DNA of 64,000 bases from assembly GCA_016215455.1 (NCBI GenBank), contig JACRJP010000003.1, forward strand, positions 66,657-130,656, given 5' to 3'. The notes under the pieces were generated by a model. That model made no database searches, was not told the DNA's origin, and saw nothing but the letters and a program-made list of their open reading frames with translations. Shown in pieces: positions 1-64,000 of this stretch (position 1 is the stretch's first letter; each line of letters starts with the position of its first letter). Origin of the DNA: Candidatus Tayloriibacteriota bacterium. Lineage in GTDB: Bacteria > Patescibacteriota > Minisyncoccia > Phycocordibacterales > PALSA-1337. The position numbers and the translations under genes were made by a program.

Positions 1-353
1 CGCTCAGGAAAAGCTGTATACGGTATTGGAGTAAACTTATCTTGATTACGAACAAGAAGATCCTGAGGAATAAGAACGGCATCGGGACCTTTACCACGAG
101 CAAGAGCTTCTACAAATTGTGAAGTAAAATTCGCCTCTGAAAGCTCAACATAAGTTACTGATAGAGGATTCTGGCGACTAATATTTATATCTCTCACCAA
201 TTGATTAAAGGTAGTTTCAGATACCGTACCCCATATCGTAATTGCAGGAATTTGATTCTTTACACTATCACCTTTAAATGTTGCAAAAGCTGCAACTCCA
301 GCAATTATGAAGACAATAAAGATTGAAGTGAGAATAAGTTGAAAGCGTGTCAT
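1..353 (-). CDS. Hypothetical membrane-anchored protein, N-terminal part (gene runs off the window edge)
   Basis: Minus-strand ATG at 351-353 (its first base overlaps the TGA stop of the upstream methyltransferase). The frame stays open to position 1. Hand translation [26 protein letters not shown]... shows an N-terminal TM helix. It is absent from the ORF track because it has no stop in the window. Confidence 0.35.
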   Translation of the reverse strand, partial: MTRFQLILTSIFIVFIIAGVAAFATFKGDSVKNQIPAITIWGTVSETTFNQLVRDINISRQNPLSVTYVELSEANFTSQFVEALARGKGPDAVLIPQDLLVRNQDKFTPIPYTAFPE

Positions 354-895
354 TGTTTTTTAAATATAAGCCCGTAGTGATGATCCCCTGCTGCAAAACC
401 ACTCTCACGAACAAATCCATGTTTTTCAAAAAGCGCTTCAGCGGCCATTTCAGGAAAGAGAGCCTTTGGACCAATACTACTATGACTTCCCCAGTCAATA
501 ATAAGGACCCTACCATTTGGCTTGAGTATTCTTTTTATCTCAAGACAAAGATTATCTTTATGTTCCACTTGGAAAAGCACATTTGAAACGATCACCCGAT
601 CAACGATAGCGTCATGGAGTTGTGTGCCTCCTATTTTTTCAATATCTCCCCAAACAATCTGCACATTACTCAAATGTGCAGCAGAAGCTCCTCGAGAAAG
701 TTTTTCGAGGAGCTCACGCTGTACTTCAATTGCATACACACGACCACGAGCACCAACTTTGCGAGCCGCTGCAAATGTATAGAAACCTGAACCGGCGCCA
801 AAATCAGCGACGTGCATTCCATCTTCGAGTGAAAGGTGTGCAATGTTTTGCTCAGGGTCAGAGAACATGCAACTATTATACCCCACTATAGACAA
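350..895 (-). CDS. Class I SAM-dependent methyltransferase (UbiE/COQ5-like fold)
   Basis: 181-aa ORF with glycine-rich SAM motif VADFGAGSG, followed by acidic-loop and LKPNGRVLI motifs typical of Rossmann-fold methyltransferases. Confidence 0.7.
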
Positions 896-3405
896 ATCAG
901 AGAAGCGATGGAATCCCCATCTCGGAGTTTCATGATACGAACACCTTGTGTCTGACGACCAAGTTCTGGAATTTCTTTACTATCAACACGGATAACCTGA
1001 CTCTTCTTTGACATAGCAACAATCTCTTCTTGAGTATCAGTGATTACCTTTGCTGCAATGAGATTACCTGTTTTATCAGTAACTTTTGCAGTAAGGATAC
1101 CTGTACCACCTCGATTTTGAGTTTTATATTCTTCGAGAAGTGTCTTCTTTCCATATCCATTAGCACTCATGACGAAGAGCGCTGGGTTTTTGAATTCTTT
1201 ATTCACTACATCGGCACTAATAACAGAATCCCCCTTACTGAGTTTAATAACACGGACTCCGGCAGCACCACGACCCATTTCACGAACATCAGACTCTTTA
1301 AATCGAATCGATTGACCTTCTGTTGTTGCAATGAGAACTTCGTCTCCCTTAGCAACAAATGATGTCGACATGAGTTCATCACCATCATCGAGAGTGATCG
1401 CAATAAGACCTGAACGTCGTACATCATGGAAACTCTTTGCAGCAACCTTCTTTCCAGTACCACCCTTTGTAACCATCATGATAGAGACGTCTTTTTGCTT
1501 AGTAGCCTTTGGCATCGGAAGGATTGATGTTACTTTTTCTCCCTCAGCAAGAGAAATGAAGTTTACGATCGCCTTTCCACGTGTTGCACGCTTACCTTCT
1601 GGGATATCGTACATCTTGATCTGGTATGCCTTACCTTTATCACTAAAGAATAAGAGATCACTGTGTGTTGTGGTTGTAATTAGGTGAGTGATGAAGTCTT
1701 CTTCCTTTGTATCGAGATCGACAACTCCTACACCACCACGCTTCTGCTTCTTATATTCATCAGGGTTGGTACGCTTGATATAGCCTCCTTTTGTGAGAAC
1801 AAGTACTGTTTCTTCATCCGCGATGAGATCTTCTTCTGAGAAGTCCTTGAGACCGTGTTTAATGAGCTTCGTACGTCGTTCATCACCGTAACGAGCCTTA
1901 ATATCAACGAGTTCTGTTTTAATAATTGAAACAACACGCTTATGACTCGCCAAAATATCTTTGAGATCAGCAATGAGATCTTGAGTTTCCTTGAGTTCAG
2001 TTTCAATTCTCTTTCGTTCCAAACCAGCAAGCTTCTGCAAACGCATTTCAAGAATAGCTGTCGCCTGGAGTTCAGAGAATTTAAACTGCTTCATCAAGTT
2101 ACGATGAGCTTCTGGTGCATCCTTCGAACCTCGAATCAATGTAATAATCTTATCGATATAATCGAGAGCTTTCTTCAAACCAAGAAGGATATGTTCACGA
2201 GCAAGAGCCTTGTCGAGATCAAATTTTGTACGACGACGAATAACATCAATACGGTGAGCAATGAATTCTTCAAGAATCGATTTAAGACCAAGTGTTAAAG
2301 GTACACCGTTAACAAGAGCAACGATGTTCACATGGAATGTGTCCTCGAGTTGTGTGTGCTTATAGATATAGTTAAGAACCTTCTCTGCATGAGCACCCTG
2401 CTTAAGGTCAATCACTACACGAATCTCTTTGTCAGACTCGTCACGCATCGCTTTGATACCTTCAATTTGTTTATCACGTACGAGATCAGCAATACGAATC
2501 ATGAGTTCGGCCTTGTTGACGCGGTATGGAATAGAAGTAATGACAATCTGGTAAGTACCCTTTTTGTCTTCAACAATTTCAGCTTCTCCACGTACCACAA
2601 TACCTCCACGACCCGTCGCATATATATGATGGATATCCTTCTCTCCATACATAACTGCTCCTGTTGGAAAGTCTGGACCCTTGATGTACTGAAGAAGATC
2701 ATCTGTCGTCGCATCTTTGTCTTCGAGAAGATGCACCGTCGCATCAACAACTTCCCCGAGATTGTGTGGAGGAATGTTTGTTGCCATACCCACAGCAATA
2801 CCCAATGTACCGTTCAAAAGGAGGTTAGGAACAGCTGTTGGAAGTACTGTTGGCTCTTTACGAGTACCTTCATAGTTTGGTCGAAAATCAACAGTTTCCT
2901 TTTCAATATCACGGAGCATTTCTTGAGCAATTCGTGACATCTTTGCTTCGGTATATCGATCGGCAGCAGCGTTGTCTCCGTCAATTGAACCAAAGTTTCC
3001 TTGGCCAATCACAAGTGGATATCTCATACGGAAATCTTGCGCCATGTTCACCATGGATTCATACACAGCAACAGTGCCGTGAGGGTGATAGTTACCGGTC
3101 ACGTCTCCAACAATCTTTGCAGACTTACGCGTCTTAGCTCCAGCAGTGAGACCGAGCTCTTGCATTGTATAGAGAATACGGCGATGTACTGGCTTCAATC
3201 CATCTCGTACATCAGGAAGTGCACGTGCAGTAATAACCGACATGGCATAGTCGAGATATGACTCACGCATTTCAGTTGTAATACTTCGAGAAATAATTCC
3301 TCGTTCAGGAACAATCTCAGCAGGCACATTTGATCGTTGTGCTTTGTTGTTTTCGTTATTCTCTGGAGTCTTGCCCGATTTCTTGTCTGAATTTTCTTTT
3401 GCCAT
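886..3405 (-). CDS. gyrA: DNA gyrase subunit A
   Basis: 839-aa ORF with the GyrA N-terminal signature ([20 protein letters not shown], active-site Tyr region) and a C-terminal beta-pinwheel repeat region. Confidence 0.95.
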
Positions 3406-3439
3406 GTTGAGATTCTAAATACTGTGATTGATGTTGATA

Positions 3440-3763
3440 TTATTGTTTCGTCGCTCCTCCTTCCGACACCACTTCGACAACATCAGGTGGTGCAGTATAC
3501 GTATGATTATTACTGAAAACCCTAAATATATTTTTAGGAAGTGAAGCTATAGAATCCCAAGCCCCGACAACTGACGCAGTAAGGGGTCCTGTACTCGTTG
3601 CTGAAGCATTTTGTACCACAACAGGCTTTTCACTTGAAAAAACAGTCCCTGACGACAACCAGAACATAAATACAAAGAATGTAATAATAGCAGAAGCTCC
3701 AAAAGCTACTTGCTTTCGAACATGTTGAGGTTGGGCACGGAGTGTATCAAGATGGCGTCGCAT
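3440..3763 (-). CDS. Hypothetical small membrane protein
   Basis: 107-aa ORF with one predicted TM helix (ITFFVFMFWLSSG). No recognisable domain. Confidence 0.35.
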   Translation of the reverse strand: MRRHLDTLRAQPQHVRKQVAFGASAIITFFVFMFWLSSGTVFSSEKPVVVQNASATSTGPLTASVVGAWDSIASLPKNIFRVFSNNHTYTAPPDVVEVVSEGGATKQ

Positions 3764-3775
3764 AGATATATAGTA

Positions 3776-4420
3776 CTACTCTTTCGCAGACTCGAGAACT
3801 ACCACATCAGCTTCTTTACCTTCCAAATCCTTCTTCTTAAGAGTGAGCTTTGCCTGAGGTTCAGGATTCTCACCCGCTTCCTTAAGAAAGACTTTGAGAG
3901 CATCTTTTATTCCAATATCTCCATAGTGCATTGGGATAATAATCTTTGGTTCAAGGGAAACTGCAAGCTTGTATGCCTTTGCTGGCTCAAGAACACCTTC
4001 ACCACCAATTGGTACAAATAGAATATCAATATCATCAAGAGCTTCGATGGTCTCCGCTTTGAGCTCATTAGCATTATGAGCACCCAAGAAACAAAGATTC
4101 ATATTTTCGAGCGATACAGTATATATAGCGTTCACTAATTCTTTACCACCAAAACCATACGCTGTTGTTGAAGGAAGACCTTTGATAAAAACTCCCCCCA
4201 CTTCGTACTCACCAGGACCAGCAACAACAAAAGGCTGCTTATCACCGTGTGCAACTTGGTCTGAACCATTAAAATCAGGATGATTCGCTGAAATGAGAGC
4301 AATATCAGCGCCAAACCGAGAAGGTTTTAAATCTGAATCCTTAGAAATAGGATTAAACGCAAGCGTCACATCACCGAATTGCACCTTGAAAAATTCCCCT
4401 CCGAGATATGTGATAATCAT
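3776..4420 (-). CDS. Metallo-beta-lactamase-fold metal-dependent hydrolase
   Basis: Start refined to MIITYLGG (ATG at 4418-4420). Resembles UPF0173/MBL-fold hydrolases (HxDH-like region NHPDFNG..., C-terminal IIPMHYG). Confidence 0.6.
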   Translation of the reverse strand: MIITYLGGEFFKVQFGDVTLAFNPISKDSDLKPSRFGADIALISANHPDFNGSDQVAHGDKQPFVVAGPGEYEVGGVFIKGLPSTTAYGFGGKELVNAIYTVSLENMNLCFLGAHNANELKAETIEALDDIDILFVPIGGEGVLEPAKAYKLAVSLEPKIIIPMHYGDIGIKDALKVFLKEAGENPEPQAKLTLKKKDLEGKEADVVVLESAKE

Positions 4421-4466
4421 GGCCGTATTATACCAAAAAGGCACTTGATATGCTACTGTACAAGAC

Positions 4467-5180
4467 ATGAATAATCATGCTGCGTGGGAACGAGAATATC
4501 GAAATCCTAAGCTCGTTACCCTCCACAACGAGCCTCAATCTTCTGTTAAAGAATTCTTTCGTTGGCTTCGTAAAAAGGAGAATGTTGAGCTCACCGGACT
4601 CCACACTCTCGACTTGGGATGTGGTACGGGACGAAATACTCTTCACCTCGCATCCGAAGGTGTTGCTCAGGCAGTTGGCATCGATATATCGAAGACTGCA
4701 ATAGAGTATGCACAGAAAGCGGCCGCAACAGAGAATCTAACATCAGTAACAAAATTTATTGTCGGATCAATTGGCGAACAACTTCCCTTTACCGATCAGT
4801 CATTTGATCTCATTCTTGATGTTACAGCATCAAATGCACTATCTGAAAAAGAACGTTTAACCTACGTATCAGAAATGCATCGTCTCCTCAAACCAAATGG
4901 TCACATATTTGTCCGTGCACTGTGCAAGGATGGCGACACCAATGCAAAAGAATTGATTAAGGCTTCACCTGGACCCGAAACTGATACATATATAATGCCT
5001 GATACAGGCTTTATCGAGCGCGTTTTCTCAAAAACAGACTTCGAAGCACTCTATGGTCAATATTTTACCGTTGCATATATTGATAAAGAGACTCACTATA
5101 CTCTTTTTAATGGTCGCCGTTACAAGAGAAACTTCTGGATTGCTTACCTTAAGCCCCTGCAAAATAACTCGACAAAATAA
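4467..5180 (+). CDS. Class I SAM-dependent methyltransferase
   Basis: 237 aa. SAM-binding motif LDLGCGTGRNT, motif II DLILD, and LKPNGHIFV. Confidence 0.7.
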   Translation: MNNHAAWEREYRNPKLVTLHNEPQSSVKEFFRWLRKKENVELTGLHTLDLGCGTGRNTLHLASEGVAQAVGIDISKTAIEYAQKAAATENLTSVTKFIVGSIGEQLPFTDQSFDLILDVTASNALSEKERLTYVSEMHRLLKPNGHIFVRALCKDGDTNAKELIKASPGPETDTYIMPDTGFIERVFSKTDFEALYGQYFTVAYIDKETHYTLFNGRRYKRNFWIAYLKPLQNNSTK

Positions 5181-5288
5181 GGGTTTTTCTGTATAGTGTT
5201 GTACGTGCTCATTACAACTGTATACGTAACCCCGCACCTTATTGTGCCCCATTATTATCATAAACGCGGACCGTATACCGAATAACAA

Positions 5289-6509
5289 ATGTTAAAGAAA
5301 TTAAAAGAAAAGCTCCTCGGTGTTGAGGAGACTGCAGAGACAAAGACAGAAGAAAAGAAGGTTTCGACAAAGGCAGCAAAAGCACCAAAACCAGCTCCAG
5401 AACTCTCTCCAGAAGAGGCTGAAAAAGCTATTGCAAAGAAGAATTCGTTCATGGCTAAGATCCTTGAACAGACAGGTAATCCACCAGCAATAAGTGATAT
5501 TGTTGAAGGTCCTGTTATCAATATCGAAAAGGCTGCGGTCTACATCGACCTCGCACCGTACGGTACTGGTATCATCTTCGGTCGTGAATACATCACTGCT
5601 CGAGATATCATCAAGAAACTCAATATTGGCGACAGTATTGCTGCTAAGGTTGTTGATACAGAGAACAAAGAAGGTTACATCGAACTCTCTCTCAAGGAAG
5701 CTCGACAAGCTCTCATTTGGAGTGAAGCAGAAGAAGCTATCAATAAGAAGACTATTCTTGAACTCCCTATTCTCGAAGCAAACAAGGGTGGTCTCATCAT
5801 TGCATGGCAAGGTATCTCAGGATTCCTTCCTGCTTCACAGTTGAAGACTGAACACTATCCACGTGTTTCAGACGGTGATAAAGACAAGATTCTCGAAGAA
5901 CTCAAGAAACTTGTTGGTACACGAATTGCAGTTTCAATCATTGCAGCAAACCCTAAGGAAGGTAAGCTCATCTTCTCTGAAAAGAGTCCTGAAACTAAGG
6001 ATAAAGAAAAGATCATCGGAAAGTACAAGGTTGGTGACGAAGTATCTGGTGCAGTTACTGGTATCGTTGACTTCGGAGTATTCGTTAAGATCGAAGACGG
6101 TCTCGAAGGTCTCGTCCACATCTCAGAAATTGATTGGTCACTCGTTGAGGACCCTCGACTTCTCTTCAAGGTTGGCGATAAGGTAAAGGTTAAGATTATC
6201 GAAATCAAGGAAGGTAAGGTTTCTCTTTCTATCAAGGCTCTCAAGGAAAATCCTTGGAATGAAGCTGCGAAGAAATACAAGAAGGATAAGGTTGTTGAGG
6301 GTGTTATCATCAAATTCAACAAGCATGGTGCTCTTGCATCAGTTGAAGAAGGTATTGCAGGACTTGTTCACATTTCTGAATTCGGTTCAGATGAGAAGCT
6401 CCGTGCAAAGCTCGAACTTGGTAAGAGTTACCAGTTCAAGATCACTCTCTTTGATCCAAAGGAACAGAAAATGGCTCTCTCTTTCGTAGATAAGGAGAAG
6501 AAGGCGTAA
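5289..6509 (+). CDS. rpsA: 30S ribosomal protein S1 (short form with four S1 domains)
   Basis: 406 aa with repeated S1 RNA-binding domain pattern (G.V.G.V..I..FG.FV.I. repeated). Lys/Glu-rich N-terminus. Confidence 0.8.
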   Translation: MLKKLKEKLLGVEETAETKTEEKKVSTKAAKAPKPAPELSPEEAEKAIAKKNSFMAKILEQTGNPPAISDIVEGPVINIEKAAVYIDLAPYGTGIIFGREYITARDIIKKLNIGDSIAAKVVDTENKEGYIELSLKEARQALIWSEAEEAINKKTILELPILEANKGGLIIAWQGISGFLPASQLKTEHYPRVSDGDKDKILEELKKLVGTRIAVSIIAANPKEGKLIFSEKSPETKDKEKIIGKYKVGDEVSGAVTGIVDFGVFVKIEDGLEGLVHISEIDWSLVEDPRLLFKVGDKVKVKIIEIKEGKVSLSIKALKENPWNEAAKKYKKDKVVEGVIIKFNKHGALASVEEGIAGLVHISEFGSDEKLRAKLELGKSYQFKITLFDPKEQKMALSFVDKEKKA

Positions 6510-6540
6510 TCTGACAGAAAGAACTAGAAATAGTTTAAAC

Positions 6541-6567
6541 AAAAAGCGACACATGTGTCGCTTTTTG
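6541..6567. terminator. Bidirectional rho-independent terminator hairpin
   Basis: aaaaaGCGACACAtgTGTGTCGCttttt: 8-bp GC stem flanked by A-run and T-run, between convergent rpsA (+) and the coiled-coil gene (-). Confidence 0.6.
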
Positions 6568-6590
6568 TTATGAGCCTTGTATGAGGTTTA

Positions 6591-6917
6591 TTAAGCAATT
6601 TTTTCTTCAAGTTTATCTACTCGTTTTGAAAGAGTTTTGTGATCAACGTACGACACCTTTGTTTCCATCAAATACTCAAGTTTTTTGTCGACGGTATTAA
6701 AACGTCGGTCCATTCGGACTTCCAATTCATCAAATCTTTTATCAATTTGATTGAACTTCTCGTCTATTTCATCAAACTTTTTGTGGACGATCTTAAATTC
6801 ATCACGTACTTCTTTGAAGCCTGCACCAACTATCAATGCAAAGTCATCTATTTCCTCTTTAACAACTCCTTTGATCAACTGAATATCTGCACTATTTAAT
6901 GTTGGTTGTGGATTCAT
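6591..6917 (-). CDS. Hypothetical coiled-coil protein, paralog A (second copy at 25070-25411)
   Basis: Start refined to MNPQPTLNSADIQLIKG (ATG at 6915-6917). Heptad-rich, charged, ~108 aa. N- and C-terminal motifs are shared with the ORF at 25070-25411. Confidence 0.5.
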   Translation of the reverse strand: MNPQPTLNSADIQLIKGVVKEEIDDFALIVGAGFKEVRDEFKIVHKKFDEIDEKFNQIDKRFDELEVRMDRRFNTVDKKLEYLMETKVSYVDHKTLSKRVDKLEEKIA

Positions 6918-7044
6918 ACTTTTTCTTTGCTTACCATTCTCATAATTCTTCAATGTCCCAAGTGTAACTAAACTTAAAAAATATTGCAGCAAAATTATGA
7001 AGTTTTGATAAAGTTTTTATGGAAAAATCACCTCTGCAACATAC

Positions 7045-7794
7045 CTAGAGAGGTTTGCCAAGAAATACTTTTTCGAGAATACCGTCAGCTATGATCTTTT
7101 TGGGATCGCCTTGAGCCACCACCTTCCCTTTATCAAGAACATACGCACGATGAGTGATCTCGAGAAGTGATGTGAGATTATGTTCCACCACTACAATAGC
7201 GGTTTTTCGACGTTCGTTAATCTCTTTAATTTTTGCAAACACTTCCTTTACAATCTTAGGGGCGAGACCAAGAGATGGTTCATCAAGAAGTAGGATTTTT
7301 GGATCGGTCATGAGACCTCGAGCAATAGCAAGCATTTGTTGCTGACCTCCTGAGAGAGTACCTGATTTTGCTTTGAGTTTACCGCGAAGCGCTGGGAAAA
7401 GTTCAAGAACATTTTCAATACGCTCTTTGCGTTCTCCTGCTGAGATTGCCCAACCACCGATCTCAAGATTTTCTGCAACGGTAAGATGTCGAAATACACG
7501 ACGACCTTGAGGAACAAAAGAGATACCTCGATGCACCACTTCGTGAGAAACGGGAGTAAATGACTGTCCTTCCCATACCACCTTTCCTAATTCGATGGGA
7601 GCGAGACCGAATATTGCCTTGAGAATCGTTGATTTACCCGCTCCGTTTGGACCCATGAGTGCAACCACCTCCCCCTCATCAACAGCGACTGTAGCGCCAT
7701 TAAGCGCCTTTACACCACCATAGTGAACATGGATGTCATTAAGTTGAAGGAGAAGTTCTTTGGGTATAGTTGTCATGACGAGACCATTATACAC
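7045..7794 (-). CDS. livF: Branched-chain amino acid ABC transporter ATP-binding protein LivF-like
   Basis: Walker A GPNGAGKST, ABC signature LSGGQQQMLAIARGLM, Walker B LLLDEPSLGLAP. 249 aa, LivF-sized. Confidence 0.85.
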   Translation of the reverse strand: MYNGLVMTTIPKELLLQLNDIHVHYGGVKALNGATVAVDEGEVVALMGPNGAGKSTILKAIFGLAPIELGKVVWEGQSFTPVSHEVVHRGISFVPQGRRVFRHLTVAENLEIGGWAISAGERKERIENVLELFPALRGKLKAKSGTLSGGQQQMLAIARGLMTDPKILLLDEPSLGLAPKIVKEVFAKIKEINERRKTAIVVVEHNLTSLLEITHRAYVLDKGKVVAQGDPKKIIADGILEKVFLGKPL

Positions 7795-7838
7795 CTTTCT
7801 TACCTTAGATTAAATAAAAATCCTACTTACGTGACGAG

Positions 7839-8132
7839 CTATGCACGGCGCAAAGCAAGGAACACGAGCAGAACAAATCCCGCAAGAGTAGATCCCAAAC
7901 AAACCAAAGCCTTTTGCAGACCCCAATCTTGCCAAACGTAATACCCCAAGGTCGTCCAGAATCCAATGAGTCCGGCCAGGATGTGGCCAAGAAGAAGGAT
8001 CCACGGACCGACCATGAACACCCCAGCGAGGGTGGTGGTCACGAGAATACCGAGAGCCAACTGGGCCGTCGATTTCTGTGTGGGTTGTGAAGCGACAAAT
8101 GCCACTGAAGATGAAGATAGAGTAGCATGCAC
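7839..8132 (-). CDS. Small hydrophobic membrane protein (GC-elevated ORF inside the liv operon)
   Basis: 97-aa ORF with ~3 TM helices. Local GC (~53%) is well above the neighbours. The alternative 116-aa overlapping frame looks like junk. Confidence 0.4.
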   Translation of the reverse strand: MHATLSSSSVAFVASQPTQKSTAQLALGILVTTTLAGVFMVGPWILLLGHILAGLIGFWTTLGYYVWQDWGLQKALVCLGSTLAGFVLLVFLALRRA

Positions 8133-8224
8133 GGGATGTGTGGTTGGAAATGAATACCATTAAACTGCTTCTGTTGCAATTTATACCACCATACTAATAA
8201 TCCGTCAAATACACATTATGTGTA

Positions 8225-9229
8225 TTACTTCACTACAACAGGACTACCTCTTTCTATCTTCTTGAGTACTAATTCGCGCACTTTTGCACCCGTAGTATCA
8301 AAACCATCTTTGTTAATGTATTCTTTTACACAAACATACGTATCTCCACAACTTTTGAATGCCTTCGATAGGAGCTCTGCAGACTGAAGTGAGAGTCCTG
8401 CAACAGCACCTTGACCATCAGCAATATTTCCAGGGAAAGAATAGTACACACCTTCGACAAGTTCACGTACAGCTGGTAACTCAACCGCATACTGAGAAAA
8501 GATCGGGGCTTTAATACCAAGTTGTGTAAGTCGAGCTACACCCTGACCAAAGAAGAATGCAATGTCAGTTGAAAATATAGCATCGTAGTCCCCTTTTCGA
8601 ATCTTAACCAATTCTGAGGAAACATCAGTTGTATTATCTGGATAGCTAATTTCATGAACAATTGTACCCTTATAGTTTGCTTTAAAACTATCATAATGAG
8701 TCTTTGAAAAAGCATTTTGATAACTAATGAGTACTACTTTTTTATATCCTCGTGCATACATTTGCTCAGCAATAAACTTTGATTCATCTTCAAGGGCGTA
8801 CTGCATGTTATAGAAGTTTCCTCCACTCGTCTCATAGAGTGTTCGTGATGCAGCAGAAGGTACCACTACAATATTCTTTGAATTCTTGAGAAGTGGAACG
8901 ATTGCTTCCTGAGGTGAGCCACAAGCTGGACCAATCACATAGTGCACCTTATCAACTTCGGTAAGTTTTTTAAATGCTGACACGGCCTCTTTTGGTTCAC
9001 ACTTATCATCTTCAAAAATAAATTCGATATTCGGATCTTGTACTGCAAGTACACCCTTCTTCACTTCCTCACCATAGTCAGCAAGAAAACCCGAGAGAGG
9101 TGCAATGACTCCTATTTTTATTTTACCTTGTGTTGTTTGATTCGTGTTATACACCGAAAAACCCAAAACAATCAAAATAATAACAGTAAGAACAATCCGC
9201 TTTTTTGATTTGTTTTTTTGCAGTTCCAT
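8225..9229 (-). CDS. Leu/Ile/Val-binding protein family substrate-binding protein, membrane-anchored (SBP1)
   Basis: N-terminal TM anchor then the type-I periplasmic binding fold. LivK-like motif IKIGVIAPLSGFLADYGEEVKKG. Confidence 0.8.
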   Translation of the reverse strand: MELQKNKSKKRIVLTVIILIVLGFSVYNTNQTTQGKIKIGVIAPLSGFLADYGEEVKKGVLAVQDPNIEFIFEDDKCEPKEAVSAFKKLTEVDKVHYVIGPACGSPQEAIVPLLKNSKNIVVVPSAASRTLYETSGGNFYNMQYALEDESKFIAEQMYARGYKKVVLISYQNAFSKTHYDSFKANYKGTIVHEISYPDNTTDVSSELVKIRKGDYDAIFSTDIAFFFGQGVARLTQLGIKAPIFSQYAVELPAVRELVEGVYYSFPGNIADGQGAVAGLSLQSAELLSKAFKSCGDTYVCVKEYINKDGFDTTGAKVRELVLKKIERGSPVVVK

Positions 9230-9234
9230 ACCTT

Positions 9235-10371
9235 TTATTCAACATCAACAACCTTGCCACCAGAAACCTTTTTCATGACAAACTCTCGTTCAGTATCTCC
9301 ATTTTTATCGATACTAATGACTCCACTAATACCCTGATAATCTTTAACCTTATACAACTCAGACTTGATACACTCAACATCATCACCTCCACATTTTTCC
9401 ATAGCATCAAACAAAACATTGTATCCGTCATACGCAAGAGCAACATAGAGATCTTGAGATGGTGCTGCCGAGTATGTTTTTACATACTCATCAATAAGTG
9501 TTTTTAGAGCCGGTGCCTCAGTATCATACTTGTATGTCGAAGTAAGAACTCCTTCAGCATCAGGATTTGCCAAAATTTCTCGTTGAATGAAATACTCATT
9601 ACCCATGATTGGAGTTTTTACCTGAAGAGCAACTTTTTGCTTTAGGGCTGCTTGAGATGTTGCGACAGAGTTTGTAATAAACAATATTACATCAGGCTTA
9701 GCTTGAGTAAGTTTTAAAATCTGGCTTCGGAGATCTGTTTCATTAGGTGCAAAACCTTCGGTCGCCACTACTGTATATCCAGGTGTACTTGGAAATTTTT
9801 GAACAAAAGCATCCTTAATACCTGTTGGATACTCTGCTGATTCATAGAGAATAGCAGCCTTTTTATAGCCTAGTTTAACAGCTGTCTTTATCATCGCATC
9901 AGCAGTTACCACACCGGATGCTGAGGTACGAAATACATAGTCACCCGCTGTAGTAAGTTTTGGAGTAGTTGAAACAGGGGTAAATAGAATTGCCTTAGCT
10001 TTTTCAGCAAGTGGAGCAGCTGAAAGTGTTGATCCACTACACACACCAGAGATAAGTACTTTTACTTTATCAACATTTAAAAGCTTTGTTGCTGCAGCAA
10101 CTGCTTTTTTAGGATCACAACTATCATCTTCATAAATTACTTCAACTTTTTTACCATTAATTGTGTGATTCTTTGCGTATGCAAGTTTAAATCCATTACC
10201 AATATCAGCACCAGTTGATGCGGCGACAGGACCACTGAAAGGACCAAAATATCCTATTTTAATCGTGTCAGATGAAGACTTATTTGAAAAATAAGTTACA
10301 AAAATCACAACGAGAATCACCACAATAACCCCCCAGAAAACACCCTTCTTGTTTGTTTGTTGCTCAGGCAT
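9235..10371 (-). CDS. LivK/LivJ-family substrate-binding protein, membrane-anchored (SBP2)
   Basis: TM anchor, IKIGYFGPFSGPVAASTG..., conserved D...C...K and DKVKVLIG motifs of the branched-chain amino acid binding family. Confidence 0.8.
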   Translation of the reverse strand: MPEQQTNKKGVFWGVIVVILVVIFVTYFSNKSSSDTIKIGYFGPFSGPVAASTGADIGNGFKLAYAKNHTINGKKVEVIYEDDSCDPKKAVAAATKLLNVDKVKVLISGVCSGSTLSAAPLAEKAKAILFTPVSTTPKLTTAGDYVFRTSASGVVTADAMIKTAVKLGYKKAAILYESAEYPTGIKDAFVQKFPSTPGYTVVATEGFAPNETDLRSQILKLTQAKPDVILFITNSVATSQAALKQKVALQVKTPIMGNEYFIQREILANPDAEGVLTSTYKYDTEAPALKTLIDEYVKTYSAAPSQDLYVALAYDGYNVLFDAMEKCGGDDVECIKSELYKVKDYQGISGVISIDKNGDTEREFVMKKVSGGKVVDVE

Positions 10372-10445
10372 GGTATTTTAATAGTAAATAACCGCTTAAT
10401 TATACACCTGCTACAGAAAGTGCAATAGAATGTCGAGAGCTGTAA

Positions 10446-11474
10446 TTAAAACTCCACTTGTACGAGATATTTTGAACCGATAACTTCCCCATTTGGTTCA
10501 AAGGTATACTTAGTAATTTTTCCTTCAACTCCAGCAAGAATAGTCTTCTTTAATTCTTCAATAGACTTAGTTTTTGGTAGAAGTTGCGTCAAAAGCGTAC
10601 CAACATCATATGTTACTGCATCATAGAATGGGTATGCAGGGTCAGCGTTATACGTCGCCTTAAATGTTGTTTTAAAATCTTCAAAACCTGCTGTGGTAAG
10701 TTCTGCTCTCCAACAAACTCCGTGTAAACCAAAATCTTTAGGTGAGAATGAATAATCACAGAGGTTCACGTCTCCGATAATCGGAAGATTGAGTTTAAGA
10801 GTTTGCATTTCCTTGAGAACTTCCTTGGCAGCAATATCACTCACAGGAACATAAATAACCTTTGTTGCTCCAGAACCCTTTATCTTTGTAATAAGTGTCA
10901 GATATGTCTTATCTTCAGGTAGATACGCTTCTTTGAATACAACCTTTGCCTTATCAGACAATGCATCAACAACAGACTTTGCATAATCTTGATTTTGATA
11001 CAGTACAGCGTATGTATCTTCAGGGTGAGCAGCTATGTATTCATTAATCGCATCAACAATAGTTAGAGCATCAGGGATGAAACGAATGACTTCAGTGCCA
11101 GTTTTTCGAATATCAGATGATCCAGCATATGCAGTGAGAATAACATTACCATCTTGAGCAGCAAGAGGAGCAAGTGCTGAGACACTACCACTACATGCAG
11201 CATAGAATACTTTTACATCTTTAAGTTTGAGATTCTGATATGCCGAAAGAGCTTTCTTTATATCACATTGATCATCTTCATAAACAAAATTAACACCTGA
11301 ACTTGTTGCAACCAAACCAAGAGAACGTTGAATACTTTCACCAGCAGATGCGGCTGGTCCTGAGAAAGGTCCGATTACGCCAATAGTAAGATTTGTGGAC
11401 GACTTATTAGAAGTTACTCCAACAACAATAACGAGTAGTACTATGACGATAACGGCAAGTATAACTTTTTTCAT
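10446..11474 (-). CDS. LivK/LivJ-family substrate-binding protein, membrane-anchored (SBP3)
   Basis: TM anchor. LTIGVIGPFSGPAASAGES, YEDDQCD..KA motif. Confidence 0.8.
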   Translation of the reverse strand: MKKVILAVIVIVLLVIVVGVTSNKSSTNLTIGVIGPFSGPAASAGESIQRSLGLVATSSGVNFVYEDDQCDIKKALSAYQNLKLKDVKVFYAACSGSVSALAPLAAQDGNVILTAYAGSSDIRKTGTEVIRFIPDALTIVDAINEYIAAHPEDTYAVLYQNQDYAKSVVDALSDKAKVVFKEAYLPEDKTYLTLITKIKGSGATKVIYVPVSDIAAKEVLKEMQTLKLNLPIIGDVNLCDYSFSPKDFGLHGVCWRAELTTAGFEDFKTTFKATYNADPAYPFYDAVTYDVGTLLTQLLPKTKSIEELKKTILAGVEGKITKYTFEPNGEVIGSKYLVQVEF

Positions 11475-11495
11475 AGATAAATGAATTACTTTAGA

Positions 11496-12647
11496 TTATT
11501 GTAAATCAACATACTTTCCATCTTTCACTGTTCGGAATACCGCAGGACGTTCTACTTCACAGTCATTGTTAAATGAGAGAGTTCCAGTTATACCCTTATA
11601 TCCCTTGAGATTACTAATGTAGTCAGCAACCTTCTGTGGATCATCTCCCACCTTACCAATAGCTTCTGCGAGAAGAGTGACCATTTCATAGTGTGATGCT
11701 GCTAGATACACCGGTTTTGCAGTATATTTTGCAACATATTTTTCTTTGAAGCTTTTTGCTCTCGAAGAATCATTTGATGCTACATCAGATGTATATTCGT
11801 AATCGATGTAATCAATACCTTCTGCAAGTGAGATATTTTTGAGAGCAGGATTTTGAATTGTATAGTAATCGCTCACAAGTGGTTTTTTCCAACCGAGTTC
11901 AGAAATTTGCTTAAGCATTGGCTCCACAGTATTAGCTACCTGGACAACAACCATTGCCTGAGCTTCATTTTGCACAGTCTTAAGTTTTGTTATATTAGTG
12001 CGATAATCTCCATTACCTGCTGCATTGTAAAATTCAGAAACAAGAATCTTACCTCCTTGAGCCTCAAAAGCCTTAGAGAATTCAGTATATATACCTCTTC
12101 CATATTCATTATCAGGTAAAAATGTCACTACCTTAGTGTAATTTTTCTTTGCAAGAAGTTGTGCATAGCCAGGACCAAAGCTTTTTGCAGTCAAAGCGAT
12201 ACGACATGATAGATTTGACCCATCAAAATATGCTGGGGTTGTTGCTCCTGGGACCAACATGACCTTACCGTCCTTAACTGCCACAGGACGAATCGCAGCA
12301 ACTACAGGACTACCATCAGCGACAATATAATTGATACCGGCAAGTTTGAGCGCATTATACGCATCTAAAGACTTTTTAGAATCATAGGCAGAATCTTCCA
12401 TGACCAGCTCAAGTTTTCGGCCATTAATACCGCCAGCTGCGTTAATTTCCTCAATAGCAATAAGACTTGCTTGTTTCTGAAGATCACCAACGAGAGCTTG
12501 TGAACCTGAAAGAATATAAGCACCTCCAATTTTAATTGTTTCGTTTGAAGCTTTATTTCGAGAGAGACCTGTCACTACAACAGCTACTATTACAATCAAG
12601 ACAATGGCCCATAACCATACCGAACTCTTCTTTTGACCTGTTTCCAT
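11496..12647 (-). CDS. LivK/LivJ-family substrate-binding protein, membrane-anchored (SBP4)
   Basis: TM anchor. IKIGGAYILSGSQALVGD..., classic EEINAAGGINGRKLELVMEDSAYD LivK motif. Confidence 0.85.
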   Translation of the reverse strand: METGQKKSSVWLWAIVLIVIVAVVVTGLSRNKASNETIKIGGAYILSGSQALVGDLQKQASLIAIEEINAAGGINGRKLELVMEDSAYDSKKSLDAYNALKLAGINYIVADGSPVVAAIRPVAVKDGKVMLVPGATTPAYFDGSNLSCRIALTAKSFGPGYAQLLAKKNYTKVVTFLPDNEYGRGIYTEFSKAFEAQGGKILVSEFYNAAGNGDYRTNITKLKTVQNEAQAMVVVQVANTVEPMLKQISELGWKKPLVSDYYTIQNPALKNISLAEGIDYIDYEYTSDVASNDSSRAKSFKEKYVAKYTAKPVYLAASHYEMVTLLAEAIGKVGDDPQKVADYISNLKGYKGITGTLSFNNDCEVERPAVFRTVKDGKYVDLQ

Positions 12648-12695
12648 GGAATTATGCTTATATATAATGATTTATACATTAAGCATAACATATCC

Positions 12696-13766
12696 CTAAA
12701 TTTGCACACCCTTACCATCCTTGATAGTCCAGATTGATGCCTTTGTGTGGAAGTTGCTACTTTCAGGAGTCTTTGTTACCTTACCCGCCTTACCATCATA
12801 TGCAGTAATTGCCTTAAAGTTTGTAACAGCATCTCCTTCTTTTTCAAAACTCTGCACGAGCATATTGAAGATGTCATATCCGTACGGCGCAGCTCGAACA
12901 TTAAAGCGAAGTGTTGGATTCTTTTGTGCAAAAACATCAGCAAATGTAGGGTCAGCGAGCATTGAATCACTGTACCAAAGACCTTCATAGAGTTTTGGTT
13001 CTGGACTTGCAGCAAAGAGAGCTGTAGTACTGAGATTCTTTACCCCTTCATCAATAAATTGCTTTGAAATAATATCGAGAGACGGTGGAAATGCACCGAT
13101 ATAGTAGAGATCAGGCTTACTTGCCTTTGCTTTTGAAACAATAGTTTTAAAATCACGAACATTTCCATCAAATGCATCTCGATACACAATCTTGATACCA
13201 TATTGAGGGATAATTCGTACCATTTCATCAGTAATAACCTTAATACCAGGATGTACCTGCTCAAGAACTGCAATAGTTTTTACCCCGCGACGCTGTGCCT
13301 CTCCTAACCAAACAGGAACTTCATCAACAGGTGTCATACCGTTAGTGAAGTTATACGGAACATTACCAATCGTAACATCAGTGCAGTCACAAACATGGAT
13401 TACACCAGCTTTTTCAGCAATATTTTTTACTGCATTACCTGTACTTGAAGTCGTTGTAATGATCGCCTTCACTTTATCAATAGCAATAAGTTTGTTTGCG
13501 GCACTTGCTGCAGTTGCTTGGTTTGTTGTGTCGTCTTCAACAATCACTTCGTATGTATATTTTGTTGATTTGCCCACAAGATCAGCTACTGCGAGTTCAA
13601 CTCCTTTAGCAAGAGTCGCACCATATGCAGCACCTCCTCCTGTTAGAGGGGCTACGACACCAATTTTAATAACTTGTGTTTCACTTGATGGAGAAACAAT
13701 GCCAACATATGCAAGTACTGCGATAATAATGATAGCTACCACTGACACTATGATTCTTTTATTCAT
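12696..13766 (-). CDS. LivK/LivJ-family substrate-binding protein, membrane-anchored (SBP5)
   Basis: Start refined to MNKRIIVSVVAIIII. IKIGVVAPLTGGGAAYG motif. Confidence 0.8.
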   Translation of the reverse strand: MNKRIIVSVVAIIIIAVLAYVGIVSPSSETQVIKIGVVAPLTGGGAAYGATLAKGVELAVADLVGKSTKYTYEVIVEDDTTNQATAASAANKLIAIDKVKAIITTTSSTGNAVKNIAEKAGVIHVCDCTDVTIGNVPYNFTNGMTPVDEVPVWLGEAQRRGVKTIAVLEQVHPGIKVITDEMVRIIPQYGIKIVYRDAFDGNVRDFKTIVSKAKASKPDLYYIGAFPPSLDIISKQFIDEGVKNLSTTALFAASPEPKLYEGLWYSDSMLADPTFADVFAQKNPTLRFNVRAAPYGYDIFNMLVQSFEKEGDAVTNFKAITAYDGKAGKVTKTPESSNFHTKASIWTIKDGKGVQI

Positions 13767-13905
13767 GTCTACTAGTATACCTCTAAAGATTATATTGACC
13801 AATAAATAAGACACTAATTTATCAAAATATACAAATAACCTTGATTTATATAGATTCTATGTTATATTATAGTTGTCATAAATCTTGACAGTAATCACAT
13901 ATATC

Positions 13906-14664
13906 ATGAATATCCCTCAATCACTCATTTTCCTTGGTCTCGATGAACACCAAGCACGACTATATACTCATCTCCTAAAACAGCCTAAAAATGCTGAGCT
14001 AACTGTCTTTTCTATTGCCAAAAATATTGACATGCCCCGCTCAACGGTCTACCTTACCCTTCAAGAACTTGAGACAAAGAAACTTGTGTCGTCGTATAAG
14101 AAGAATAATGTACTTCGATATATCGTTGGTGATCCTTCACGACTTGTCCGTGACCTTGAAGAGAAGCAAGAGATCCTGACTGCACTCCTCCCTACTCTAC
14201 AATCACTATCAAAAGATTCTCCTTTCTCACCTTCTGTTCAAACATTCTCAGGAGCAAAAGGAGTTATTACAGTATTCGATGATCTCTATAATAATCCAAA
14301 AGAGAATGGTGTTCGAGAATATCACACATTTTCTCATCCTAAACTTATTGAATATATGCCGAAAAAGTTTCCCAAATATATGGAAGCAAAAAAGAAACTC
14401 AATATTCCAAGCAAACTTCTTGTTCCTGGATTTCTCGCAAAAAACACCCCTAAAGAATATATGTCAGATAGCCATCGTGAGACTCGCTTCTTACCTAACT
14501 CAGTCAATTTTGAAGGAACCCTTGTTATCTATGGTCGCAAAACAGCAATATTCTCTCATCGAGACAATGAAGTCTATTCTATGATCATTGACTCGCCTGC
14601 TATTACCGAAATGCTTGATGCTATATTTCTTACGCTGTGGAATTTGGTACCGAAGAGTAAGTAA
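13906..14664 (+). CDS. TrmB-family winged-helix transcriptional regulator (copy 1 of 5)
   Basis: The ORF track begins at a TTG. Start moved to the ATG at 13906 (MNIPQSLIFLGL). N-terminal TrmB-type HTH (GLDEHQARLYTHLL...ELTVFSIAKNIDMPRSTVYLTLQELETKKLV), ~250 aa. Divergent from the SBP5-to-SBP1 operon. Confidence 0.7.
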   Translation: MNIPQSLIFLGLDEHQARLYTHLLKQPKNAELTVFSIAKNIDMPRSTVYLTLQELETKKLVSSYKKNNVLRYIVGDPSRLVRDLEEKQEILTALLPTLQSLSKDSPFSPSVQTFSGAKGVITVFDDLYNNPKENGVREYHTFSHPKLIEYMPKKFPKYMEAKKKLNIPSKLLVPGFLAKNTPKEYMSDSHRETRFLPNSVNFEGTLVIYGRKTAIFSHRDNEVYSMIIDSPAITEMLDAIFLTLWNLVPKSK

Positions 14665-14666
14665 CT

Positions 14667-15419
14667 CTATTCCCCCAAATAAGCTTCTATCACATCTTTA
14701 CGAGCAAGCACTTCAAGAGGTTTTCCGTCAGCAAGAAGTTTACCAGCATCGAGAACATAGAGATGATCGGAGAGTTCACGGATAATATCCATATTGTGTT
14801 CAACAAGCACTACTGCCTTTCCCTTATCGCGTAATTCTTTCATAACAGAGATAACTGTCTTTACCATCTCTGGAAAAAGTCCTGCAAAAGGTTCATCAAA
14901 GAAAATGAGCTCAATTTCTCCTGGAGCACCGTGGAGCATTCCAAGTACACGAGCAATTTCAAGAAGCTTACGCTGACCATATGAAAGATTCTTTGCTAAT
15001 TCATTTCTTTTCTCCCAAAGACCAACTCGCTTGAGAACTTCTTCGGCACGTTCAAGATGGTACGTTCCGTGTTTTTCAAAAAGAGCAGAGACAATATTGC
15101 GCTCCGTAAGCACCACGAGAACATTGTCGAGTACTGGCATTTGTTCAAAGAGTTTTACATCTTGAAATGTTCGCGTCATGCCATAGAGTGGAACTTGATG
15201 TGGTACAACTTTTGTAAGATGTGTTGTGTCAGCAATGATAACGGCACCACCATCAACAGGAATCATACCTGTGAGAGTATTGATAAGAGTCGACTTGCCT
15301 GAGCCATTAGGACCGACAATACTCGTGATTTTACCGGCTTCAAATGTCACCGATAGATGATCGACAGCATGAACACCATCAAATTTCTTCTCTAGATTGT
15401 GAGTACGGAGGTAAGGCAT
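14667..15419 (-). CDS. livG: Branched-chain amino acid ABC transporter ATP-binding protein LivG-like
   Basis: Walker A GPNGSGKST, signature LSYGQRKLLEIARVL, Walker B IFFDEPFAGL. 250 aa. Confidence 0.85.
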   Translation of the reverse strand: MPYLRTHNLEKKFDGVHAVDHLSVTFEAGKITSIVGPNGSGKSTLINTLTGMIPVDGGAVIIADTTHLTKVVPHQVPLYGMTRTFQDVKLFEQMPVLDNVLVVLTERNIVSALFEKHGTYHLERAEEVLKRVGLWEKRNELAKNLSYGQRKLLEIARVLGMLHGAPGEIELIFFDEPFAGLFPEMVKTVISVMKELRDKGKAVVLVEHNMDIIRELSDHLYVLDAGKLLADGKPLEVLARKDVIEAYLGE

Positions 15420-15443
15420 AGATGTTTCCTTGTCCCCTATATT

Positions 15444-16523
15444 CTACTTCATTTCAGATATTTTTCCACCTGAGATGACCATGATCTTTGTCTTAGGTTT
15501 TCGATTACCTAATGCATCAAATTCTGTTTTGCCTGTAGCACCATCAAGAGATATATTCTTAATATTTTCTATCCATTTCTTTTGATCAGTCGCATATGCT
15601 GTTACAAGAATATTGAATGCATCATATCCAATATCTGCCAAAAATGGAGCATCTACCCCGTAACGTTCTTTATATGCTTTTTTAAAATCTTCTGTCGTAT
15701 CAAACTGAGACGTACCAACGAGTGTTCCATCAAGTACCGTGAGATCTCCCATGATTCTTTGATAATCAGAATAACCTGACTGGAAACTCGCATCAAAGAA
15801 AAACTGTGGCTTATTTTTAGCTACTTTCAAAAATTCCTTCATAAACTGTGCGCCTTGCTGAGGAAAGATAAATAGCCCAACGTTACTTGGTGATCCTTGA
15901 GAAACCTTAAGAGCATGAGTTCGAAAATCTTTTTCTGAAGAGTCGATAATAAAATCATGCGTTATACCAGCAAATCCTTTTTTAAAACTCTCCACAAAAC
16001 GAATCATCGCATCGTTATTTGTGTACACAATCGACATTTCTTTTACTCCCTTGTTCTTCATATATACTCCGTAATCATATTCAGATGCAATACTGTTCGG
16101 CCAAATACCAAACACATTATCAACAGCGGGTTCACGTCCTTGTTCGCCCAACTGTATTACGGGAAGATTGGTTTTTGTAACAAGATCGTATATAGAGTCA
16201 ATGGTAGGTGTTGAAGCATTAATGAGAGCATCCACCTTATCAACTGAAACAATCTTTCGATATGCACTTACTCCTTTACCTCCATTAAAACCATCATCTT
16301 CAATAACAATACTCACTTGAGAATTGGGATTATTCTTATTGTAGGTTTCTTGAGCAAGAACAACACCATTCTTGAAACTTTCACCAACAACCGCATAGTC
16401 ACCACTTAAGATACTTATGAGACCAACCTTAAAACTTTTTGGTTGTAAATTTTGTTGGAAGCCCCATACCACAAAGATGATCACAATGACTGCAGCAATA
16501 CCCCACCCGATTTTTTTATTCAT
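15444..16523 (-). CDS. LivK/LivJ-family substrate-binding protein, membrane-anchored (SBP6)
   Basis: Start refined to MNKKIGWGIAAVIVIIFVV (ATG at 16521-16523). Periplasmic binding fold. Co-directional with livG immediately downstream. Confidence 0.75.
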   Translation of the reverse strand: MNKKIGWGIAAVIVIIFVVWGFQQNLQPKSFKVGLISILSGDYAVVGESFKNGVVLAQETYNKNNPNSQVSIVIEDDGFNGGKGVSAYRKIVSVDKVDALINASTPTIDSIYDLVTKTNLPVIQLGEQGREPAVDNVFGIWPNSIASEYDYGVYMKNKGVKEMSIVYTNNDAMIRFVESFKKGFAGITHDFIIDSSEKDFRTHALKVSQGSPSNVGLFIFPQQGAQFMKEFLKVAKNKPQFFFDASFQSGYSDYQRIMGDLTVLDGTLVGTSQFDTTEDFKKAYKERYGVDAPFLADIGYDAFNILVTAYATDQKKWIENIKNISLDGATGKTEFDALGNRKPKTKIMVISGGKISEMK

Positions 16524-16631
16524 AGCGCTGATAATTAAATAATGTACAAAGTGTAACACGACCCTCTTTTTGGCAATAGGCATAAAATCATCAGAATTGC
16601 TGATATTTTTGGTTTGTGGTATACCTGTGAC

Positions 16632-17378
16632 ATGTCTCACTTAGAAACACTTCTGAATGATATCGGCCTTACCCCAAAGGAAAGTTCGGTCTATATAGCC
16701 TTGTTAAAGCTTGGTTCTGCCTCTGCATATGCTATTTCAGAGATGGCGGGAATTAAGCCGCCAACTACCTATCTTACTCTTCAAAATCTTATCAGAAAAA
16801 ATATCGTTATCACCCTTCCACGAGCAAAGAAGCAGTTATTCGCAGTAAAGCCCCCCGAAGAACTCATTAAGATGTATGAAGATAAAGTAAGTCGCATCAA
16901 GAAATCTTTACCCCAATTTGAAGCTCTTGTGCCCGATGTGAAGCCTCAAATTAAAGTGAGCTACTATCAAGGATATAAAGGTGTCGAAGAAGCCTTACAC
17001 TATAGCGACAAACGGCATCCAACATCAAAAGAAATGATCGCGTTTTATGCGAGCGGAGAAAAGATAGACGAGAAATACATTGAGCTTTCAAAGAGATACA
17101 TGACTACTCGTCATAAGTTAGGAACAATCATTCGAGGTATTACACCCAAAGATCCAACTTACGATAGAGAGTTACAGAAATTTAATGAAAGTCTCGGATA
17201 CAATATCTTGTCTGTTCCCCATAACGAATATTCTGCCCAGGCTTCAATCGAAGCTGATGATTATATTGTTCGCATTATCATGCTAAAAGAGGAAAAAGCT
17301 CTCATCATCGAAAACGCCGAACTCGCAAAAATGGTTCGACAGATATTCGAGATGGTGTGGAAGGTAAAAAAACCTTAG
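16632..17378 (+). CDS. TrmB-family winged-helix transcriptional regulator (copy 2)
   Basis: The ORF track begins at a GTG at 16614. Start moved to the ATG at 16632 (MSHLETLL). HTH GLTPKESSVYIALLKLGSASAYAISEMAGIKPPTTYLTLQNLIRKNIV. Confidence 0.7.
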   Translation: MSHLETLLNDIGLTPKESSVYIALLKLGSASAYAISEMAGIKPPTTYLTLQNLIRKNIVITLPRAKKQLFAVKPPEELIKMYEDKVSRIKKSLPQFEALVPDVKPQIKVSYYQGYKGVEEALHYSDKRHPTSKEMIAFYASGEKIDEKYIELSKRYMTTRHKLGTIIRGITPKDPTYDRELQKFNESLGYNILSVPHNEYSAQASIEADDYIVRIIMLKEEKALIIENAELAKMVRQIFEMVWKVKKP

Positions 17379-17393
17379 GTATAAAAAACGAAA

Positions 17394-17412
17394 CCCCGCC
17401 AGTGTGGCGGGG
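17394..17412. terminator. Hairpin terminator (serves the minus-strand SBP7 gene; T-run on the minus strand)
   Basis: CCCCGCCAgtgTGGCGGGG, 8-bp GC stem. Reverse-complement side is followed by tttcgtttttt. Confidence 0.5.
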
Positions 17413-17480
17413 AATCTCTGAGGCCGAAGCCGATAGTGAGTACGTAGTACATCCATTTCTTTCAAAACACAACTTTCAAT

Positions 17481-18575
17481 TTAATACTTCACCTGTACCC
17501 CATTTCTAATAACCTGAATCTCAACGAGATTACTTTGAGTTGTATGATCAGGATTAAATTTAATAACACCATTTGGAGTCTCAAAAGAATTCTGTGCTAT
17601 ATACGAAGCCACCTGACTCGCATCAGTCGTTTTAGCAATTGCATCTGCTAACACATGCACAGCTTCAAAACTCTTATCAGCAGACTTTGCCGGCTCAGCA
17701 TTGTATTCCGCTTTATACAACTTCGTAAATTCAGGTGATGAGACTTCCCAATTAATGATTGCAACCCCTTCAAGAATACTCTTGTCTTTCTCATCTACGA
17801 ATGAATCAGTCAAACCATTGTAACTAATGATTTTTGGGGTGAAGCCAAGTTGCTTTGACTGTACCAAGAAATTCACCGGATCATTACCCACCATATCCAA
17901 GAACACAGCATCAACCTTTTGAGATTTTAATTTAGCAATAGTCGTCTTGAAATCGTTATTTCCAATCTGAGTGTATTCTTCATTTACAATTCCAGCATAT
18001 CCAAGTGATTTCATTACACTATCGAGAGTCTTTGCGATTTCTTTTCCAAAACTAGATTGTAAATGTACCACAGCAAGATTGTTTATTTTTTCTTTTTCAA
18101 GATATCTTCGAAGTTCACCGAGGGGCTGATTGAAATTTGTTCTCATAACAAAGCTCTGAGCATTGAGATCAAATCCTTCTTCAATTCGAAAGTTGGCCGG
18201 AGAAATGAATGCTCGTTTATTATTCAAAGCCAAAGGAATAAGTGGCTGTGCAGTGAAATCAAATGTTCCACCAATGACACCATCAACATTATCCAGACTT
18301 ACAAGCTTATTGTATGCAGTAACAGCATCTTTACCTTCAGTATGATCATCTTCAATAACAAGCTCAATCTGTCGGCCATTGATTCCGCCATTTGCATTAA
18401 TATTCTTGACCGCTAATTCCATACCGTTTTTCGAATATTCACCCCATGGTGCAGCAAATCCTGTTAGAGATATAACAGCTCCGATCTTAATCGTATCGTT
18501 ATTCTTTGGTTGTACATTGATGATAATAGCCACTATCGCCGCACATATAAGTACTATAATGATTACTTTTTTCAT
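17481..18575 (-). CDS. LivK/LivJ-family substrate-binding protein, membrane-anchored (SBP7)
   Basis: TM anchor. IKIGAVISLTGFAAPWGE, NANGGINGRQIELVIEDD motif. Confidence 0.85.
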   Translation of the reverse strand: MKKVIIIVLICAAIVAIIINVQPKNNDTIKIGAVISLTGFAAPWGEYSKNGMELAVKNINANGGINGRQIELVIEDDHTEGKDAVTAYNKLVSLDNVDGVIGGTFDFTAQPLIPLALNNKRAFISPANFRIEEGFDLNAQSFVMRTNFNQPLGELRRYLEKEKINNLAVVHLQSSFGKEIAKTLDSVMKSLGYAGIVNEEYTQIGNNDFKTTIAKLKSQKVDAVFLDMVGNDPVNFLVQSKQLGFTPKIISYNGLTDSFVDEKDKSILEGVAIINWEVSSPEFTKLYKAEYNAEPAKSADKSFEAVHVLADAIAKTTDASQVASYIAQNSFETPNGVIKFNPDHTTQSNLVEIQVIRNGVQVKY

Positions 18576-18636
18576 ATTGTCATAAGTATATACTCATGGT
18601 ACTATATGTCCATAATACGGCGAAAAGCGAATACTT

Positions 18637-19407
18637 ATGAAAAATAATGATTTTTTAGATGTTTTAGGTCTTAAAGCAGTTCCCAAGAAAGTTTTGGTGG
18701 ATCTAGTTCAGCATGGCACTTCCAAGGTAACTGAGATCTCTTCCCGTCTCCACCTCCCTAAATCATCGGTATATGATGCCCTTTCAATACTTGTCGAAAA
18801 AAGTCTTGTAAATGAATACAGTGACGATCGCGGGAAGATGTTTGGACTGTCTGATAATGAACAACTAGCACGAGTTCATGCTGAAAAAATAGAAGAATTC
18901 AAAAAGGCACAGGCTTCCCTCCTCTCTTTCATTACAACCCATGCTCGTGAAGACAATGTAGTACAACCAAAAATTAAATTCTATTCAGGTATCATTGGTA
19001 TCAAACAAGCCTTCCGTGACATGATGTGGAATAGCAAGTACAAGGAGGCATATCTCATGTGGCCAATGCAAAATATGCTCGATAGTATCGATGAAGATTT
19101 TCTTAAGTGGCATGGCAAACAACGCTACAAATACAATGTAGTTATTTACTCTATTGAAAAACACAGCGACAGAAAATTAAAGATACGAGATCGTGAGTGG
19201 CTTGAAAGTGATCTAAAAACAAAACTCACAGAAGTCCGTTATCTTCCCAAAGGAATCGATTGGAAAATGAGTTACTGGATCTATGGTGACAAATGTCTCT
19301 TTGCCAGTGGTGATAGAGAACAAATTGCTTTCACCATTCACAGCAAAGAATTCTGCGACATCATGAAACTCATGTGGAAACAAATGTGGGTAGTGGCGAA
19401 GAAGTAA
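18637..19407 (+). CDS. TrmB-family winged-helix transcriptional regulator (copy 3)
   Basis: HTH GLKAVPKKVLVDLVQHGTSKVTEISSRLHLPKSSVYDALSILVEKSLV. 256 aa. Divergent from SBP7. Confidence 0.7.
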   Translation: MKNNDFLDVLGLKAVPKKVLVDLVQHGTSKVTEISSRLHLPKSSVYDALSILVEKSLVNEYSDDRGKMFGLSDNEQLARVHAEKIEEFKKAQASLLSFITTHAREDNVVQPKIKFYSGIIGIKQAFRDMMWNSKYKEAYLMWPMQNMLDSIDEDFLKWHGKQRYKYNVVIYSIEKHSDRKLKIRDREWLESDLKTKLTEVRYLPKGIDWKMSYWIYGDKCLFASGDREQIAFTIHSKEFCDIMKLMWKQMWVVAKK

Positions 19408-19410
19408 TAA

Positions 19411-20547
19411 TTACTTAATCTTCATCGGCGTACTGGTCGCACCATCAAAGCCCATGAGAATAACCTGAGCATCTGATCGATCACGAAATTCGTTGAAGGT
19501 GATTGTTCCAGAAGCACCATCAAATGGCGTGAATGCTGTCTTTACCTTTTCCACATCAGTAGTACCAGCTTTTTCAACTGCTCGAGCAATCATATATACA
19601 GCATCATACGCTGTATCTGCCCCAGGACCTGGTTCAGTACCATACTTTGCTTTGAAAGCATCAACGAAAACTTGTCTCGAAGGTGTGTAGATAGCGTATA
19701 TTAGGTTCTTAAGATACGGAACTGAAACCTTGGCTGTTGCACCAAGAGCCGCAACATCAACTGGGTAAAGAATGGGTGTGCCAATTTTAAGCTCACCAGA
19801 CTGCTGGAGAAAACGTTCGATAGGGCCAGAAGTAATCGCAGCAAATACTGCATCAGGCTTTGATTGCTTAATCTTACTAACATGTGTTTTGAAATCCTGA
19901 GTATCGATTGGGAAAGAAACTGGACTCACGACCTTAATTCCCTGTTCTTTTGCAAGTGAGGTAAATACTTCAATGAGAGAATTTTCCCAAGGACCGATAC
20001 TTTGAACGAGTGCTACCTTTTTGAAATTTTTACTCTTTGCATATGCGACCAATTCCTTTACAGCAATTGCATCAGACGGCCATGTTCGATAGAGATACTC
20101 ACTTTTCTTTGTAAAATCAGCAGCTCCAGCAGAGACAGTAACTGTTAAAATCTTATTCTGAGTAATGATAGGAATTACCGGTTCTGTCTGATCAGTCCAG
20201 CCAGTGAGAAGGAAATTGACCTTGTCGATTGAAATAAGTTTATTGACAGCAGAGACTGAGCCCTTTGCCTCACTATAATTGTCTTCTGTCACCACTACCA
20301 CCTGTCGGCCGAGAACACCACCATTTTGATTGATCTGGAAAGCCGCCAATTCCGCTCCTTGTTTTGAAGGTTCGCCCCATGAGGCACCGAAGCTTGAGAG
20401 CGCGAAATTAGCGCCAATTTTGATGAGTTCTTGAGTACCACCTACATCCTGTCGTGAAGTCGAACCCTTTGTTACAAAGCTGACCCCTACAACAATAATC
20501 ACCACAAGTACCACCAATCCGACGATGATTTTACCTAATTTAGTCAT
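19411..20547 (-). CDS. LivK/LivJ-family substrate-binding protein, membrane-anchored (SBP8)
   Basis: Start refined to MTKLGKIIVGLVVLVVII (ATG at 20545-20547). IKIGANFALSS..., QINQNGGVLGRQVVVVTEDN. Confidence 0.8.
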   Translation of the reverse strand: MTKLGKIIVGLVVLVVIIVVGVSFVTKGSTSRQDVGGTQELIKIGANFALSSFGASWGEPSKQGAELAAFQINQNGGVLGRQVVVVTEDNYSEAKGSVSAVNKLISIDKVNFLLTGWTDQTEPVIPIITQNKILTVTVSAGAADFTKKSEYLYRTWPSDAIAVKELVAYAKSKNFKKVALVQSIGPWENSLIEVFTSLAKEQGIKVVSPVSFPIDTQDFKTHVSKIKQSKPDAVFAAITSGPIERFLQQSGELKIGTPILYPVDVAALGATAKVSVPYLKNLIYAIYTPSRQVFVDAFKAKYGTEPGPGADTAYDAVYMIARAVEKAGTTDVEKVKTAFTPFDGASGTITFNEFRDRSDAQVILMGFDGATSTPMKIK

Positions 20548-20601
20548 ATATTTAATGTATGACCATATTCTGGGCTTAAACAAAGCACTTGTAAAGAGTT
20601 T

Positions 20602-21750
20602 CTACTCAGCCTTTACGAACTTGCCACCCCTCACAGTTTGCATCTCAAATGCATCATCAGGTGTTATCAAATAACCCTTTTGATCAAAAGAAATTCTTGA
20701 CAAAGCGGCACCCTTCATATCTTTTGTCTCAGCGATAGCGTCTCGCAAAGTCTGGCCTCCCTTCCCCTTAGTTTTTTCAAGTCCACGAGCAATAACAAAT
20801 ACAGCATCATACGCAGTTACTGCTGATGGATACTGTGGAACATGTCCATATCGTGCAGCGTATACATTTTCAAATTTCTGATACTCAGTCGAATGTTTTG
20901 GTGTTGAGAAATACGATGTCTCAAGATCACGGGCACATGTGGATAATGAGTTATAGTTACCCGCAGCTTCAGTTGCAAGAATTGGTACAGTGAGACCAAG
21001 TTCTCGTGCTTGTTTAGCAAAGACACACTGAGCAGGATCAGTTTCAACAATGAATACAGCGTCCGGATTACTTTGTCGAACCTTAGCGATAGGAGTACGA
21101 AAATCTGTAATCAATGGATTACCGAGGTCCATATCACCAATAATAGTCACACCATATTGTGGAGCATATTCTGTAATAAGATCGGCTGTGAACTTCCAAA
21201 AACCGCCATTAACCGGTCGTATGATGTATATTTTCTTTAAATTATGCTGATTGGCATATGCGAGAATAGTTCGAATTCCAACTCGATTGTCGTACCATGT
21301 TGAAAAGAAGTATGGAGCATCTCTGTCTATCTCAACATGATTAGTAGCGTCAGGCGATATTGTAGGAATTTTTGCTGCCTCTATGAGCGGAATGATCGCT
21401 TCGGTAGGCTCGTCCCACTGTGCACCAACAATTGCAACAACCTTATCGACATCTATCAATTTACTCACTACGAGTGATGCATTTTTCATCTTATCCAATG
21501 AAAGATCTCCTTCGACTAATGCAAGTTGACGACCATCAATGCCGCCTTGTGCGTTAATCTCTTCAACAGCAAGTCGTGCGCCGTTTCTTTCCTCTTCACC
21601 AGGAGCAACTCCAATACCTGTCAAAGCAGATATGCTACCTATATTAATAACAGCACCTTCAGATAGCGCAGGCTGTCGCATATATATAGCAGAAACAGCC
21701 ACTCCCAGAACAACGAGAACAAAAAGGCTTTTAATTACACGTTTCGACAT
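20602..21750 (-). CDS. LivK/LivJ-family substrate-binding protein, membrane-anchored (SBP9)
   Basis: TM anchor. INIGSISALTGIGVAPGEE, EEINAQGGIDGRQLALVEGD. Confidence 0.85.
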   Translation of the reverse strand: MSKRVIKSLFVLVVLGVAVSAIYMRQPALSEGAVINIGSISALTGIGVAPGEEERNGARLAVEEINAQGGIDGRQLALVEGDLSLDKMKNASLVVSKLIDVDKVVAIVGAQWDEPTEAIIPLIEAAKIPTISPDATNHVEIDRDAPYFFSTWYDNRVGIRTILAYANQHNLKKIYIIRPVNGGFWKFTADLITEYAPQYGVTIIGDMDLGNPLITDFRTPIAKVRQSNPDAVFIVETDPAQCVFAKQARELGLTVPILATEAAGNYNSLSTCARDLETSYFSTPKHSTEYQKFENVYAARYGHVPQYPSAVTAYDAVFVIARGLEKTKGKGGQTLRDAIAETKDMKGAALSRISFDQKGYLITPDDAFEMQTVRGGKFVKAE

Positions 21751-21838
21751 AGTGATTATATTTAATATGGTAATCCTATAATAATATGCTAATATATAAA
21801 TTAAGCAAACACTCCCTAGTAGGAGAGTAATTAATTAT

Positions 21839-22591
21839 ATGCAAACACCTTACCCGCGCATTCTCAAACAATTTGGACTCAATCCAAACGACATTAAGAT
21901 ATATAGGACTCTCTATAACCTCGGTAGATCAAAAACAGGTATTATCATACGCGAGACAGCGATCGCCAGTTCACGTGTCTACGCTTCCCTACAGAACCTT
22001 GTGCGCAAAGGCCTCGTTTCATATCAGGTTAAAAACAACATTAAATATTATCAAGCCGAACTACCTGATCAACTTATTGAGGAGGCTGAGGATAATGTCG
22101 AGGAGTTGAAGGGTTTCGCCGACAATCTTAAACTATTCCCTATTTCAAAAAATAAGCGTAACGAAACTAATACATATGAAGGAGTACACGGACTCAAGAT
22201 GGCATACGAGCAACACACCGAAAATCTTGAAAAAGGAGAGACTGTTTCGATCATCGCTTTTGTGGGAGAGGAGTATGCGTCATCACAACCTATCCGGCTT
22301 TTCTTTTCAAAAACAATAGATCGTATAATGATCGAAAAAAAATGCCACGGCAAAATGATCACTCACAAAGAAATTAAAAAGATTATCAAACGTGACCGGC
22401 CTGACAGCTCTATCTATACGATTCGACACTTATCTGAGAACTACACTCTTCCCTACACGGTTAATATTTCAAAAAAAGAAGTTGTCATGGGTGTTTGGGG
22501 CGACGAACCAACAGTATTTACTATCAGCAATCCAGTAGTGGTAAGCGCCTTCCAAAAAAACTTCGATTATCTGTGGAAAATCGCCAAATAA
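21839..22591 (+). CDS. TrmB-family winged-helix transcriptional regulator (copy 4)
   Basis: HTH GLNPNDIKIYRTLYNLGRSKTGIIIRETAIASSRVYASLQNLVRKGLV. 250 aa. Divergent from the SBP9-SBP8 pair. Confidence 0.7.
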   Translation: MQTPYPRILKQFGLNPNDIKIYRTLYNLGRSKTGIIIRETAIASSRVYASLQNLVRKGLVSYQVKNNIKYYQAELPDQLIEEAEDNVEELKGFADNLKLFPISKNKRNETNTYEGVHGLKMAYEQHTENLEKGETVSIIAFVGEEYASSQPIRLFFSKTIDRIMIEKKCHGKMITHKEIKKIIKRDRPDSSIYTIRHLSENYTLPYTVNISKKEVVMGVWGDEPTVFTISNPVVVSAFQKNFDYLWKIAK

Positions 22592-22605
22592 CAACAATAT
22601 CGAGG

Positions 22606-23271
22606 TTATACACCTACCTTGTAATATCTCCACTTGTAACCGATTGCATCAATTTCTTCAAAAGAGAGAACTCTATATCCATATCTTCCAATCATCATTT
22701 CAAAATCAGAAAAATCATCCTCACCTTTAAAATTAATATGAGTTATTGCGATATTCCCTTCTGGTGATACATAAGATTTTGCTTCTTCAAGAAATCTTTT
22801 GTGGATTTGATATTCAGGATCATAGAGTGATGATTCAATAATACCTTCAATAGGAAAGTCTGTTATGGGTAGATTTGCGATGATGAGATCGAATTTGTCC
22901 TTGGGAACATTTTCGAATACATCACTTTCGATTACTTCTACTATTTCTCCTACACCATTCCTTTGTGCATTATCTTGCGCGCATTTTACAGCATCCTTGT
23001 TGATATCAACTGCAACTACTTTTTGTGCACCCATTTTTGCTGCCCTAATAGCATGGATACCTGTACCAGTTCCTATATCAAGAACTTTTTTATTCTTCAA
23101 ATCCCCAAAGACATGATGTAACTCTATGGATGAGTGAGAAAATTTACTCTGGGGAGGAAAAACATTTTTACATGTTTGAATCTGTATACCATCAATATCA
23201 AGAATCTTGGATTCCTGATTTTTAATATCGATAAGAAAATCCTGAGTAAGTTGTGGATTAATCTTTTTCAT
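22606..23271 (-). CDS. Class I SAM-dependent methyltransferase (MTS/HemK-like small-domain type)
   Basis: VLDIGTGTGIHAIRAA SAM motif, VAVDIN motif II, DLIIANLP in place of the NPPY-type motif IV. Last gene of the coiled-coil/livH/livM operon. Confidence 0.6.
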   Translation of the reverse strand: MKKINPQLTQDFLIDIKNQESKILDIDGIQIQTCKNVFPPQSKFSHSSIELHHVFGDLKNKKVLDIGTGTGIHAIRAAKMGAQKVVAVDINKDAVKCAQDNAQRNGVGEIVEVIESDVFENVPKDKFDLIIANLPITDFPIEGIIESSLYDPEYQIHKRFLEEAKSYVSPEGNIAITHINFKGEDDFSDFEMMIGRYGYRVLSFEEIDAIGYKWRYYKVGV

Positions 23272-23306
23272 TTATTACTTAGCATAGTGCAATTTAATAA
23301 ACTTCT

Positions 23307-24173
23307 TTAAAGCTTATATTCCCCCACCAAACCTTGCGGCCGATACAACATGAGAAGAATCAAAATGACACCGTATGACACCTGGCGCATTTGAGCAGCG
23401 ATATCTGATGGGAAACCAACGAAACGGAGAATTTCTGGAAGAAGAATGAGAATGACGGCACCCAACACTGCCCCTTTATTATTCGCCAAACCTCCCATGA
23501 TGATGATAGCGAGAAGAAAGATTGATTCGTTCAGAGTAAATGTTGAAGGATCAATGAAGGTGATGTAACTTGCAAAGAGTGACCCTGCAATTGAAGCGAG
23601 CATTGCACCGATAACAAAGATTGCGAGTTTATAGAACAGAGTATTGTAACCAAATACTCGAATCGCATCTTCATCTTCACGAATAGCTTTAAGAACGCGA
23701 CCGAATGAAGATTTCACAATATACTGTGATACTCCATATACAAGAAGAAGTGCAAGTGCCGACAAAAGAAGGAACCAAATATTTTCTGAGAACGTAAAAC
23801 CAAAAAGTGAGGGTCGTGGAATGCCAGGAATACCAAGAGGGCCTCGTGTCAGTGACTGCCAATTCAAAAAGATACTGTATACGATAATGTTGAAACCGAA
23901 TGATCCGAGTGCGTAATAGTCATCTTTGAATTTCGACAAAACAAAACCAATGAGCAAACTTACCACACCTGAAATAATCATTCCAAGAATAACTGATACA
24001 AAGAAATTCATTCCTGTTGTCGTGAGAAGAATTGCTGTTGCATATGCTCCCATTCCATAGAACGCAGCCTGAGTCACTGACAACAACCCTGTCACACCCA
24101 CAATAAGATTGAGCGATAGGCCCAAGATGCCGTAGATACAGATCAGTATGGCGATGTGGATGAGATATTCCAT
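23307..24173 (-). CDS. livM: Branched-chain amino acid ABC transporter permease LivM-like
   Basis: 288-aa polytopic membrane protein of the branched-chain amino acid permease fold. Adjacent to livH. Confidence 0.8.
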   Translation of the reverse strand: MEYLIHIAILICIYGILGLSLNLIVGVTGLLSVTQAAFYGMGAYATAILLTTTGMNFFVSVILGMIISGVVSLLIGFVLSKFKDDYYALGSFGFNIIVYSIFLNWQSLTRGPLGIPGIPRPSLFGFTFSENIWFLLLSALALLLVYGVSQYIVKSSFGRVLKAIREDEDAIRVFGYNTLFYKLAIFVIGAMLASIAGSLFASYITFIDPSTFTLNESIFLLAIIIMGGLANNKGAVLGAVILILLPEILRFVGFPSDIAAQMRQVSYGVILILLMLYRPQGLVGEYKL

Positions 24174-24174
24174 A

Positions 24175-25041
24175 TTATTTCTTTAATATTCCCTGCGGCC
24201 GAACAAGAAGGAATATGATGAGTACACCGAATGCAATAGCATCTTTCCATTCTCCTGAAATTTTCCAAATACCGAAGTTCTCAACAAAACCAAGAAGGAA
24301 TGCACCAAGAACTCCACCATATATATTACCAATACCACCAATGATAGAGGCGATAACTCCCTTTAAAAGAAGTGAAAGCCCCATCGTTGGTTCAATTCCT
24401 GTATCAAATCCTACCAATATACCTGCAAGTCCCGCGATTGCTGAACCGATAAAGAACACCTTACCGATAATTGATCGGGTATTGATCCCTACAATCTTTG
24501 AAACTTCCTCATCATCTCCTACCGCCTTCACCGCCTTACCAAACATCGTGTACTTGAGAGTAAGTGCCATAGCGAACATAAGCACGAGACCAGTGATGAG
24601 AATAATAAGTTGGACCTGCGTAATGACTCCACCAGCTATTTCAAATACTCGTTCATCTCCTGCACTTCGAGAAAGAGTTTGAAACTGACTTGTAAAAAGG
24701 ATTGCGAGCACGGACTGTAGTGCAGTAAAAGCACCGAGAGCAGCTACGAGTAGCACCATACTTGAGGACTTTCTTTCACGAAGTGGTGCATAGATAGAAC
24801 GATAGATAAAGAAACCAATGAGTCCTGCTATAACCATACCAAGCGGAATAGCGATCCAGAGACTAAGACCAAGTGTTTTATAAAAATAGAAGACTGCATA
24901 GCCACCCACTGCTGCAAGTGCGCCGTATCCAAGATCAAAGAATTTTGCAGTACCGTAGATGAGATTAAAACCAAGTGCCACCATCGTATAAATCGCTCCT
25001 GCAATAATACTATTGACGATAAGTTGTGGGACAATGTCCAT
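24175..25041 (-). CDS. livH: Branched-chain amino acid ABC transporter permease LivH-like
   Basis: 288-aa polytopic permease. Gene abuts livM with a 1-nt gap (stop at 24175, livM start at 24173). Conserved permease loop region. Confidence 0.8.
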   Translation of the reverse strand: MDIVPQLIVNSIIAGAIYTMVALGFNLIYGTAKFFDLGYGALAAVGGYAVFYFYKTLGLSLWIAIPLGMVIAGLIGFFIYRSIYAPLRERKSSSMVLLVAALGAFTALQSVLAILFTSQFQTLSRSAGDERVFEIAGGVITQVQLIILITGLVLMFAMALTLKYTMFGKAVKAVGDDEEVSKIVGINTRSIIGKVFFIGSAIAGLAGILVGFDTGIEPTMGLSLLLKGVIASIIGGIGNIYGGVLGAFLLGFVENFGIWKISGEWKDAIAFGVLIIFLLVRPQGILKK

Positions 25042-25069
25042 GGCCTACATTATATGCCCCCGGAGGATT

Positions 25070-25411
25070 TTAGGAAAGTTTATGTTCGAGTTTACGCACC
25101 CTCTTTTCTAAAGCGCGATGATCTTCATATTTTACTCGTGTAATAGACAAATCGTCGATCCTTCGTTCAAGGCCATCAAAACGATAAATTGTATATTCTT
25201 TAAATTCAACAAATTCTTTATAGAAATTGTCGATTCTACCATTCGTATCTTCAAATCCTCGTGCAACCATCAAAGCAAACTCTTCAAAACGAGCATCGAG
25301 TTTAGTATCGATAAGAACATCAATTTTCTTTTCGAATCTAATTTCAAAATCATCGAAAAGACCCTTGATAAGGGTGATGTCTGCTGAATTGAGTGTTGGC
25401 TGAATATTCAT
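25070..25411 (-). CDS. Hypothetical coiled-coil protein, paralog B (first copy at 6591-6917)
   Basis: Start refined to MNIQPTLNSADITLIKG (ATG at 25409-25411). C-terminal V.YEDHRALEKRVRKLEHK mirrors V.YVDHKTLSKRVDKLEEK of paralog A. Lies 29 nt upstream of livH. Confidence 0.5.
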   Translation of the reverse strand: MNIQPTLNSADITLIKGLFDDFEIRFEKKIDVLIDTKLDARFEEFALMVARGFEDTNGRIDNFYKEFVEFKEYTIYRFDGLERRIDDLSITRVKYEDHRALEKRVRKLEHKLS

Positions 25412-25508
25412 ACTTTCTATTGTGCTGAGTATAAAATACTTCCCTACAAAAGACCATAAAATTCTGTTCAAAAAATCTCAAAAACTTTATCAGAATTTCA
25501 TACAACAA

Positions 25509-25541
25509 AAAAGACCCTGTTATTGAGGGTCTTTTTTGTTG
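25509..25541. terminator. Bidirectional hairpin terminator
   Basis: aaaaaAGACCCTgttattgAGGGTCTttttt, separating SBP10 from the coiled-coil/livHM operon. Confidence 0.6.
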
Positions 25542-25553
25542 TATGGATGATAA

Positions 25554-26669
25554 TTATTTTAAATCAACAAGACTACCATTAACAATTTGTCGAACTCGAT
25601 AAGCTGGATTCTTTACATCACCATATTGATCAAACTGAATATGCCCTGAAACCCCTTGAAAATCACTCGCTCGTACAGCGTCTGAGAGTTTATCAGGATC
25701 ACTCACACCAACCTGTTTAATCGCAGCAAAAACTGCCTGAGCTGCATCATATGCTTGAGGTGCACATGTTGGAACTTGATCTCCTCCAGTCTTAGCAAGT
25801 AATTTTTTAGCGAAATCAGGAGTTGGATTTGCAACAGATTCAGTAAATAGGATATCTATTGCTTTAGGAAGGTTTGCGAGGAATTTTGTGTCTCCAAATG
25901 TTTCTGAAGCAAACAATTTTGCTGTTATTCCAAGATCTTTGATCTGTTTAACAACGACAGTTGCACCTTCTGGATAAAGAGCGAAGTAAATATAGTCAGG
26001 TTTTGTATTCTTAATCTTAGTTAACTGTGTTTTATAATCTCGAACATCTGCAGTAACACCCTCTTCTGCTACCACCGTACCACCAAGTTCCTTAAATCGA
26101 TTAATGAAGACCTCCTTAAGTCCAGACCCATAATCACTTATATGGTAGATTAGAGCTACCTTACGTGCACCTAGATCATTATAAAGGTATTCAGCCGCGT
26201 ATCTTCCTTGAAGAGCATCTGACGGATACGTTCGGAAAAAGAATTTACCTGAATTACTCAATGGAGGGGCTGACGAACAGTATGAAACAACAATCTTCTT
26301 TGTCTCCATTGCTGATTTTACAAAGGCTGAGGTCTCACCTGAACACAAACCACCAATAACTCCACTCACCTTATCGATATTGAATAATTTTTGTGCTGCA
26401 TTAGTTGCTGGCAAAGGAGAACATTTTCCATCCTCATAGATAACCTCGACTTTTTGACCATTGAGACCGCCCGCAGCATTTACCTCATCGGCAGCGACCT
26501 CTACTGCTGCTCGAGAAGCAAGACCTAGAGATGACGCATCCCCAGTTAGAGGACCGACAAACCCAATCTTAATCGGACTCGTTTCTTTCTCTGTACGTGT
26601 TCCAAAAGCGAGCACGAGTATCACTACAAGAACGATACTACCTACCACCCATTTGCCGAATTTAGACAT
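25554..26669 (-). CDS. LivK/LivJ-family substrate-binding protein, membrane-anchored (SBP10)
   Basis: TM anchor. IKIGFVGPLTGDASSLG, EVNAAGGLNGQKVEVIYEDGKC. Confidence 0.85.
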   Translation of the reverse strand: MSKFGKWVVGSIVLVVILVLAFGTRTEKETSPIKIGFVGPLTGDASSLGLASRAAVEVAADEVNAAGGLNGQKVEVIYEDGKCSPLPATNAAQKLFNIDKVSGVIGGLCSGETSAFVKSAMETKKIVVSYCSSAPPLSNSGKFFFRTYPSDALQGRYAAEYLYNDLGARKVALIYHISDYGSGLKEVFINRFKELGGTVVAEEGVTADVRDYKTQLTKIKNTKPDYIYFALYPEGATVVVKQIKDLGITAKLFASETFGDTKFLANLPKAIDILFTESVANPTPDFAKKLLAKTGGDQVPTCAPQAYDAAQAVFAAIKQVGVSDPDKLSDAVRASDFQGVSGHIQFDQYGDVKNPAYRVRQIVNGSLVDLK

Positions 26670-26709
26670 AATAATATCCTTATTTGTAATAAGGATATTA
26701 TATACCTCT

Positions 26710-27810
26710 CTATTGTATTGTCACTGACTTACCATCTTGAATTATTCTCAGCACCGCCTTCGACACCACCAGTCCATCAGCATCAATCTTGAGTCCATTT
26801 CCCAAAGCTCCATTATAGTTATTAATTCTAAGGAGAGCTTGAGTAATGTCTGAAGTATTTGGTAACGACTTCTTTTCAATAGATTCTGTTGCTTCGACTA
26901 TGATGCCTAAAATATCATATCCATTTGGGGTTGCTATCGAAGGATTCTTTTGAAACTTGTCACTATACATTTTTGTAAATCCTGAAGTCGGATCAGCAGC
27001 ATTCACGTACCACAAATTCTCAAACATTCCAGGATTATCAGATAACTCAAACGATTCAATCGACGTCAAAGGAATTTTTACCCCCGCTTCACGAATCTGT
27101 TTTGTCAGTACTTCAAGTTCTGGAGAAAACATCATGAGGACAGTATAGTCCGCACCCGAATTCTTTAACTGACTTACCTGAGTTCTAAAATCTTTTGTTC
27201 CGAACGACGTGACACTCTCGTACACAATCTCAATATCAGTACCTGATATTTGTTTCTTGAGTTCCTTAATCATTTCAGTAATACCAGAAATCTGCTGACC
27301 AAAAACTGCAATCTTCTTGATTTGACGTTTTTCTGCTTCCTTCACAAAAAGACCGATCTCTTCAACTGGAGGAGTCCAATTAATGAAATTGTAATCTCCT
27401 TTTGCAATATTCGGATCAGAGGCAATACCAAAATGAATAATTTTATTTTTCTCAGCAAGTGGATTAACCGCAGATCCTGCCGCAGAAGCAAAAGTCACAA
27501 CAGCCTGTACTTTGTCATAGTCCACAAGTTTTTGAAAAGCTGAAACTGTTCGTGCAGGAACAAATCCATCATCTTCAAAAACTGCTTCATATGTATACTT
27601 TGTATTCTTCTTTTGAGCTTCCTCGACAGCAAGAAGAACTGCATTTTTTACACCTTCTCCCAAGAAAGCAACATTACCTGATAATGGGAGAATATATCCG
27701 ATTTTAATAACTGGCTTCTCTGGTGTATCTACTGATTTTTCTTTATATATCACACTACCTACAACCACGATTACGATAATACTAACAAGGGTAATAATTT
27801 TATATTTCAT
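26710..27810 (-). CDS. LivK/LivJ-family substrate-binding protein, membrane-anchored (SBP11)
   Basis: TM anchor. IKIGYILPLSGNVAFLGEG. Periplasmic binding fold. Confidence 0.8.
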   Translation of the reverse strand: MKYKIITLVSIIVIVVVGSVIYKEKSVDTPEKPVIKIGYILPLSGNVAFLGEGVKNAVLLAVEEAQKKNTKYTYEAVFEDDGFVPARTVSAFQKLVDYDKVQAVVTFASAAGSAVNPLAEKNKIIHFGIASDPNIAKGDYNFINWTPPVEEIGLFVKEAEKRQIKKIAVFGQQISGITEMIKELKKQISGTDIEIVYESVTSFGTKDFRTQVSQLKNSGADYTVLMMFSPELEVLTKQIREAGVKIPLTSIESFELSDNPGMFENLWYVNAADPTSGFTKMYSDKFQKNPSIATPNGYDILGIIVEATESIEKKSLPNTSDITQALLRINNYNGALGNGLKIDADGLVVSKAVLRIIQDGKSVTIQ

Positions 27811-27964
27811 ATATTTATACTTACCCTAAAATTATAGGACAATTATTAATTATACATGTCAAATATATCTATACACACATCATTATACGGCTCTATATAT
27901 AGATATAATACATATTCTGTATATTTTGTTCGTCATAAGTAACAAAAAATGCTACGATACGCAT

Positions 27965-28768
27965 ATGATCTCCCATGAAGATTTAGTCCACAAAATCAAT
28001 AAAACGGGACTTACCGACAAAGAATCTTTTGTCTATAGCTATCTCATTGAAACAGGAGGTGGGTACCCCTCAAAAATATCTGAAGTAACAAAATTAAACC
28101 GAAGTACGGTATATAAGATTCTTACTTCCCTTGCTGTTAAAGGATTGGTAACTGAAATCGAAAAAAGAAAGAAGCTATTCTTTCAACCAGAATCTCCCGA
28201 AAAACTTCTTCGCTTTGCAGAAATGAAGAAACAACGTGCGTCCGAAGATCTTGAGTACGCTAAAAAAGTATTTCCTGAACTCGAAGCTCTCTTTTCTCTT
28301 TCTCCAGGTAAACCTGTTGTTAGATTCTTTCAAGACAAAAGTGGAATCATGAGTATTTTTGAGGATCATATAAAAACCACTAAGGCGTATGAAATGGTGG
28401 GCTTTGCAAACATAGGAGGACTCGAAGATATATTTCCTAAAGACTTTTTTAGAAAATATGTAGCAACAAAAGAAAAATTAAAAATTACTACTCGAGGCAT
28501 CGTACAGGATACAACACAGGATCGCACCTTTAACGATCGAATGTATACAACTGTGCAAGCTGCATATAAGTTACAACTACGATATGTACCAAGTAAATAC
28601 ATTCCCCTACAAGGAGAACTTATTTGCTACGCTGAAAATAAAGTTTCAATTGTTAACAAAACTGAATCTGGCTTTGTTGGTATTATTATCGAAGACAAAC
28701 CTATTCACGAAATGGTTCGCAAAATATTTGAGCTCGCATGGATCGGAGCAGAAAAGTTTCAAAAGTAA
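27965..28768 (+). CDS. TrmB-family winged-helix transcriptional regulator (copy 5)
   Basis: Start refined to MISHEDLV. HTH GLTDKESFVYSYLIETGGGYPSKISEVTKLNRSTVYKILTSLAVKGLV. Divergent from the SBP11-SBP10 pair. Confidence 0.7.
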   Translation: MISHEDLVHKINKTGLTDKESFVYSYLIETGGGYPSKISEVTKLNRSTVYKILTSLAVKGLVTEIEKRKKLFFQPESPEKLLRFAEMKKQRASEDLEYAKKVFPELEALFSLSPGKPVVRFFQDKSGIMSIFEDHIKTTKAYEMVGFANIGGLEDIFPKDFFRKYVATKEKLKITTRGIVQDTTQDRTFNDRMYTTVQAAYKLQLRYVPSKYIPLQGELICYAENKVSIVNKTESGFVGIIIEDKPIHEMVRKIFELAWIGAEKFQK

Positions 28769-28776
28769 GCAGAGAC

Positions 28777-29400
28777 TTACCCTGCGTTGTATACACTCAT
28801 CGCCTTCTCACGACCTTCAAATACGATAGTTTCAATAGCTTCTACTGCGCGTTTAATTACTTTTTTGAGTTCTGCTTCCTCAACAGACTTAAATGGACCA
28901 AGAATAAACTTCTCTACCTCTTTATCACCATGAGGAACTTTTGTTTTTCCTGATGCTGTAGTTGGACTCACCCCAACTCGAATACGGACAAAGCCTTCAG
29001 TCTTTGCCGCTTTAATAACTGACTCTACACCATTATGACCTCCTGAACTTCGATTAAATGAAACTTTGAGTGAACCAAGAGGAATATGAAAATCATCATA
29101 GATAACAATCAACTTCTCTGCTTTCTTTGGACTTACCTTTCCCATAGTCGTTACAAGTGGTCCAATAGCCTTCCCTGAGTTGTTCATGAACGTTTCAGGC
29201 ATCATGAGAAGCAAAGATTCTTGTTGTTTTCCTTTTTTAAGATCAACTTTTGTTGTAAGAGCCTGAACTTTTTTTGTAGTAGCAAAATCTTCTGCTCCGT
29301 GAGCCTTCGCAAAAGCCTCAAGAACCATTCTTCCGACATTATGTCGTGTATTTTTATATTCTTCTCCTGGATTCCCGAGTCCTGCGATGATGTATGACAT
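28777..29400 (-). CDS. pth: Peptidyl-tRNA hydrolase
   Basis: Start refined to MSYIIAGLGNPGEEYKNTRHNVG (canonical Pth N-terminal motif). ~207 aa. Confidence 0.9.
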   Translation of the reverse strand: MSYIIAGLGNPGEEYKNTRHNVGRMVLEAFAKAHGAEDFATTKKVQALTTKVDLKKGKQQESLLLMMPETFMNNSGKAIGPLVTTMGKVSPKKAEKLIVIYDDFHIPLGSLKVSFNRSSGGHNGVESVIKAAKTEGFVRIRVGVSPTTASGKTKVPHGDKEVEKFILGPFKSVEEAELKKVIKRAVEAIETIVFEGREKAMSVYNAG

Positions 29401-29476
29401 GTACAAATAATACACAAGCAGCACGAAACGTACAACTGTCTTGTGTCAAAGGCCTTCGACGTATTACAATTGTGCC

Positions 29477-30061
29477 ATGACACCACTTGCTCCAGAAAAA
29501 AAAGAATCGTATCGAGAATTAATTATCACTATTCTCATAATCATCGCGATTCTCTTTCCAATACGTTATTACATAGTTCAACCATTCATTGTAAACGGAG
29601 CTTCAATGGATCCAACATTTACAACAGGACAATATCTTATCGTTGATGAACTCTCTTTCCGTTTTCATAAGCCTGAACGTGGTCAGGTTATTATTCTCAA
29701 GTATCCAAGAGACCCAAGTACTTACTTTATTAAAAGAATTGTTGGCTTACCGAATGACAACATTATGATCAAAGACGGTAAGGTAACAATTACGAACGCA
29801 GAATATCCCGAAGGATTTGAGCTCGAAGAAAACTACGTACAGATCAATCACATCTCTCACGAAACATACCAAATCACCCTTGGTCCCACCGAATACTTCG
29901 TCATGGGTGACAACAGATCACAGAGTTCTGATTCGAGAAGTTGGGGACCGCTTGATCGTGAATTAATTGTAGGACGACCACTACTCCGCCTATTACCACT
30001 AAGTAAGATAGACATATTTCCAGGAACTATCACGAACGACCATGAAAACAACCAAAAGTAG
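29477..30061 (+). CDS. lepB: Signal peptidase I
   Basis: TM helix then catalytic Ser motif GASMDPTF, Lys box IKRIVGLPND, and YFVMGDNRSQSSDSR box. Confidence 0.9.
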   Translation: MTPLAPEKKESYRELIITILIIIAILFPIRYYIVQPFIVNGASMDPTFTTGQYLIVDELSFRFHKPERGQVIILKYPRDPSTYFIKRIVGLPNDNIMIKDGKVTITNAEYPEGFELEENYVQINHISHETYQITLGPTEYFVMGDNRSQSSDSRSWGPLDRELIVGRPLLRLLPLSKIDIFPGTITNDHENNQK

Positions 30062-31292
30062 CCCGAAAAAAGAAAGCAAGAATAAAAAAGATCAAGGTAC
30101 TATCAATCACAATCATCTCGACAAAATTGGCGAGATAGCTTTGTACTATGGTTGTAGTCCTCACGCTCCAATCGAAATCAAAAAAACTGATATTGATACT
30201 GCAAAGGAATTCCTTGATCACGATTATATTGATGATAATGGCAAGGGTGACCGACTTCCTCTCCATGTCGAAGAAAAAGTTGCCCTATTACGTACATACA
30301 CTGAAGAAGAGATGCATACACTTCCTCAACCTGTGATGTTGTATTTCAAATCTGCTTTCAAAAATCCTTTACTCAAAAAAACAAGTGACTATCCTCGCTA
30401 CTGTGATATTGAAATCTTGGGTAATAGCAAAAGTGTAGCTGAAGCAACACTCATTCAAATCGCTCGAGCAATTCTCGCAGAAGAAGGCTATGAAAATATC
30501 TGTATTGATATCAATAGTATTGGTGATAAGGATTCAATGGCACGCTTTACTCGAGATCTCACAAACTACTACCGTAAACACATCAATGATCTCCACACAG
30601 AATGTCGTCAACTTTTGAAGAAAGATCCTTTTGAACTTCTTGCATGTAAAAATGACCGCTGCAAACAATTGAATGAAAATGCACCTCAATCAATGGGGTT
30701 TCTTTCGGAATCGAGTCGTGCACACTTCCAGGAAGTCCTCGAATATCTTGAAGCTCTCGATATCCCCTACCGTATCAATAACGGTCTCATTGGTAATCGA
30801 AAATATTGTTCAGAAACTATTTTTGAAATTATTAATCTTGACCACGAAACAAAACCGAAAGAACAACGGACCCTTGCTATCGGAGTTCGTTATGACGGAC
30901 TCTCAAAAAAGATGGAATTCAAACGAGAAATTCCAGGAGTTGGTCTTTCAATACTTATTAAAGGTAAACGCGAAGAACTTCGCAAAGAAGTAAAGAAAAC
31001 AAAAATCCCTCAAGTGTATTTTATTCAACTTGGCTTTGAAGCAAAACTCGCAAGTCTTAAGGTAATTGAAATTCTTCGTAAGGCAAAGATCCCTGTATAT
31101 CAGTCACTTCCAAAAGATAAACTTGGGGCTCAAGTATCTATGGCTGAAAAAAATCAAACCCCCTTCACTATCATCATTGGTAAAAAAGAAGCTATGGAAG
31201 GTACCGCAATTGTCCGAGATACCGCTACTCGCTCTCAGGAAACTATCAAAATTGAGGATTTGGCGGTGTACCTCAAGAAAGCTTCAGAATAA
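30042..31292 (+). CDS. Histidyl-tRNA synthetase-like protein with divergent catalytic motifs (HisS/HisZ family)
   Basis: Clear class-II HisRS architecture. Blocks align to HisRS: DINSIG, ESSRAHFQEVLEYLEALDIPYRIN, motif-3-like GVRYDGL. Class-II anticodon-binding domain present (PFTIIIGKKEAMEGTAIVRD). Motif 2 (FRHERPQKGRYRQF in E. coli) is replaced by FKNPLLKKTSDYPRYCDI. The His-binding loop RGLDYY is replaced by GNRKYC. Confidence 0.6.
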   Translation: MKTTKSSPKKESKNKKDQGTINHNHLDKIGEIALYYGCSPHAPIEIKKTDIDTAKEFLDHDYIDDNGKGDRLPLHVEEKVALLRTYTEEEMHTLPQPVMLYFKSAFKNPLLKKTSDYPRYCDIEILGNSKSVAEATLIQIARAILAEEGYENICIDINSIGDKDSMARFTRDLTNYYRKHINDLHTECRQLLKKDPFELLACKNDRCKQLNENAPQSMGFLSESSRAHFQEVLEYLEALDIPYRINNGLIGNRKYCSETIFEIINLDHETKPKEQRTLAIGVRYDGLSKKMEFKREIPGVGLSILIKGKREELRKEVKKTKIPQVYFIQLGFEAKLASLKVIEILRKAKIPVYQSLPKDKLGAQVSMAEKNQTPFTIIIGKKEAMEGTAIVRDTATRSQETIKIEDLAVYLKKASE

Positions 31293-31368
31293 GCCTCAGT
31301 TGAGTCATTTTTAAACCTTCCGTCGAAGGCCTTGCAAAAACAGTCTAATATGGTATTCTAAAAACCTC

Positions 31369-31614
31369 ATGATAAACGTAGAAATCACAAGAAATCCCAA
31401 CGAAAATGGCATCAGCGTCATCCGACGTTTTACCAAGAAAGTGCAGAGTTCAGGAGTTCTCCCACGCGTACGAAGTATTCGTTACAGTGACCGAACTCTC
31501 TCTCCTTACAAAGTAAAGATGAAGACTTTGAAGACAATCAACCGAAAGGCTGAAATCGCAGAGCTCATTAAGATGGGTAAGATGGCCGAAAAGCCTTCAC
31601 GTTACTCAAAGTAA
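31369..31614 (+). CDS. rpsU: 30S ribosomal protein S21
   Basis: 81 aa. V.V..NE....IRRF.KKV...GVL.RVRS.RY pattern typical of bS21. Confidence 0.75.
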   Translation: MINVEITRNPNENGISVIRRFTKKVQSSGVLPRVRSIRYSDRTLSPYKVKMKTLKTINRKAEIAELIKMGKMAEKPSRYSK

Positions 31615-31630
31615 CAATTACAATAACTTC

Positions 31631-32020
31631 GTGAAGACGGAACCTACGTTCACCCTCACTAATGTAACAAAAGCCAAGCTTCCCCGCTTGGCTTTTGCCG
31701 ATATGAAAGACGCCATCCTTGGTCCTGACTACACTCTCGACTTCTCTATTGTTGATACAGAAACAATTCATCACCTTAATCGCACAACTCGAGGTATTGA
31801 TGCTCCGACTGATATTTTAAGTTTTCCTTTGAGTGACACTGAAGGAGAAATATATCTTAATCCTGAATATACTGAAATTGAAGCAAAGAAATTTGACCGA
31901 GATTATGATAATTTTGTTGGTTTTTTATTTATCCACGGACTTGTTCATTTGAAAGGATTCGATCATGGTAGTACAATGGAACGTATAGAGGCCAAATTCC
32001 GCAAACAGTTTGGTATTTAG
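31631..32020 (+). CDS. ybeY: rRNA maturation endoribonuclease YbeY
   Basis: TDILSFP motif and zinc-binding HGLVHLKGFDH motif. GTG start. Confidence 0.85.
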   Translation: MKTEPTFTLTNVTKAKLPRLAFADMKDAILGPDYTLDFSIVDTETIHHLNRTTRGIDAPTDILSFPLSDTEGEIYLNPEYTEIEAKKFDRDYDNFVGFLFIHGLVHLKGFDHGSTMERIEAKFRKQFGI

Positions 32021-32046
32021 TACTGGTTCCTTTTGCACTCCACCAT

Positions 32047-33228
32047 ATGTCCCGACCAATAATTACAGGTATCGATATCGGTACCTATCATGTTAAAGTC
32101 GTCATTGCACACCCTGCAACGAAGTCTTCATCAGCACCTGTCATCATAGGAACAGGTGTTTCAGAATCTCGTGGTATTCGACATGGGTACATTACGAGTG
32201 TTCATGATATCGGCCGCAGTATCCGTGCTGCTCTTGATGAAGCAGAACGAAAAGCTAAAGTAAAAGTAAAGCGAGCCTTCATTTCTATTGGTGGTATTGG
32301 TCTCGGAAGTATTACTTCACAAGGAGCAACGATTGTTACTCGTGCTGATAATGAAATTACCCAACTCGATGTCAAAAAAGCTCACGAACAAAGTGAGCAT
32401 GACATACAAGCTTCTGCGATTCTCAATCGTAAAATCATTCACTCTGTTCCATTGGAATATAAGATTGATGGGAAAAAAGTGCTTGGAAAACCAGAAGGTA
32501 TGAAAGCTCAGCGTCTTGAAGTAAAGATGCTATTCATTACTTGTCTCGAACATCACTTGAATGATCTCATTCAAGCTGTTGAAGAAGCTGGTGTTGAAGT
32601 TGAAGATGTCATGGCATCTCCTCTCGCAGCAAGTCTTGTAACTCTCACAAAATCTCAAAAAATTGCAGGCTGTGTTCTTGCAAACATTGGAGCTGAAACT
32701 GTTTCAATTGCAGTATTTGAAAATAATATTCCAATTTCACTTGAAGTATTCCCTATCGGTTCTACCGATATTACAAACGACATTGCCCTTGGTCTCAAAG
32801 TCCCTCTTGAAGAAGCTGAACAAATTAAAATTGGTGCAATTACTGGTACGTCATATCCTCGAAAGAAACTCGAAGAAATTATCTATGCTCGTCTCTCAGA
32901 TATATTTGATCTCATCGAAGCTCACCTCAAAAAGATTGGCCGAAGTGGTCTTCTTCCAGCAGGTATTATCATCACCGGTGGTGGTGCAGGTCTAGGTAGT
33001 ATTGAAGACATGGCAAAGATTTCTCTTCGACTCCCTTCACGTATAGGAAGTGTCATGAGCTCTCAAGACTCTCGAGAAAGCTTTAAAGACGCTACATGGG
33101 CCGTAGCATATGGTTTGTGCCTCTTTGGTATCAGTGCTGATGAAGGACCCTCTCTTGATAGCGGTGCCCGTCTTGTTCGCACAACCAAAAACAATATCAT
33201 TGCTTGGTTGAAACAGTTTCTCCCGTAA
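32047..33228 (+). CDS. ftsA: Cell division protein FtsA
   Basis: Actin-like ATPase. N-terminal ITGIDIGTYHVKVVIAH and GGGAGLGSIEDMA motifs. 393 aa. Lies upstream of ftsZ. Confidence 0.9.
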   Translation: MSRPIITGIDIGTYHVKVVIAHPATKSSSAPVIIGTGVSESRGIRHGYITSVHDIGRSIRAALDEAERKAKVKVKRAFISIGGIGLGSITSQGATIVTRADNEITQLDVKKAHEQSEHDIQASAILNRKIIHSVPLEYKIDGKKVLGKPEGMKAQRLEVKMLFITCLEHHLNDLIQAVEEAGVEVEDVMASPLAASLVTLTKSQKIAGCVLANIGAETVSIAVFENNIPISLEVFPIGSTDITNDIALGLKVPLEEAEQIKIGAITGTSYPRKKLEEIIYARLSDIFDLIEAHLKKIGRSGLLPAGIIITGGGAGLGSIEDMAKISLRLPSRIGSVMSSQDSRESFKDATWAVAYGLCLFGISADEGPSLDSGARLVRTTKNNIIAWLKQFLP

Positions 33229-33246
33229 GATTATCCTCAATACTGA

Positions 33247-34194
33247 CTACTCTGTATCACACGAGAAAGATGAGATTGCTTTTGGCTGTACTCTACCACC
33301 GAGAGACACATCATCAACACACCAGTGTCCTGGTTCTGTTTTAAGCTTTACTGAAAGTGCCCAGTGATTCTCATTATTAAAACACTGATATTGTGTTGTT
33401 AGAAACTTATTAAGTGTTGCAATCATCTGGGGATCGTTACAGAAATTAATCGCTCCTCCTTCTACCCCAGGGTCACTCGCTATATAATTTGACCGCATCT
33501 GAATAAGTGCTGCTCGAACTCCTGCATCATATGCCTTAGCTCGTGCTGTATCCAATGCAACAAGAACAACACTCGAGAAGACTCCTACTATTGCTATGAT
33601 GAAAAGTAGGATAACTACAGTCCCGATGACAACAGCAATGGGGTGTGTCTTGCCTTTCTCACGTGGATTAATCTGAGCAATCTCTTCTGGTGTATATTCA
33701 GCAGGAACCACCATTGTTTTGGTTATCTGATCATGCCAACCATATGGATATTCACCAAAAAGATACGAAAACTGTTCAAATGGAATTAAACGTGCAAATG
33801 TTCTTCCAACAACTCTCCAAAACTTTGGTTTAGAACCATCAAGACAAACAACTTTGGTATCACTCGCCCACTTACCAGGAGTACGCTGCCATATAGTTTC
33901 AAAGAAGATGTAATAGGCAGGGTATGCAACGATGAGAAGAAGCCAAGCTATAAAGAATGTTGTTCTTGCAGAATATCCTTGTCCTGAAAATAGAAAAGTT
34001 ACTCCAACAAATATACCAATGAAAATCACGGCGAGAATTCCATATCCAACTCGATCGATCAAATAGTTAACTAAACGTTGCCATATTGTCGCCGAATGAC
34101 GTGCTGTCAGAGACTCTCCTGTTGTTTGCGCCCCACACTTTCCACATAATTTTGTTCCTTCTCCAACAGGTTGGCCACACTTTTGACAATTCAT
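33247..34194 (-). CDS. Zinc-ribbon + RDD-domain membrane protein with C-terminal pilin-like Cys-rich domain
   Basis: N-terminal CxxC...CxxC (CQKCGQP...CGKCG). RDD-like region (QRLVNYLIDRVGYGIL...GKWASDTKVV). TM helix, then a pilin-like amphipathic segment (LVALDTARAKAYDAGVRAALIQMR) and four Cys in the C-terminal domain. Confidence 0.5.
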   Translation of the reverse strand: MNCQKCGQPVGEGTKLCGKCGAQTTGESLTARHSATIWQRLVNYLIDRVGYGILAVIFIGIFVGVTFLFSGQGYSARTTFFIAWLLLIVAYPAYYIFFETIWQRTPGKWASDTKVVCLDGSKPKFWRVVGRTFARLIPFEQFSYLFGEYPYGWHDQITKTMVVPAEYTPEEIAQINPREKGKTHPIAVVIGTVVILLFIIAIVGVFSSVVLVALDTARAKAYDAGVRAALIQMRSNYIASDPGVEGGAINFCNDPQMIATLNKFLTTQYQCFNNENHWALSVKLKTEPGHWCVDDVSLGGRVQPKAISSFSCDTE

Positions 34195-34332
34195 AGTATA
34201 TGTTCTATTTATTAATATAATAATCTTATACTACAAACCTTTTTATTAAAAGCTTGTCAAAGCATAGACTCTTTCCTTTTTCTAAGCGTTTTTGGTATGA
34301 TAGGGGGACTTATAACGTAAGTAACGACCAAC

Positions 34333-35553
34333 ATGCCCAACATCACCCCAGAAATAGAAGCGTTCGCACGAATCAAAGTCCTCGGAGTCGGAGGTTCCGG
34401 AGGAAATGCTGTGAATCACATGGTCAATTCCAAAGTAAAAGGAGTTGATTTCATTACGATTAACACAGATGCTCAGGATCTTCACCGATCTCTCGCAAAG
34501 AAAAAGATTCATATTGGTAAAAACCTCACTCGAGGTCTTGGTACTGGTATGAATCCAGAGATGGGACGTCGTGCTGCTGAAGAAACTCGTGAAGAAATTC
34601 AGGATGCTATTAAAGGTGCGGACATGGTCTTCGTTGCATGTGGTCTTGGTGGTGGAACTGGAAGTGGAACAAGTCCTCTCATTGCTCGTACTGCAAAAGA
34701 ACTCGGTGCTCTCACTGTTGGTGTTGTTACTCGACCATTCTTCTTCGAAGGTCAACAGCGATCAAAGATTGCTGAAGCAGCTCTTGATGAACTTCGAAAA
34801 GAAGTTGATGCAATTATCGTTATTCCCAACGACAGACTTCTCTCAATCATTGATAAGAACACAACAATGAAGAATGCCTTCGCTATGTGTGACGAAATAC
34901 TTCGTCAGGCAGTTGAAGGTATTTCTGATCTCATCACTACTCCAGGTATCATCAACATCGACTTCGCCGACATTCGCGCAGTCATGGAAAGTGCAGGTTC
35001 AGCCCTCATGGGTATTGGAAGTGCTTCAGGAGAAAACCGTGCTATGGAAGCTGCAAAAATGGCTATCAATTCCCCTCTTCTCGATCTTTCAATCAACGGA
35101 GCAAAGGGTGTACTCTTCTCTATTGCTGGAGGTGAAGATCTCACTATGTTCGAAATCCAAGATGCTGCTAAGGTTATTACAGAATCAATCGATCCTCAGG
35201 CAAAGGTTATCTTCGGTACAATCCGCGACGAGAAGCTTAAGAAAAACGAAATTCGTATTACAGTCATTGCTGCAGGTTTCCCAGACAGTTCTCTTAATCA
35301 ATCAACTAACGGTGTCGCAGCGGCTCCCGCAACTCAATCTGCACCACAAGCAAAGAAACCTTTTCAGTCATCTGATGTTGCACCAGCACGAGAAGAAAAG
35401 AAGAGTATTTTCAATAGTGTAACTCCTCCAACACCAGCTCCTCAACCTATCAAAGACGTGAAGGTAGAAGAAAAAAAAGACACTTCTCGTAACGATGATG
35501 ACGATGATTGGGGTGCAGTTCCAGCGTTTCTCCGACGTTCAAAGATTAAGTAA
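34333..35553 (+). CDS. ftsZ: Cell division GTPase FtsZ
   Basis: Tubulin signature GGGTGSG, T7 loop NIDFADI. Pro/Ala-rich linker and conserved C-terminal peptide (DDDDWGAVPAFLRR). Confidence 0.95.
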   Translation: MPNITPEIEAFARIKVLGVGGSGGNAVNHMVNSKVKGVDFITINTDAQDLHRSLAKKKIHIGKNLTRGLGTGMNPEMGRRAAEETREEIQDAIKGADMVFVACGLGGGTGSGTSPLIARTAKELGALTVGVVTRPFFFEGQQRSKIAEAALDELRKEVDAIIVIPNDRLLSIIDKNTTMKNAFAMCDEILRQAVEGISDLITTPGIINIDFADIRAVMESAGSALMGIGSASGENRAMEAAKMAINSPLLDLSINGAKGVLFSIAGGEDLTMFEIQDAAKVITESIDPQAKVIFGTIRDEKLKKNEIRITVIAAGFPDSSLNQSTNGVAAAPATQSAPQAKKPFQSSDVAPAREEKKSIFNSVTPPTPAPQPIKDVKVEEKKDTSRNDDDDDWGAVPAFLRRSKIK

Positions 35554-35562
35554 TAACTTCGA

Positions 35563-36489
35563 GTGATATACGATCTTACAATCATTGGTGGTGGTCCTGC
35601 CGGCATTGCAGCTGGTGTCTACGCTTCACGAAAGCGTTTGAAGACCCTTTTCATTACCAAAGATTTTCTTGGTCAAAGCTCTGTCTCAGAAGGTATTGAG
35701 AATTGGATTGGTACCGTAAAGATTAGTGGTACACAGCTCTCTAAGGATCTTGAAAATCACCTCAAAGCATACGCTGGTGACATCGTTGATATCAAAGCTG
35801 GAGAATCATGTGAAGTGGTACATACAAATACTGATGGGACATTTGATATACAGACAAATAAAGGTTCATACTCTTCAAAAACCATACTTGTAACAACAGG
35901 TAGTGCTCGACGCAAACTTGAAATACCAGGTGCTGATCGCCTTGAACACAAAGGCCTCACGTATTGTGCTACGTGTGACGGACCTCTCTTTGCAGATCAA
36001 GATGTGATTGTTGTTGGTGGTGGAAATGCTGCATTTGAAAGTGCTGCTCAGCTTTTGGCATACTGCAAAAGTGTTACACTCATCAATCGAGGAAGTTCAT
36101 TCCGTGCTGACCCTGTCACTGTAGCAAAACTCTCTGAAAATCCTAAATTAAAGATTATTACCAACGCTATCTCTAAAGAAGTACTTGGTGAGAAGTTTGT
36201 GTCTGGTTTTGTATATACCAACAACACAACAGGTACAGATGTCACTCTTTCAGTAACTGGTATCTTCGTTGAGATTGGATCAGTGCCAACTACCTATTTC
36301 GTTAAAGATACAGTAAAGCTCGACCAATGGAACCATATCATGGTTGATCCACGAACCCAGCAAACATCACAGTCTGGAATCTGGGCTGCTGGTGATTGTA
36401 CTGATGGCCTCTATCATCAAAACAACATTGCTGCAGGAGACGCTGTAAAGGCACTCGAAGATATTTACGTACACCTTACGACTAAATAG
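35563..36489 (+). CDS. trxB: Thioredoxin-disulfide reductase
   Basis: FAD motif IIGGGPAG, redox-active CATCDG, NADPH motif VVGGGNAA. GTG start. Confidence 0.85.
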   Translation: MIYDLTIIGGGPAGIAAGVYASRKRLKTLFITKDFLGQSSVSEGIENWIGTVKISGTQLSKDLENHLKAYAGDIVDIKAGESCEVVHTNTDGTFDIQTNKGSYSSKTILVTTGSARRKLEIPGADRLEHKGLTYCATCDGPLFADQDVIVVGGGNAAFESAAQLLAYCKSVTLINRGSSFRADPVTVAKLSENPKLKIITNAISKEVLGEKFVSGFVYTNNTTGTDVTLSVTGIFVEIGSVPTTYFVKDTVKLDQWNHIMVDPRTQQTSQSGIWAAGDCTDGLYHQNNIAAGDAVKALEDIYVHLTTK

Positions 36490-36498
36490 TATATAAAG

Positions 36499-36527
36499 AA
36501 ATCCCCACTGAATGTGGGGATTTTTTT
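36499..36527. terminator. Bidirectional hairpin terminator
   Basis: aaATCCCCACtgaatGTGGGGATttttttt between convergent trxB and the nucleotidyltransferase gene. Confidence 0.6.
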
Positions 36528-37263
36528 ATTCAAGAAACTTCTCGACGACCATCAATTGTTCAGGGGTATTCGCACCCAAAGCTTCATGAGCAGGAATAGT
36601 TACATGAGCAATGGTTTTACCTTCCTTAATCGCAAAAGCAACAAGATCAGTGAGATAGTATTCTTTTTGAGAATTAGTATTTGAAAGTTTCGGAAGAGAC
36701 TCCGTGAGCCATTGCTTATCGAAACAGAAATAACAAGGATTGAGTTCTGTTATCGCCAATTGTTCAGGTGTTGCATCTTTTTTCTCAACACTTTTTTCAA
36801 TTGAACCTTGTGCATTGCGCACAATTCGTCCGAAGTCATAGAATGGAGCACGCCATTCATTGAAGTCATCTACCTTTACTGTAGCCATAGTAATGGCAGG
36901 CTTTGTATCCTTGTGTGTAGCAGCTAATGCACGAAGTGTTTCCGAACTAATGAGAGGTTGATCACAGTACACAACTATAACCGCCTGAGCATCCTCATTG
37001 ACCGCAGACAGACCAGTTCGAACTGCGTGTCCTGTACCCAATTGTTCTGTTTGTTCTGCATAGCGAAATGAGTCTCCGAGAGCTTTTCGTACACTATCAG
37101 CACTATATCCCACCACCACAACAGGCTCATTTAATTGAGCTTCTTCGAGTGCCTTGAGGACGTACGAGACCATAGGGCGACCCTTCACTGGAACAAGTGC
37201 CTTAGGTATAGGACCACCCATTCTTTTACCTTGTCCTGCTGCCAATACAACAATATCGATCAT
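36526..37263 (-). CDS. Sugar-phosphate nucleotidyltransferase (GlmU N-terminal-domain-like, no acetyltransferase LbH domain)
   Basis: VVLAAGQGKRMGGPIPKALVPVKGRPMV matches the GlmU/MobA-like pyrophosphorylase motif. 245 aa only. Confidence 0.6.
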   Translation of the reverse strand: MIDIVVLAAGQGKRMGGPIPKALVPVKGRPMVSYVLKALEEAQLNEPVVVVGYSADSVRKALGDSFRYAEQTEQLGTGHAVRTGLSAVNEDAQAVIVVYCDQPLISSETLRALAATHKDTKPAITMATVKVDDFNEWRAPFYDFGRIVRNAQGSIEKSVEKKDATPEQLAITELNPCYFCFDKQWLTESLPKLSNTNSQKEYYLTDLVAFAIKEGKTIAHVTIPAHEALGANTPEQLMVVEKFLE

Positions 37264-37302
37264 AAATGTAAAAATGAGTATATCACAATCTCCACCTCGT
37301 CT

Positions 37303-37815
37303 CTACTTCTTTTTACTTGCTTTTTTTGTTGTAACTTCTTTCACAAGAGGAGCACTTTCTACAACAGGTTCTGTTGTGAGAGTTTGAGAGAGGTTATAGA
37401 CAGAAGAAATGAGTTTCTCGAGTTTTGTATTGATTCCTTCAAGTTGTTTCTTAAGTTCATCAATATTTCCACCATTACTTTGTGAAGTACTTGGCGTTGA
37501 ATATGCTCCAGGTGATTTGAAGTCACGTCGTTCTCGTCGATCTGGTCGATCTGATCGGTCTCCACCCATAGCAGCACGTCCAGCAAAACAATCGCGGCAG
37601 TATACAGGCTTTTCACCTGTTGGTCGGAATGGCACCTCACACGCCTTATGACAACTACTACATGTTGCAGCATGCATTGTTGCTGGGCCACGATCAGCTC
37701 CTCCCTTATTAAATCCTCTACCTCCAAACTTCTTACCTCCTCCTCGAAATCCCCCTTTAAAACCGCCATTTCGCCCACCTCGAGTAAATTTATCCATATA
37801 TGTTATTGAGGTCAT
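37303..37815 (-). CDS. RGG/GGF-rich protein with C4 zinc ribbon, putative nucleic-acid-binding
   Basis: N-terminal Gly/Arg/Phe repeats (GGRNGGFKGGFRGGGKKFGGRGFNKGG), CSSCHKAC...17 aa...CRDC zinc ribbon, Arg/Asp-rich segment, then a coiled-coil and Lys-rich tail. Confidence 0.4.
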   Translation of the reverse strand: MTSITYMDKFTRGGRNGGFKGGFRGGGKKFGGRGFNKGGADRGPATMHAATCSSCHKACEVPFRPTGEKPVYCRDCFAGRAAMGGDRSDRPDRRERRDFKSPGAYSTPSTSQSNGGNIDELKKQLEGINTKLEKLISSVYNLSQTLTTEPVVESAPLVKEVTTKKASKKK

Positions 37816-37841
37816 ACACTACCACACTTATGGCAAAATGA

Positions 37842-38207
37842 CTACTTTATACCCCGAGAACTCTCAAGAATCTTACGTACAATTTCTAACTTGGGATTAG
37901 GTTTCAATCCTCTTTCTTCTCTCATAGCAATCTGTGAATGTACTTCAGCAAGTTTTTTCTGTATCCATTTCTCAAATTCTTCAGGAGTCTGACTCTGAAG
38001 CTTTTTTAATTCTATATACTGTTCATCCATTATGACCCCTGGATTATTACGAATCATTGCAATAGCGATACCTGCAATGATGATAGCAGCCGCAAAGTTA
38101 TACGGAGATTGTATATTGGTATACACAATGTAACAGAGGGCAGCACCAATAGCTGCGTATATAAATTGTCTGAGAGTTAACGGACCGAAGATTTTTTCTT
38201 CATCCAT
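37842..38207 (-). CDS. Small membrane protein co-operonic with the SPFH protein
   Basis: 121 aa with a TM helix (FIYAAIGAALCYIVY...IIAGIAIAMI). Immediately downstream of the stomatin-like gene with a 4-nt gap. Confidence 0.4.
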   Translation of the reverse strand: MDEEKIFGPLTLRQFIYAAIGAALCYIVYTNIQSPYNFAAAIIIAGIAIAMIRNNPGVIMDEQYIELKKLQSQTPEEFEKWIQKKLAEVHSQIAMREERGLKPNPKLEIVRKILESSRGIK

Positions 38208-38210
38208 ATA

Positions 38211-38948
38211 TTATTTCTTGATAAATCCTTCAAGTGCCTTGAGAGCTTCAACTGGAACCATATACACCACAGTATTACTCTGATCAGATGCCATATCATT
38301 GATTGACTGTAGTGTTCTCAAATGAAGTGCTCCTGGAGTCTTAGCGAGCATTTCTGCAGCTTGAGCGATGTTTTGAGAAGCAGCCAATTCCCCTTCTGAG
38401 TTGATGATAACAGCTCGCTTTTCTCGTTCAGCTTCTGCTTGTTTACCAATTGTGCGTTCCATGTCAGCAGGCAAACTTACATCCTTCAATTCTACATTCT
38501 GGACTTTCAATCCCCACGCACCTGTTTCCATATCGACAATTTCTCGAATTCGATCAGCAATCTTATCGCGACTTGAGAGAAGTTCATCAAGTGTTACCTC
38601 ACCAACAATATTTCGCATTGTTGTCTGAGCATACTGAGAAATTGCATAGCGAAAATCTTCCACTTCAACAATAGCTTTGTTTGCATCACTTACTTTATAG
38701 TAAATAACAGCATTAACTCGAACTGATACGTTATCTTTTGTAATCGCATTCTGATCAGGAACATCAACAGCCTTTGTTCGGATATCAACTTTCTGATAGC
38801 TCTGAATAACTGGCCATACGATTCTCCAACCCGGTTCCATGATAGAGGTAAACTTTCCAAAGGTGAATTTAACCCCTCTTTGATACTGGTTAATCTGACG
38901 GATGCTTGTAATGACCAAAAACACAACAATCGCAATGATGATATACAT
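38211..38948 (-). CDS. SPFH/Band-7 (stomatin/prohibitin-like) family protein
   Basis: N-terminal TM then SPFH domain (QYQRGVKFTFGKF...VDIRTKAVDVPDQNAITKDNVSVRVNAVIYYKV...) and a C-terminal coiled-coil. Confidence 0.85.
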   Translation of the reverse strand: MYIIIAIVVFLVITSIRQINQYQRGVKFTFGKFTSIMEPGWRIVWPVIQSYQKVDIRTKAVDVPDQNAITKDNVSVRVNAVIYYKVSDANKAIVEVEDFRYAISQYAQTTMRNIVGEVTLDELLSSRDKIADRIREIVDMETGAWGLKVQNVELKDVSLPADMERTIGKQAEAEREKRAVIINSEGELAASQNIAQAAEMLAKTPGALHLRTLQSINDMASDQSNTVVYMVPVEALKALEGFIKK

Positions 38949-39031
38949 AATATGTGTTTATAACGATAATCTATATACGTAATATAGCATAAATTTTGCA
39001 TTACAAGTCCAACTGTCTTACTATACCTAAT

Positions 39032-39493
39032 ATGATATACAATATCCCTGGTGTTGGTGAACTCAAGCTCACAACACTCATTCTTGATCTTAATGGCACC
39101 CTCACGGTAAAAGGAATCATTCCTCCGGGAGTCAAAGAACGACTTGCTCAGCTCAAGACACTTGGCTATCGTGTCTTGTTTTTCACTGGCAACACTCGCA
39201 ACAACGCAGACACAATAGCATCTGAACTTGGCATTGAATGGATCCTAGCAGAAACAGGAGAAGCAAAACGTGACGAAGCTCTTAAGCTTACTCCATCTAC
39301 ATGCGTTACTATTGGTAACGGTCTCATTGATCTCGAATTAATGAAAACTGTCAGACTTAGAATCGTTACACTTCAAGCTGAGGGTGTACACACTCAAACA
39401 CTACTGAACTCTGATATTGTCGTTCCTACAATTCTTGACGCCTTCGATGTACTTATTGATCCAGCAATTCTCGTTGCAACGTTACGGAAGTAA
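39032..39493 (+). CDS. HAD-superfamily hydrolase (KdsC/YrbI-like small phosphatase)
   Basis: Start refined to MIYNIPG. Motif I ILDLNGTLT and motif IV GNGLIDLELM. Confidence 0.55.
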   Translation: MIYNIPGVGELKLTTLILDLNGTLTVKGIIPPGVKERLAQLKTLGYRVLFFTGNTRNNADTIASELGIEWILAETGEAKRDEALKLTPSTCVTIGNGLIDLELMKTVRLRIVTLQAEGVHTQTLLNSDIVVPTILDAFDVLIDPAILVATLRK

Positions 39494-39495
39494 AG

Positions 39496-39816
39496 CTAAA
39501 GTACTTTTACCAATTTACCACTCTTCCTTTCGTATTGAGAACCAACCACTGAATCTAATAACGGAATAATATCTCTGTCGTAATTAGCTATTGTATTAAC
39601 ATCATAGATAGCTAAATTATTAGGATTATCCAAATACTCTTGGGATTCTGAACCACTTAAAAAGAACCAGCCACTATCTCCTTTGTCTCGTGGATTTTGT
39701 CGATACATATATCCAACCTTTTTACCTTGAACAGTTATCTCGTCGGTTGCCATACAATACTCACCCGAAGGAATAATCTGTTGTATCTGCTCTGCTTTTA
39801 GAAAAAATTCTTTCAT
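39496..39816 (-). CDS. Hypothetical protein, resembles DUF2185-type (possible immunity-protein-like) domain
   Basis: 106 aa. GYMYRQNPRDKGDSGWFFLSGSESQEYLDNPNNLAIYDVNTIANYDRDIIP. Family assignment from memory only. Confidence 0.3.
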   Translation of the reverse strand: MKEFFLKAEQIQQIIPSGEYCMATDEITVQGKKVGYMYRQNPRDKGDSGWFFLSGSESQEYLDNPNNLAIYDVNTIANYDRDIIPLLDSVVGSQYERKSGKLVKVL

Positions 39817-40226
39817 TTAAAAAATATATCATTATTTCACGATCTATTGACCAATACCTTGACGGTATACGAAATAATCCGTAATGTATTAAAAGATACA
39901 CTAGACATATGAATGACGATGAGTATATCCAAGCTCTCGAAAGATACTCCCAAGATAGGGAGTGTTTGATTCCACAAGAGTTCTACAGGAAAGCACTGAT
40001 GCGAATTAAAGACGGTAAGGAACCTGTCGTTACCGACGCACACAGAAACAGACCTTTGCTGTCAGATACCTACGATGTCGCTCTTCGCCTCTATAAAGAG
40101 TCAGGAAATTAACCATCACTCAACCCTACTAGCACTTTATGTAATAACAGAATTTTTTAATACCTATTACTTAGTTCGGAATCCTCCTGCTCCGACACTG
40201 TCAGATTCTATGTTTAATAATCTCTG

Positions 40227-40298
40227 TGACCCTACAGGGAATCGAACCCTGGTTTAGAGCTTGAAAAGCTCTCGTCCTAGCCGTTAGACGATAGGGCC
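40227..40298 (-). tRNA. tRNA-Glu (anticodon TTC)
   Basis: Hand-folded cloverleaf from the reverse complement GGCCCTATCGTCTAACGGCTAGGACGAGAGCTTTTCAAGCTCT...GGTTCGATTCCCTGTAGGGTCA. Anticodon loop TTTTCAA. No encoded CCA. Confidence 0.8.
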
Positions 40299-40391
40299 GT
40301 ACGATGTTCACACAGCTTCTGTGACGGAAAATATCATAGCACATCTTGATGAAATTGACAAAAAGAGGTACAGTTTCCTTTATACAAATAT

Positions 40392-40802
40392 ATGACTACC
40401 CGGCACGTTTCTTCCCTTATCTTAATTGATAAGGATGGTAAGATTCTCTTTCAGCGCCGTACTGCTGACGCCAAACGCTTTGCAGGACTTTTAAGCTTCT
40501 TTGGAGGTGGACTCGAAAATAATGAGACTCCCGAACAAGCTTTAGTCCGAGAACTTAAAGAAGAACTCGATTATTCCGTAACCAATGCAACCTACGTCGG
40601 AGAACACCCGTATACCCTTCCTGAAACACAAGAAACAGGTATTCAACATGTGTTTACCGAACTCTATGATCCAGCAAAAACATTTCATCTCAATGAAGGA
40701 GCTGGTATAGAGTGGCATCCTCTGGATACCATCTCAACAATCCCTCTCAACGCCATTGATCGAGGAGCTCTTGAGCTCTATCAACAAAAGATGCTATCGT
40801 AA
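40392..40802 (+). CDS. NUDIX hydrolase
   Basis: Nudix box GGGLENNETPEQALVRELKEELD (GX5EX7REUXEEXGU). Confidence 0.85.
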   Translation: MTTRHVSSLILIDKDGKILFQRRTADAKRFAGLLSFFGGGLENNETPEQALVRELKEELDYSVTNATYVGEHPYTLPETQETGIQHVFTELYDPAKTFHLNEGAGIEWHPLDTISTIPLNAIDRGALELYQQKMLS

Positions 40803-40808
40803 AAGTAT

Positions 40809-40898
40809 GGAGAGATGGCTGAGTGGTTGAAAGCACCGCTTTCGAAAAGCGGCAGAGGCGAAAGTTTCTCGGGAGTTCGAATCTCCCTCTCTCCGCCA
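40809..40898 (+). tRNA. tRNA-Ser (anticodon CGA), class II with long variable arm, CCA encoded
   Basis: GGAGAGATGGCTGAGTGGTTGAAAGCACCGCTTTCGAAAAGCGG...GAGTTCGAATCTCCCTCTCTCCGCCA. Near-identical in architecture to canonical tRNA-Ser. Confidence 0.85.
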
Positions 40899-40935
40899 AA
40901 ATTAAGAACATCCTGTTCCAGCACTGAATACCACA

Positions 40936-41787
40936 CTACTCCTCTCCTCGTATCTTTACTGAGAAATCAGGATCATTAGCATATTTCATTGCTCGATCAT
41001 TGATCAAGAAACGTTCTCGTGCTTTTTCAAAAGAAAGGTCAGTATCAATAAGTCCAAGACCATACGCAAGCTTATCTGAGTTAGCAGGAAGAAGTATGCG
41101 TAGATTAAAGAATGGAACTTTATGTGGAGTGATTGTATTAACATGATGCACGATATTGGTCGTACAGGTATTCGTCACTGTATTATAAAATTCAGGATGA
41201 TCCTTGAGAGTATTTGCACGACTCACCATATCTAAAAATAATGCTCGGGCTTTCTCTGAAGTAGTCTTAATCGGATACACATACACCAAATCTTTTCGAT
41301 AGTTTGATCGTAATTTAATCACATCAGATTCATCAGCAATCACATACATCAATTCATAGTTATTAAACAATCCTTTGAATGGATGGTACGCCTCCCCTTT
41401 TTCTTTACGAATTTCAACTGAAATAGAAACAAATTGATTGCGTTCAAATTCGAAACTCAAAAACGTATGAGCTGAACCAGGTATTCCAGAAAAAGGTTCA
41501 ACAACATACCACACCTTTTTCATCTCATTGAGATCAAATGTTTTATCATAGTAATGAGCGGTATAACTTGTTGTTGAAGCATATGAGAAGTTTCGTATAT
41601 TACGAATCATAACCTTATCGCCCTGCACCTCAGCGGACGGAAGGATCTTCTGATCCTCATTCCAATTACGATCGTTTGAAGGAGTGGTAACAAACGAAGT
41701 AATCACAAATACAAGAACACTACAGCTAATAATAACAAGTACGGCATACACCACAAACTTTCTTAACAAACGTAGGAAGGTGTTCAT
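40936..41787 (-). CDS. DUF4105-family (Lnb-like) membrane-anchored protein
   Basis: N-terminal TM. Conserved YNTVTNTCTTNIVHHVN motif (NCTT signature of DUF4105). Confidence 0.55.
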   Translation of the reverse strand: MNTFLRLLRKFVVYAVLVIISCSVLVFVITSFVTTPSNDRNWNEDQKILPSAEVQGDKVMIRNIRNFSYASTTSYTAHYYDKTFDLNEMKKVWYVVEPFSGIPGSAHTFLSFEFERNQFVSISVEIRKEKGEAYHPFKGLFNNYELMYVIADESDVIKLRSNYRKDLVYVYPIKTTSEKARALFLDMVSRANTLKDHPEFYNTVTNTCTTNIVHHVNTITPHKVPFFNLRILLPANSDKLAYGLGLIDTDLSFEKARERFLINDRAMKYANDPDFSVKIRGEE

Positions 41788-41840
41788 ATCATTATACTAA
41801 CAATACCTTTAACGAATTCAAAATTTGCTATACTTATCTC

Positions 41841-42524
41841 ATGACCAAATATAGAATTACACTTATTGTTATTTTTGTTCTCGTCTGGATCTGGGCAGCA
41901 ATTAACCCACTTTTTCCTCATGATTGGCTTCTTGAAAATTATCTGGTATTCATTTTCGTCCCCATCATTCTCATCCTTGGACGATACTTCAAACTTTCAG
42001 ATACATCCTACACTCTTATCACTCTCTTCATGGTAATGCATGTCATCGGATCTCACTATACATATGCTGAAGTACCCTTCGGTGACACCTTGCAACAGTG
42101 GCTTGGGTCAGATCGAAATATGTATGACCGTCTCGTACATTTTAGTTTTGGTCTCCTTCTTGCATATCCAGTACGTGAAGTTTTTATGAGAATTTCTCAA
42201 GCAAAAGGATTCTGGTCGTATTATTTACCTGTTGACCTTGTACTTGCAGGATCGGCTGTCTACGAAATCATTGAGTGGATCACGGCGCGTAATGTAGACC
42301 CTTTGGCAGGCTTAGCCTTCCTTGGTTCTCAAGGTGATATCTGGGATGCTCAAAAAGACATGCTTCTCGCAGGTTGTGGTGCTCTCATTGCAATGCTTGT
42401 TGTATTCATCATCAATTGGATGTGGAACAAGTATCATTGGACAGAGCTGCGAGACAGCTTCAAGATCCCTAAAGGTGATCGACCTCTCGGTGAAGAAAAA
42501 TTGAAGGAATTTTTCAAAAAGTAG
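41841..42524 (+). CDS. Polytopic membrane protein, YjdF/DUF2238-like
   Basis: 227 aa, ~6 TM. HVIGSHYTYAEVPFG motif recalled from the YjdF family. Assignment tentative. Confidence 0.4.
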   Translation: MTKYRITLIVIFVLVWIWAAINPLFPHDWLLENYLVFIFVPIILILGRYFKLSDTSYTLITLFMVMHVIGSHYTYAEVPFGDTLQQWLGSDRNMYDRLVHFSFGLLLAYPVREVFMRISQAKGFWSYYLPVDLVLAGSAVYEIIEWITARNVDPLAGLAFLGSQGDIWDAQKDMLLAGCGALIAMLVVFIINWMWNKYHWTELRDSFKIPKGDRPLGEEKLKEFFKK

Positions 42525-42526
42525 AA

Positions 42527-43192
42527 CTATAGTACAGGGTCGAGTCGAAGGAAGACTCCAGAGAAAGCCCAGAAGTTAAACGAATTGAGAGCAACATATA
42601 TTTCGCCTGTTGCAGTATTCAAGAATGGTGCGGCAACTTGCTGATTACCGTCCTTTCGACGTCCATCACTTGTGATGACGTACCACTTCCATGTTCCTGG
42701 TTCGATAGTATTATTTTCCACACTGATAGTATCAAGACCGTTCATGGTAAATAGAGGATGATCAACACCGTTTGAAGTCACACCAATCTCTCGAATAGAG
42801 TTATTAAACAAGTGACCACTAACATATGTCGGTATTACAGGTGAAGTAACCACAAACTCTGCTGCAGCATCATACGAAGCTGACTGACCTTTTTGAATTC
42901 CCCAAAAAGAAAGATTTTCCATAGGAATTTGAGGTGTCAAAGCGGGTTCATAATTATTACCTGTTCCTGTAAGGAAATATGTAGGACTAATATCTACTTG
43001 GTAGTAGATAGAGTGATTTGGAACTGCATCATATTGAATATCGTGGAATGGTTTCTTATCATTTGTATACTCAAACTGACCTGCTGCTATCCAATTTGCA
43101 CTCTTTGAACCTTGAATATCAACCTGCGCAAAAACCGGTGTACCGCTGAGTGTAAAAACAGCTACAATTGCTATATATAGTAAATTTTTCAT
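42527..43192 (-). CDS. Secreted hypothetical protein
   Basis: Signal peptide MKNLLYIAIVAVFTLSGTPVFAQV. No recognisable domain. Confidence 0.5.
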   Translation of the reverse strand: MKNLLYIAIVAVFTLSGTPVFAQVDIQGSKSANWIAAGQFEYTNDKKPFHDIQYDAVPNHSIYYQVDISPTYFLTGTGNNYEPALTPQIPMENLSFWGIQKGQSASYDAAAEFVVTSPVIPTYVSGHLFNNSIREIGVTSNGVDHPLFTMNGLDTISVENNTIEPGTWKWYVITSDGRRKDGNQQVAAPFLNTATGEIYVALNSFNFWAFSGVFLRLDPVL

Positions 43193-43389
43193 GATTATAT
43201 GTGATTATTCCTTCTTTCTGAGCGTATCATCCTAAAGTATACACCTACCTCACAAAGAAGGAAGAGTCGATTTAGAAAATGGTAAAATACGTGGTAAATT
43301 AATGGAGTATATTTATCGTAAACGTCCCGAACATTACCAAGCACTTGTAGATGCAGGAGTAGTTTGGGATCCACAACCACAAAAATAAT

Positions 43390-43608
43390 ATGAACAATAA
43401 TCTTCCAACACCAGGTCTATATCGACACTTCAAAGGTATGCAATGTGAAGTCATTGGTATCGGCAAACACAGTGAGACTCTCGAAGAAATGGTGGTATAT
43501 CGTGAAATTGATAATAATTCTCTGTGGGTTCGCCCCGCACACATGTTTCTCGAGACTATTGAACGTGACGGAAAAAGATTTCCCCGATTTGAACGAGTTG
43601 AAAAATAA
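43390..43608 (+). CDS. DUF1653-family small protein
   Basis: GLYRHFKG...EVIGIGKHSETLEEMVVYREI...WVRPAHMF...DGKRFPRF pattern characteristic of DUF1653. Confidence 0.6.
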   Translation: MNNNLPTPGLYRHFKGMQCEVIGIGKHSETLEEMVVYREIDNNSLWVRPAHMFLETIERDGKRFPRFERVEK

Positions 43609-43686
43609 TCTTGATAAATACGAATGCTATAATATTCGGCAGATTTTCTCTTTCTGACTGAACATCGACTACCTTAAGGAACAACT

Positions 43687-44556
43687 ATGACATCGCCGGC
43701 ACTGCGGCATACAAAAGAAAGTCCTATCGATTGGAGGGGGAGTATTCCCTTCCTGACTTTATGGGCAACTGGAATCATTGGCCCATTCTTCACAGGGCTG
43801 AGTTCAATCTCAGTTGCTGTCGCTATTCTTCTCTACTATGTGAGAATGTTTTTTGTAACGGCGTTTCTACACCGCTACTTCTCACACAAGTCGTATCGTG
43901 TGAATCGCTTTTGGCAATTCATTTTTGCCATACTCACCTGCCTTGCTGTCCAAAACGGACCCTGCTGGTGGGCGGCTCACCACCGACATCATCATCAACA
44001 CTCTGACACTGAGAAAGACTTCCATTCCAATTTTTGGTGGGGATTCCTTGAATCACATGTTCTATGGTTCCTGCGAATCAATAGCCAAAAAACTGACTGG
44101 GGTCGAATTGGTGATTTGAAACGTTATCCTGAGATTCGAGCTTTTGACAACAAGCTCATCTATATCATTCCTCCAACACTACTCGCCGTTGGTTGTTATT
44201 GGTTGGGCAGTTTTCTAGGAGATGACTATGGGACAAATGGCTGGCAGATGATGATTGTGGGGTTCTTCTTGAGCACCTTCATACTTCACAACGGCACATT
44301 CACGATTAATTCGATCTCCCACATGTGGGGCAAACAACGCTACGCCGACACAGGTGACATGAGCCTCAACAATTGGTTCTTGGCTATCTTTGTCACCCTT
44401 GGTGAAGGTTGGCATAACAACCACCACAAACACCAATATCTTGTCCGACAAGGACATACGCCATGGGAAATTGACATTACCTATTACGGTATCAAACTAC
44501 TTGAAGCCTTAGGAATTGCTCGGGGTCTACGCATGTCGAATTCTCCAACAATGTAG
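43687..44556 (+). CDS. Acyl-CoA (stearoyl-CoA-type delta-9) fatty acid desaturase
   Basis: Three His boxes: HRYFSHKSY, WAAHHRHHHQHSDTEKD, GEGWHNNHHK. 4-TM topology. Confidence 0.8.
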   Translation: MTSPALRHTKESPIDWRGSIPFLTLWATGIIGPFFTGLSSISVAVAILLYYVRMFFVTAFLHRYFSHKSYRVNRFWQFIFAILTCLAVQNGPCWWAAHHRHHHQHSDTEKDFHSNFWWGFLESHVLWFLRINSQKTDWGRIGDLKRYPEIRAFDNKLIYIIPPTLLAVGCYWLGSFLGDDYGTNGWQMMIVGFFLSTFILHNGTFTINSISHMWGKQRYADTGDMSLNNWFLAIFVTLGEGWHNNHHKHQYLVRQGHTPWEIDITYYGIKLLEALGIARGLRMSNSPTM

Positions 44557-44658
44557 TTACTGCTATCCGCAAGGAAGGCAGATTTTTATTAAAAAATTCA
44601 TAAATATTTTATTTTTTCTTTATCATTTCTTCATAAGAAATGTGCTATAAAATAATAG

Positions 44659-45348
44659 ATGCAATACAATATACCCACCAAAAACTCAGCTCTAAAATTA
44701 CGTAAAAAAGGAATGTCTCTTAAAGAAATTAAAGATACTCTTAATATTCCAAAATCTACTCTAAGTGGCTGGTTTAAAAATATAATATTAACCAAAAGAC
44801 AATCATGTAGACTACATATCAAAAAATATAACTCATTAAAATATGCTCGTTCAAAAGCCCTCATCATTAATCAACAAAAGAAACAGACAGAAAAAGATAT
44901 CTCACAAAAAGAGATTGATCATCTACTAATGAATATGAATTGCAATGAATATTCATCGCTTTTAACCAATTTATCAATGCTGTACTTGGGAGAAGGGTTT
45001 AAAAAGACAGGTGGGACCGGCATGGGAAATACAAACCCATTAATACTAAAGTTTTTTATCAAATCTATGGAGCAACTATTTTCCCTAGATAGAAAAAGAT
45101 TTCGATATCGACTTCACTTACGTGCTGATCAAAATGAGGATAAACTTCTTAAATTTTGGACCGAACAACTCTGTGTATCAAGAGAATTGTTTATGAAAAG
45201 TGCCTTCGATAAACGCACTGTCAATATACCTACATATTATGATTATAAAGGAGTATGCGTTGTTAATTGCGGAAATATTGCTATACAAAGAAAATTAATG
45301 TATCTTAGTGAGCAGTATTGCCATCGGGTGATTAGCTCAGTTGGCTAG
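44659..45348 (+). CDS. HTH-domain protein with possible LAGLIDADG-like nuclease motif, in an AT-rich island
   Basis: N-terminal resolvase/transposase-type HTH (LRKKGMSLKEIKDTLNIPKSTLSGWFKN). Mid-protein LSMLYLGEGF resembles a degenerate LAGLIDADG. ~31% GC versus ~40% background. The reported ORF's stop lies inside tRNA-Val, so the 3' end may be shorter. Confidence 0.35.
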   Translation: MQYNIPTKNSALKLRKKGMSLKEIKDTLNIPKSTLSGWFKNIILTKRQSCRLHIKKYNSLKYARSKALIINQQKKQTEKDISQKEIDHLLMNMNCNEYSSLLTNLSMLYLGEGFKKTGGTGMGNTNPLILKFFIKSMEQLFSLDRKRFRYRLHLRADQNEDKLLKFWTEQLCVSRELFMKSAFDKRTVNIPTYYDYKGVCVVNCGNIAIQRKLMYLSEQYCHRVISSVG

Positions 45349-45401
45349 AGCGCAGACTTGACGTGTCTGAGGTCACAGGTTCGAGCCCTGTATCACCCAC
45401 C
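45326..45401 (+). tRNA. tRNA-Val (anticodon GAC)
   Basis: GGGTGATTAGCTCAGTTGGCTAGAGCGCAGACTTGACGTGTCTGAGGTCACAGGTTCGAGCCCTGTATCACCCACC. Anticodon loop TTGACGT. Confidence 0.85.
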
Positions 45402-45404
45402 TAT

Positions 45405-46022
45405 ATGAAATATACACAAGAAAAAGGTTTCCTTATCCAACGTAAGATTGAAGTTGATCTTCAAAAAACAGGACTGACCTATACATCTACAGAAACAAGT
45501 TTCTTCAAAAAAGAAGACGAGGTAACTGAAGTCTTTTTCTCATACGGAGAAATTTCAAATCAAAAAACATATATACGGAGTGCAAATTCACTCAAGAAAA
45601 ATATTTACATCCGTACAGCAATCTTTCTCCTCGTAATTTACTTTGTAACATTAGGTTCTGCAGGTCTCCTGTCGCAAGGAGATTCTAACCTCACAAGATC
45701 ACTCATCTATACCCCTATTGTTCTTGCACTAGCGATCTATAGCGCTTTTATAAAGACAAAATATCTCATCCTTCACACTCATCAAGGTGGGCGTCTCGTA
45801 TTTTTTTCTGACAAAGTTGCCGAGGATATTAACAAAGATATTCTTGCTCACCGCAACACCTATCTTCGAGAAAAATATATCGATGATACTGCAACAAAAA
45901 ATATCCTGACTCAAGAAACTTTAGACTGGCTATTCTCTCTAAAGATCATCTCGGCTGAAGAACTAGCAACCATTAGCGCGCATAATAAAAAGGACATAAG
46001 TTCTGTAGGGTTTAATAAATAA
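45405..46022 (+). CDS. Hypothetical membrane protein (2 TM)
   Basis: Start moved to the ATG at 45405 (MKYTQEK), since the longer ORF overlaps the tRNA. Two hydrophobic helices in the middle. No known domain. Confidence 0.4.
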   Translation: MKYTQEKGFLIQRKIEVDLQKTGLTYTSTETSFFKKEDEVTEVFFSYGEISNQKTYIRSANSLKKNIYIRTAIFLLVIYFVTLGSAGLLSQGDSNLTRSLIYTPIVLALAIYSAFIKTKYLILHTHQGGRLVFFSDKVAEDINKDILAHRNTYLREKYIDDTATKNILTQETLDWLFSLKIISAEELATISAHNKKDISSVGFNK

Positions 46023-46035
46023 AAATAGACACGGT

Positions 46036-46632
46036 TTAGCGTTCAAGAGTTGCAAGACGCACTCGCACAATCCGAACAATCTCCTGCACCGTCTCTTCCA
46101 GTTGTCCTTCTCGATTGATCACCAAGTGGGAGAATCGCCATGCCTGAGCTCTCTCTTCGGCCCCAGACTCCAGACGACTCCTGATCTTGTCATCAGGAAG
46201 ATCTCCCCTCGCACGAAGGCGACGTTCAATGTGTTCTGGACTCTCAGCGTCCATAAAAATACTGACCACTTGGTTGGGATACTTCTTCGAAAGATTAACC
46301 ATTCCCGGCCACGTAAGCGCCAAGAAAGGATGTTTGCCCGACAACCATGGTTCTTCGATCACACGACATTCAGTGCCGTAGAAAGATCCTTCTCCTCCGG
46401 GAGGAAACTCATCGTATTCGGCAATCTTTCCCTCAGCAATCAACTCGATGAACTGAGAGCGTGTCCGAAAGTAGTAATGAACACCATCCATCTCCCCACG
46501 ACGAGGAGTTCGGCTCGTCGTGCTAATTCCACGAGTGAGCCGAGGATGGAGAGTGGTGACAACCCGTTCAACAACGGTAGTTTTTCCTGTTCCAGAAGGA
46601 GCAGAAAGAACAAATATGAGTCCTTCGTCCAT
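46036..46632 (-). CDS. gmk: Guanylate kinase
   Basis: P-loop SAPSGTGKTT and GMP-binding ISTTSRTPRRGEMDGVHYYF. ~52% GC, somewhat above neighbours. Confidence 0.85.
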   Translation of the reverse strand: MDEGLIFVLSAPSGTGKTTVVERVVTTLHPRLTRGISTTSRTPRRGEMDGVHYYFRTRSQFIELIAEGKIAEYDEFPPGGEGSFYGTECRVIEEPWLSGKHPFLALTWPGMVNLSKKYPNQVVSIFMDAESPEHIERRLRARGDLPDDKIRSRLESGAEERAQAWRFSHLVINREGQLEETVQEIVRIVRVRLATLER

Positions 46633-46711
46633 AAGAAGTGTAGGTAGAATGAGCCAAATAACACTACAGCGAAACCTACCACAAACAGCTAGTAAATGCT
46701 ACTATCTTTTC

Positions 46712-47890
46712 ATGATCATCCTAGGTATCGAGACAAGTTGCGACGAGACAGCCGTCTGTCTCCTAGAAAGCCGTGCTACTGAAACAGGAATTGAGTATCG
46801 CGTCCTCGGTTCTCTTATTCATTCTCAAATTGATATTCACAAAGAATATGGGGGTGTATTCCCTATGATGGCAAAACGCGCTCATGCAGAAAATCTTGTT
46901 CCACTTCTTGAAAAACTCATCACACAAAGTGGCATAGCAACAAAAACAGTCACAGAACAACTTGATGAAAAAATACTTGAACAAGAACTTGTACTGAAAG
47001 ACAAACTTCTTGCTTCATCTCTCATCACATCCCAACCAAAAATTGATGCTATCGCAGTTACCTATGGACCAGGTCTTGAACCAGCACTTTGGGTTGGTAT
47101 CAACTTTGCACAAGCACTTGGTAAACTCTGGAGGGTTCCTGTATATCCAGAAAATCATATGGAAGGACACATTGTCTCAACTCTCATTAATGAAAACCCA
47201 ACAACTACATGGAATACAATTCATACAATTACCTACCCTGCCTTAGCAGTACTTTTAAGTGGCGGACATACTGAATTAGTTGCAATAGAACATCTTGGTA
47301 ATTACAGAATCGTTGGTCGAACACGAGATGATGCTGTCGGTGAGGCATTTGATAAAGTGGCACGCATCCTTGGTCTTGCATATCCTGGTGGACCAGAAGT
47401 GAGCCGACGAGCAGCGATTGCCCGGACAACCAAACTACCACATACAATCGATCTACCACGCCCTATGCTTCACTCAAAAGATCTCGACTTTTCATTTTCA
47501 GGACTCAAAACAGCTGTCTTATATTTGGTAAAAGAAACATCACACAATGGAGAAAAAGAACTTTCAGAAAACTTTATCAATGAACTGTGTCGAGAATTTG
47601 AGGATGCAGCGTGTGAAGTAATCGAGAAAAAAACGCGTGGAGCACTCGATGCATCAGGAGTCCAAACACTCATTGTTGGAGGCGGTGTTATCGCTAATAC
47701 ACTCCTACGAACGATGTTTGATCGCCTTGCAAATGAATATGGAATATCTCTCTACATACCAACACAGCACCTTTCAGGAGATAATGCCCTCATGATCGCA
47801 CTTGCAGGAAGTCTTCACGTACTTCGAGGTGAACAGCCAGTTCCTTTTACTCGAGCCTTGGGTAACTTAAGATTAGACGGTGGTAAATAG
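46712..47890 (+). CDS. tsaD: tRNA N6-adenosine threonylcarbamoyltransferase TsaD (Kae1/YgjD family)
   Basis: Start moved to MIILGIETSCDETAVCLLE (ATG at 46712). Metal-binding GGVxxN motifs. ASKHA fold. Confidence 0.85.
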   Translation: MIILGIETSCDETAVCLLESRATETGIEYRVLGSLIHSQIDIHKEYGGVFPMMAKRAHAENLVPLLEKLITQSGIATKTVTEQLDEKILEQELVLKDKLLASSLITSQPKIDAIAVTYGPGLEPALWVGINFAQALGKLWRVPVYPENHMEGHIVSTLINENPTTTWNTIHTITYPALAVLLSGGHTELVAIEHLGNYRIVGRTRDDAVGEAFDKVARILGLAYPGGPEVSRRAAIARTTKLPHTIDLPRPMLHSKDLDFSFSGLKTAVLYLVKETSHNGEKELSENFINELCREFEDAACEVIEKKTRGALDASGVQTLIVGGGVIANTLLRTMFDRLANEYGISLYIPTQHLSGDNALMIALAGSLHVLRGEQPVPFTRALGNLRLDGGK

Positions 47891-47905
47891 GATAGTACAA
47901 ATAAA

Positions 47906-47934
47906 AACACCCTCAGTGAATGAGGGTGTTTTTA
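47906..47934. terminator. Bidirectional hairpin terminator
   Basis: aaaaACACCCTCAgtgaaTGAGGGTGTtttt between convergent tsaD and the repeat-protein gene. Confidence 0.6.
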
Positions 47935-47963
47935 TTATCTAGTGTACGTACCTGAGAGATTAT

Positions 47964-49046
47964 TTATCGGCAAATAGGTGCAGTAACAGAGTTCCAGATA
48001 TTCTTGAAGAATTTACCAATCTTAGCACCAAATGATGAGCCAGCTGCGGCTGCAGTATTTGATGAAACTGGTGATGTTGTTGCGACTGCAATAACACCTC
48101 CTGTTTCTTCTGTGCCTGGAAGAGTAATTTTTACTTCAACACCACCTGATGTATCTGTTCCAACTGCAGGTCGTGCTGATGGAGTTGATATAACTTGTCC
48201 AACTGCTGGAGTAAGAGCAATCTCAGTACCGAAGAGTACGCCTGAACCAATCTTAGCAACTGGTCGAACGTAATATGTAGTACCAGGAACAATAGTGATA
48301 ACTGCTGTATGGTTAAATGTTGCAGAATCAAATTGTGTTCCATTTGAGTATCCGTACAATGTAGAACCATTAAGATTCTTCACTGATGTAGTTCCCCAAA
48401 CGAGTTGACCCTGAGCATTAGGAGTTGTGTTGAAACTTACCTTAATCTGAGTGTTACTGATCTTTGAGATCATAACATCAGTGATTTTCATAGCTGAGTA
48501 TCCTGAACCACCACCTGATCGTCCACCTGTTGATCCTGTAGAAGGATTAACTACTGGAGTAGAAGGAGTTGTTGTATCAGTACTTGCACTTGTACCACCT
48601 GAAGTTGTACTTGGTGCTGAAGCAGGATTTGTTGCACTGTTTCCACCTGCAGTTGTACTAGGTGCTAAAGCAATATTAGTTGCACTTGTACCACCTGAAG
48701 TTGTACTTGGAGCACCCGCAGTAACTGCACTATTTCCACCTGAGATAGTTGCTGGAGCTCCTGAAGTAGAAGCACTTGAACCACCTGGGATGAGAGTTAG
48801 TGATGAAACACTCACGCCACCTGAAACTGTTCCAGGAGCATATGTAACTATTGCACTTGAGCCACCTGAAATCACTGAAGGATTTCGATGTGATGAACGA
48901 ACACCACTACCTGTGCGGCCACCTGAAGCACTTGAGCCACCTGAAACTGTTCCAGGAGCTGCATCTGCTACAGTAGCAGTCAATGCAAAGGCCACCACAA
49001 AAGCATAGGCCAAAAACTTTGTAATTTTATTCATAAATGTATTCAT
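47964..49046 (-). CDS. Secreted surface protein with Ser/Gly/Thr-rich tandem repeats and an FN3-like domain
   Basis: Signal peptide. ~13-14-aa repeats (APSTTSGGTSATN / GGNSAVTAGAP ...). FN3/PAP-N-like domain (ITDVMISKISNTQIKVSF...TYYVRPVAK). Confidence 0.6.
   Translation of the reverse strand: MNTFMNKITKFLAYAFVVAFALTATVADAAPGTVSGGSSASGGRTGSGVRSSHRNPSVISGGSSAIVTYAPGTVSGGVSVSSLTLIPGGSSASTSGAPATISGGNSAVTAGAPSTTSGGTSATNIALAPSTTAGGNSATNPASAPSTTSGGTSASTDTTTPSTPVVNPSTGSTGGRSGGGSGYSAMKITDVMISKISNTQIKVSFNTTPNAQGQLVWGTTSVKNLNGSTLYGYSNGTQFDSATFNHTAVITIVPGTTYYVRPVAKIGSGVLFGTEIALTPAVGQVISTPSARPAVGTDTSGGVEVKITLPGTEETGGVIAVATTSPVSSNTAAAAGSSFGAKIGKFFKNIWNSVTAPICR
48520..48990. repeat. Tandem ~39-42-nt coding repeats within the surface-protein gene
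   Basis: Repeated units such as ccacctgaagttgtacttggtgctgaagcaggatttgttgcactgtttcc, recurring with variation. Confidence 0.55.
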
Positions 49047-49127
49047 GCGTATAAGTGTTACCGATAAACTGTAACAAGTAGTATTATATCACATCATACA
49101 TACTTGTCAATAGTATTGTAAATAAAA

Positions 49128-49151
49128 AGCGTCGGCCCGGAGGACGACGCT
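49128..49151. terminator. Hairpin terminator for the GC-rich minus-strand gene
   Basis: AGCGTCGgcccggaggaCGACGCT, 7-bp stem. Minus-strand side is followed by tttttatttac. Confidence 0.5.
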
Positions 49152-49179
49152 GAACTGAGTGGAAGGGGTCAAAAACCCA

Positions 49180-50178
49180 CTATTCCCTCAGCCGAAGAAA
49201 ACCACGCTGCCAATCGACCACGAGCTCAAGATGGGCCGCCGAGCCGATGTAGGCGAGAGGTGTCCAAACCGTGTCGTCAATGTTGCTCGCCCCCTCAACG
49301 AGGTAGGCGTGCCCCAGAACACCTCCGGGGACATTGATCTGAACATTGGCACCACTGTGCACAGCAGTCAAAGCAGGCAAAGGCGCCGCTTGACGTGTGC
49401 TCAAGCCTGCGCGTGTCGTGAGGGCAATGCCCGCATTAACACGGCAGTCGATGTTGATCGCGAAGGTGCCACCGTTCTCGACTTCGATCCAGGACTTAAT
49501 AGCCTGGAGTTCAGTCGCATTCGAGGCGGCGTAGAGCTGAGGATAGACGATCACGGCAAACTGCCGCACCGCCTGCGAACCCGAGCCCGAGTCCACCACT
49601 GAGTTGTCGCGACGAACGCCAATCGCCGTCTTCGCGTAGCCGAGTCCACCAAAGGACCGGGCTTCGTTGATTTGCCCATCCTGTGGGGACGAGCAAATCG
49701 TCGAGAGCATGTTCAAGTTGACGTCGCCGTCATCGAGAGCAGTCACCACGACGAGGACAGCAGCAGTGAGTCCGGGTTTCCCCGAAAACACACCCGAGGC
49801 GTTCGTGCCACCCCACGTGCTGTAGCCATTCACGGCCACAGCATAGTGCCACCAGGCATACGGCTCCTGACGGAGACGATACCCAGACGGAGTAGTAATC
49901 GGCGCGGTGTGCAGATGCCCAGAGCGCCAATCGCTCATAATCTGGGTTTCAGTTCCGGTGGATTCCGCAGCACTGAGCCACGGCAGTTCCAAGGGATACG
50001 CCTGGATGGCGTAATTGCTCGAGGGTTGTCCGACCGCCTGCTTGGCGATCTTCGGACCATCGTAGCTGGGGGCCGAAATTCGACCCGCCTGGATGGTCCG
50101 CGAAGCGGCCATCGAGGTGAAGGCGAAGACGAGGCTGACCAAGGCGGCCAGCACGAAACGGAACGATTTGGTGTTCAT
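49180..50178 (-). CDS. Secreted hypothetical protein encoded in a GC-rich (~60%) island, probable horizontal acquisition
   Basis: Start set at the signal-peptide Met (MNTKSFRFVLAALVSLVFAFTSMAAS). The ORF track extends it to 50334. GC-rich third codon positions, unlike every neighbouring gene. Plus-strand ORFs here are Arg-rich antisense artefacts. Confidence 0.55.
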   Translation of the reverse strand: MNTKSFRFVLAALVSLVFAFTSMAASRTIQAGRISAPSYDGPKIAKQAVGQPSSNYAIQAYPLELPWLSAAESTGTETQIMSDWRSGHLHTAPITTPSGYRLRQEPYAWWHYAVAVNGYSTWGGTNASGVFSGKPGLTAAVLVVVTALDDGDVNLNMLSTICSSPQDGQINEARSFGGLGYAKTAIGVRRDNSVVDSGSGSQAVRQFAVIVYPQLYAASNATELQAIKSWIEVENGGTFAINIDCRVNAGIALTTRAGLSTRQAAPLPALTAVHSGANVQINVPGGVLGHAYLVEGASNIDDTVWTPLAYIGSAAHLELVVDWQRGFLRLRE

Positions 50179-50383
50179 AGGAACGGTAACAGTATTGAGT
50201 CGATGAGCAAAGTGGCAACGAATGCCACATCGAGCTGCACAGTTTACTTGGTATCCGAACGAGATCGGAACCAGTCGGCAGTCTGCAAAGTATCTTATCA
50301 CATATCTATACTTTGTCAAGTGTCTCCTCGACAAGATCTTACAGATGTTTTATTACTATTTTTTCGCTCACCAGAGCCAAAAC

Positions 50384-50411
50384 TTGACAATATTCTTATA
50401 TATGCTATTAT
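50384..50411 (+). promoter_or_regulatory. Sigma-70-like promoter for the valS leader
   Basis: TTGACA (50384-50389), 16-nt spacer, TATTAT (50406-50411). Confidence 0.45.
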
Positions 50412-50527
50412 ATTAACCAGCAGAAACAGAAATTGTTCCTCTAGGCCACCGCGTGTGCGGAGGCGGTCGTTAGGCATCCTGTAAACCGTGTGTCAGGGAG
50501 CCTGTCGATTTGAACAGTCTGTTCTGC

Positions 50528-50570
50528 GAAGCCCTATGGATCACATCCTGGGGTTTCTTCTTTTTTATTT
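50528..50570 (+). promoter_or_regulatory. Intrinsic terminator/attenuator hairpin within the valS 5' leader
   Basis: GAAGCCC-15 nt-GGGTTTC followed by ttcttttttattttt, ~68 nt upstream of the valS ATG and ~140 nt downstream of the promoter. Confidence 0.45.
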
Positions 50571-50637
50571 TTCATTCTCTTTTAAGGTTCCTATCCCCCG
50601 CTATATTTTTCAATCATATTTTGCTAGTATAGTTCTC

Positions 50638-52887
50638 ATGACCGACGACATCTCGAAAAAGAAACCAGCATCTGCGACACCTATTCCCCAGAATATTCCT
50701 GACGCATTTCTCAAGCCATACGATCCAGCTTCAACCGAAGATCGTATCTATGAACTTTGGGAAAAGAGTTCACCTAAAAGTGGCTACTTTAACCCCGACA
50801 ACCTCCCTGAACGAAATCAAAAAGGAGATCCTTTTTCTATTGTTCTTCCCCCACCAAACGTAACCGGTACACTTCATATGGGTCATGCAGCGATGCTTGC
50901 CATCGAAGACATTATGATTCGCTATGCTCGTATGCAGGGCAAGAAAACTCTTTGGCTTCCTGGTACCGATCATGCAGCTATCGCGACTCAATCAAAAGTA
51001 GAAGGAATTATATACAAAGAAGAAAAGAAACGTCGTCACGATCTTGGTCGAGAAGAATTTCTCAAGCGTGTAGAAAAGTTTGCACAAGATAGTCATGACA
51101 CCATTGTTAATCAAGTTCGAAAGATGGGATCATCAATCGACTGGTCACGTGAAGCGTTTACTCTCGATGAGAAACGTAATATCGCAGTGCGTACCGCTTT
51201 CAAAAAAATGTATGACGATGGTCTAATCTATCGAGGTCACCGCATTGTTAACTGGGATCCAAAAGGTCAGACCACAATCTCTGATGATGAGATGGTGTAT
51301 CAAGACGAAACTACAAAGTTTTATTATTTCAAATACGGACCTTTTACTATTGGTACCGCTCGACCTGAAACAAAGTTCGGTGACAAATATGTTGTAATGC
51401 ATCCTGATGACACACGCTTTGCAGAATACAAGCATGGACAGAAAATTGATCTCGAGTGGATCAATGGCCCAATCACCGCAACAGTTATCAAAGACACTGC
51501 TATCGATATGACATTCGGTACTGGTGTCATGACGATTACTCCATGGCACAGTGTTGTCGACTTTGAAATAGCTGAACGTCATGGACTTGATAAGGAGCAG
51601 ATCATTGATAGTTACGGTAAACTTCTCCCTATTGCCGGCGAATTCTCTGGAATGAAAATTACTGATGCTCGAGGAAAAATCGTTGAAAAACTAAAAGCAA
51701 AAGGTTTGCTTGTAAAAGAAGAAGATTATTCTCATCGTGTTGCGACAGCAGAACGTACAGGAGCTCTCGTTGAACCTCAGATTATGAATCAATGGTTCAT
51801 TGGTGTTAATCAAGAATTCGACCATAACGGAAAAAAGACCACTCTCAAACAACTCATGCAGAATGCAGTTAAAAAAGATGGTATTAAAATCCTTCCTGAT
51901 CGTTTTGAGAAAACATATTTCAGTTGGATTGATAATCTTCGTGACTGGTGTATTAGTCGACAAATTTGGTATGGCCATCGTATTCCTGTGTGGTATCGAA
52001 CAGTAGATGGCAAAGAAGAAATTTACTGTGATATCGAAGCTCCACAAGGCTCTGACTGGAAACAAGATGAAGATACACTCGATACATGGTTCTCATCAGG
52101 TCTTTGGACATTCTCTACTCTTGGTTGGCCCGATGAAAAAGAATTCGCCAAAATGCGGATGTATCACCCTACATCAGTTCTTGAAACAGGCTACGACATT
52201 ATCTTCTTCTGGGTTGCTCGTATGATTCTCATGAGTACCTATATCTTAGGTGAGATTCCTTTCCAAACCGTCTATCTCCACGGGCTTGTTCGTGATGGCC
52301 AGGGTCGCAAAATGAGTAAATCACTTGGTAATATTATTGACCCTCTCGATATGGTTAAGAAGTACGGTGCTGACGCCACTCGCCTCTCACTCATCATTGG
52401 TACCGGACCAGGTAACGATACAAAGCTTTCAGAAGATAAGGTGAAGGGATATAAAAATTTTGCAAATAAACTTTGGAATATTACACGCTTCGTTCTTGGT
52501 AGTACCGAAGGTCATACCTACGATCCAAACTTTACTGCATGGTCAGCAACTGATACACAGTACATCACTGAATTTAAAGCTCTCCTTTCTGAAGTTACCA
52601 AGGAAATGGAGGAATATAAATTCTATCTCGTAGGAGAAAAACTCTATCACTATGCATGGCATACGTTTGCAGACAAAATTCTTGAAGAAAGTAAGGTGAT
52701 TTTTGCAAACAAAGATACATCTGCATTCGCAGATCAAAAATCTCGAGCACAATTCCTTCTTCATACTCTCTACAGTATTCTCAAAGCACTCCACCCATTC
52801 ATGCCATTCGTAACTGAAGAGATCTGGGGACTTCTTCCAGTACATAAAGACAAGCAGCACCTCATCGTGGAAAACTGGCCTGCATAA
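50638..52887 (+). CDS. valS: Valyl-tRNA synthetase (short form, lacks a C-terminal coiled-coil extension)
   Basis: Start moved to MTDDISKKK (ATG at 50638). HIGH region PPPNVTGTLHMGHA. KMSKS motif KMSKSLGN. ~749 aa ending ...LIVENWPA. Confidence 0.9.
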   Translation: MTDDISKKKPASATPIPQNIPDAFLKPYDPASTEDRIYELWEKSSPKSGYFNPDNLPERNQKGDPFSIVLPPPNVTGTLHMGHAAMLAIEDIMIRYARMQGKKTLWLPGTDHAAIATQSKVEGIIYKEEKKRRHDLGREEFLKRVEKFAQDSHDTIVNQVRKMGSSIDWSREAFTLDEKRNIAVRTAFKKMYDDGLIYRGHRIVNWDPKGQTTISDDEMVYQDETTKFYYFKYGPFTIGTARPETKFGDKYVVMHPDDTRFAEYKHGQKIDLEWINGPITATVIKDTAIDMTFGTGVMTITPWHSVVDFEIAERHGLDKEQIIDSYGKLLPIAGEFSGMKITDARGKIVEKLKAKGLLVKEEDYSHRVATAERTGALVEPQIMNQWFIGVNQEFDHNGKKTTLKQLMQNAVKKDGIKILPDRFEKTYFSWIDNLRDWCISRQIWYGHRIPVWYRTVDGKEEIYCDIEAPQGSDWKQDEDTLDTWFSSGLWTFSTLGWPDEKEFAKMRMYHPTSVLETGYDIIFFWVARMILMSTYILGEIPFQTVYLHGLVRDGQGRKMSKSLGNIIDPLDMVKKYGADATRLSLIIGTGPGNDTKLSEDKVKGYKNFANKLWNITRFVLGSTEGHTYDPNFTAWSATDTQYITEFKALLSEVTKEMEEYKFYLVGEKLYHYAWHTFADKILEESKVIFANKDTSAFADQKSRAQFLLHTLYSILKALHPFMPFVTEEIWGLLPVHKDKQHLIVENWPA

Positions 52888-52916
52888 CCTTGCATCTCTG
52901 CGGTATACTGTAGGAC

Positions 52917-53612
52917 ATGGAGCTTACGCACTTTCTATACGGACTACTTTCTGGTGTCATCCCCGCTATTCTTTGGCTTATGTTTTGGTTGCGTGAAGAT
53001 AATCTTCACCCTGAACCTCGTTCTCGTATCGCAAAATGTTTCTGTGCAGGTATGGTGGCGGTAATTGCTGTTCTTCCTTTCCAAATCCTTACATCAAAAT
53101 ATATCTCTGATACTCAGCACCAATACCTTATCTGGGCAACACTTGAAGAAATCTTTAAATACCTCGCGGCACTTATTGTTGCCCTCCGTACCAACATTCT
53201 CGAAGAACCGATTGATGCAATGATCTACATGATCACCGCTGCATTAGGTTTTGCTGCTCTTGAAAATGCTTTTTTTATCATGGGACCCCTATCAACTGGA
53301 GCAATCGCAAAGACAATTATTACAGGTAACCTACGTTTCATTGGAGCAACTCTTCTCCATGTTGTTGCCTCAGGAACAGTAGGTATGTGCATGGGGCTCG
53401 CATTCTATAAAAAAGGTTTTGGTCGTTTCCTCGCTCTTATCACAGGACTTATCATAGCAACAGCATTGCATACTACCTTTAATTTATTTATAATAAGTGC
53501 AACAGCGTTTGATACCTTGAAGATTTTCGGTGTTGTCTGGATTGGAGTTATCATCATCATACTCCTCTTCGAGAAAGTGAAAGCTGTGCAACCGACACCA
53601 ACAACTATTTAA
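52917..53612 (+). CDS. PrsW-family intramembrane metalloprotease
   Basis: Polytopic. Conserved LEEIFKYL (EExxK), GFAALENAFF (FxxxEN) and HTTFN (HxxxN) motifs. Confidence 0.65.
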   Translation: MELTHFLYGLLSGVIPAILWLMFWLREDNLHPEPRSRIAKCFCAGMVAVIAVLPFQILTSKYISDTQHQYLIWATLEEIFKYLAALIVALRTNILEEPIDAMIYMITAALGFAALENAFFIMGPLSTGAIAKTIITGNLRFIGATLLHVVASGTVGMCMGLAFYKKGFGRFLALITGLIIATALHTTFNLFIISATAFDTLKIFGVVWIGVIIIILLFEKVKAVQPTPTTI

Positions 53613-53621
53613 CAATTTTTT

Positions 53622-54101
53622 ATGCCAAAAGAGAAAAAATCATTCTTCGAACGTCTAACTGGAAGTGTCAAACTTGAGGAAAATGAGTTCGAAACTCGCC
53701 CTTCTTCAAAAAGCCCTATCCTTAGTGAGGAAGTCGAGAAAGATGCTTGGGAAAATACTGAGCAAGAAAAAGAAGGTGAACTCACTGTTGATGTCTATCA
53801 AACAGCAGAGCATATTGTTATAAAAACTATGGTTGCAGGTGTACGCCCTGAAGATCTCGATATTTCTATCACACGAGATTTGGTAACTATTCGAGGAAAG
53901 CGAGAAGAAGACCGAAGTGTGAAAACAAATGACTATTTCGTTCAAGAACTCTACTGGGGCGCCTTCTCACGTTCAATTACTCTTCCCGAAGAAGTGGATG
54001 TTGAAGAATCAGAAGCGATTGAGAAGCACGGCCTACTTATCATCAAAATGCCAAAACTTGATAAGGGACGACAGACAAAACTCAAAGTAAAAACAATATA
54101 A
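53622..54101 (+). CDS. Small heat shock protein (Hsp20/alpha-crystallin family)
   Basis: Alpha-crystallin domain (LTVDVYQTAEHIVIKTMVAGVRPEDLDISITRDLVTIRGKRE...GAFSRSITLPEEVD...). I-x-I-like C-terminus. Confidence 0.85.
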   Translation: MPKEKKSFFERLTGSVKLEENEFETRPSSKSPILSEEVEKDAWENTEQEKEGELTVDVYQTAEHIVIKTMVAGVRPEDLDISITRDLVTIRGKREEDRSVKTNDYFVQELYWGAFSRSITLPEEVDVEESEAIEKHGLLIIKMPKLDKGRQTKLKVKTI

Positions 54102-54102
54102 C

Positions 54103-54137
54103 AAAAAAAGAACATCGCAAGATGTTCTTTTTTTGTT
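54103..54137. terminator. Bidirectional hairpin terminator
   Basis: aaaaaaAGAACATCgcaaGATGTTCTttttttt between hsp20 and the minus-strand tRNA-Phe. Confidence 0.6.
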
Positions 54138-54138
54138 A

Positions 54139-54214
54139 TGGTGCCGAGAACCAGATTTGAACTGGTGACCTATCCCTCTTCAGGGGAGCGCTCTACCAAC
54201 TGAGCTATCTCGGC
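54139..54214 (-). tRNA. tRNA-Phe (anticodon GAA), CCA encoded
   Basis: Reverse complement GCCGAGATAGCTCAGTTGGTAGAGCGCTCCCCTGAAGAGGGATAGGTCACCAGTTCAAATCTGGTTCTCGGCACCA. Anticodon loop CTGAAGA. Confidence 0.8.
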
Positions 54215-54299
54215 ATATTTATTATTCTACATCATAAGTTACAGCCTCCACGTTATCTACCAAAACAGCTATCTCGGCATATTTGATCTTATCCTCTTA

Positions 54300-54566
54300 T
54301 TATTTAGTCGTGTTAGAAAAATCTGACAAGAGCTCTCTAAACTGAGCAACACTATCTGTTGCAGTTCCATATACACCACTTGCTGCTTTAAGATACGGCT
54401 GAACGAAGTAGTACGCACCAAATGATGTCACGATGATAAGAGTCCAGTAGAGTACACGAAATGCTGTGCCGAAGCGTTGTGCTCGGCGCAATGAACGTAA
54501 CATGTCATTGTTTTCTTCTGTAAGCCTATACGTGCGCTCAAGAAGTGCTTTCTCCTCAGGACTCAT
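54300..54566 (-). CDS. Hypothetical small membrane protein
   Basis: 88 aa with one TM helix (VLYWTLIIVTSFGAYYFV). Sits between two tRNA genes. Confidence 0.35.
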   Translation of the reverse strand: MSPEEKALLERTYRLTEENNDMLRSLRRAQRFGTAFRVLYWTLIIVTSFGAYYFVQPYLKAASGVYGTATDSVAQFRELLSDFSNTTK

Positions 54567-54621
54567 GGAAATGAGTATACCAAAAAACCATTAAAAATCC
54601 AGTTTTATTCACAATAATCTG

Positions 54622-54693
54622 TGCCCCCGGCCTGAATCGAACGGGCAACTATTCCTTAGGACGGAACTGTTATATCCATTTAACTACGGGGGC
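54622..54693 (-). tRNA. tRNA-Arg (anticodon CCT)
   Basis: Reverse complement GCCCCCGTAGTTAAATGGATATAACAGTTCCGTCCTAAGGAATAGTTGCCCGTTCGATTCAGGCCGGGGGCA. 7-bp acceptor stem, D-stem GTTA/TAAC, anticodon loop GTCCTAA, TTCGATT T-loop. One C-A mismatch in the T-stem. Confidence 0.65.
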
Positions 54694-54712
54694 CGGCCAA
54701 AAGAAAATTTGG

Positions 54713-54949
54713 CTATTTAGTACCAAGAAGTTCAGCAAGGCGACTTTCTTCGTAACCAACAATCACCTTTCCATCAACTTCAATAACAGGTACGCCCATC
54801 TGACCAGTCTTCTCAATCATTTCCTTTCTTTTTTCAAGATCAGTCGCAACATTGATTTCAGTATATGCAACTCCCTTACTCTTCATATAATCCTTTGCCA
54901 TATTACAATATGAACATGTTGGTGTTGAATAGATAGTGACGTTTTTCAT
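54713..54949 (-). CDS. Glutaredoxin-like protein (NrdH/Grx fold)
   Basis: Start moved to MKNVTIYSTPTCSYCNMAKDYM. C-x-x-C active site, then GVPVIEVDGKVIVGY typical of the thioredoxin fold. Confidence 0.65.
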   Translation of the reverse strand: MKNVTIYSTPTCSYCNMAKDYMKSKGVAYTEINVATDLEKRKEMIEKTGQMGVPVIEVDGKVIVGYEESRLAELLGTK

Positions 54950-55068
54950 GGTTGTTACGTTAAATTTATAAGTTTGGTAATTATACCAGATTATACTAAG
55001 TAGCAAAATCTGCATATAGACAATGCCATAAGATAGTGTAGTATCAAAAATGGACATTCTTACATACC

Positions 55069-55677
55069 ATGGACACTCCTCGGTTATTCAAAAAAATGGT
55101 GAAGCGCCTGATACCAGCACGTCGCAAATACAGGACTAATACCACCACAAACTACAGCATGTTGGGTGGGCTGGCTACACCCTTTAATCCCACACCTAGT
55201 TTCATCTATGGTTTTAAGGGTCCCAACGAATCAGTCGAAGAAATCATCAAATCAGATGAAAACCTCCTCAGAGAGCTGAAAGTTACTCACGAAGAACTTG
55301 CTGCCCTAATCGACGAGGTCTTCGCGACAGACGATGATGTATTCTGTGGCTGCCCCCTTATACGTTGGACAAACATCCACAGTCCCATCTGTCCATTTGG
55401 AGACTTCTGCACAAAATCGATCTTTGATTACCAACCACAAGTCACTGAAATTTGGTTGTGTGACCCTGATCATTGGGAAGAAATCCAAGCTTGGTATCAT
55501 TCCTTTACTACAAATGGTTACCCGATCAATGACCTCAAAAGGTTTGTAGATTTAAAATGGGTCATTGTCTTCTCTGATCTTCATCCACATCTCATTCGAG
55601 CTCATCACTTTTTTGAAGGTCACGAAACCCCTTACCGGGTCGACCCAAGACTTCTTGCCCGTATGCTGCCAAGATAG
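55069..55677 (+). CDS. Hypothetical Cys/His/Trp-rich protein
   Basis: 202 aa with scattered Cys (FCGCPLIRW...HSPICPFGDFC...WLCDPDHW). No recognised domain. Confidence 0.35.
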   Translation: MDTPRLFKKMVKRLIPARRKYRTNTTTNYSMLGGLATPFNPTPSFIYGFKGPNESVEEIIKSDENLLRELKVTHEELAALIDEVFATDDDVFCGCPLIRWTNIHSPICPFGDFCTKSIFDYQPQVTEIWLCDPDHWEEIQAWYHSFTTNGYPINDLKRFVDLKWVIVFSDLHPHLIRAHHFFEGHETPYRVDPRLLARMLPR

Positions 55678-55692
55678 CTCGGTCATTTTTAT

Positions 55693-56076
55693 TTAAAACC
55701 AATTCTTAATTTTCTGCCAAATTCCAACAGGAGCAGCGACTTGGGTACTTGTTGTAGTAGCTTCTTTAGGTGCACCGACGATCACAGCCACCTCTTCCCC
55801 TTCTTTTACCACACGAAACTTAGTACGAAGCTCAGCATCAATTCCTTGGCTTGTTTTGAGGTACTGAACAGAATTTGCGAGTGATTCTTCACGATCATGT
55901 ACTTTTTTTAGTTCATTTTGAGCTCGCTCAAGATACTCACGACTCATCGTTTCTTTTTGATATACCTTGTATACTCCACGAAGTGAGAATAAGACAACGA
56001 TGAATAATAACAAAAGAAACATGGGTGAAAATAACCATTTTTTCACGGAACGTCCACGATCTAGATTGACTGACAT
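55693..56076 (-). CDS. FtsB/DivIC-like septum formation initiator (TM + coiled-coil)
   Basis: N-terminal TM (FLLLLFIVVLFSL), then a coiled-coil (YQKETMSREYLERAQNELKKVHDREESLANSVQYL) and beta-rich tail. Family assignment by architecture only. Confidence 0.45.
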   Translation of the reverse strand: MSVNLDRGRSVKKWLFSPMFLLLLFIVVLFSLRGVYKVYQKETMSREYLERAQNELKKVHDREESLANSVQYLKTSQGIDAELRTKFRVVKEGEEVAVIVGAPKEATTTSTQVAAPVGIWQKIKNWF

Positions 56077-56228
56077 AGATATAGTATACTACATCGTACT
56101 ATGATATTTAATCCAAAAAACCAGAAATACATTAAGGCCTTCGGTATTATTGTCAGTATCCTTATTGCACTAAGTTTGGTGTTGACTCTCGTTCCATCAT
56201 TCTTCTATTAAGAAAATCAACCCTCGAC

Positions 56229-56786
56229 ATGACTCAAGAGGACCGTTCAATTATCCTTCGTGCGCGTAAACTTGCACGCGAAGCTCATAAGTCAATTATC
56301 ATATCAACCCAATCAGGTGATATGTGTCCTCATGTCGAACACTTACAGGAAGTAGCTGATCTTGTTTGGGCAGCAGGTGGAACTACTACCGAAATAGCCG
56401 CGGCCTGGCTTCATGACTCAGTTGAAGACACTTCCGTAACAATCGAACAAATTAAAAAAGAATTCGGGGACGAAATAGCAAATATCGTCGATGGCCTCAC
56501 AGATAAAGATGACCTCAAAGGCCTACCCGCTCTAAAAAGAAAAAGTCTTCAAGCAGAAAGAATAACGAGTAAAAGTCATAGCATTAAAAAAATTAAAATA
56601 GCCGATCAAACATCTAACGTTCGTATTGTTGCGACTGATCCTATTAAAGATTGGACTTTTGATAGTAAGCGCGAATACGTCATGGGAGCAAAACTCATCG
56701 TAGATCAATGTCAAAATATTGACCCCCTCCTTAACACACTATTTGATACTGAATACACGAAAGCTGCAAAATATTTTGGAATTTAA
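56229..56786 (+). CDS. HD-domain (p)ppGpp hydrolase, small alarmone hydrolase (SpoT/RelA HD-domain-only) type
   Basis: ARKLAREAHK...H..EVA..V...GG..T.EIAAAWLHDSVEDTSVTIEQIKKEFGDEIANIVDGLTDK matches the Rel/SpoT hydrolase HD motifs. No synthetase domain. Confidence 0.65.
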   Translation: MTQEDRSIILRARKLAREAHKSIIISTQSGDMCPHVEHLQEVADLVWAAGGTTTEIAAAWLHDSVEDTSVTIEQIKKEFGDEIANIVDGLTDKDDLKGLPALKRKSLQAERITSKSHSIKKIKIADQTSNVRIVATDPIKDWTFDSKREYVMGAKLIVDQCQNIDPLLNTLFDTEYTKAAKYFGI

Positions 56787-56861
56787 GTTTCTAGTTGACT
56801 ATATTCTGTTTGAAGACTAGCATGGTGACAGACACCTTGTCCTCCCTATACCACTGAGTCT

Positions 56862-57440
56862 ATGACCTCCACCGCTGTCGCTCCCTCCTCTACCACCAAG
56901 AAACTGGAAGTGGGTTCGATCGTAAAGATTGACGCCACTGAAACCCGTTTCCATGAGTGCTACGGCATAATCATGGACATGAACAGTGATCTGAGACCCG
57001 AAGACGGGACGATCGCTGTATTTTTCGACCGGGAAGTTCCCGATCACGAATTCTTCGGTGATCGACACGCTCTTGAGATGTGGGCGACCAAAAAGCCCAC
57101 TCCCCAAAACTACAAAGACTGTCCTCGGGTAATGTGTTTTAAGGAGAGTGAACTCGAAATCATTGAGTCTGAACCAATTGAAATTTTGGTCAGGAGAAAG
57201 TTTGGAAACAACTTTCACTCAATTCATTCATTCAGTTTTCCCCTCAAACCCCACACCCATGCATGCCAACTCAAGGAATGTCAAAGTGACCTTCCGGCAA
57301 CTCACATCAGTTTGATCAACGTCTGGGGCTGCATTCAGACCGTATACACCTGTGAACCATGCAATAGCAAATGTCATGGGAAGCGAACAGATGGTGTTGA
57401 ACTCAAAAATCCTCTCCCCGGCTCTCCGCTGAGGACTTAA
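56862..57440 (+). CDS. Hypothetical protein with C-terminal Cys-rich region in a GC-elevated (~50%) segment
   Basis: 192-aa ORF, more plausible than the 133-aa antisense ORF at 56817-57218. C-terminal CxxC-rich region (HACQLKEC...CIQTVYTCEPCNSKCHGK). Confidence 0.35.
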   Translation: MTSTAVAPSSTTKKLEVGSIVKIDATETRFHECYGIIMDMNSDLRPEDGTIAVFFDREVPDHEFFGDRHALEMWATKKPTPQNYKDCPRVMCFKESELEIIESEPIEILVRRKFGNNFHSIHSFSFPLKPHTHACQLKECQSDLPATHISLINVWGCIQTVYTCEPCNSKCHGKRTDGVELKNPLPGSPLRT

Positions 57441-57457
57441 GGATCTGAGATTTTTAT

Positions 57458-59254
57458 TTAATCAGCCTTCATCATCTTGATGAATACATCCTGAGGAATA
57501 TTGACCTTACCCATCTCGGCCATTTTCTTCTTTCCTTCTTTCTGCTTTTCTCGAAGTTTCATTTTACGAGTAATGTCACCTCCATACATGTGTTGTGTGA
57601 CGTTCTTACGCATACCTGACAATGTTTCTGATGCAATAATACGACCCATCGCCTTACCTTGAATCTTAACCGTGAACATCTGACGAGGAAGTGCTTTTGC
57701 GAGACGCTCAACACTGATCTTTGCTTCTTCTTCCATACGGCGTCGAGAAACAACTCGAGTAAATGGTACAACGGGTTCATCAGCAACCAAGAGATCTAAA
57801 CGAACTACATCAGCAATCTTAGTTGGAAGCATTTCATATGAGATAGACGCATAGCCTGAGGTACAACTCTTGAGTGTGTCGAAAAAGCCTCGCATGAGTT
57901 CACGTAATGGCATATCGGCCTCAATCGACGCTCGACTCTCACCAAAAATATCTGAATCCCCTATGATCGCTTCATGTTCGTAGAGTAGTGTATTTATTTT
58001 TCCAACATATTCATGTGGAGTAATGATCTTAATACGAATCCATGGCTCCTGAACTTCAGCAATGAGATTATCTTCAGGAAAAAGAGATGGTGAGTAGATT
58101 ACATCCTCTTTTCCATTCTTATATTTAATATAGTACGTAATACTTGGAGTTGTCACAACGAGATCAAGATGAAATTCTCGACGGAGTCGTTCGGTGATAA
58201 TTTCAAGGTGGAGCATTCCAAGGAATCCACAACGATATCCTCGACCAAGTGTTCCTGATGATTCTTCTTCATACGTGTACGAAGAATCAGAAAGTGAAAG
58301 TCTTCCGAGAGCTTGTTTCAAAATATTAAGATCATCCTGACTTTCAGGATAGATAGAAGCCCACACCATTGGAATCGGCTTCATGTACCCTGGCAATGCA
58401 GGTAATGTTGAACGTTCATGCCCAACAGTGTCTCCAACAGAAGCTACACCCGGCTCTTTAATACCAGTTACGATATATCCAATCTCTCCCGGACCAATAA
58501 CCTCAACGGGAGTGTCATCAGGTTTAAAGACTCCAACTTCAAGAGCAAGAAATGTCTTACCTGAAATCTTAAATTCGAGTTTTTCATGACGACGAACTTC
58601 CCCGTTCATTGCACGAACATACACAATCACCCCCTTATGGTTTGAATATTGAAAATCAAAAACAAGTGATCGAAAATCTTTCTTCCCCACATTATCATCA
58701 ACTGGTGGTGGAATCTGTTTAATGATTTCATCAAGAAGAACGAGTACACCATCTCCTGTCTTACCCGACACCCCAAGAACAGAGTCAGGATCAACACCAA
58801 GAAGAGTTGCGATTTCTAATTTTACTTCATCAATACGAGCAAGTGGAGAGTCTATTTTTGAGACCACAGGAATGATACGAAGGCCTGCATCGCGCGCCAT
58901 ACCAAGCGTGGTAAGGGTTTGAGCTTGTACCCCCTGTGTTGCATCAACAAGAAGCAAACACCCTTCTACAGCCTTCATAGCACGTGATACTTCGTATGAG
59001 AAATCAATATGACCTGGTGTGTCGATGAGATTAAGGATGTACGGGGTACCATTTGAAACATACTCCATGCGTACCGGCTGCATCTTAATTGTGATTCCCT
59101 TTTCACGCTCCAATTCCATACTATCAAGCACCTGTTCCTGCATTTTACGCTTCTCTATAGTATTGGTAAGTTCAAGCATGCGATCAGCAAGCGTAGATTT
59201 TCCGTGGTCGATATGAGCGATGATACTAAAGTTTCGTATACGTGAGATATCCAT
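57458..59254 (-). CDS. lepA: Elongation factor 4 (LepA)
   Basis: G domain NFSIIAHIDHGKSTLADR, DTPGHIDF, and the LepA-specific C-terminal domain. 598 aa. Confidence 0.95.
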   Translation of the reverse strand: MDISRIRNFSIIAHIDHGKSTLADRMLELTNTIEKRKMQEQVLDSMELEREKGITIKMQPVRMEYVSNGTPYILNLIDTPGHIDFSYEVSRAMKAVEGCLLLVDATQGVQAQTLTTLGMARDAGLRIIPVVSKIDSPLARIDEVKLEIATLLGVDPDSVLGVSGKTGDGVLVLLDEIIKQIPPPVDDNVGKKDFRSLVFDFQYSNHKGVIVYVRAMNGEVRRHEKLEFKISGKTFLALEVGVFKPDDTPVEVIGPGEIGYIVTGIKEPGVASVGDTVGHERSTLPALPGYMKPIPMVWASIYPESQDDLNILKQALGRLSLSDSSYTYEEESSGTLGRGYRCGFLGMLHLEIITERLRREFHLDLVVTTPSITYYIKYKNGKEDVIYSPSLFPEDNLIAEVQEPWIRIKIITPHEYVGKINTLLYEHEAIIGDSDIFGESRASIEADMPLRELMRGFFDTLKSCTSGYASISYEMLPTKIADVVRLDLLVADEPVVPFTRVVSRRRMEEEAKISVERLAKALPRQMFTVKIQGKAMGRIIASETLSGMRKNVTQHMYGGDITRKMKLREKQKEGKKKMAEMGKVNIPQDVFIKMMKAD

Positions 59255-59294
59255 ACAGCGTGAATACTAGCAGAAATAAGAGAAAACTCCAGTT

Positions 59295-60971
59295 TTAATG
59301 AATGTCTTGCTCAGAAACAACCATTTTTACCTTAGTCACTTTGGTATGAAGAGTTGTCCATACATCTGACAATTCTTTACTCTTCAAGAGTTTGAGGATA
59401 ATGATACCAGCGAGTATTCCAATAATTCCAGCAAACAATCCCTGTAAGAAAATACCGATAAGAGTTGTAATATCGAATATCTTATCAAACAGATTAAGAC
59501 TCTCGTACGCTACAGTACCCATAATGATTGAAGCAGCGAATGTCTTCCAGAATACATCTCCGATAATAGACGAGACACCTTTAAAATCTCGTGCAAAGAT
59601 AAACCAAAGAACCAACGCATTAATAAGCATTGCTATGGTATAGCCAAGAGAGAGCATAAGAACTGAGGTACCTTGAATTCCTTCTACTCGCAATAGTGAT
59701 TCTATAAAACTCGCGAAAAATGTTGAAGTATTAAAGAACAATAGAGAGAGGTATGACACAACAACAATGAGAACTGCCCCTATAGCATTAATGATCAGTG
59801 GTTTCTTGGTCATTCCAGCGGCGTAATACCCACGAACAAGAAGAAGGATCACGGCTTGTGCCAAAGCTGAAACAGTAAATATCGCAAGACTCGCTGCAGT
59901 AAGACGAGTATCGTTCCAATCAAAGTTACCTGATCCTAAGACGGTACGTACTACCTGAGCACGGAGAACGATAAAGAGGACGGTAATAGGAATTGTCCAG
60001 AAGATAATATGTCGAAGTGACAAAACAATACTCTCAGCAAACTTATCAAGACTCCCCTCAGTAAAATATCGAGATAATGTCGGAAAGGCTGCAAGTGAAT
60101 AACTCACCCCTACCACCGATAAGGTTACCGATTGTAAATTCCATGCAAACGAAAATACAGAGATAGATCCTTCAATCATTTTTGATGCAAACGAAGTCAG
60201 TGCAATAAGCGATATACTCGATAATGATAGAGCACAGGTACGTGGAAGAGAAAGAAGGAAAACTTTTCGAGTTGCTTGCCAATCAATTTTACGGATAACA
60301 GCAGGTAGTAATTTCCTCTCCACAATAAATGGCAACTGCAACAATAAATGAAGCGTCGAACCAATGAGTACACCGTATACAATCCCCGGTAGACCTGCAA
60401 TAGGAAGAAGAACTGCAATACCGATGACAATACCGAGATTGTACACCACAGGACTAATAGCATACGCAACAAAACGTTGATGTGCCTGAGTAATACCTCC
60501 CAAAAAGTTTGAGATACCGAGAAGGATAGGTTGAAGCAAGAGGATGCGTGTCAGTAGAACAAGCTCCCCATGAGCCGCCACCGTCAATCCAGGATAGATG
60601 TACGAGAGAATTATTGGAGCTGCAATGAAAGCAATTACACTCGCTACAACCATAGCCGACAAAAAGACCGTAAAGAGACTGTCAACAAAGCGCTTTTCAT
60701 CTTCATAACTTTTTCCTAATCGCTCTACGATGAATGGAACAAGTACTGAGATCGAAACAGCCGATGCTATGAAAGCAGTGATGAAGTCTGGGATCTTAAA
60801 AGCAGCATAGTAAATATCGAGTGACTGCCCTGCTCCAAAGATATGAGCGAGCATACGATCTCGACCAAGAGCAAGTAACTGTGACAAAAACGAGAAGAAA
60901 GCCAAGAGATACGCAGCCTCATGTAACCCCCTCACTTCTTTATTGAGTACAGTAATAATCCTCTTAACCAT
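59295..60971 (-). CDS. murJ: Lipid II flippase MurJ (MviN family)
   Basis: N-terminal LALGRDRMLAHIFGAGQSLDIYYAAFKIPDF matches the MurJ signature. ~14 TM, 558 aa. Confidence 0.75.
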   Translation of the reverse strand: MVKRIITVLNKEVRGLHEAAYLLAFFSFLSQLLALGRDRMLAHIFGAGQSLDIYYAAFKIPDFITAFIASAVSISVLVPFIVERLGKSYEDEKRFVDSLFTVFLSAMVVASVIAFIAAPIILSYIYPGLTVAAHGELVLLTRILLLQPILLGISNFLGGITQAHQRFVAYAISPVVYNLGIVIGIAVLLPIAGLPGIVYGVLIGSTLHLLLQLPFIVERKLLPAVIRKIDWQATRKVFLLSLPRTCALSLSSISLIALTSFASKMIEGSISVFSFAWNLQSVTLSVVGVSYSLAAFPTLSRYFTEGSLDKFAESIVLSLRHIIFWTIPITVLFIVLRAQVVRTVLGSGNFDWNDTRLTAASLAIFTVSALAQAVILLLVRGYYAAGMTKKPLIINAIGAVLIVVVSYLSLLFFNTSTFFASFIESLLRVEGIQGTSVLMLSLGYTIAMLINALVLWFIFARDFKGVSSIIGDVFWKTFAASIIMGTVAYESLNLFDKIFDITTLIGIFLQGLFAGIIGILAGIIILKLLKSKELSDVWTTLHTKVTKVKMVVSEQDIH

Positions 60972-60980
60972 TTTGTGTCT

Positions 60981-63356
60981 TTATTGTGTATCTACCTGTG
61001 ATGAAGTCTTCTTATCGAGAGAATCCTTAACCGGTAACTTCTTTCGAGTTTCTGGCTTACTATCAATTGGTGGTTTTGCATCAGTAAAAGGACTCTTTCC
61101 TGCGATCAAGTTCTTCAGAATGAGCTCTACTTCTTGATTGTCAGGATTGAACTTCTGGATCTCAGTAAACTGAGCAATCGCATCTGTATACTTATTAAGT
61201 CGAGCATAACTCAAACCAAGGAAGTAGCGAGCATTTGAGTACTGAGGAGCATTTGTTACAGCCTTTTCAAAAGATTCAATTGCTAGCTGATAATTCTTAT
61301 CATTGTAGTACAAGAGACCGAGCTGGAAGAGTGCTGTTGGATTATTCGGATTAAGTTGTACAAGTGCCTGACTTGAAATGATAGCGTCCTTAATAGAACC
61401 TTCTGCGACCTGAATCTGAGATAGAAGGAAGATTGCATCAGTGAAGTTATTCTTTACCTGAAGTGCAGCTCCGATGTACTTCTTTGCTTCAGGATAATTC
61501 TTTCGAGCTACTTCAAGTTGAGCCAAAGAAAGATACAACGATGGATTCAACTGATTCACATTAATAGCAGCCGCATATGAACGCTGTGCATTTTCATACG
61601 CATCCTTCATCTGAATCGGCATTACTGACTCGTAGATTCGAGCAAACTCAACATAGTTCTGATAATTTTGTGCGTCATAGTTAACAGCATTCTGACTCGC
61701 AGCAAGAGCATTTGTAATATATGACTGTAATGCAGTAACAACTTGTTCACTACTACTTGTTGCTGTTGAAATAAGTCGATTAATCTTAAGAACATTTATT
61801 TCACTCAAAGCCTGATAGTACGATTCATGAGGAGCTAGACTCGCAGCACTCTGTAGTGCCTTTTCAGCAACATCAAGATCATTATTATTTCGAGAAAGAG
61901 TTACCAATGCACTCTGGAATTTTACTGAAGCTGTGTATTTAAGTAAGTACACATACAACCAAGAAAGTGACACAAGAATCACAACTCCCATTATGACAGA
62001 AGCAATGACCATCTTAATTCCCTTTTCTTGCCATACGAATACCTTTTTGAGAGTAGGATAATCAATAAAGTATGAACCAAGGAAGATTCCTGTAAATACA
62101 GCGAGGAGGGTAAGGATAACAAGAGATGGAGTAAAGAAGATACTCATTGCCCAAAGAAACGCAGCACCGAAGAATGATGAGAGGAGAACATAACGAGAAA
62201 ATAGATCACTTGGAGCTTGTCGTATTACCGTTACTCCCTTCTTAACAAAGAAGACCATAAAGACAACAAGGAGTAGGAGACTTGCAAGACCTCCAGTAAC
62301 AGCAAATGTAGGTATATATCCAATAGCTCCTGGGAAATCAACATTCCAGAACACTGTATTGTTAATAGCCTGAGGCTTGAACTTCAAATACTGAGAAGTG
62401 AATGTATTTGGACCTGAACCCAACAAAGGATCTTCTCGAAGAGTCTGGTATGCGAGATCAAACGTAAGCTGCCATGATGGACGAACATCGATTTGATTGA
62501 TACCGAAGTTAGTTGAAACAAATTGACCGATTGATGTTGAAGCTGTAACACCGATAATAGAAACAACGAGGACGACAATTGGGAGGAGGGCCTTCATTAT
62601 TGCCTGTCGTGTTGTTGTAGAGCTTCGAGCACCATTCCAGAGAGTAACAGCAAGAGCAAGACTAACAAAACCAAGGATGTACCAAACTGTTGTGAAGTTT
62701 ACATATGCAACCAAGAGGAGTGATGCAACGAGACTCACATACAAAAACACTTTAAATTTTCGACTCAAAGAGAGGAAAGATATTGTCACCATTGAAAGAA
62801 CAGCAATCAAACCAAAGTAGATTGCTACATCATTCCAATTTCCAATGAAGTTGGCTACAGGGTTTGTGAAAACACCGAACGATAACGCTGTTGGACCGAA
62901 CACGACTCGTACAACATGGAAGAGAGCTGTAAGAACAGCTGAGATAATGAAAGCTGTGTAGAAATGAAGTATTTTACTCTTGTCTCGAGCAATATATGCG
63001 ATAACGTATCCCAAAAGTACCAAAAGTAGGACGGTACTCGCTGTACCAACTTCAATACCGAGACCAAAAAGAGATTTACTCTGTGCTGCACTCAATAGTG
63101 CTGAGATGATGAGCACAATAGGGACACACACAATTGTGTATACAGAGACTGAACGGACCATTGTTACTGATCGTCCACGCAACTGATGTACGGAAAGTGC
63201 AATAAAAGCAACGAGTGTGCCTACTGCCAAGACAAACATCTTAGTCGCATCAAACGGAATAGATATCGATGGAATTGCTAATAAGGGGAGAAGAAAAACG
63301 GTTACCAAAGAGGCGTATAAAGCAACTTTCTCAAATATAGTCTGATTTGTGTTCAC
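60981..63356 (-). CDS. Large polytopic membrane protein with C-terminal TPR repeats (O-antigen ligase/Wzy-like + TPR architecture)
   Basis: ~500-aa N-terminal region with >10 TM helices and an R.DPLLGSGPNTF loop motif. C-terminal ~250 aa of TPR-like repeats (YYQALSEINV..., NYQNYVEFARIYES..., TALFQLGLLYYNDKNYQLAIESFEKA...). Confidence 0.4.
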   Translation of the reverse strand: MNTNQTIFEKVALYASLVTVFLLPLLAIPSISIPFDATKMFVLAVGTLVAFIALSVHQLRGRSVTMVRSVSVYTIVCVPIVLIISALLSAAQSKSLFGLGIEVGTASTVLLLVLLGYVIAYIARDKSKILHFYTAFIISAVLTALFHVVRVVFGPTALSFGVFTNPVANFIGNWNDVAIYFGLIAVLSMVTISFLSLSRKFKVFLYVSLVASLLLVAYVNFTTVWYILGFVSLALAVTLWNGARSSTTTRQAIMKALLPIVVLVVSIIGVTASTSIGQFVSTNFGINQIDVRPSWQLTFDLAYQTLREDPLLGSGPNTFTSQYLKFKPQAINNTVFWNVDFPGAIGYIPTFAVTGGLASLLLLVVFMVFFVKKGVTVIRQAPSDLFSRYVLLSSFFGAAFLWAMSIFFTPSLVILTLLAVFTGIFLGSYFIDYPTLKKVFVWQEKGIKMVIASVIMGVVILVSLSWLYVYLLKYTASVKFQSALVTLSRNNNDLDVAEKALQSAASLAPHESYYQALSEINVLKINRLISTATSSSEQVVTALQSYITNALAASQNAVNYDAQNYQNYVEFARIYESVMPIQMKDAYENAQRSYAAAINVNQLNPSLYLSLAQLEVARKNYPEAKKYIGAALQVKNNFTDAIFLLSQIQVAEGSIKDAIISSQALVQLNPNNPTALFQLGLLYYNDKNYQLAIESFEKAVTNAPQYSNARYFLGLSYARLNKYTDAIAQFTEIQKFNPDNQEVELILKNLIAGKSPFTDAKPPIDSKPETRKKLPVKDSLDKKTSSQVDTQ

Positions 63357-63430
63357 GGTACAATGTCCTAAATAATAATGTCATAAGTATATCAGAATTA
63401 TTCAAGAAAGTTTACTCTACCCTGTTAGCA

Positions 63431-63458
63431 AAAAACCACGGTTATGCCGTGGTTTTTT
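63431..63458. terminator. Hairpin terminator downstream of rnpB (minus strand)
   Basis: aaaaaCCACGGttatgCCGTGGtttttt, just past the RNase P RNA 3' end. Confidence 0.55.
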
Positions 63459-63464
63459 GATGTA

Positions 63465-63850
63465 TGTACCGATAAGCCGAGTTCTGTCACTCTACAGTAA
63501 AGTAAAGCGGACAATCATTTCTCTGGGATGTGAGTTACCTCACACCTCAAGCGGCACTCCGGTGGAAATATTTCTACAACACCGGCACGGCCTTGCACAG
63601 AAGTAAGGATTTTGCCGTTGCACCTTTTATATTTCTATAAAAGCTCACCTTCTCTTACGAGATCAGGTGCTCGATTCGTTTCCAAACCAAGCGTCTCTGT
63701 TCGCACCTCTTGTATTACTACAGACGGGCGTTACCCGCTACCCTGCTGCTTCACTTGCGTAAAGCCTGTGCTCGGACTTTCCTCAGATGTACTTGCGTAC
63801 ATCCGCGATTGTCTGGTACATACATACTATTATACCACAATATTAGATAA
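63465..63850 (-). ncRNA. rnpB: RNase P RNA, bacterial type A
   Basis: Reverse complement contains the P4 5' strand GAGGAAAGTCCGAGCAC (63771-63789), GCAGGGTAGCGGGTAACGCCCGT and GTGCGAACAGAGA blocks (cf. E. coli GGCAGGGTGCCAGGTAACGCC / GTGCAACAGAGAG), and the P4 3' strand ACAGAACTCGGCTTATCGG (~63470-63490). Ends are approximate (+/-15 nt). Confidence 0.8.
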
Positions 63851-64000
63851 ATTACAAAAATAAAAAACTGCAGTATATCTGTGCAACACCCCTCAAGATT
63901 CATACAAACTTAGGAACTGTTCGTGGGGTCTCTAACGGTTTATCTCTTCTAACCCTACGTCCTCCAGACTTTTTCCTGAATTCTCGTAAAGGACCATGTT

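Follow-up and report, generated by a model that had tools for sequence, protein, structure and literature searches.

A predicted membrane-tethered paralogue of type IV major pilins, fused to an RDD domain, is encoded between ftsA and ftsZ in a Candidatus Tayloriibacteriota genome

Introduction

What kind of protein is encoded by the oppositely oriented gene that lies between ftsA and ftsZ in a Candidatus Tayloriibacteriota genome, and does its place in the division locus tell us anything about what it does? An earlier note, made from the sequence alone, had described this gene as a fusion of a double CxxC zinc ribbon, an RDD-family membrane domain and a pilin-like C-terminal helix followed by a four-cysteine region, and had considered both its architecture and its location unusual. 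We here analyze the gene, its homologues and its genomic surroundings; "the window" denotes the whole 64-kb stretch of DNA that was examined. [quoted passage not shown]

Results

A real gene at the ftsA-ftsZ junction

The features of the locus, as referred to throughout the text, are:

32047..33228, plus strand: ftsA, the upstream flank, 393 aa (TIGR01174 at 246 bits, PF14450, PF02491)
33247..34194, minus strand: the whole insert gene, 315 aa with an ATG start, encoding a zinc ribbon, an RDD domain and a predicted tethered pilin module (basis: ORF, Pfam, homologues and a second assembly)
34126..34194, minus strand: N-terminal zinc ribbon, residues 1-23 (C3, C6, C17, C20), PF13240; predicted to be cytoplasmic
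33670..34092, minus strand: core of the RDD domain, residues 35-175, PF06271, with TM1 at about residues 44-74 and TM2 at about 78-99
33475..33642, minus strand: pilin-type alpha1 helix, residues 185-240 (profile matches to pilins; continuous helix in the AF2 model)
33250..33474, minus strand: pilin head, residues 241-315, made up of a short helix and four beta-strands, with a predicted location outside the membrane; its cysteines C252, C271, C292 and C312 are invariant
34195..34332, no strand: divergent, AT-rich spacer of 138 bp, with an extended -10-like element TGGTATGAT at 34293..34301 (consensus match only)
34333..35553, plus strand: ftsZ, the downstream flank, 406 aa (TIGR00065 at 410 bits, PF00091, PF12327)

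Insert and ftsA are convergent, their stop codons being 18 bp apart, and insert and ftsZ are divergent, their start codons being separated by 138 bp. An independent Logan assembly of a different sample (L086; SRR21713533) contains a 1559-bp contig that aligns without gaps and at 99.36% identity to window positions 33097..34655, spanning the 3' end of ftsA, the complete insert and the 5' end of ftsZ. Since the arrangement is present in this second, independent assembly, an assembly artefact is ruled out. The two versions of the insert differ at six sites, three of them synonymous and three leading to conservative replacements (V/I, A/S and K/R). The window protein has a near-identical counterpart in P0001 (99% identity), and its homologues in other metagenomes, at 32-47% identity, establish that the insert is a real, conserved gene, intact in two samples. 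The 315-aa antisense gene reported in the earlier note is therefore confirmed by the open reading frame, by the TIGR01174 and TIGR00065 matches of its flanks and by the L086 contig.

No signs of a mobile element were found around the insert, neither convincing flanking repeats nor a GC anomaly; its GC content (0.40-0.43) equals that of the neighboring genes. A single repeat pair brackets the insert (24 nt, 71% complementarity), and we judged it to have arisen by chance.

The junction is frequently interrupted in related species

The locus was compared with those of 80 species-level relatives whose FtsA is 53-73% identical to that of the window, labelled as Candidatus Taylorbacteria, Paceibacterota, Parcubacteria or Patescibacteria. 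The backbone ybeY-ftsA-ftsZ-trxB is conserved among them, and none of the 80 carries the insert gene at the ftsA-ftsZ junction. Among the 14 closest relatives, with an FtsA identity of 69% or more, the ftsA-ftsZ spacer is 29-98 bp long in 13, and the remaining one has a different, 184-aa gene there. In the wider set, contrary to what the earlier note had presumed, the two genes are not nearly always neighbors: in the 72 loci that have both, 33 gaps measure up to 150 bp, 6 measure 150-300 bp and 33 exceed 300 bp, and in at least 4 others ftsZ is missing within 1.5-5 kb. The commonest gene found at the junction (18 loci) encodes a membrane protein of about 185 aa, of which the single copy tested was YdjM (PF04307, E = 1e-20), and the remaining inserts are unrelated genes on either strand.

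The inserts of Paceibacterota and Taylorbacteria resemble the one described here in that they, too, are single extra genes, often for a membrane protein, set in the same ybeY-ftsA-ftsZ-trxB backbone. However, the YdjM-like gene is co-oriented with ftsA and ftsZ, whereas the window insert is antisense, belongs to an unrelated family and is found only in this species among the 80 sampled. By synteny, the arrangement is thus not a common, conserved one among these relatives. As for the division-locus position being unusual, it is indeed unique relative to the 80 related species, but as the junction is so often interrupted in this clade the location says little about function. From these comparisons the position of the insert looks incidental, with little functional meaning, and the pattern as a whole points to a lineage-specific insertion of a single gene into a junction that tolerates insertions.

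This tolerance may have its basis in the sequence upstream of ftsZ. In 12 of the 14 loci with the shortest gaps, an extended -10-like element of the form TGnTA(A/T)nAT precedes the start codon of ftsZ by 6-7 nt, implying a leaderless mRNA there; in others it is found farther upstream, and in the window the corresponding TGGTATGAT lies 31 nt before the ATG. The background of such consensus matches is high, with 21 of 75 loci having one upstream of ftsA and 25 of 39 upstream of trxB. In a scan for sigma-70 promoters and terminators, promoters came up at background frequency (9, with 8.7 expected), and the element close to ftsZ was not among them. Judging from the element, ftsZ probably has its own promoter, which would be the probable reason why the junction is permissive. 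The insert, too, must have its promoter within this spacer (34195..34332).

Zinc ribbon, RDD domain and membrane topology

The N-terminus of the insert protein holds four cysteines in the spacing C3-x2-C6-x10-C17-x2-C20 (CxxC-x10-CxxC). The Zn_Ribbon_1 model (PF13240) matches the protein with E = 4.5e-4 and 20.4 bits, under the gathering score of 25, and it matches the homologues P0003, P0005, P0007 and P0017 with 27-33 bits, over the threshold, so that the double CxxC ribbon proposed earlier has support at the family level. The RDD assignment is supported by domain search: PF06271 matches residues 35-206 with E = 7.3e-16 and 59.1 bits, well over its gathering score of 24.1, and also matches every homologue tested. 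In an alignment of 22 sequences, 90% or more of the members have the signature residues R40 and D47, and all have D155, which lies within a GWHD motif. The strongest conservation in the family falls on residues 94-163 (WQRTPGKW...GWHD), which follow TM2 and are predicted to lie on the cytoplasmic face. The other cysteines of the protein are C117 and the four of the head, C252, C271, C292 and C312.

Hydropathy defines three hydrophobic segments. The first two are the TM segments of the RDD domain, on which hydropathy and the AF2 helices 37-72 and 76-101 agree (the pLDDT of the model is 86.9). Residues 118-150, at the place of the usual third RDD segment, are too weakly hydrophobic to span a membrane (KD19 maximum of 0.67). 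The third segment (TM3, about residues 181-219) is instead the N-terminal half of the pilin helix. Between TM2 and TM3, the loop 102-185 contains 12 lysines and arginines. Hydropathy, charge distribution and the orientation of pilins in the membrane together suggest a three-TM, N-in topology in which the ribbon and the conserved RDD loop are cytoplasmic and the pilin head lies outside, and the extracellular head domain suggested by the earlier note fits this topology.

The C-terminal module is homologous to major prepilins

None of the library domain models covers residues 207-315 of the insert protein. Alignment of the C-terminal modules of 22 homologues revealed that the helix, IAIIGILSSVVLASLNxARxKGxDA, is conserved and that the head behind it has four invariant cysteines; a profile built on this module (A2) was used for further searches. 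Against the sequences in the PDB, all 14 matches of the profile were pilins or pseudopilins, the best being Thermus PilA4 (6xxd; 1.8e-8), Geobacter PilA (2.8e-7) and PulG (7.9e-5), with alignments that begin at residue 3-4 of the mature pilin. GspG and GspH models gave weak matches to 6 and 5 of 14 family members, respectively.

HMMER, run exhaustively over 1.84 billion representatives, returned 28,330 matches at E<=1e-3, 58 of which reached E<=1e-30. Among 166 proteins examined from the top matches, 75-77 were canonical prepilins of 127-170 aa with a G/FTLIE cleavage site, whose N-termini take the form M..KKG/FTLIELLVVIAIIGILSS... (the slash marks the site). These free prepilins cover profile positions 18-141, the whole head included, with E = 1e-27 to 1e-32, and they share with the tethered module the cysteine pattern C...CN.S..WA...G.WC.DS.G...C. 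In BLASTP, window residues 176-315 are 33-39% identical to free prepilins over 106-135 residues, with E values down to 4.5e-21; the alignment extends over residues ~192-312 and takes in all four cysteines. Two of the free pilins, P0088 (GCA_013558375.1) and P0062, are encoded between pilC and pilD in complete pilus operons of the order pilM-pilO-pilB-response regulator-pilT-pilC-pilin-pilD-minor pilins, and this placement puts them in the major-pilin position.

The AF2 model has one unbroken helix from residue 185 to residue 240 and, behind it, a further helix and four strands (head pLDDT 84.9). A Foldseek search against the PDB gave no significant match for either the head (best E = 0.86) or the whole model, so that the assignment of a pilin fold to the head is based on homology in sequence and on the predicted topology. 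Judged by homology, the C-terminal module is a complete paralogue of the type IV pilus major pilin, head included. What had been called a pilin-like helix with a four-cysteine region is therefore related to true major prepilins, a stronger relationship than had been claimed. The four cysteines are invariant in the family and common to the free pilins, and they might form two disulfides in the head.

The fused module lacks the features needed for processing and assembly

In the insert protein the module starts at residue ~185, behind the RDD domain, and it differs from free pilins in features of processing and assembly. The N_methyl model (PF07963) is carried by the free relatives P0088 and P0062, whereas it has no match at E<=1 to either the full insert protein or its C-terminal part. 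The G[FM]T[LI][IV]E motif is likewise absent from the insert protein, so that the G(-1)/F1 cleavage site is missing, and in the profile alignment the column of pilin Glu5 is hydrophobic, being Ile195 in the window protein. Many members of the family have a K-G dipeptide before TM3, in which the glycine is not conserved across the family. The absence of both the prepilin-peptidase site and Glu5 argues that the protein is most likely a non-polymerising, membrane-tethered paralogue of pilins: the fused module would be neither processed nor polymerized as a normal pilin is, and would stay anchored in the membrane.

A family with variable heads and several N-terminal partners

The combination of RDD domain and pilin module was found in about 55 (53-57) cluster representatives, most of them with a zinc ribbon and one of them from a Candidatus Adlerbacteria genome. 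The heads vary: some are GspG-like (weak PF08334 matches), P0018 is without the cysteine head, and nine members have an extra C-terminal domain of about 170 aa. The uncleaved pilin module also occurs behind three other kinds of N-terminal module, namely a second RDD subtype (YAGFWxR), a zinc-ribbon/TM hairpin (CGNCGY...CPKC) and a small helical domain. In a nearest-neighbor BLAST comparison, the tethered modules grouped together whatever their partner and the free prepilins with free ones (71 of 77), in a sample that is biased towards the query profile.

The genes of the family have no recurrent neighbor, a CTP synthase and an HTH protein being each found in only 3 of 20 loci. Pilus genes were not found beside the insert or beside any fused homologue examined. 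Around ~20 full-length family members in other genomes there is no ftsA or ftsZ within 6 kb. The 64-kb window contains no other pilin module, and no pilus machinery is encoded among its ~25 annotated ORFs; in so far as it was annotated, the window otherwise carries housekeeping genes (gyrA, S1, pth, lepB, tsaD, a class I tRNA synthetase, lepA and murJ). The lack of conserved neighbors, of pilus genes adjoining family members and of pilus machinery among the annotated ORFs of the window counts against a pilus-linked reading of the family.

Discussion

The explanation that we prefer overall, with a probability of about 0.5, is that the insert encodes a tethered paralogue of pilins with a pilus-linked accessory or regulatory role, and that its position next to the division genes is incidental. 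More tentatively, going by sequence, the most likely function is an accessory or regulatory one in the pilus system rather than in division. The tethered helix and head could engage either the machinery of pilus assembly or the membrane's pool of pilins, an engagement that the RDD/zinc-ribbon half would link to the cytoplasmic face. In type IV pilins, it is through the alpha1 helix that pilins contact one another and the machinery within the membrane. It is the retention of a near-consensus alpha1 in the tethered copy that leads us to prefer the accessory or regulatory reading.

Another possible, though rather unlikely, explanation is that the protein is a generic RDD membrane protein that has co-opted the pilin module as an anchor and a small, disulfide-stabilised extracytoplasmic domain, for example for sensing or ligand binding, with no link to the pilus left. 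The gene contexts would fit such an origin, as every context examined was devoid of a pilus-gene neighborhood, and so would the distribution of conservation, which is strongest in the RDD loop and not in the head. The heads themselves vary, some being GspG-like, with the cysteine head missing from P0018 and a further domain of about 170 aa added in nine members, and the uncleaved module stands behind several unrelated N-terminal modules. However, a plain anchor would need neither an alpha1 that is close to the major-pilin consensus (IAIIGILSSVVLASLNxAR) nor a head that keeps the four cysteines and the CNDS, WA and CxDS motifs of the major-slot pilins.

A more specific, and improbable, proposal is that the protein acts as an anchor or terminator at the base of the filament, its tethered pilin docking under the last subunit and its membrane-locked RDD half stopping extension and anchoring the pilus. 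The module is indeed a close paralogue of the major-slot pilins with its alpha1 packing surface kept, and its topology would provide for permanent residence in the membrane. However, in current assembly models it is Glu5 that enables each new subunit to dock onto the N-terminus of the one before it, and the replacement of Glu5 by a hydrophobic residue weakens this proposal, as does the missing linkage to pilus genes. We know of no terminator subunit in type IV pili.

It is also conceivable, if highly improbable, that the RDD half is a giant leader, and that the prepilin peptidase (PilD) cuts before TM3, after the KG of NPREKGK, to free an atypical pilin. A basic K-G precedes the hydrophobic helix in many members, on the same face of the membrane as prepilin cleavage; yet the glycine is missing at that position in P0003, P0007, P0013, P0018, P0020 and P0022, the distance between it and IAIIGIL is about 18 residues instead of 9, and F1, E5 and an N_methyl match are all lacking. 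A division role, in which the protein would be a membrane tether or regulator of FtsA/FtsZ placed in the locus for co-regulation, is very unlikely indeed and was rejected on synteny, which largely refutes it: it has in its favor only the ftsA-ftsZ position, which two samples of this species have in common, while the insert is there in 0 of 80 relatives, some 20 full-length family members examined elsewhere lie away from ftsA/ftsZ, the gene is on the opposite strand and many unrelated genes are found at the junction across this clade.

Extending the preferred reading of a tethered, pilus-linked paralogue beyond this gene is more speculative. It is perhaps the case, although we consider it unlikely, that Patescibacteria, and perhaps other bacteria, have a class of unprocessed, membrane-tethered paralogues of major pilins, carried behind interchangeable membrane or cytoplasmic modules, that couple the state of the pilus to the cytoplasmic face. 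The state in question could be that of the pilin pool in the membrane or that of the filament base. If such a class does exist, its members would be pilus regulators or anchors of a new kind, in bacteria with a pilus-dependent lifestyle.

The building blocks of the insert protein belong to families that are already known. The closest known proteins on the pilin side are the free type IV major prepilins, such as P0088 and P0062, which have the alpha1 sequence and the four-cysteine head motifs in common with the window protein. Unlike them, the window protein is without the short leader, the G/F cleavage site and Glu5, is encoded outside a pilus operon, and carries its pilin module C-terminal to a 180-aa zinc-ribbon/RDD membrane domain. 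On the other side are the RDD proteins, including Bacillus subtilis SppI/YteJ and the RDD protein of Halobacillus andaensis, which share with the insert the PF06271 match and the R/D/D residues. These examples are stand-alone or have other fusion partners, whereas the partner here is a pilin. SppI is an inhibitor of the membrane protease SppA (PMC7568657), the Halobacillus protein was reported to be a Na+/H+ antiporter (PMC5996927), and a description of VanZ-RDD fusions calls the role of RDD unknown and places a conserved intramembrane site facing the cytoplasm (PMC12419801); across these three studies the function of RDD is unsettled.

Pilin modules joined to another domain in one polypeptide, as in the insert protein, are also found in modular pilins, such as CpaL of Caulobacter and the minor pilins of Streptococcus sanguinis (bioRxiv 10.1101/2025.02.12.637803). 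In those proteins, however, the pilin module is N-terminal and cleavable, the additions are C-terminal and the protein can enter the filament, whereas in the insert protein the order is reversed and the cleavage site absent. The literature that we searched contained no description of RDD-pilin fusions, of uncleaved, tethered pilins or of a reversed, uncleavable pilin fusion like the present one. The architecture that had been called unusual thus consists of three domains that are all supported, in a combination that the searched literature does not describe; it is not a one-off, being shared by the ~55 cluster representatives of the family.

Accessory and regulatory proteins of the pilus are mostly unknown in Patescibacteria, and the family of major-pilin-RDD proteins offers a concrete candidate partner for both the pilus and the RDD domain; it suggests that, within the membrane, an RDD domain and a pilin helix can act side by side. 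Tethered pilins are in this sense candidate pilus-linked membrane proteins, and they are missed by standard pilin searches because these rely on the cleavage motif. We regard the tethered-pilin family as a modest but real lead for the biology of Patescibacteria pili. For the reading of division loci in Paceibacterota, it is useful to bear in mind that the pairing of ftsA with ftsZ is loose in this group, apparently by virtue of a promoter of ftsZ's own. Some members of the family had already been labelled "RDD family YckC / pseudopilin PulG" by JGI.

The ftsA-ftsZ junction in related species

The ftsA-ftsZ junction of the Paceibacterota/Taylorbacteria clade is interrupted often, with a gap of more than 300 bp in 33 of the 72 loci (within L006-L085, the loci of related species) that hold both genes. 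The most frequent insert, present in 18 loci, is a co-oriented gene for a membrane protein of about 185 aa with the N-terminus MVLPGHLAGGYL (for example L020 6185-6748, L026 6191-6736 and L055 6194-6748); the single copy tested matched YdjM (PF04307; E=1e-20). Unrelated genes make up the remaining inserts, and both strands are represented. Many of the closest relatives, TPA MAGs with FtsA 65-73% identical (L006, L009-L013, L015 and others), are titled "uncultured Candidatus Saccharibacteria", and relatives just as close carry Taylorbacteria or Paceibacterota titles; the name Saccharibacteria in these titles seems to be a generic or wrong taxonomic label.

Sequence features around the inserted gene

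The following features were found in the window at the zinc-ribbon-RDD-pilin gene and the start of ftsZ:

33211-33234 and 34220-34243: 24-nt inverted repeat, 71% complementarity, bracketing the inserted gene almost exactly
33321-33334, + strand (that of ftsA): terminator-like hairpin ACCAGTGTCCTGGT, then a T-rich tail
34293-34301: TGnTA(A/T)nAT element, 31 nt upstream of the ftsZ ATG (consensus match, high background rate)

The inverted repeat is too weak to be distinguished from chance, and no other mobile-element features were found at the inserted gene. The hairpin lies about 90 nt beyond the ftsA stop codon, inside the antisense gene at its 3' end, and could be the end point of ftsA transcripts. 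The region holds somewhat more terminator-like sites than expected (7 found versus 3.1 expected).

Consensus matches to the extended -10-like element TGnTA(A/T)nAT, which has a high background rate, were also found 5' of ftsZ in L006, L009, L011, L015, L018, L022, L059 and other loci. Since the element lies 6-7 nt 5' of the ftsZ ATG in 12 of the 14 loci with the shortest gaps, its position suggests that ftsZ is transcribed from a promoter of its own into a leaderless mRNA.

Tethered pilin modules and an additional domain

The uncleaved pilin module, which has no prepilin-peptidase site, was also found behind N-terminal modules other than the zinc-ribbon-RDD of the window protein:

zinc-ribbon/TM hairpin, "KCGNCGYIGPGE...ILAW.C...CPKCKSTF"
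second RDD subtype, YAGFWVR..ID
small helical domain, "LL.Y...GW...D...AF"

These other modules occur in the proteins P0029-P0031, P0042, P0050, P0051, P0057, P0060, P0061, P0076, P0079 and P0084, as well as in P0028, P0038, P0056, P0091, P0123 and P0135. Because several different modules precede it, tethered pilins may be a wider phenomenon than the RDD-pilin family alone.

Nine family members (P0003, P0005-P0010, P0014 and P0018) carry an additional domain of about 170 aa C-terminal to the pilin head (family alignment A1, columns ~615-776), which in P0018 directly follows the helix. The window protein does not have this domain, whose sole match was a weak, sub-threshold one to PsbP_2 (E=0.011, P0006).

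In a Foldseek search with the full AF2 model of the window protein (m2f6be88278c1), the top match was PDB 7t92_C, one of the subunits of the peroxisomal retro-translocon ubiquitin-ligase complex, with 179 aligned columns, a TM-score of 0.32 and a probability of 1.00. Although not significant (E=0.035), this match may offer a lead to how the RDD membrane domain folds.

Other genes in the window

30042-31292, + strand: HisRS-like protein, 416 aa, with a good anticodon-binding domain and a weak match to the catalytic domain (tRNA-synt_His, 28 bits)
37303-38948, - strand: three small genes in succession, for a treble-clef zinc-finger protein, a PrgI-family membrane protein and an SPFH/Band 7 protein

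The first 20 nt of the HisRS-like gene are shared with the end of lepB. Its product could be a histidyl-tRNA synthetase that has diverged or degenerated, or else a HisZ-like protein. The treble-clef protein (zf_Tbcl_2) has a Gly/Arg-rich N-terminus.
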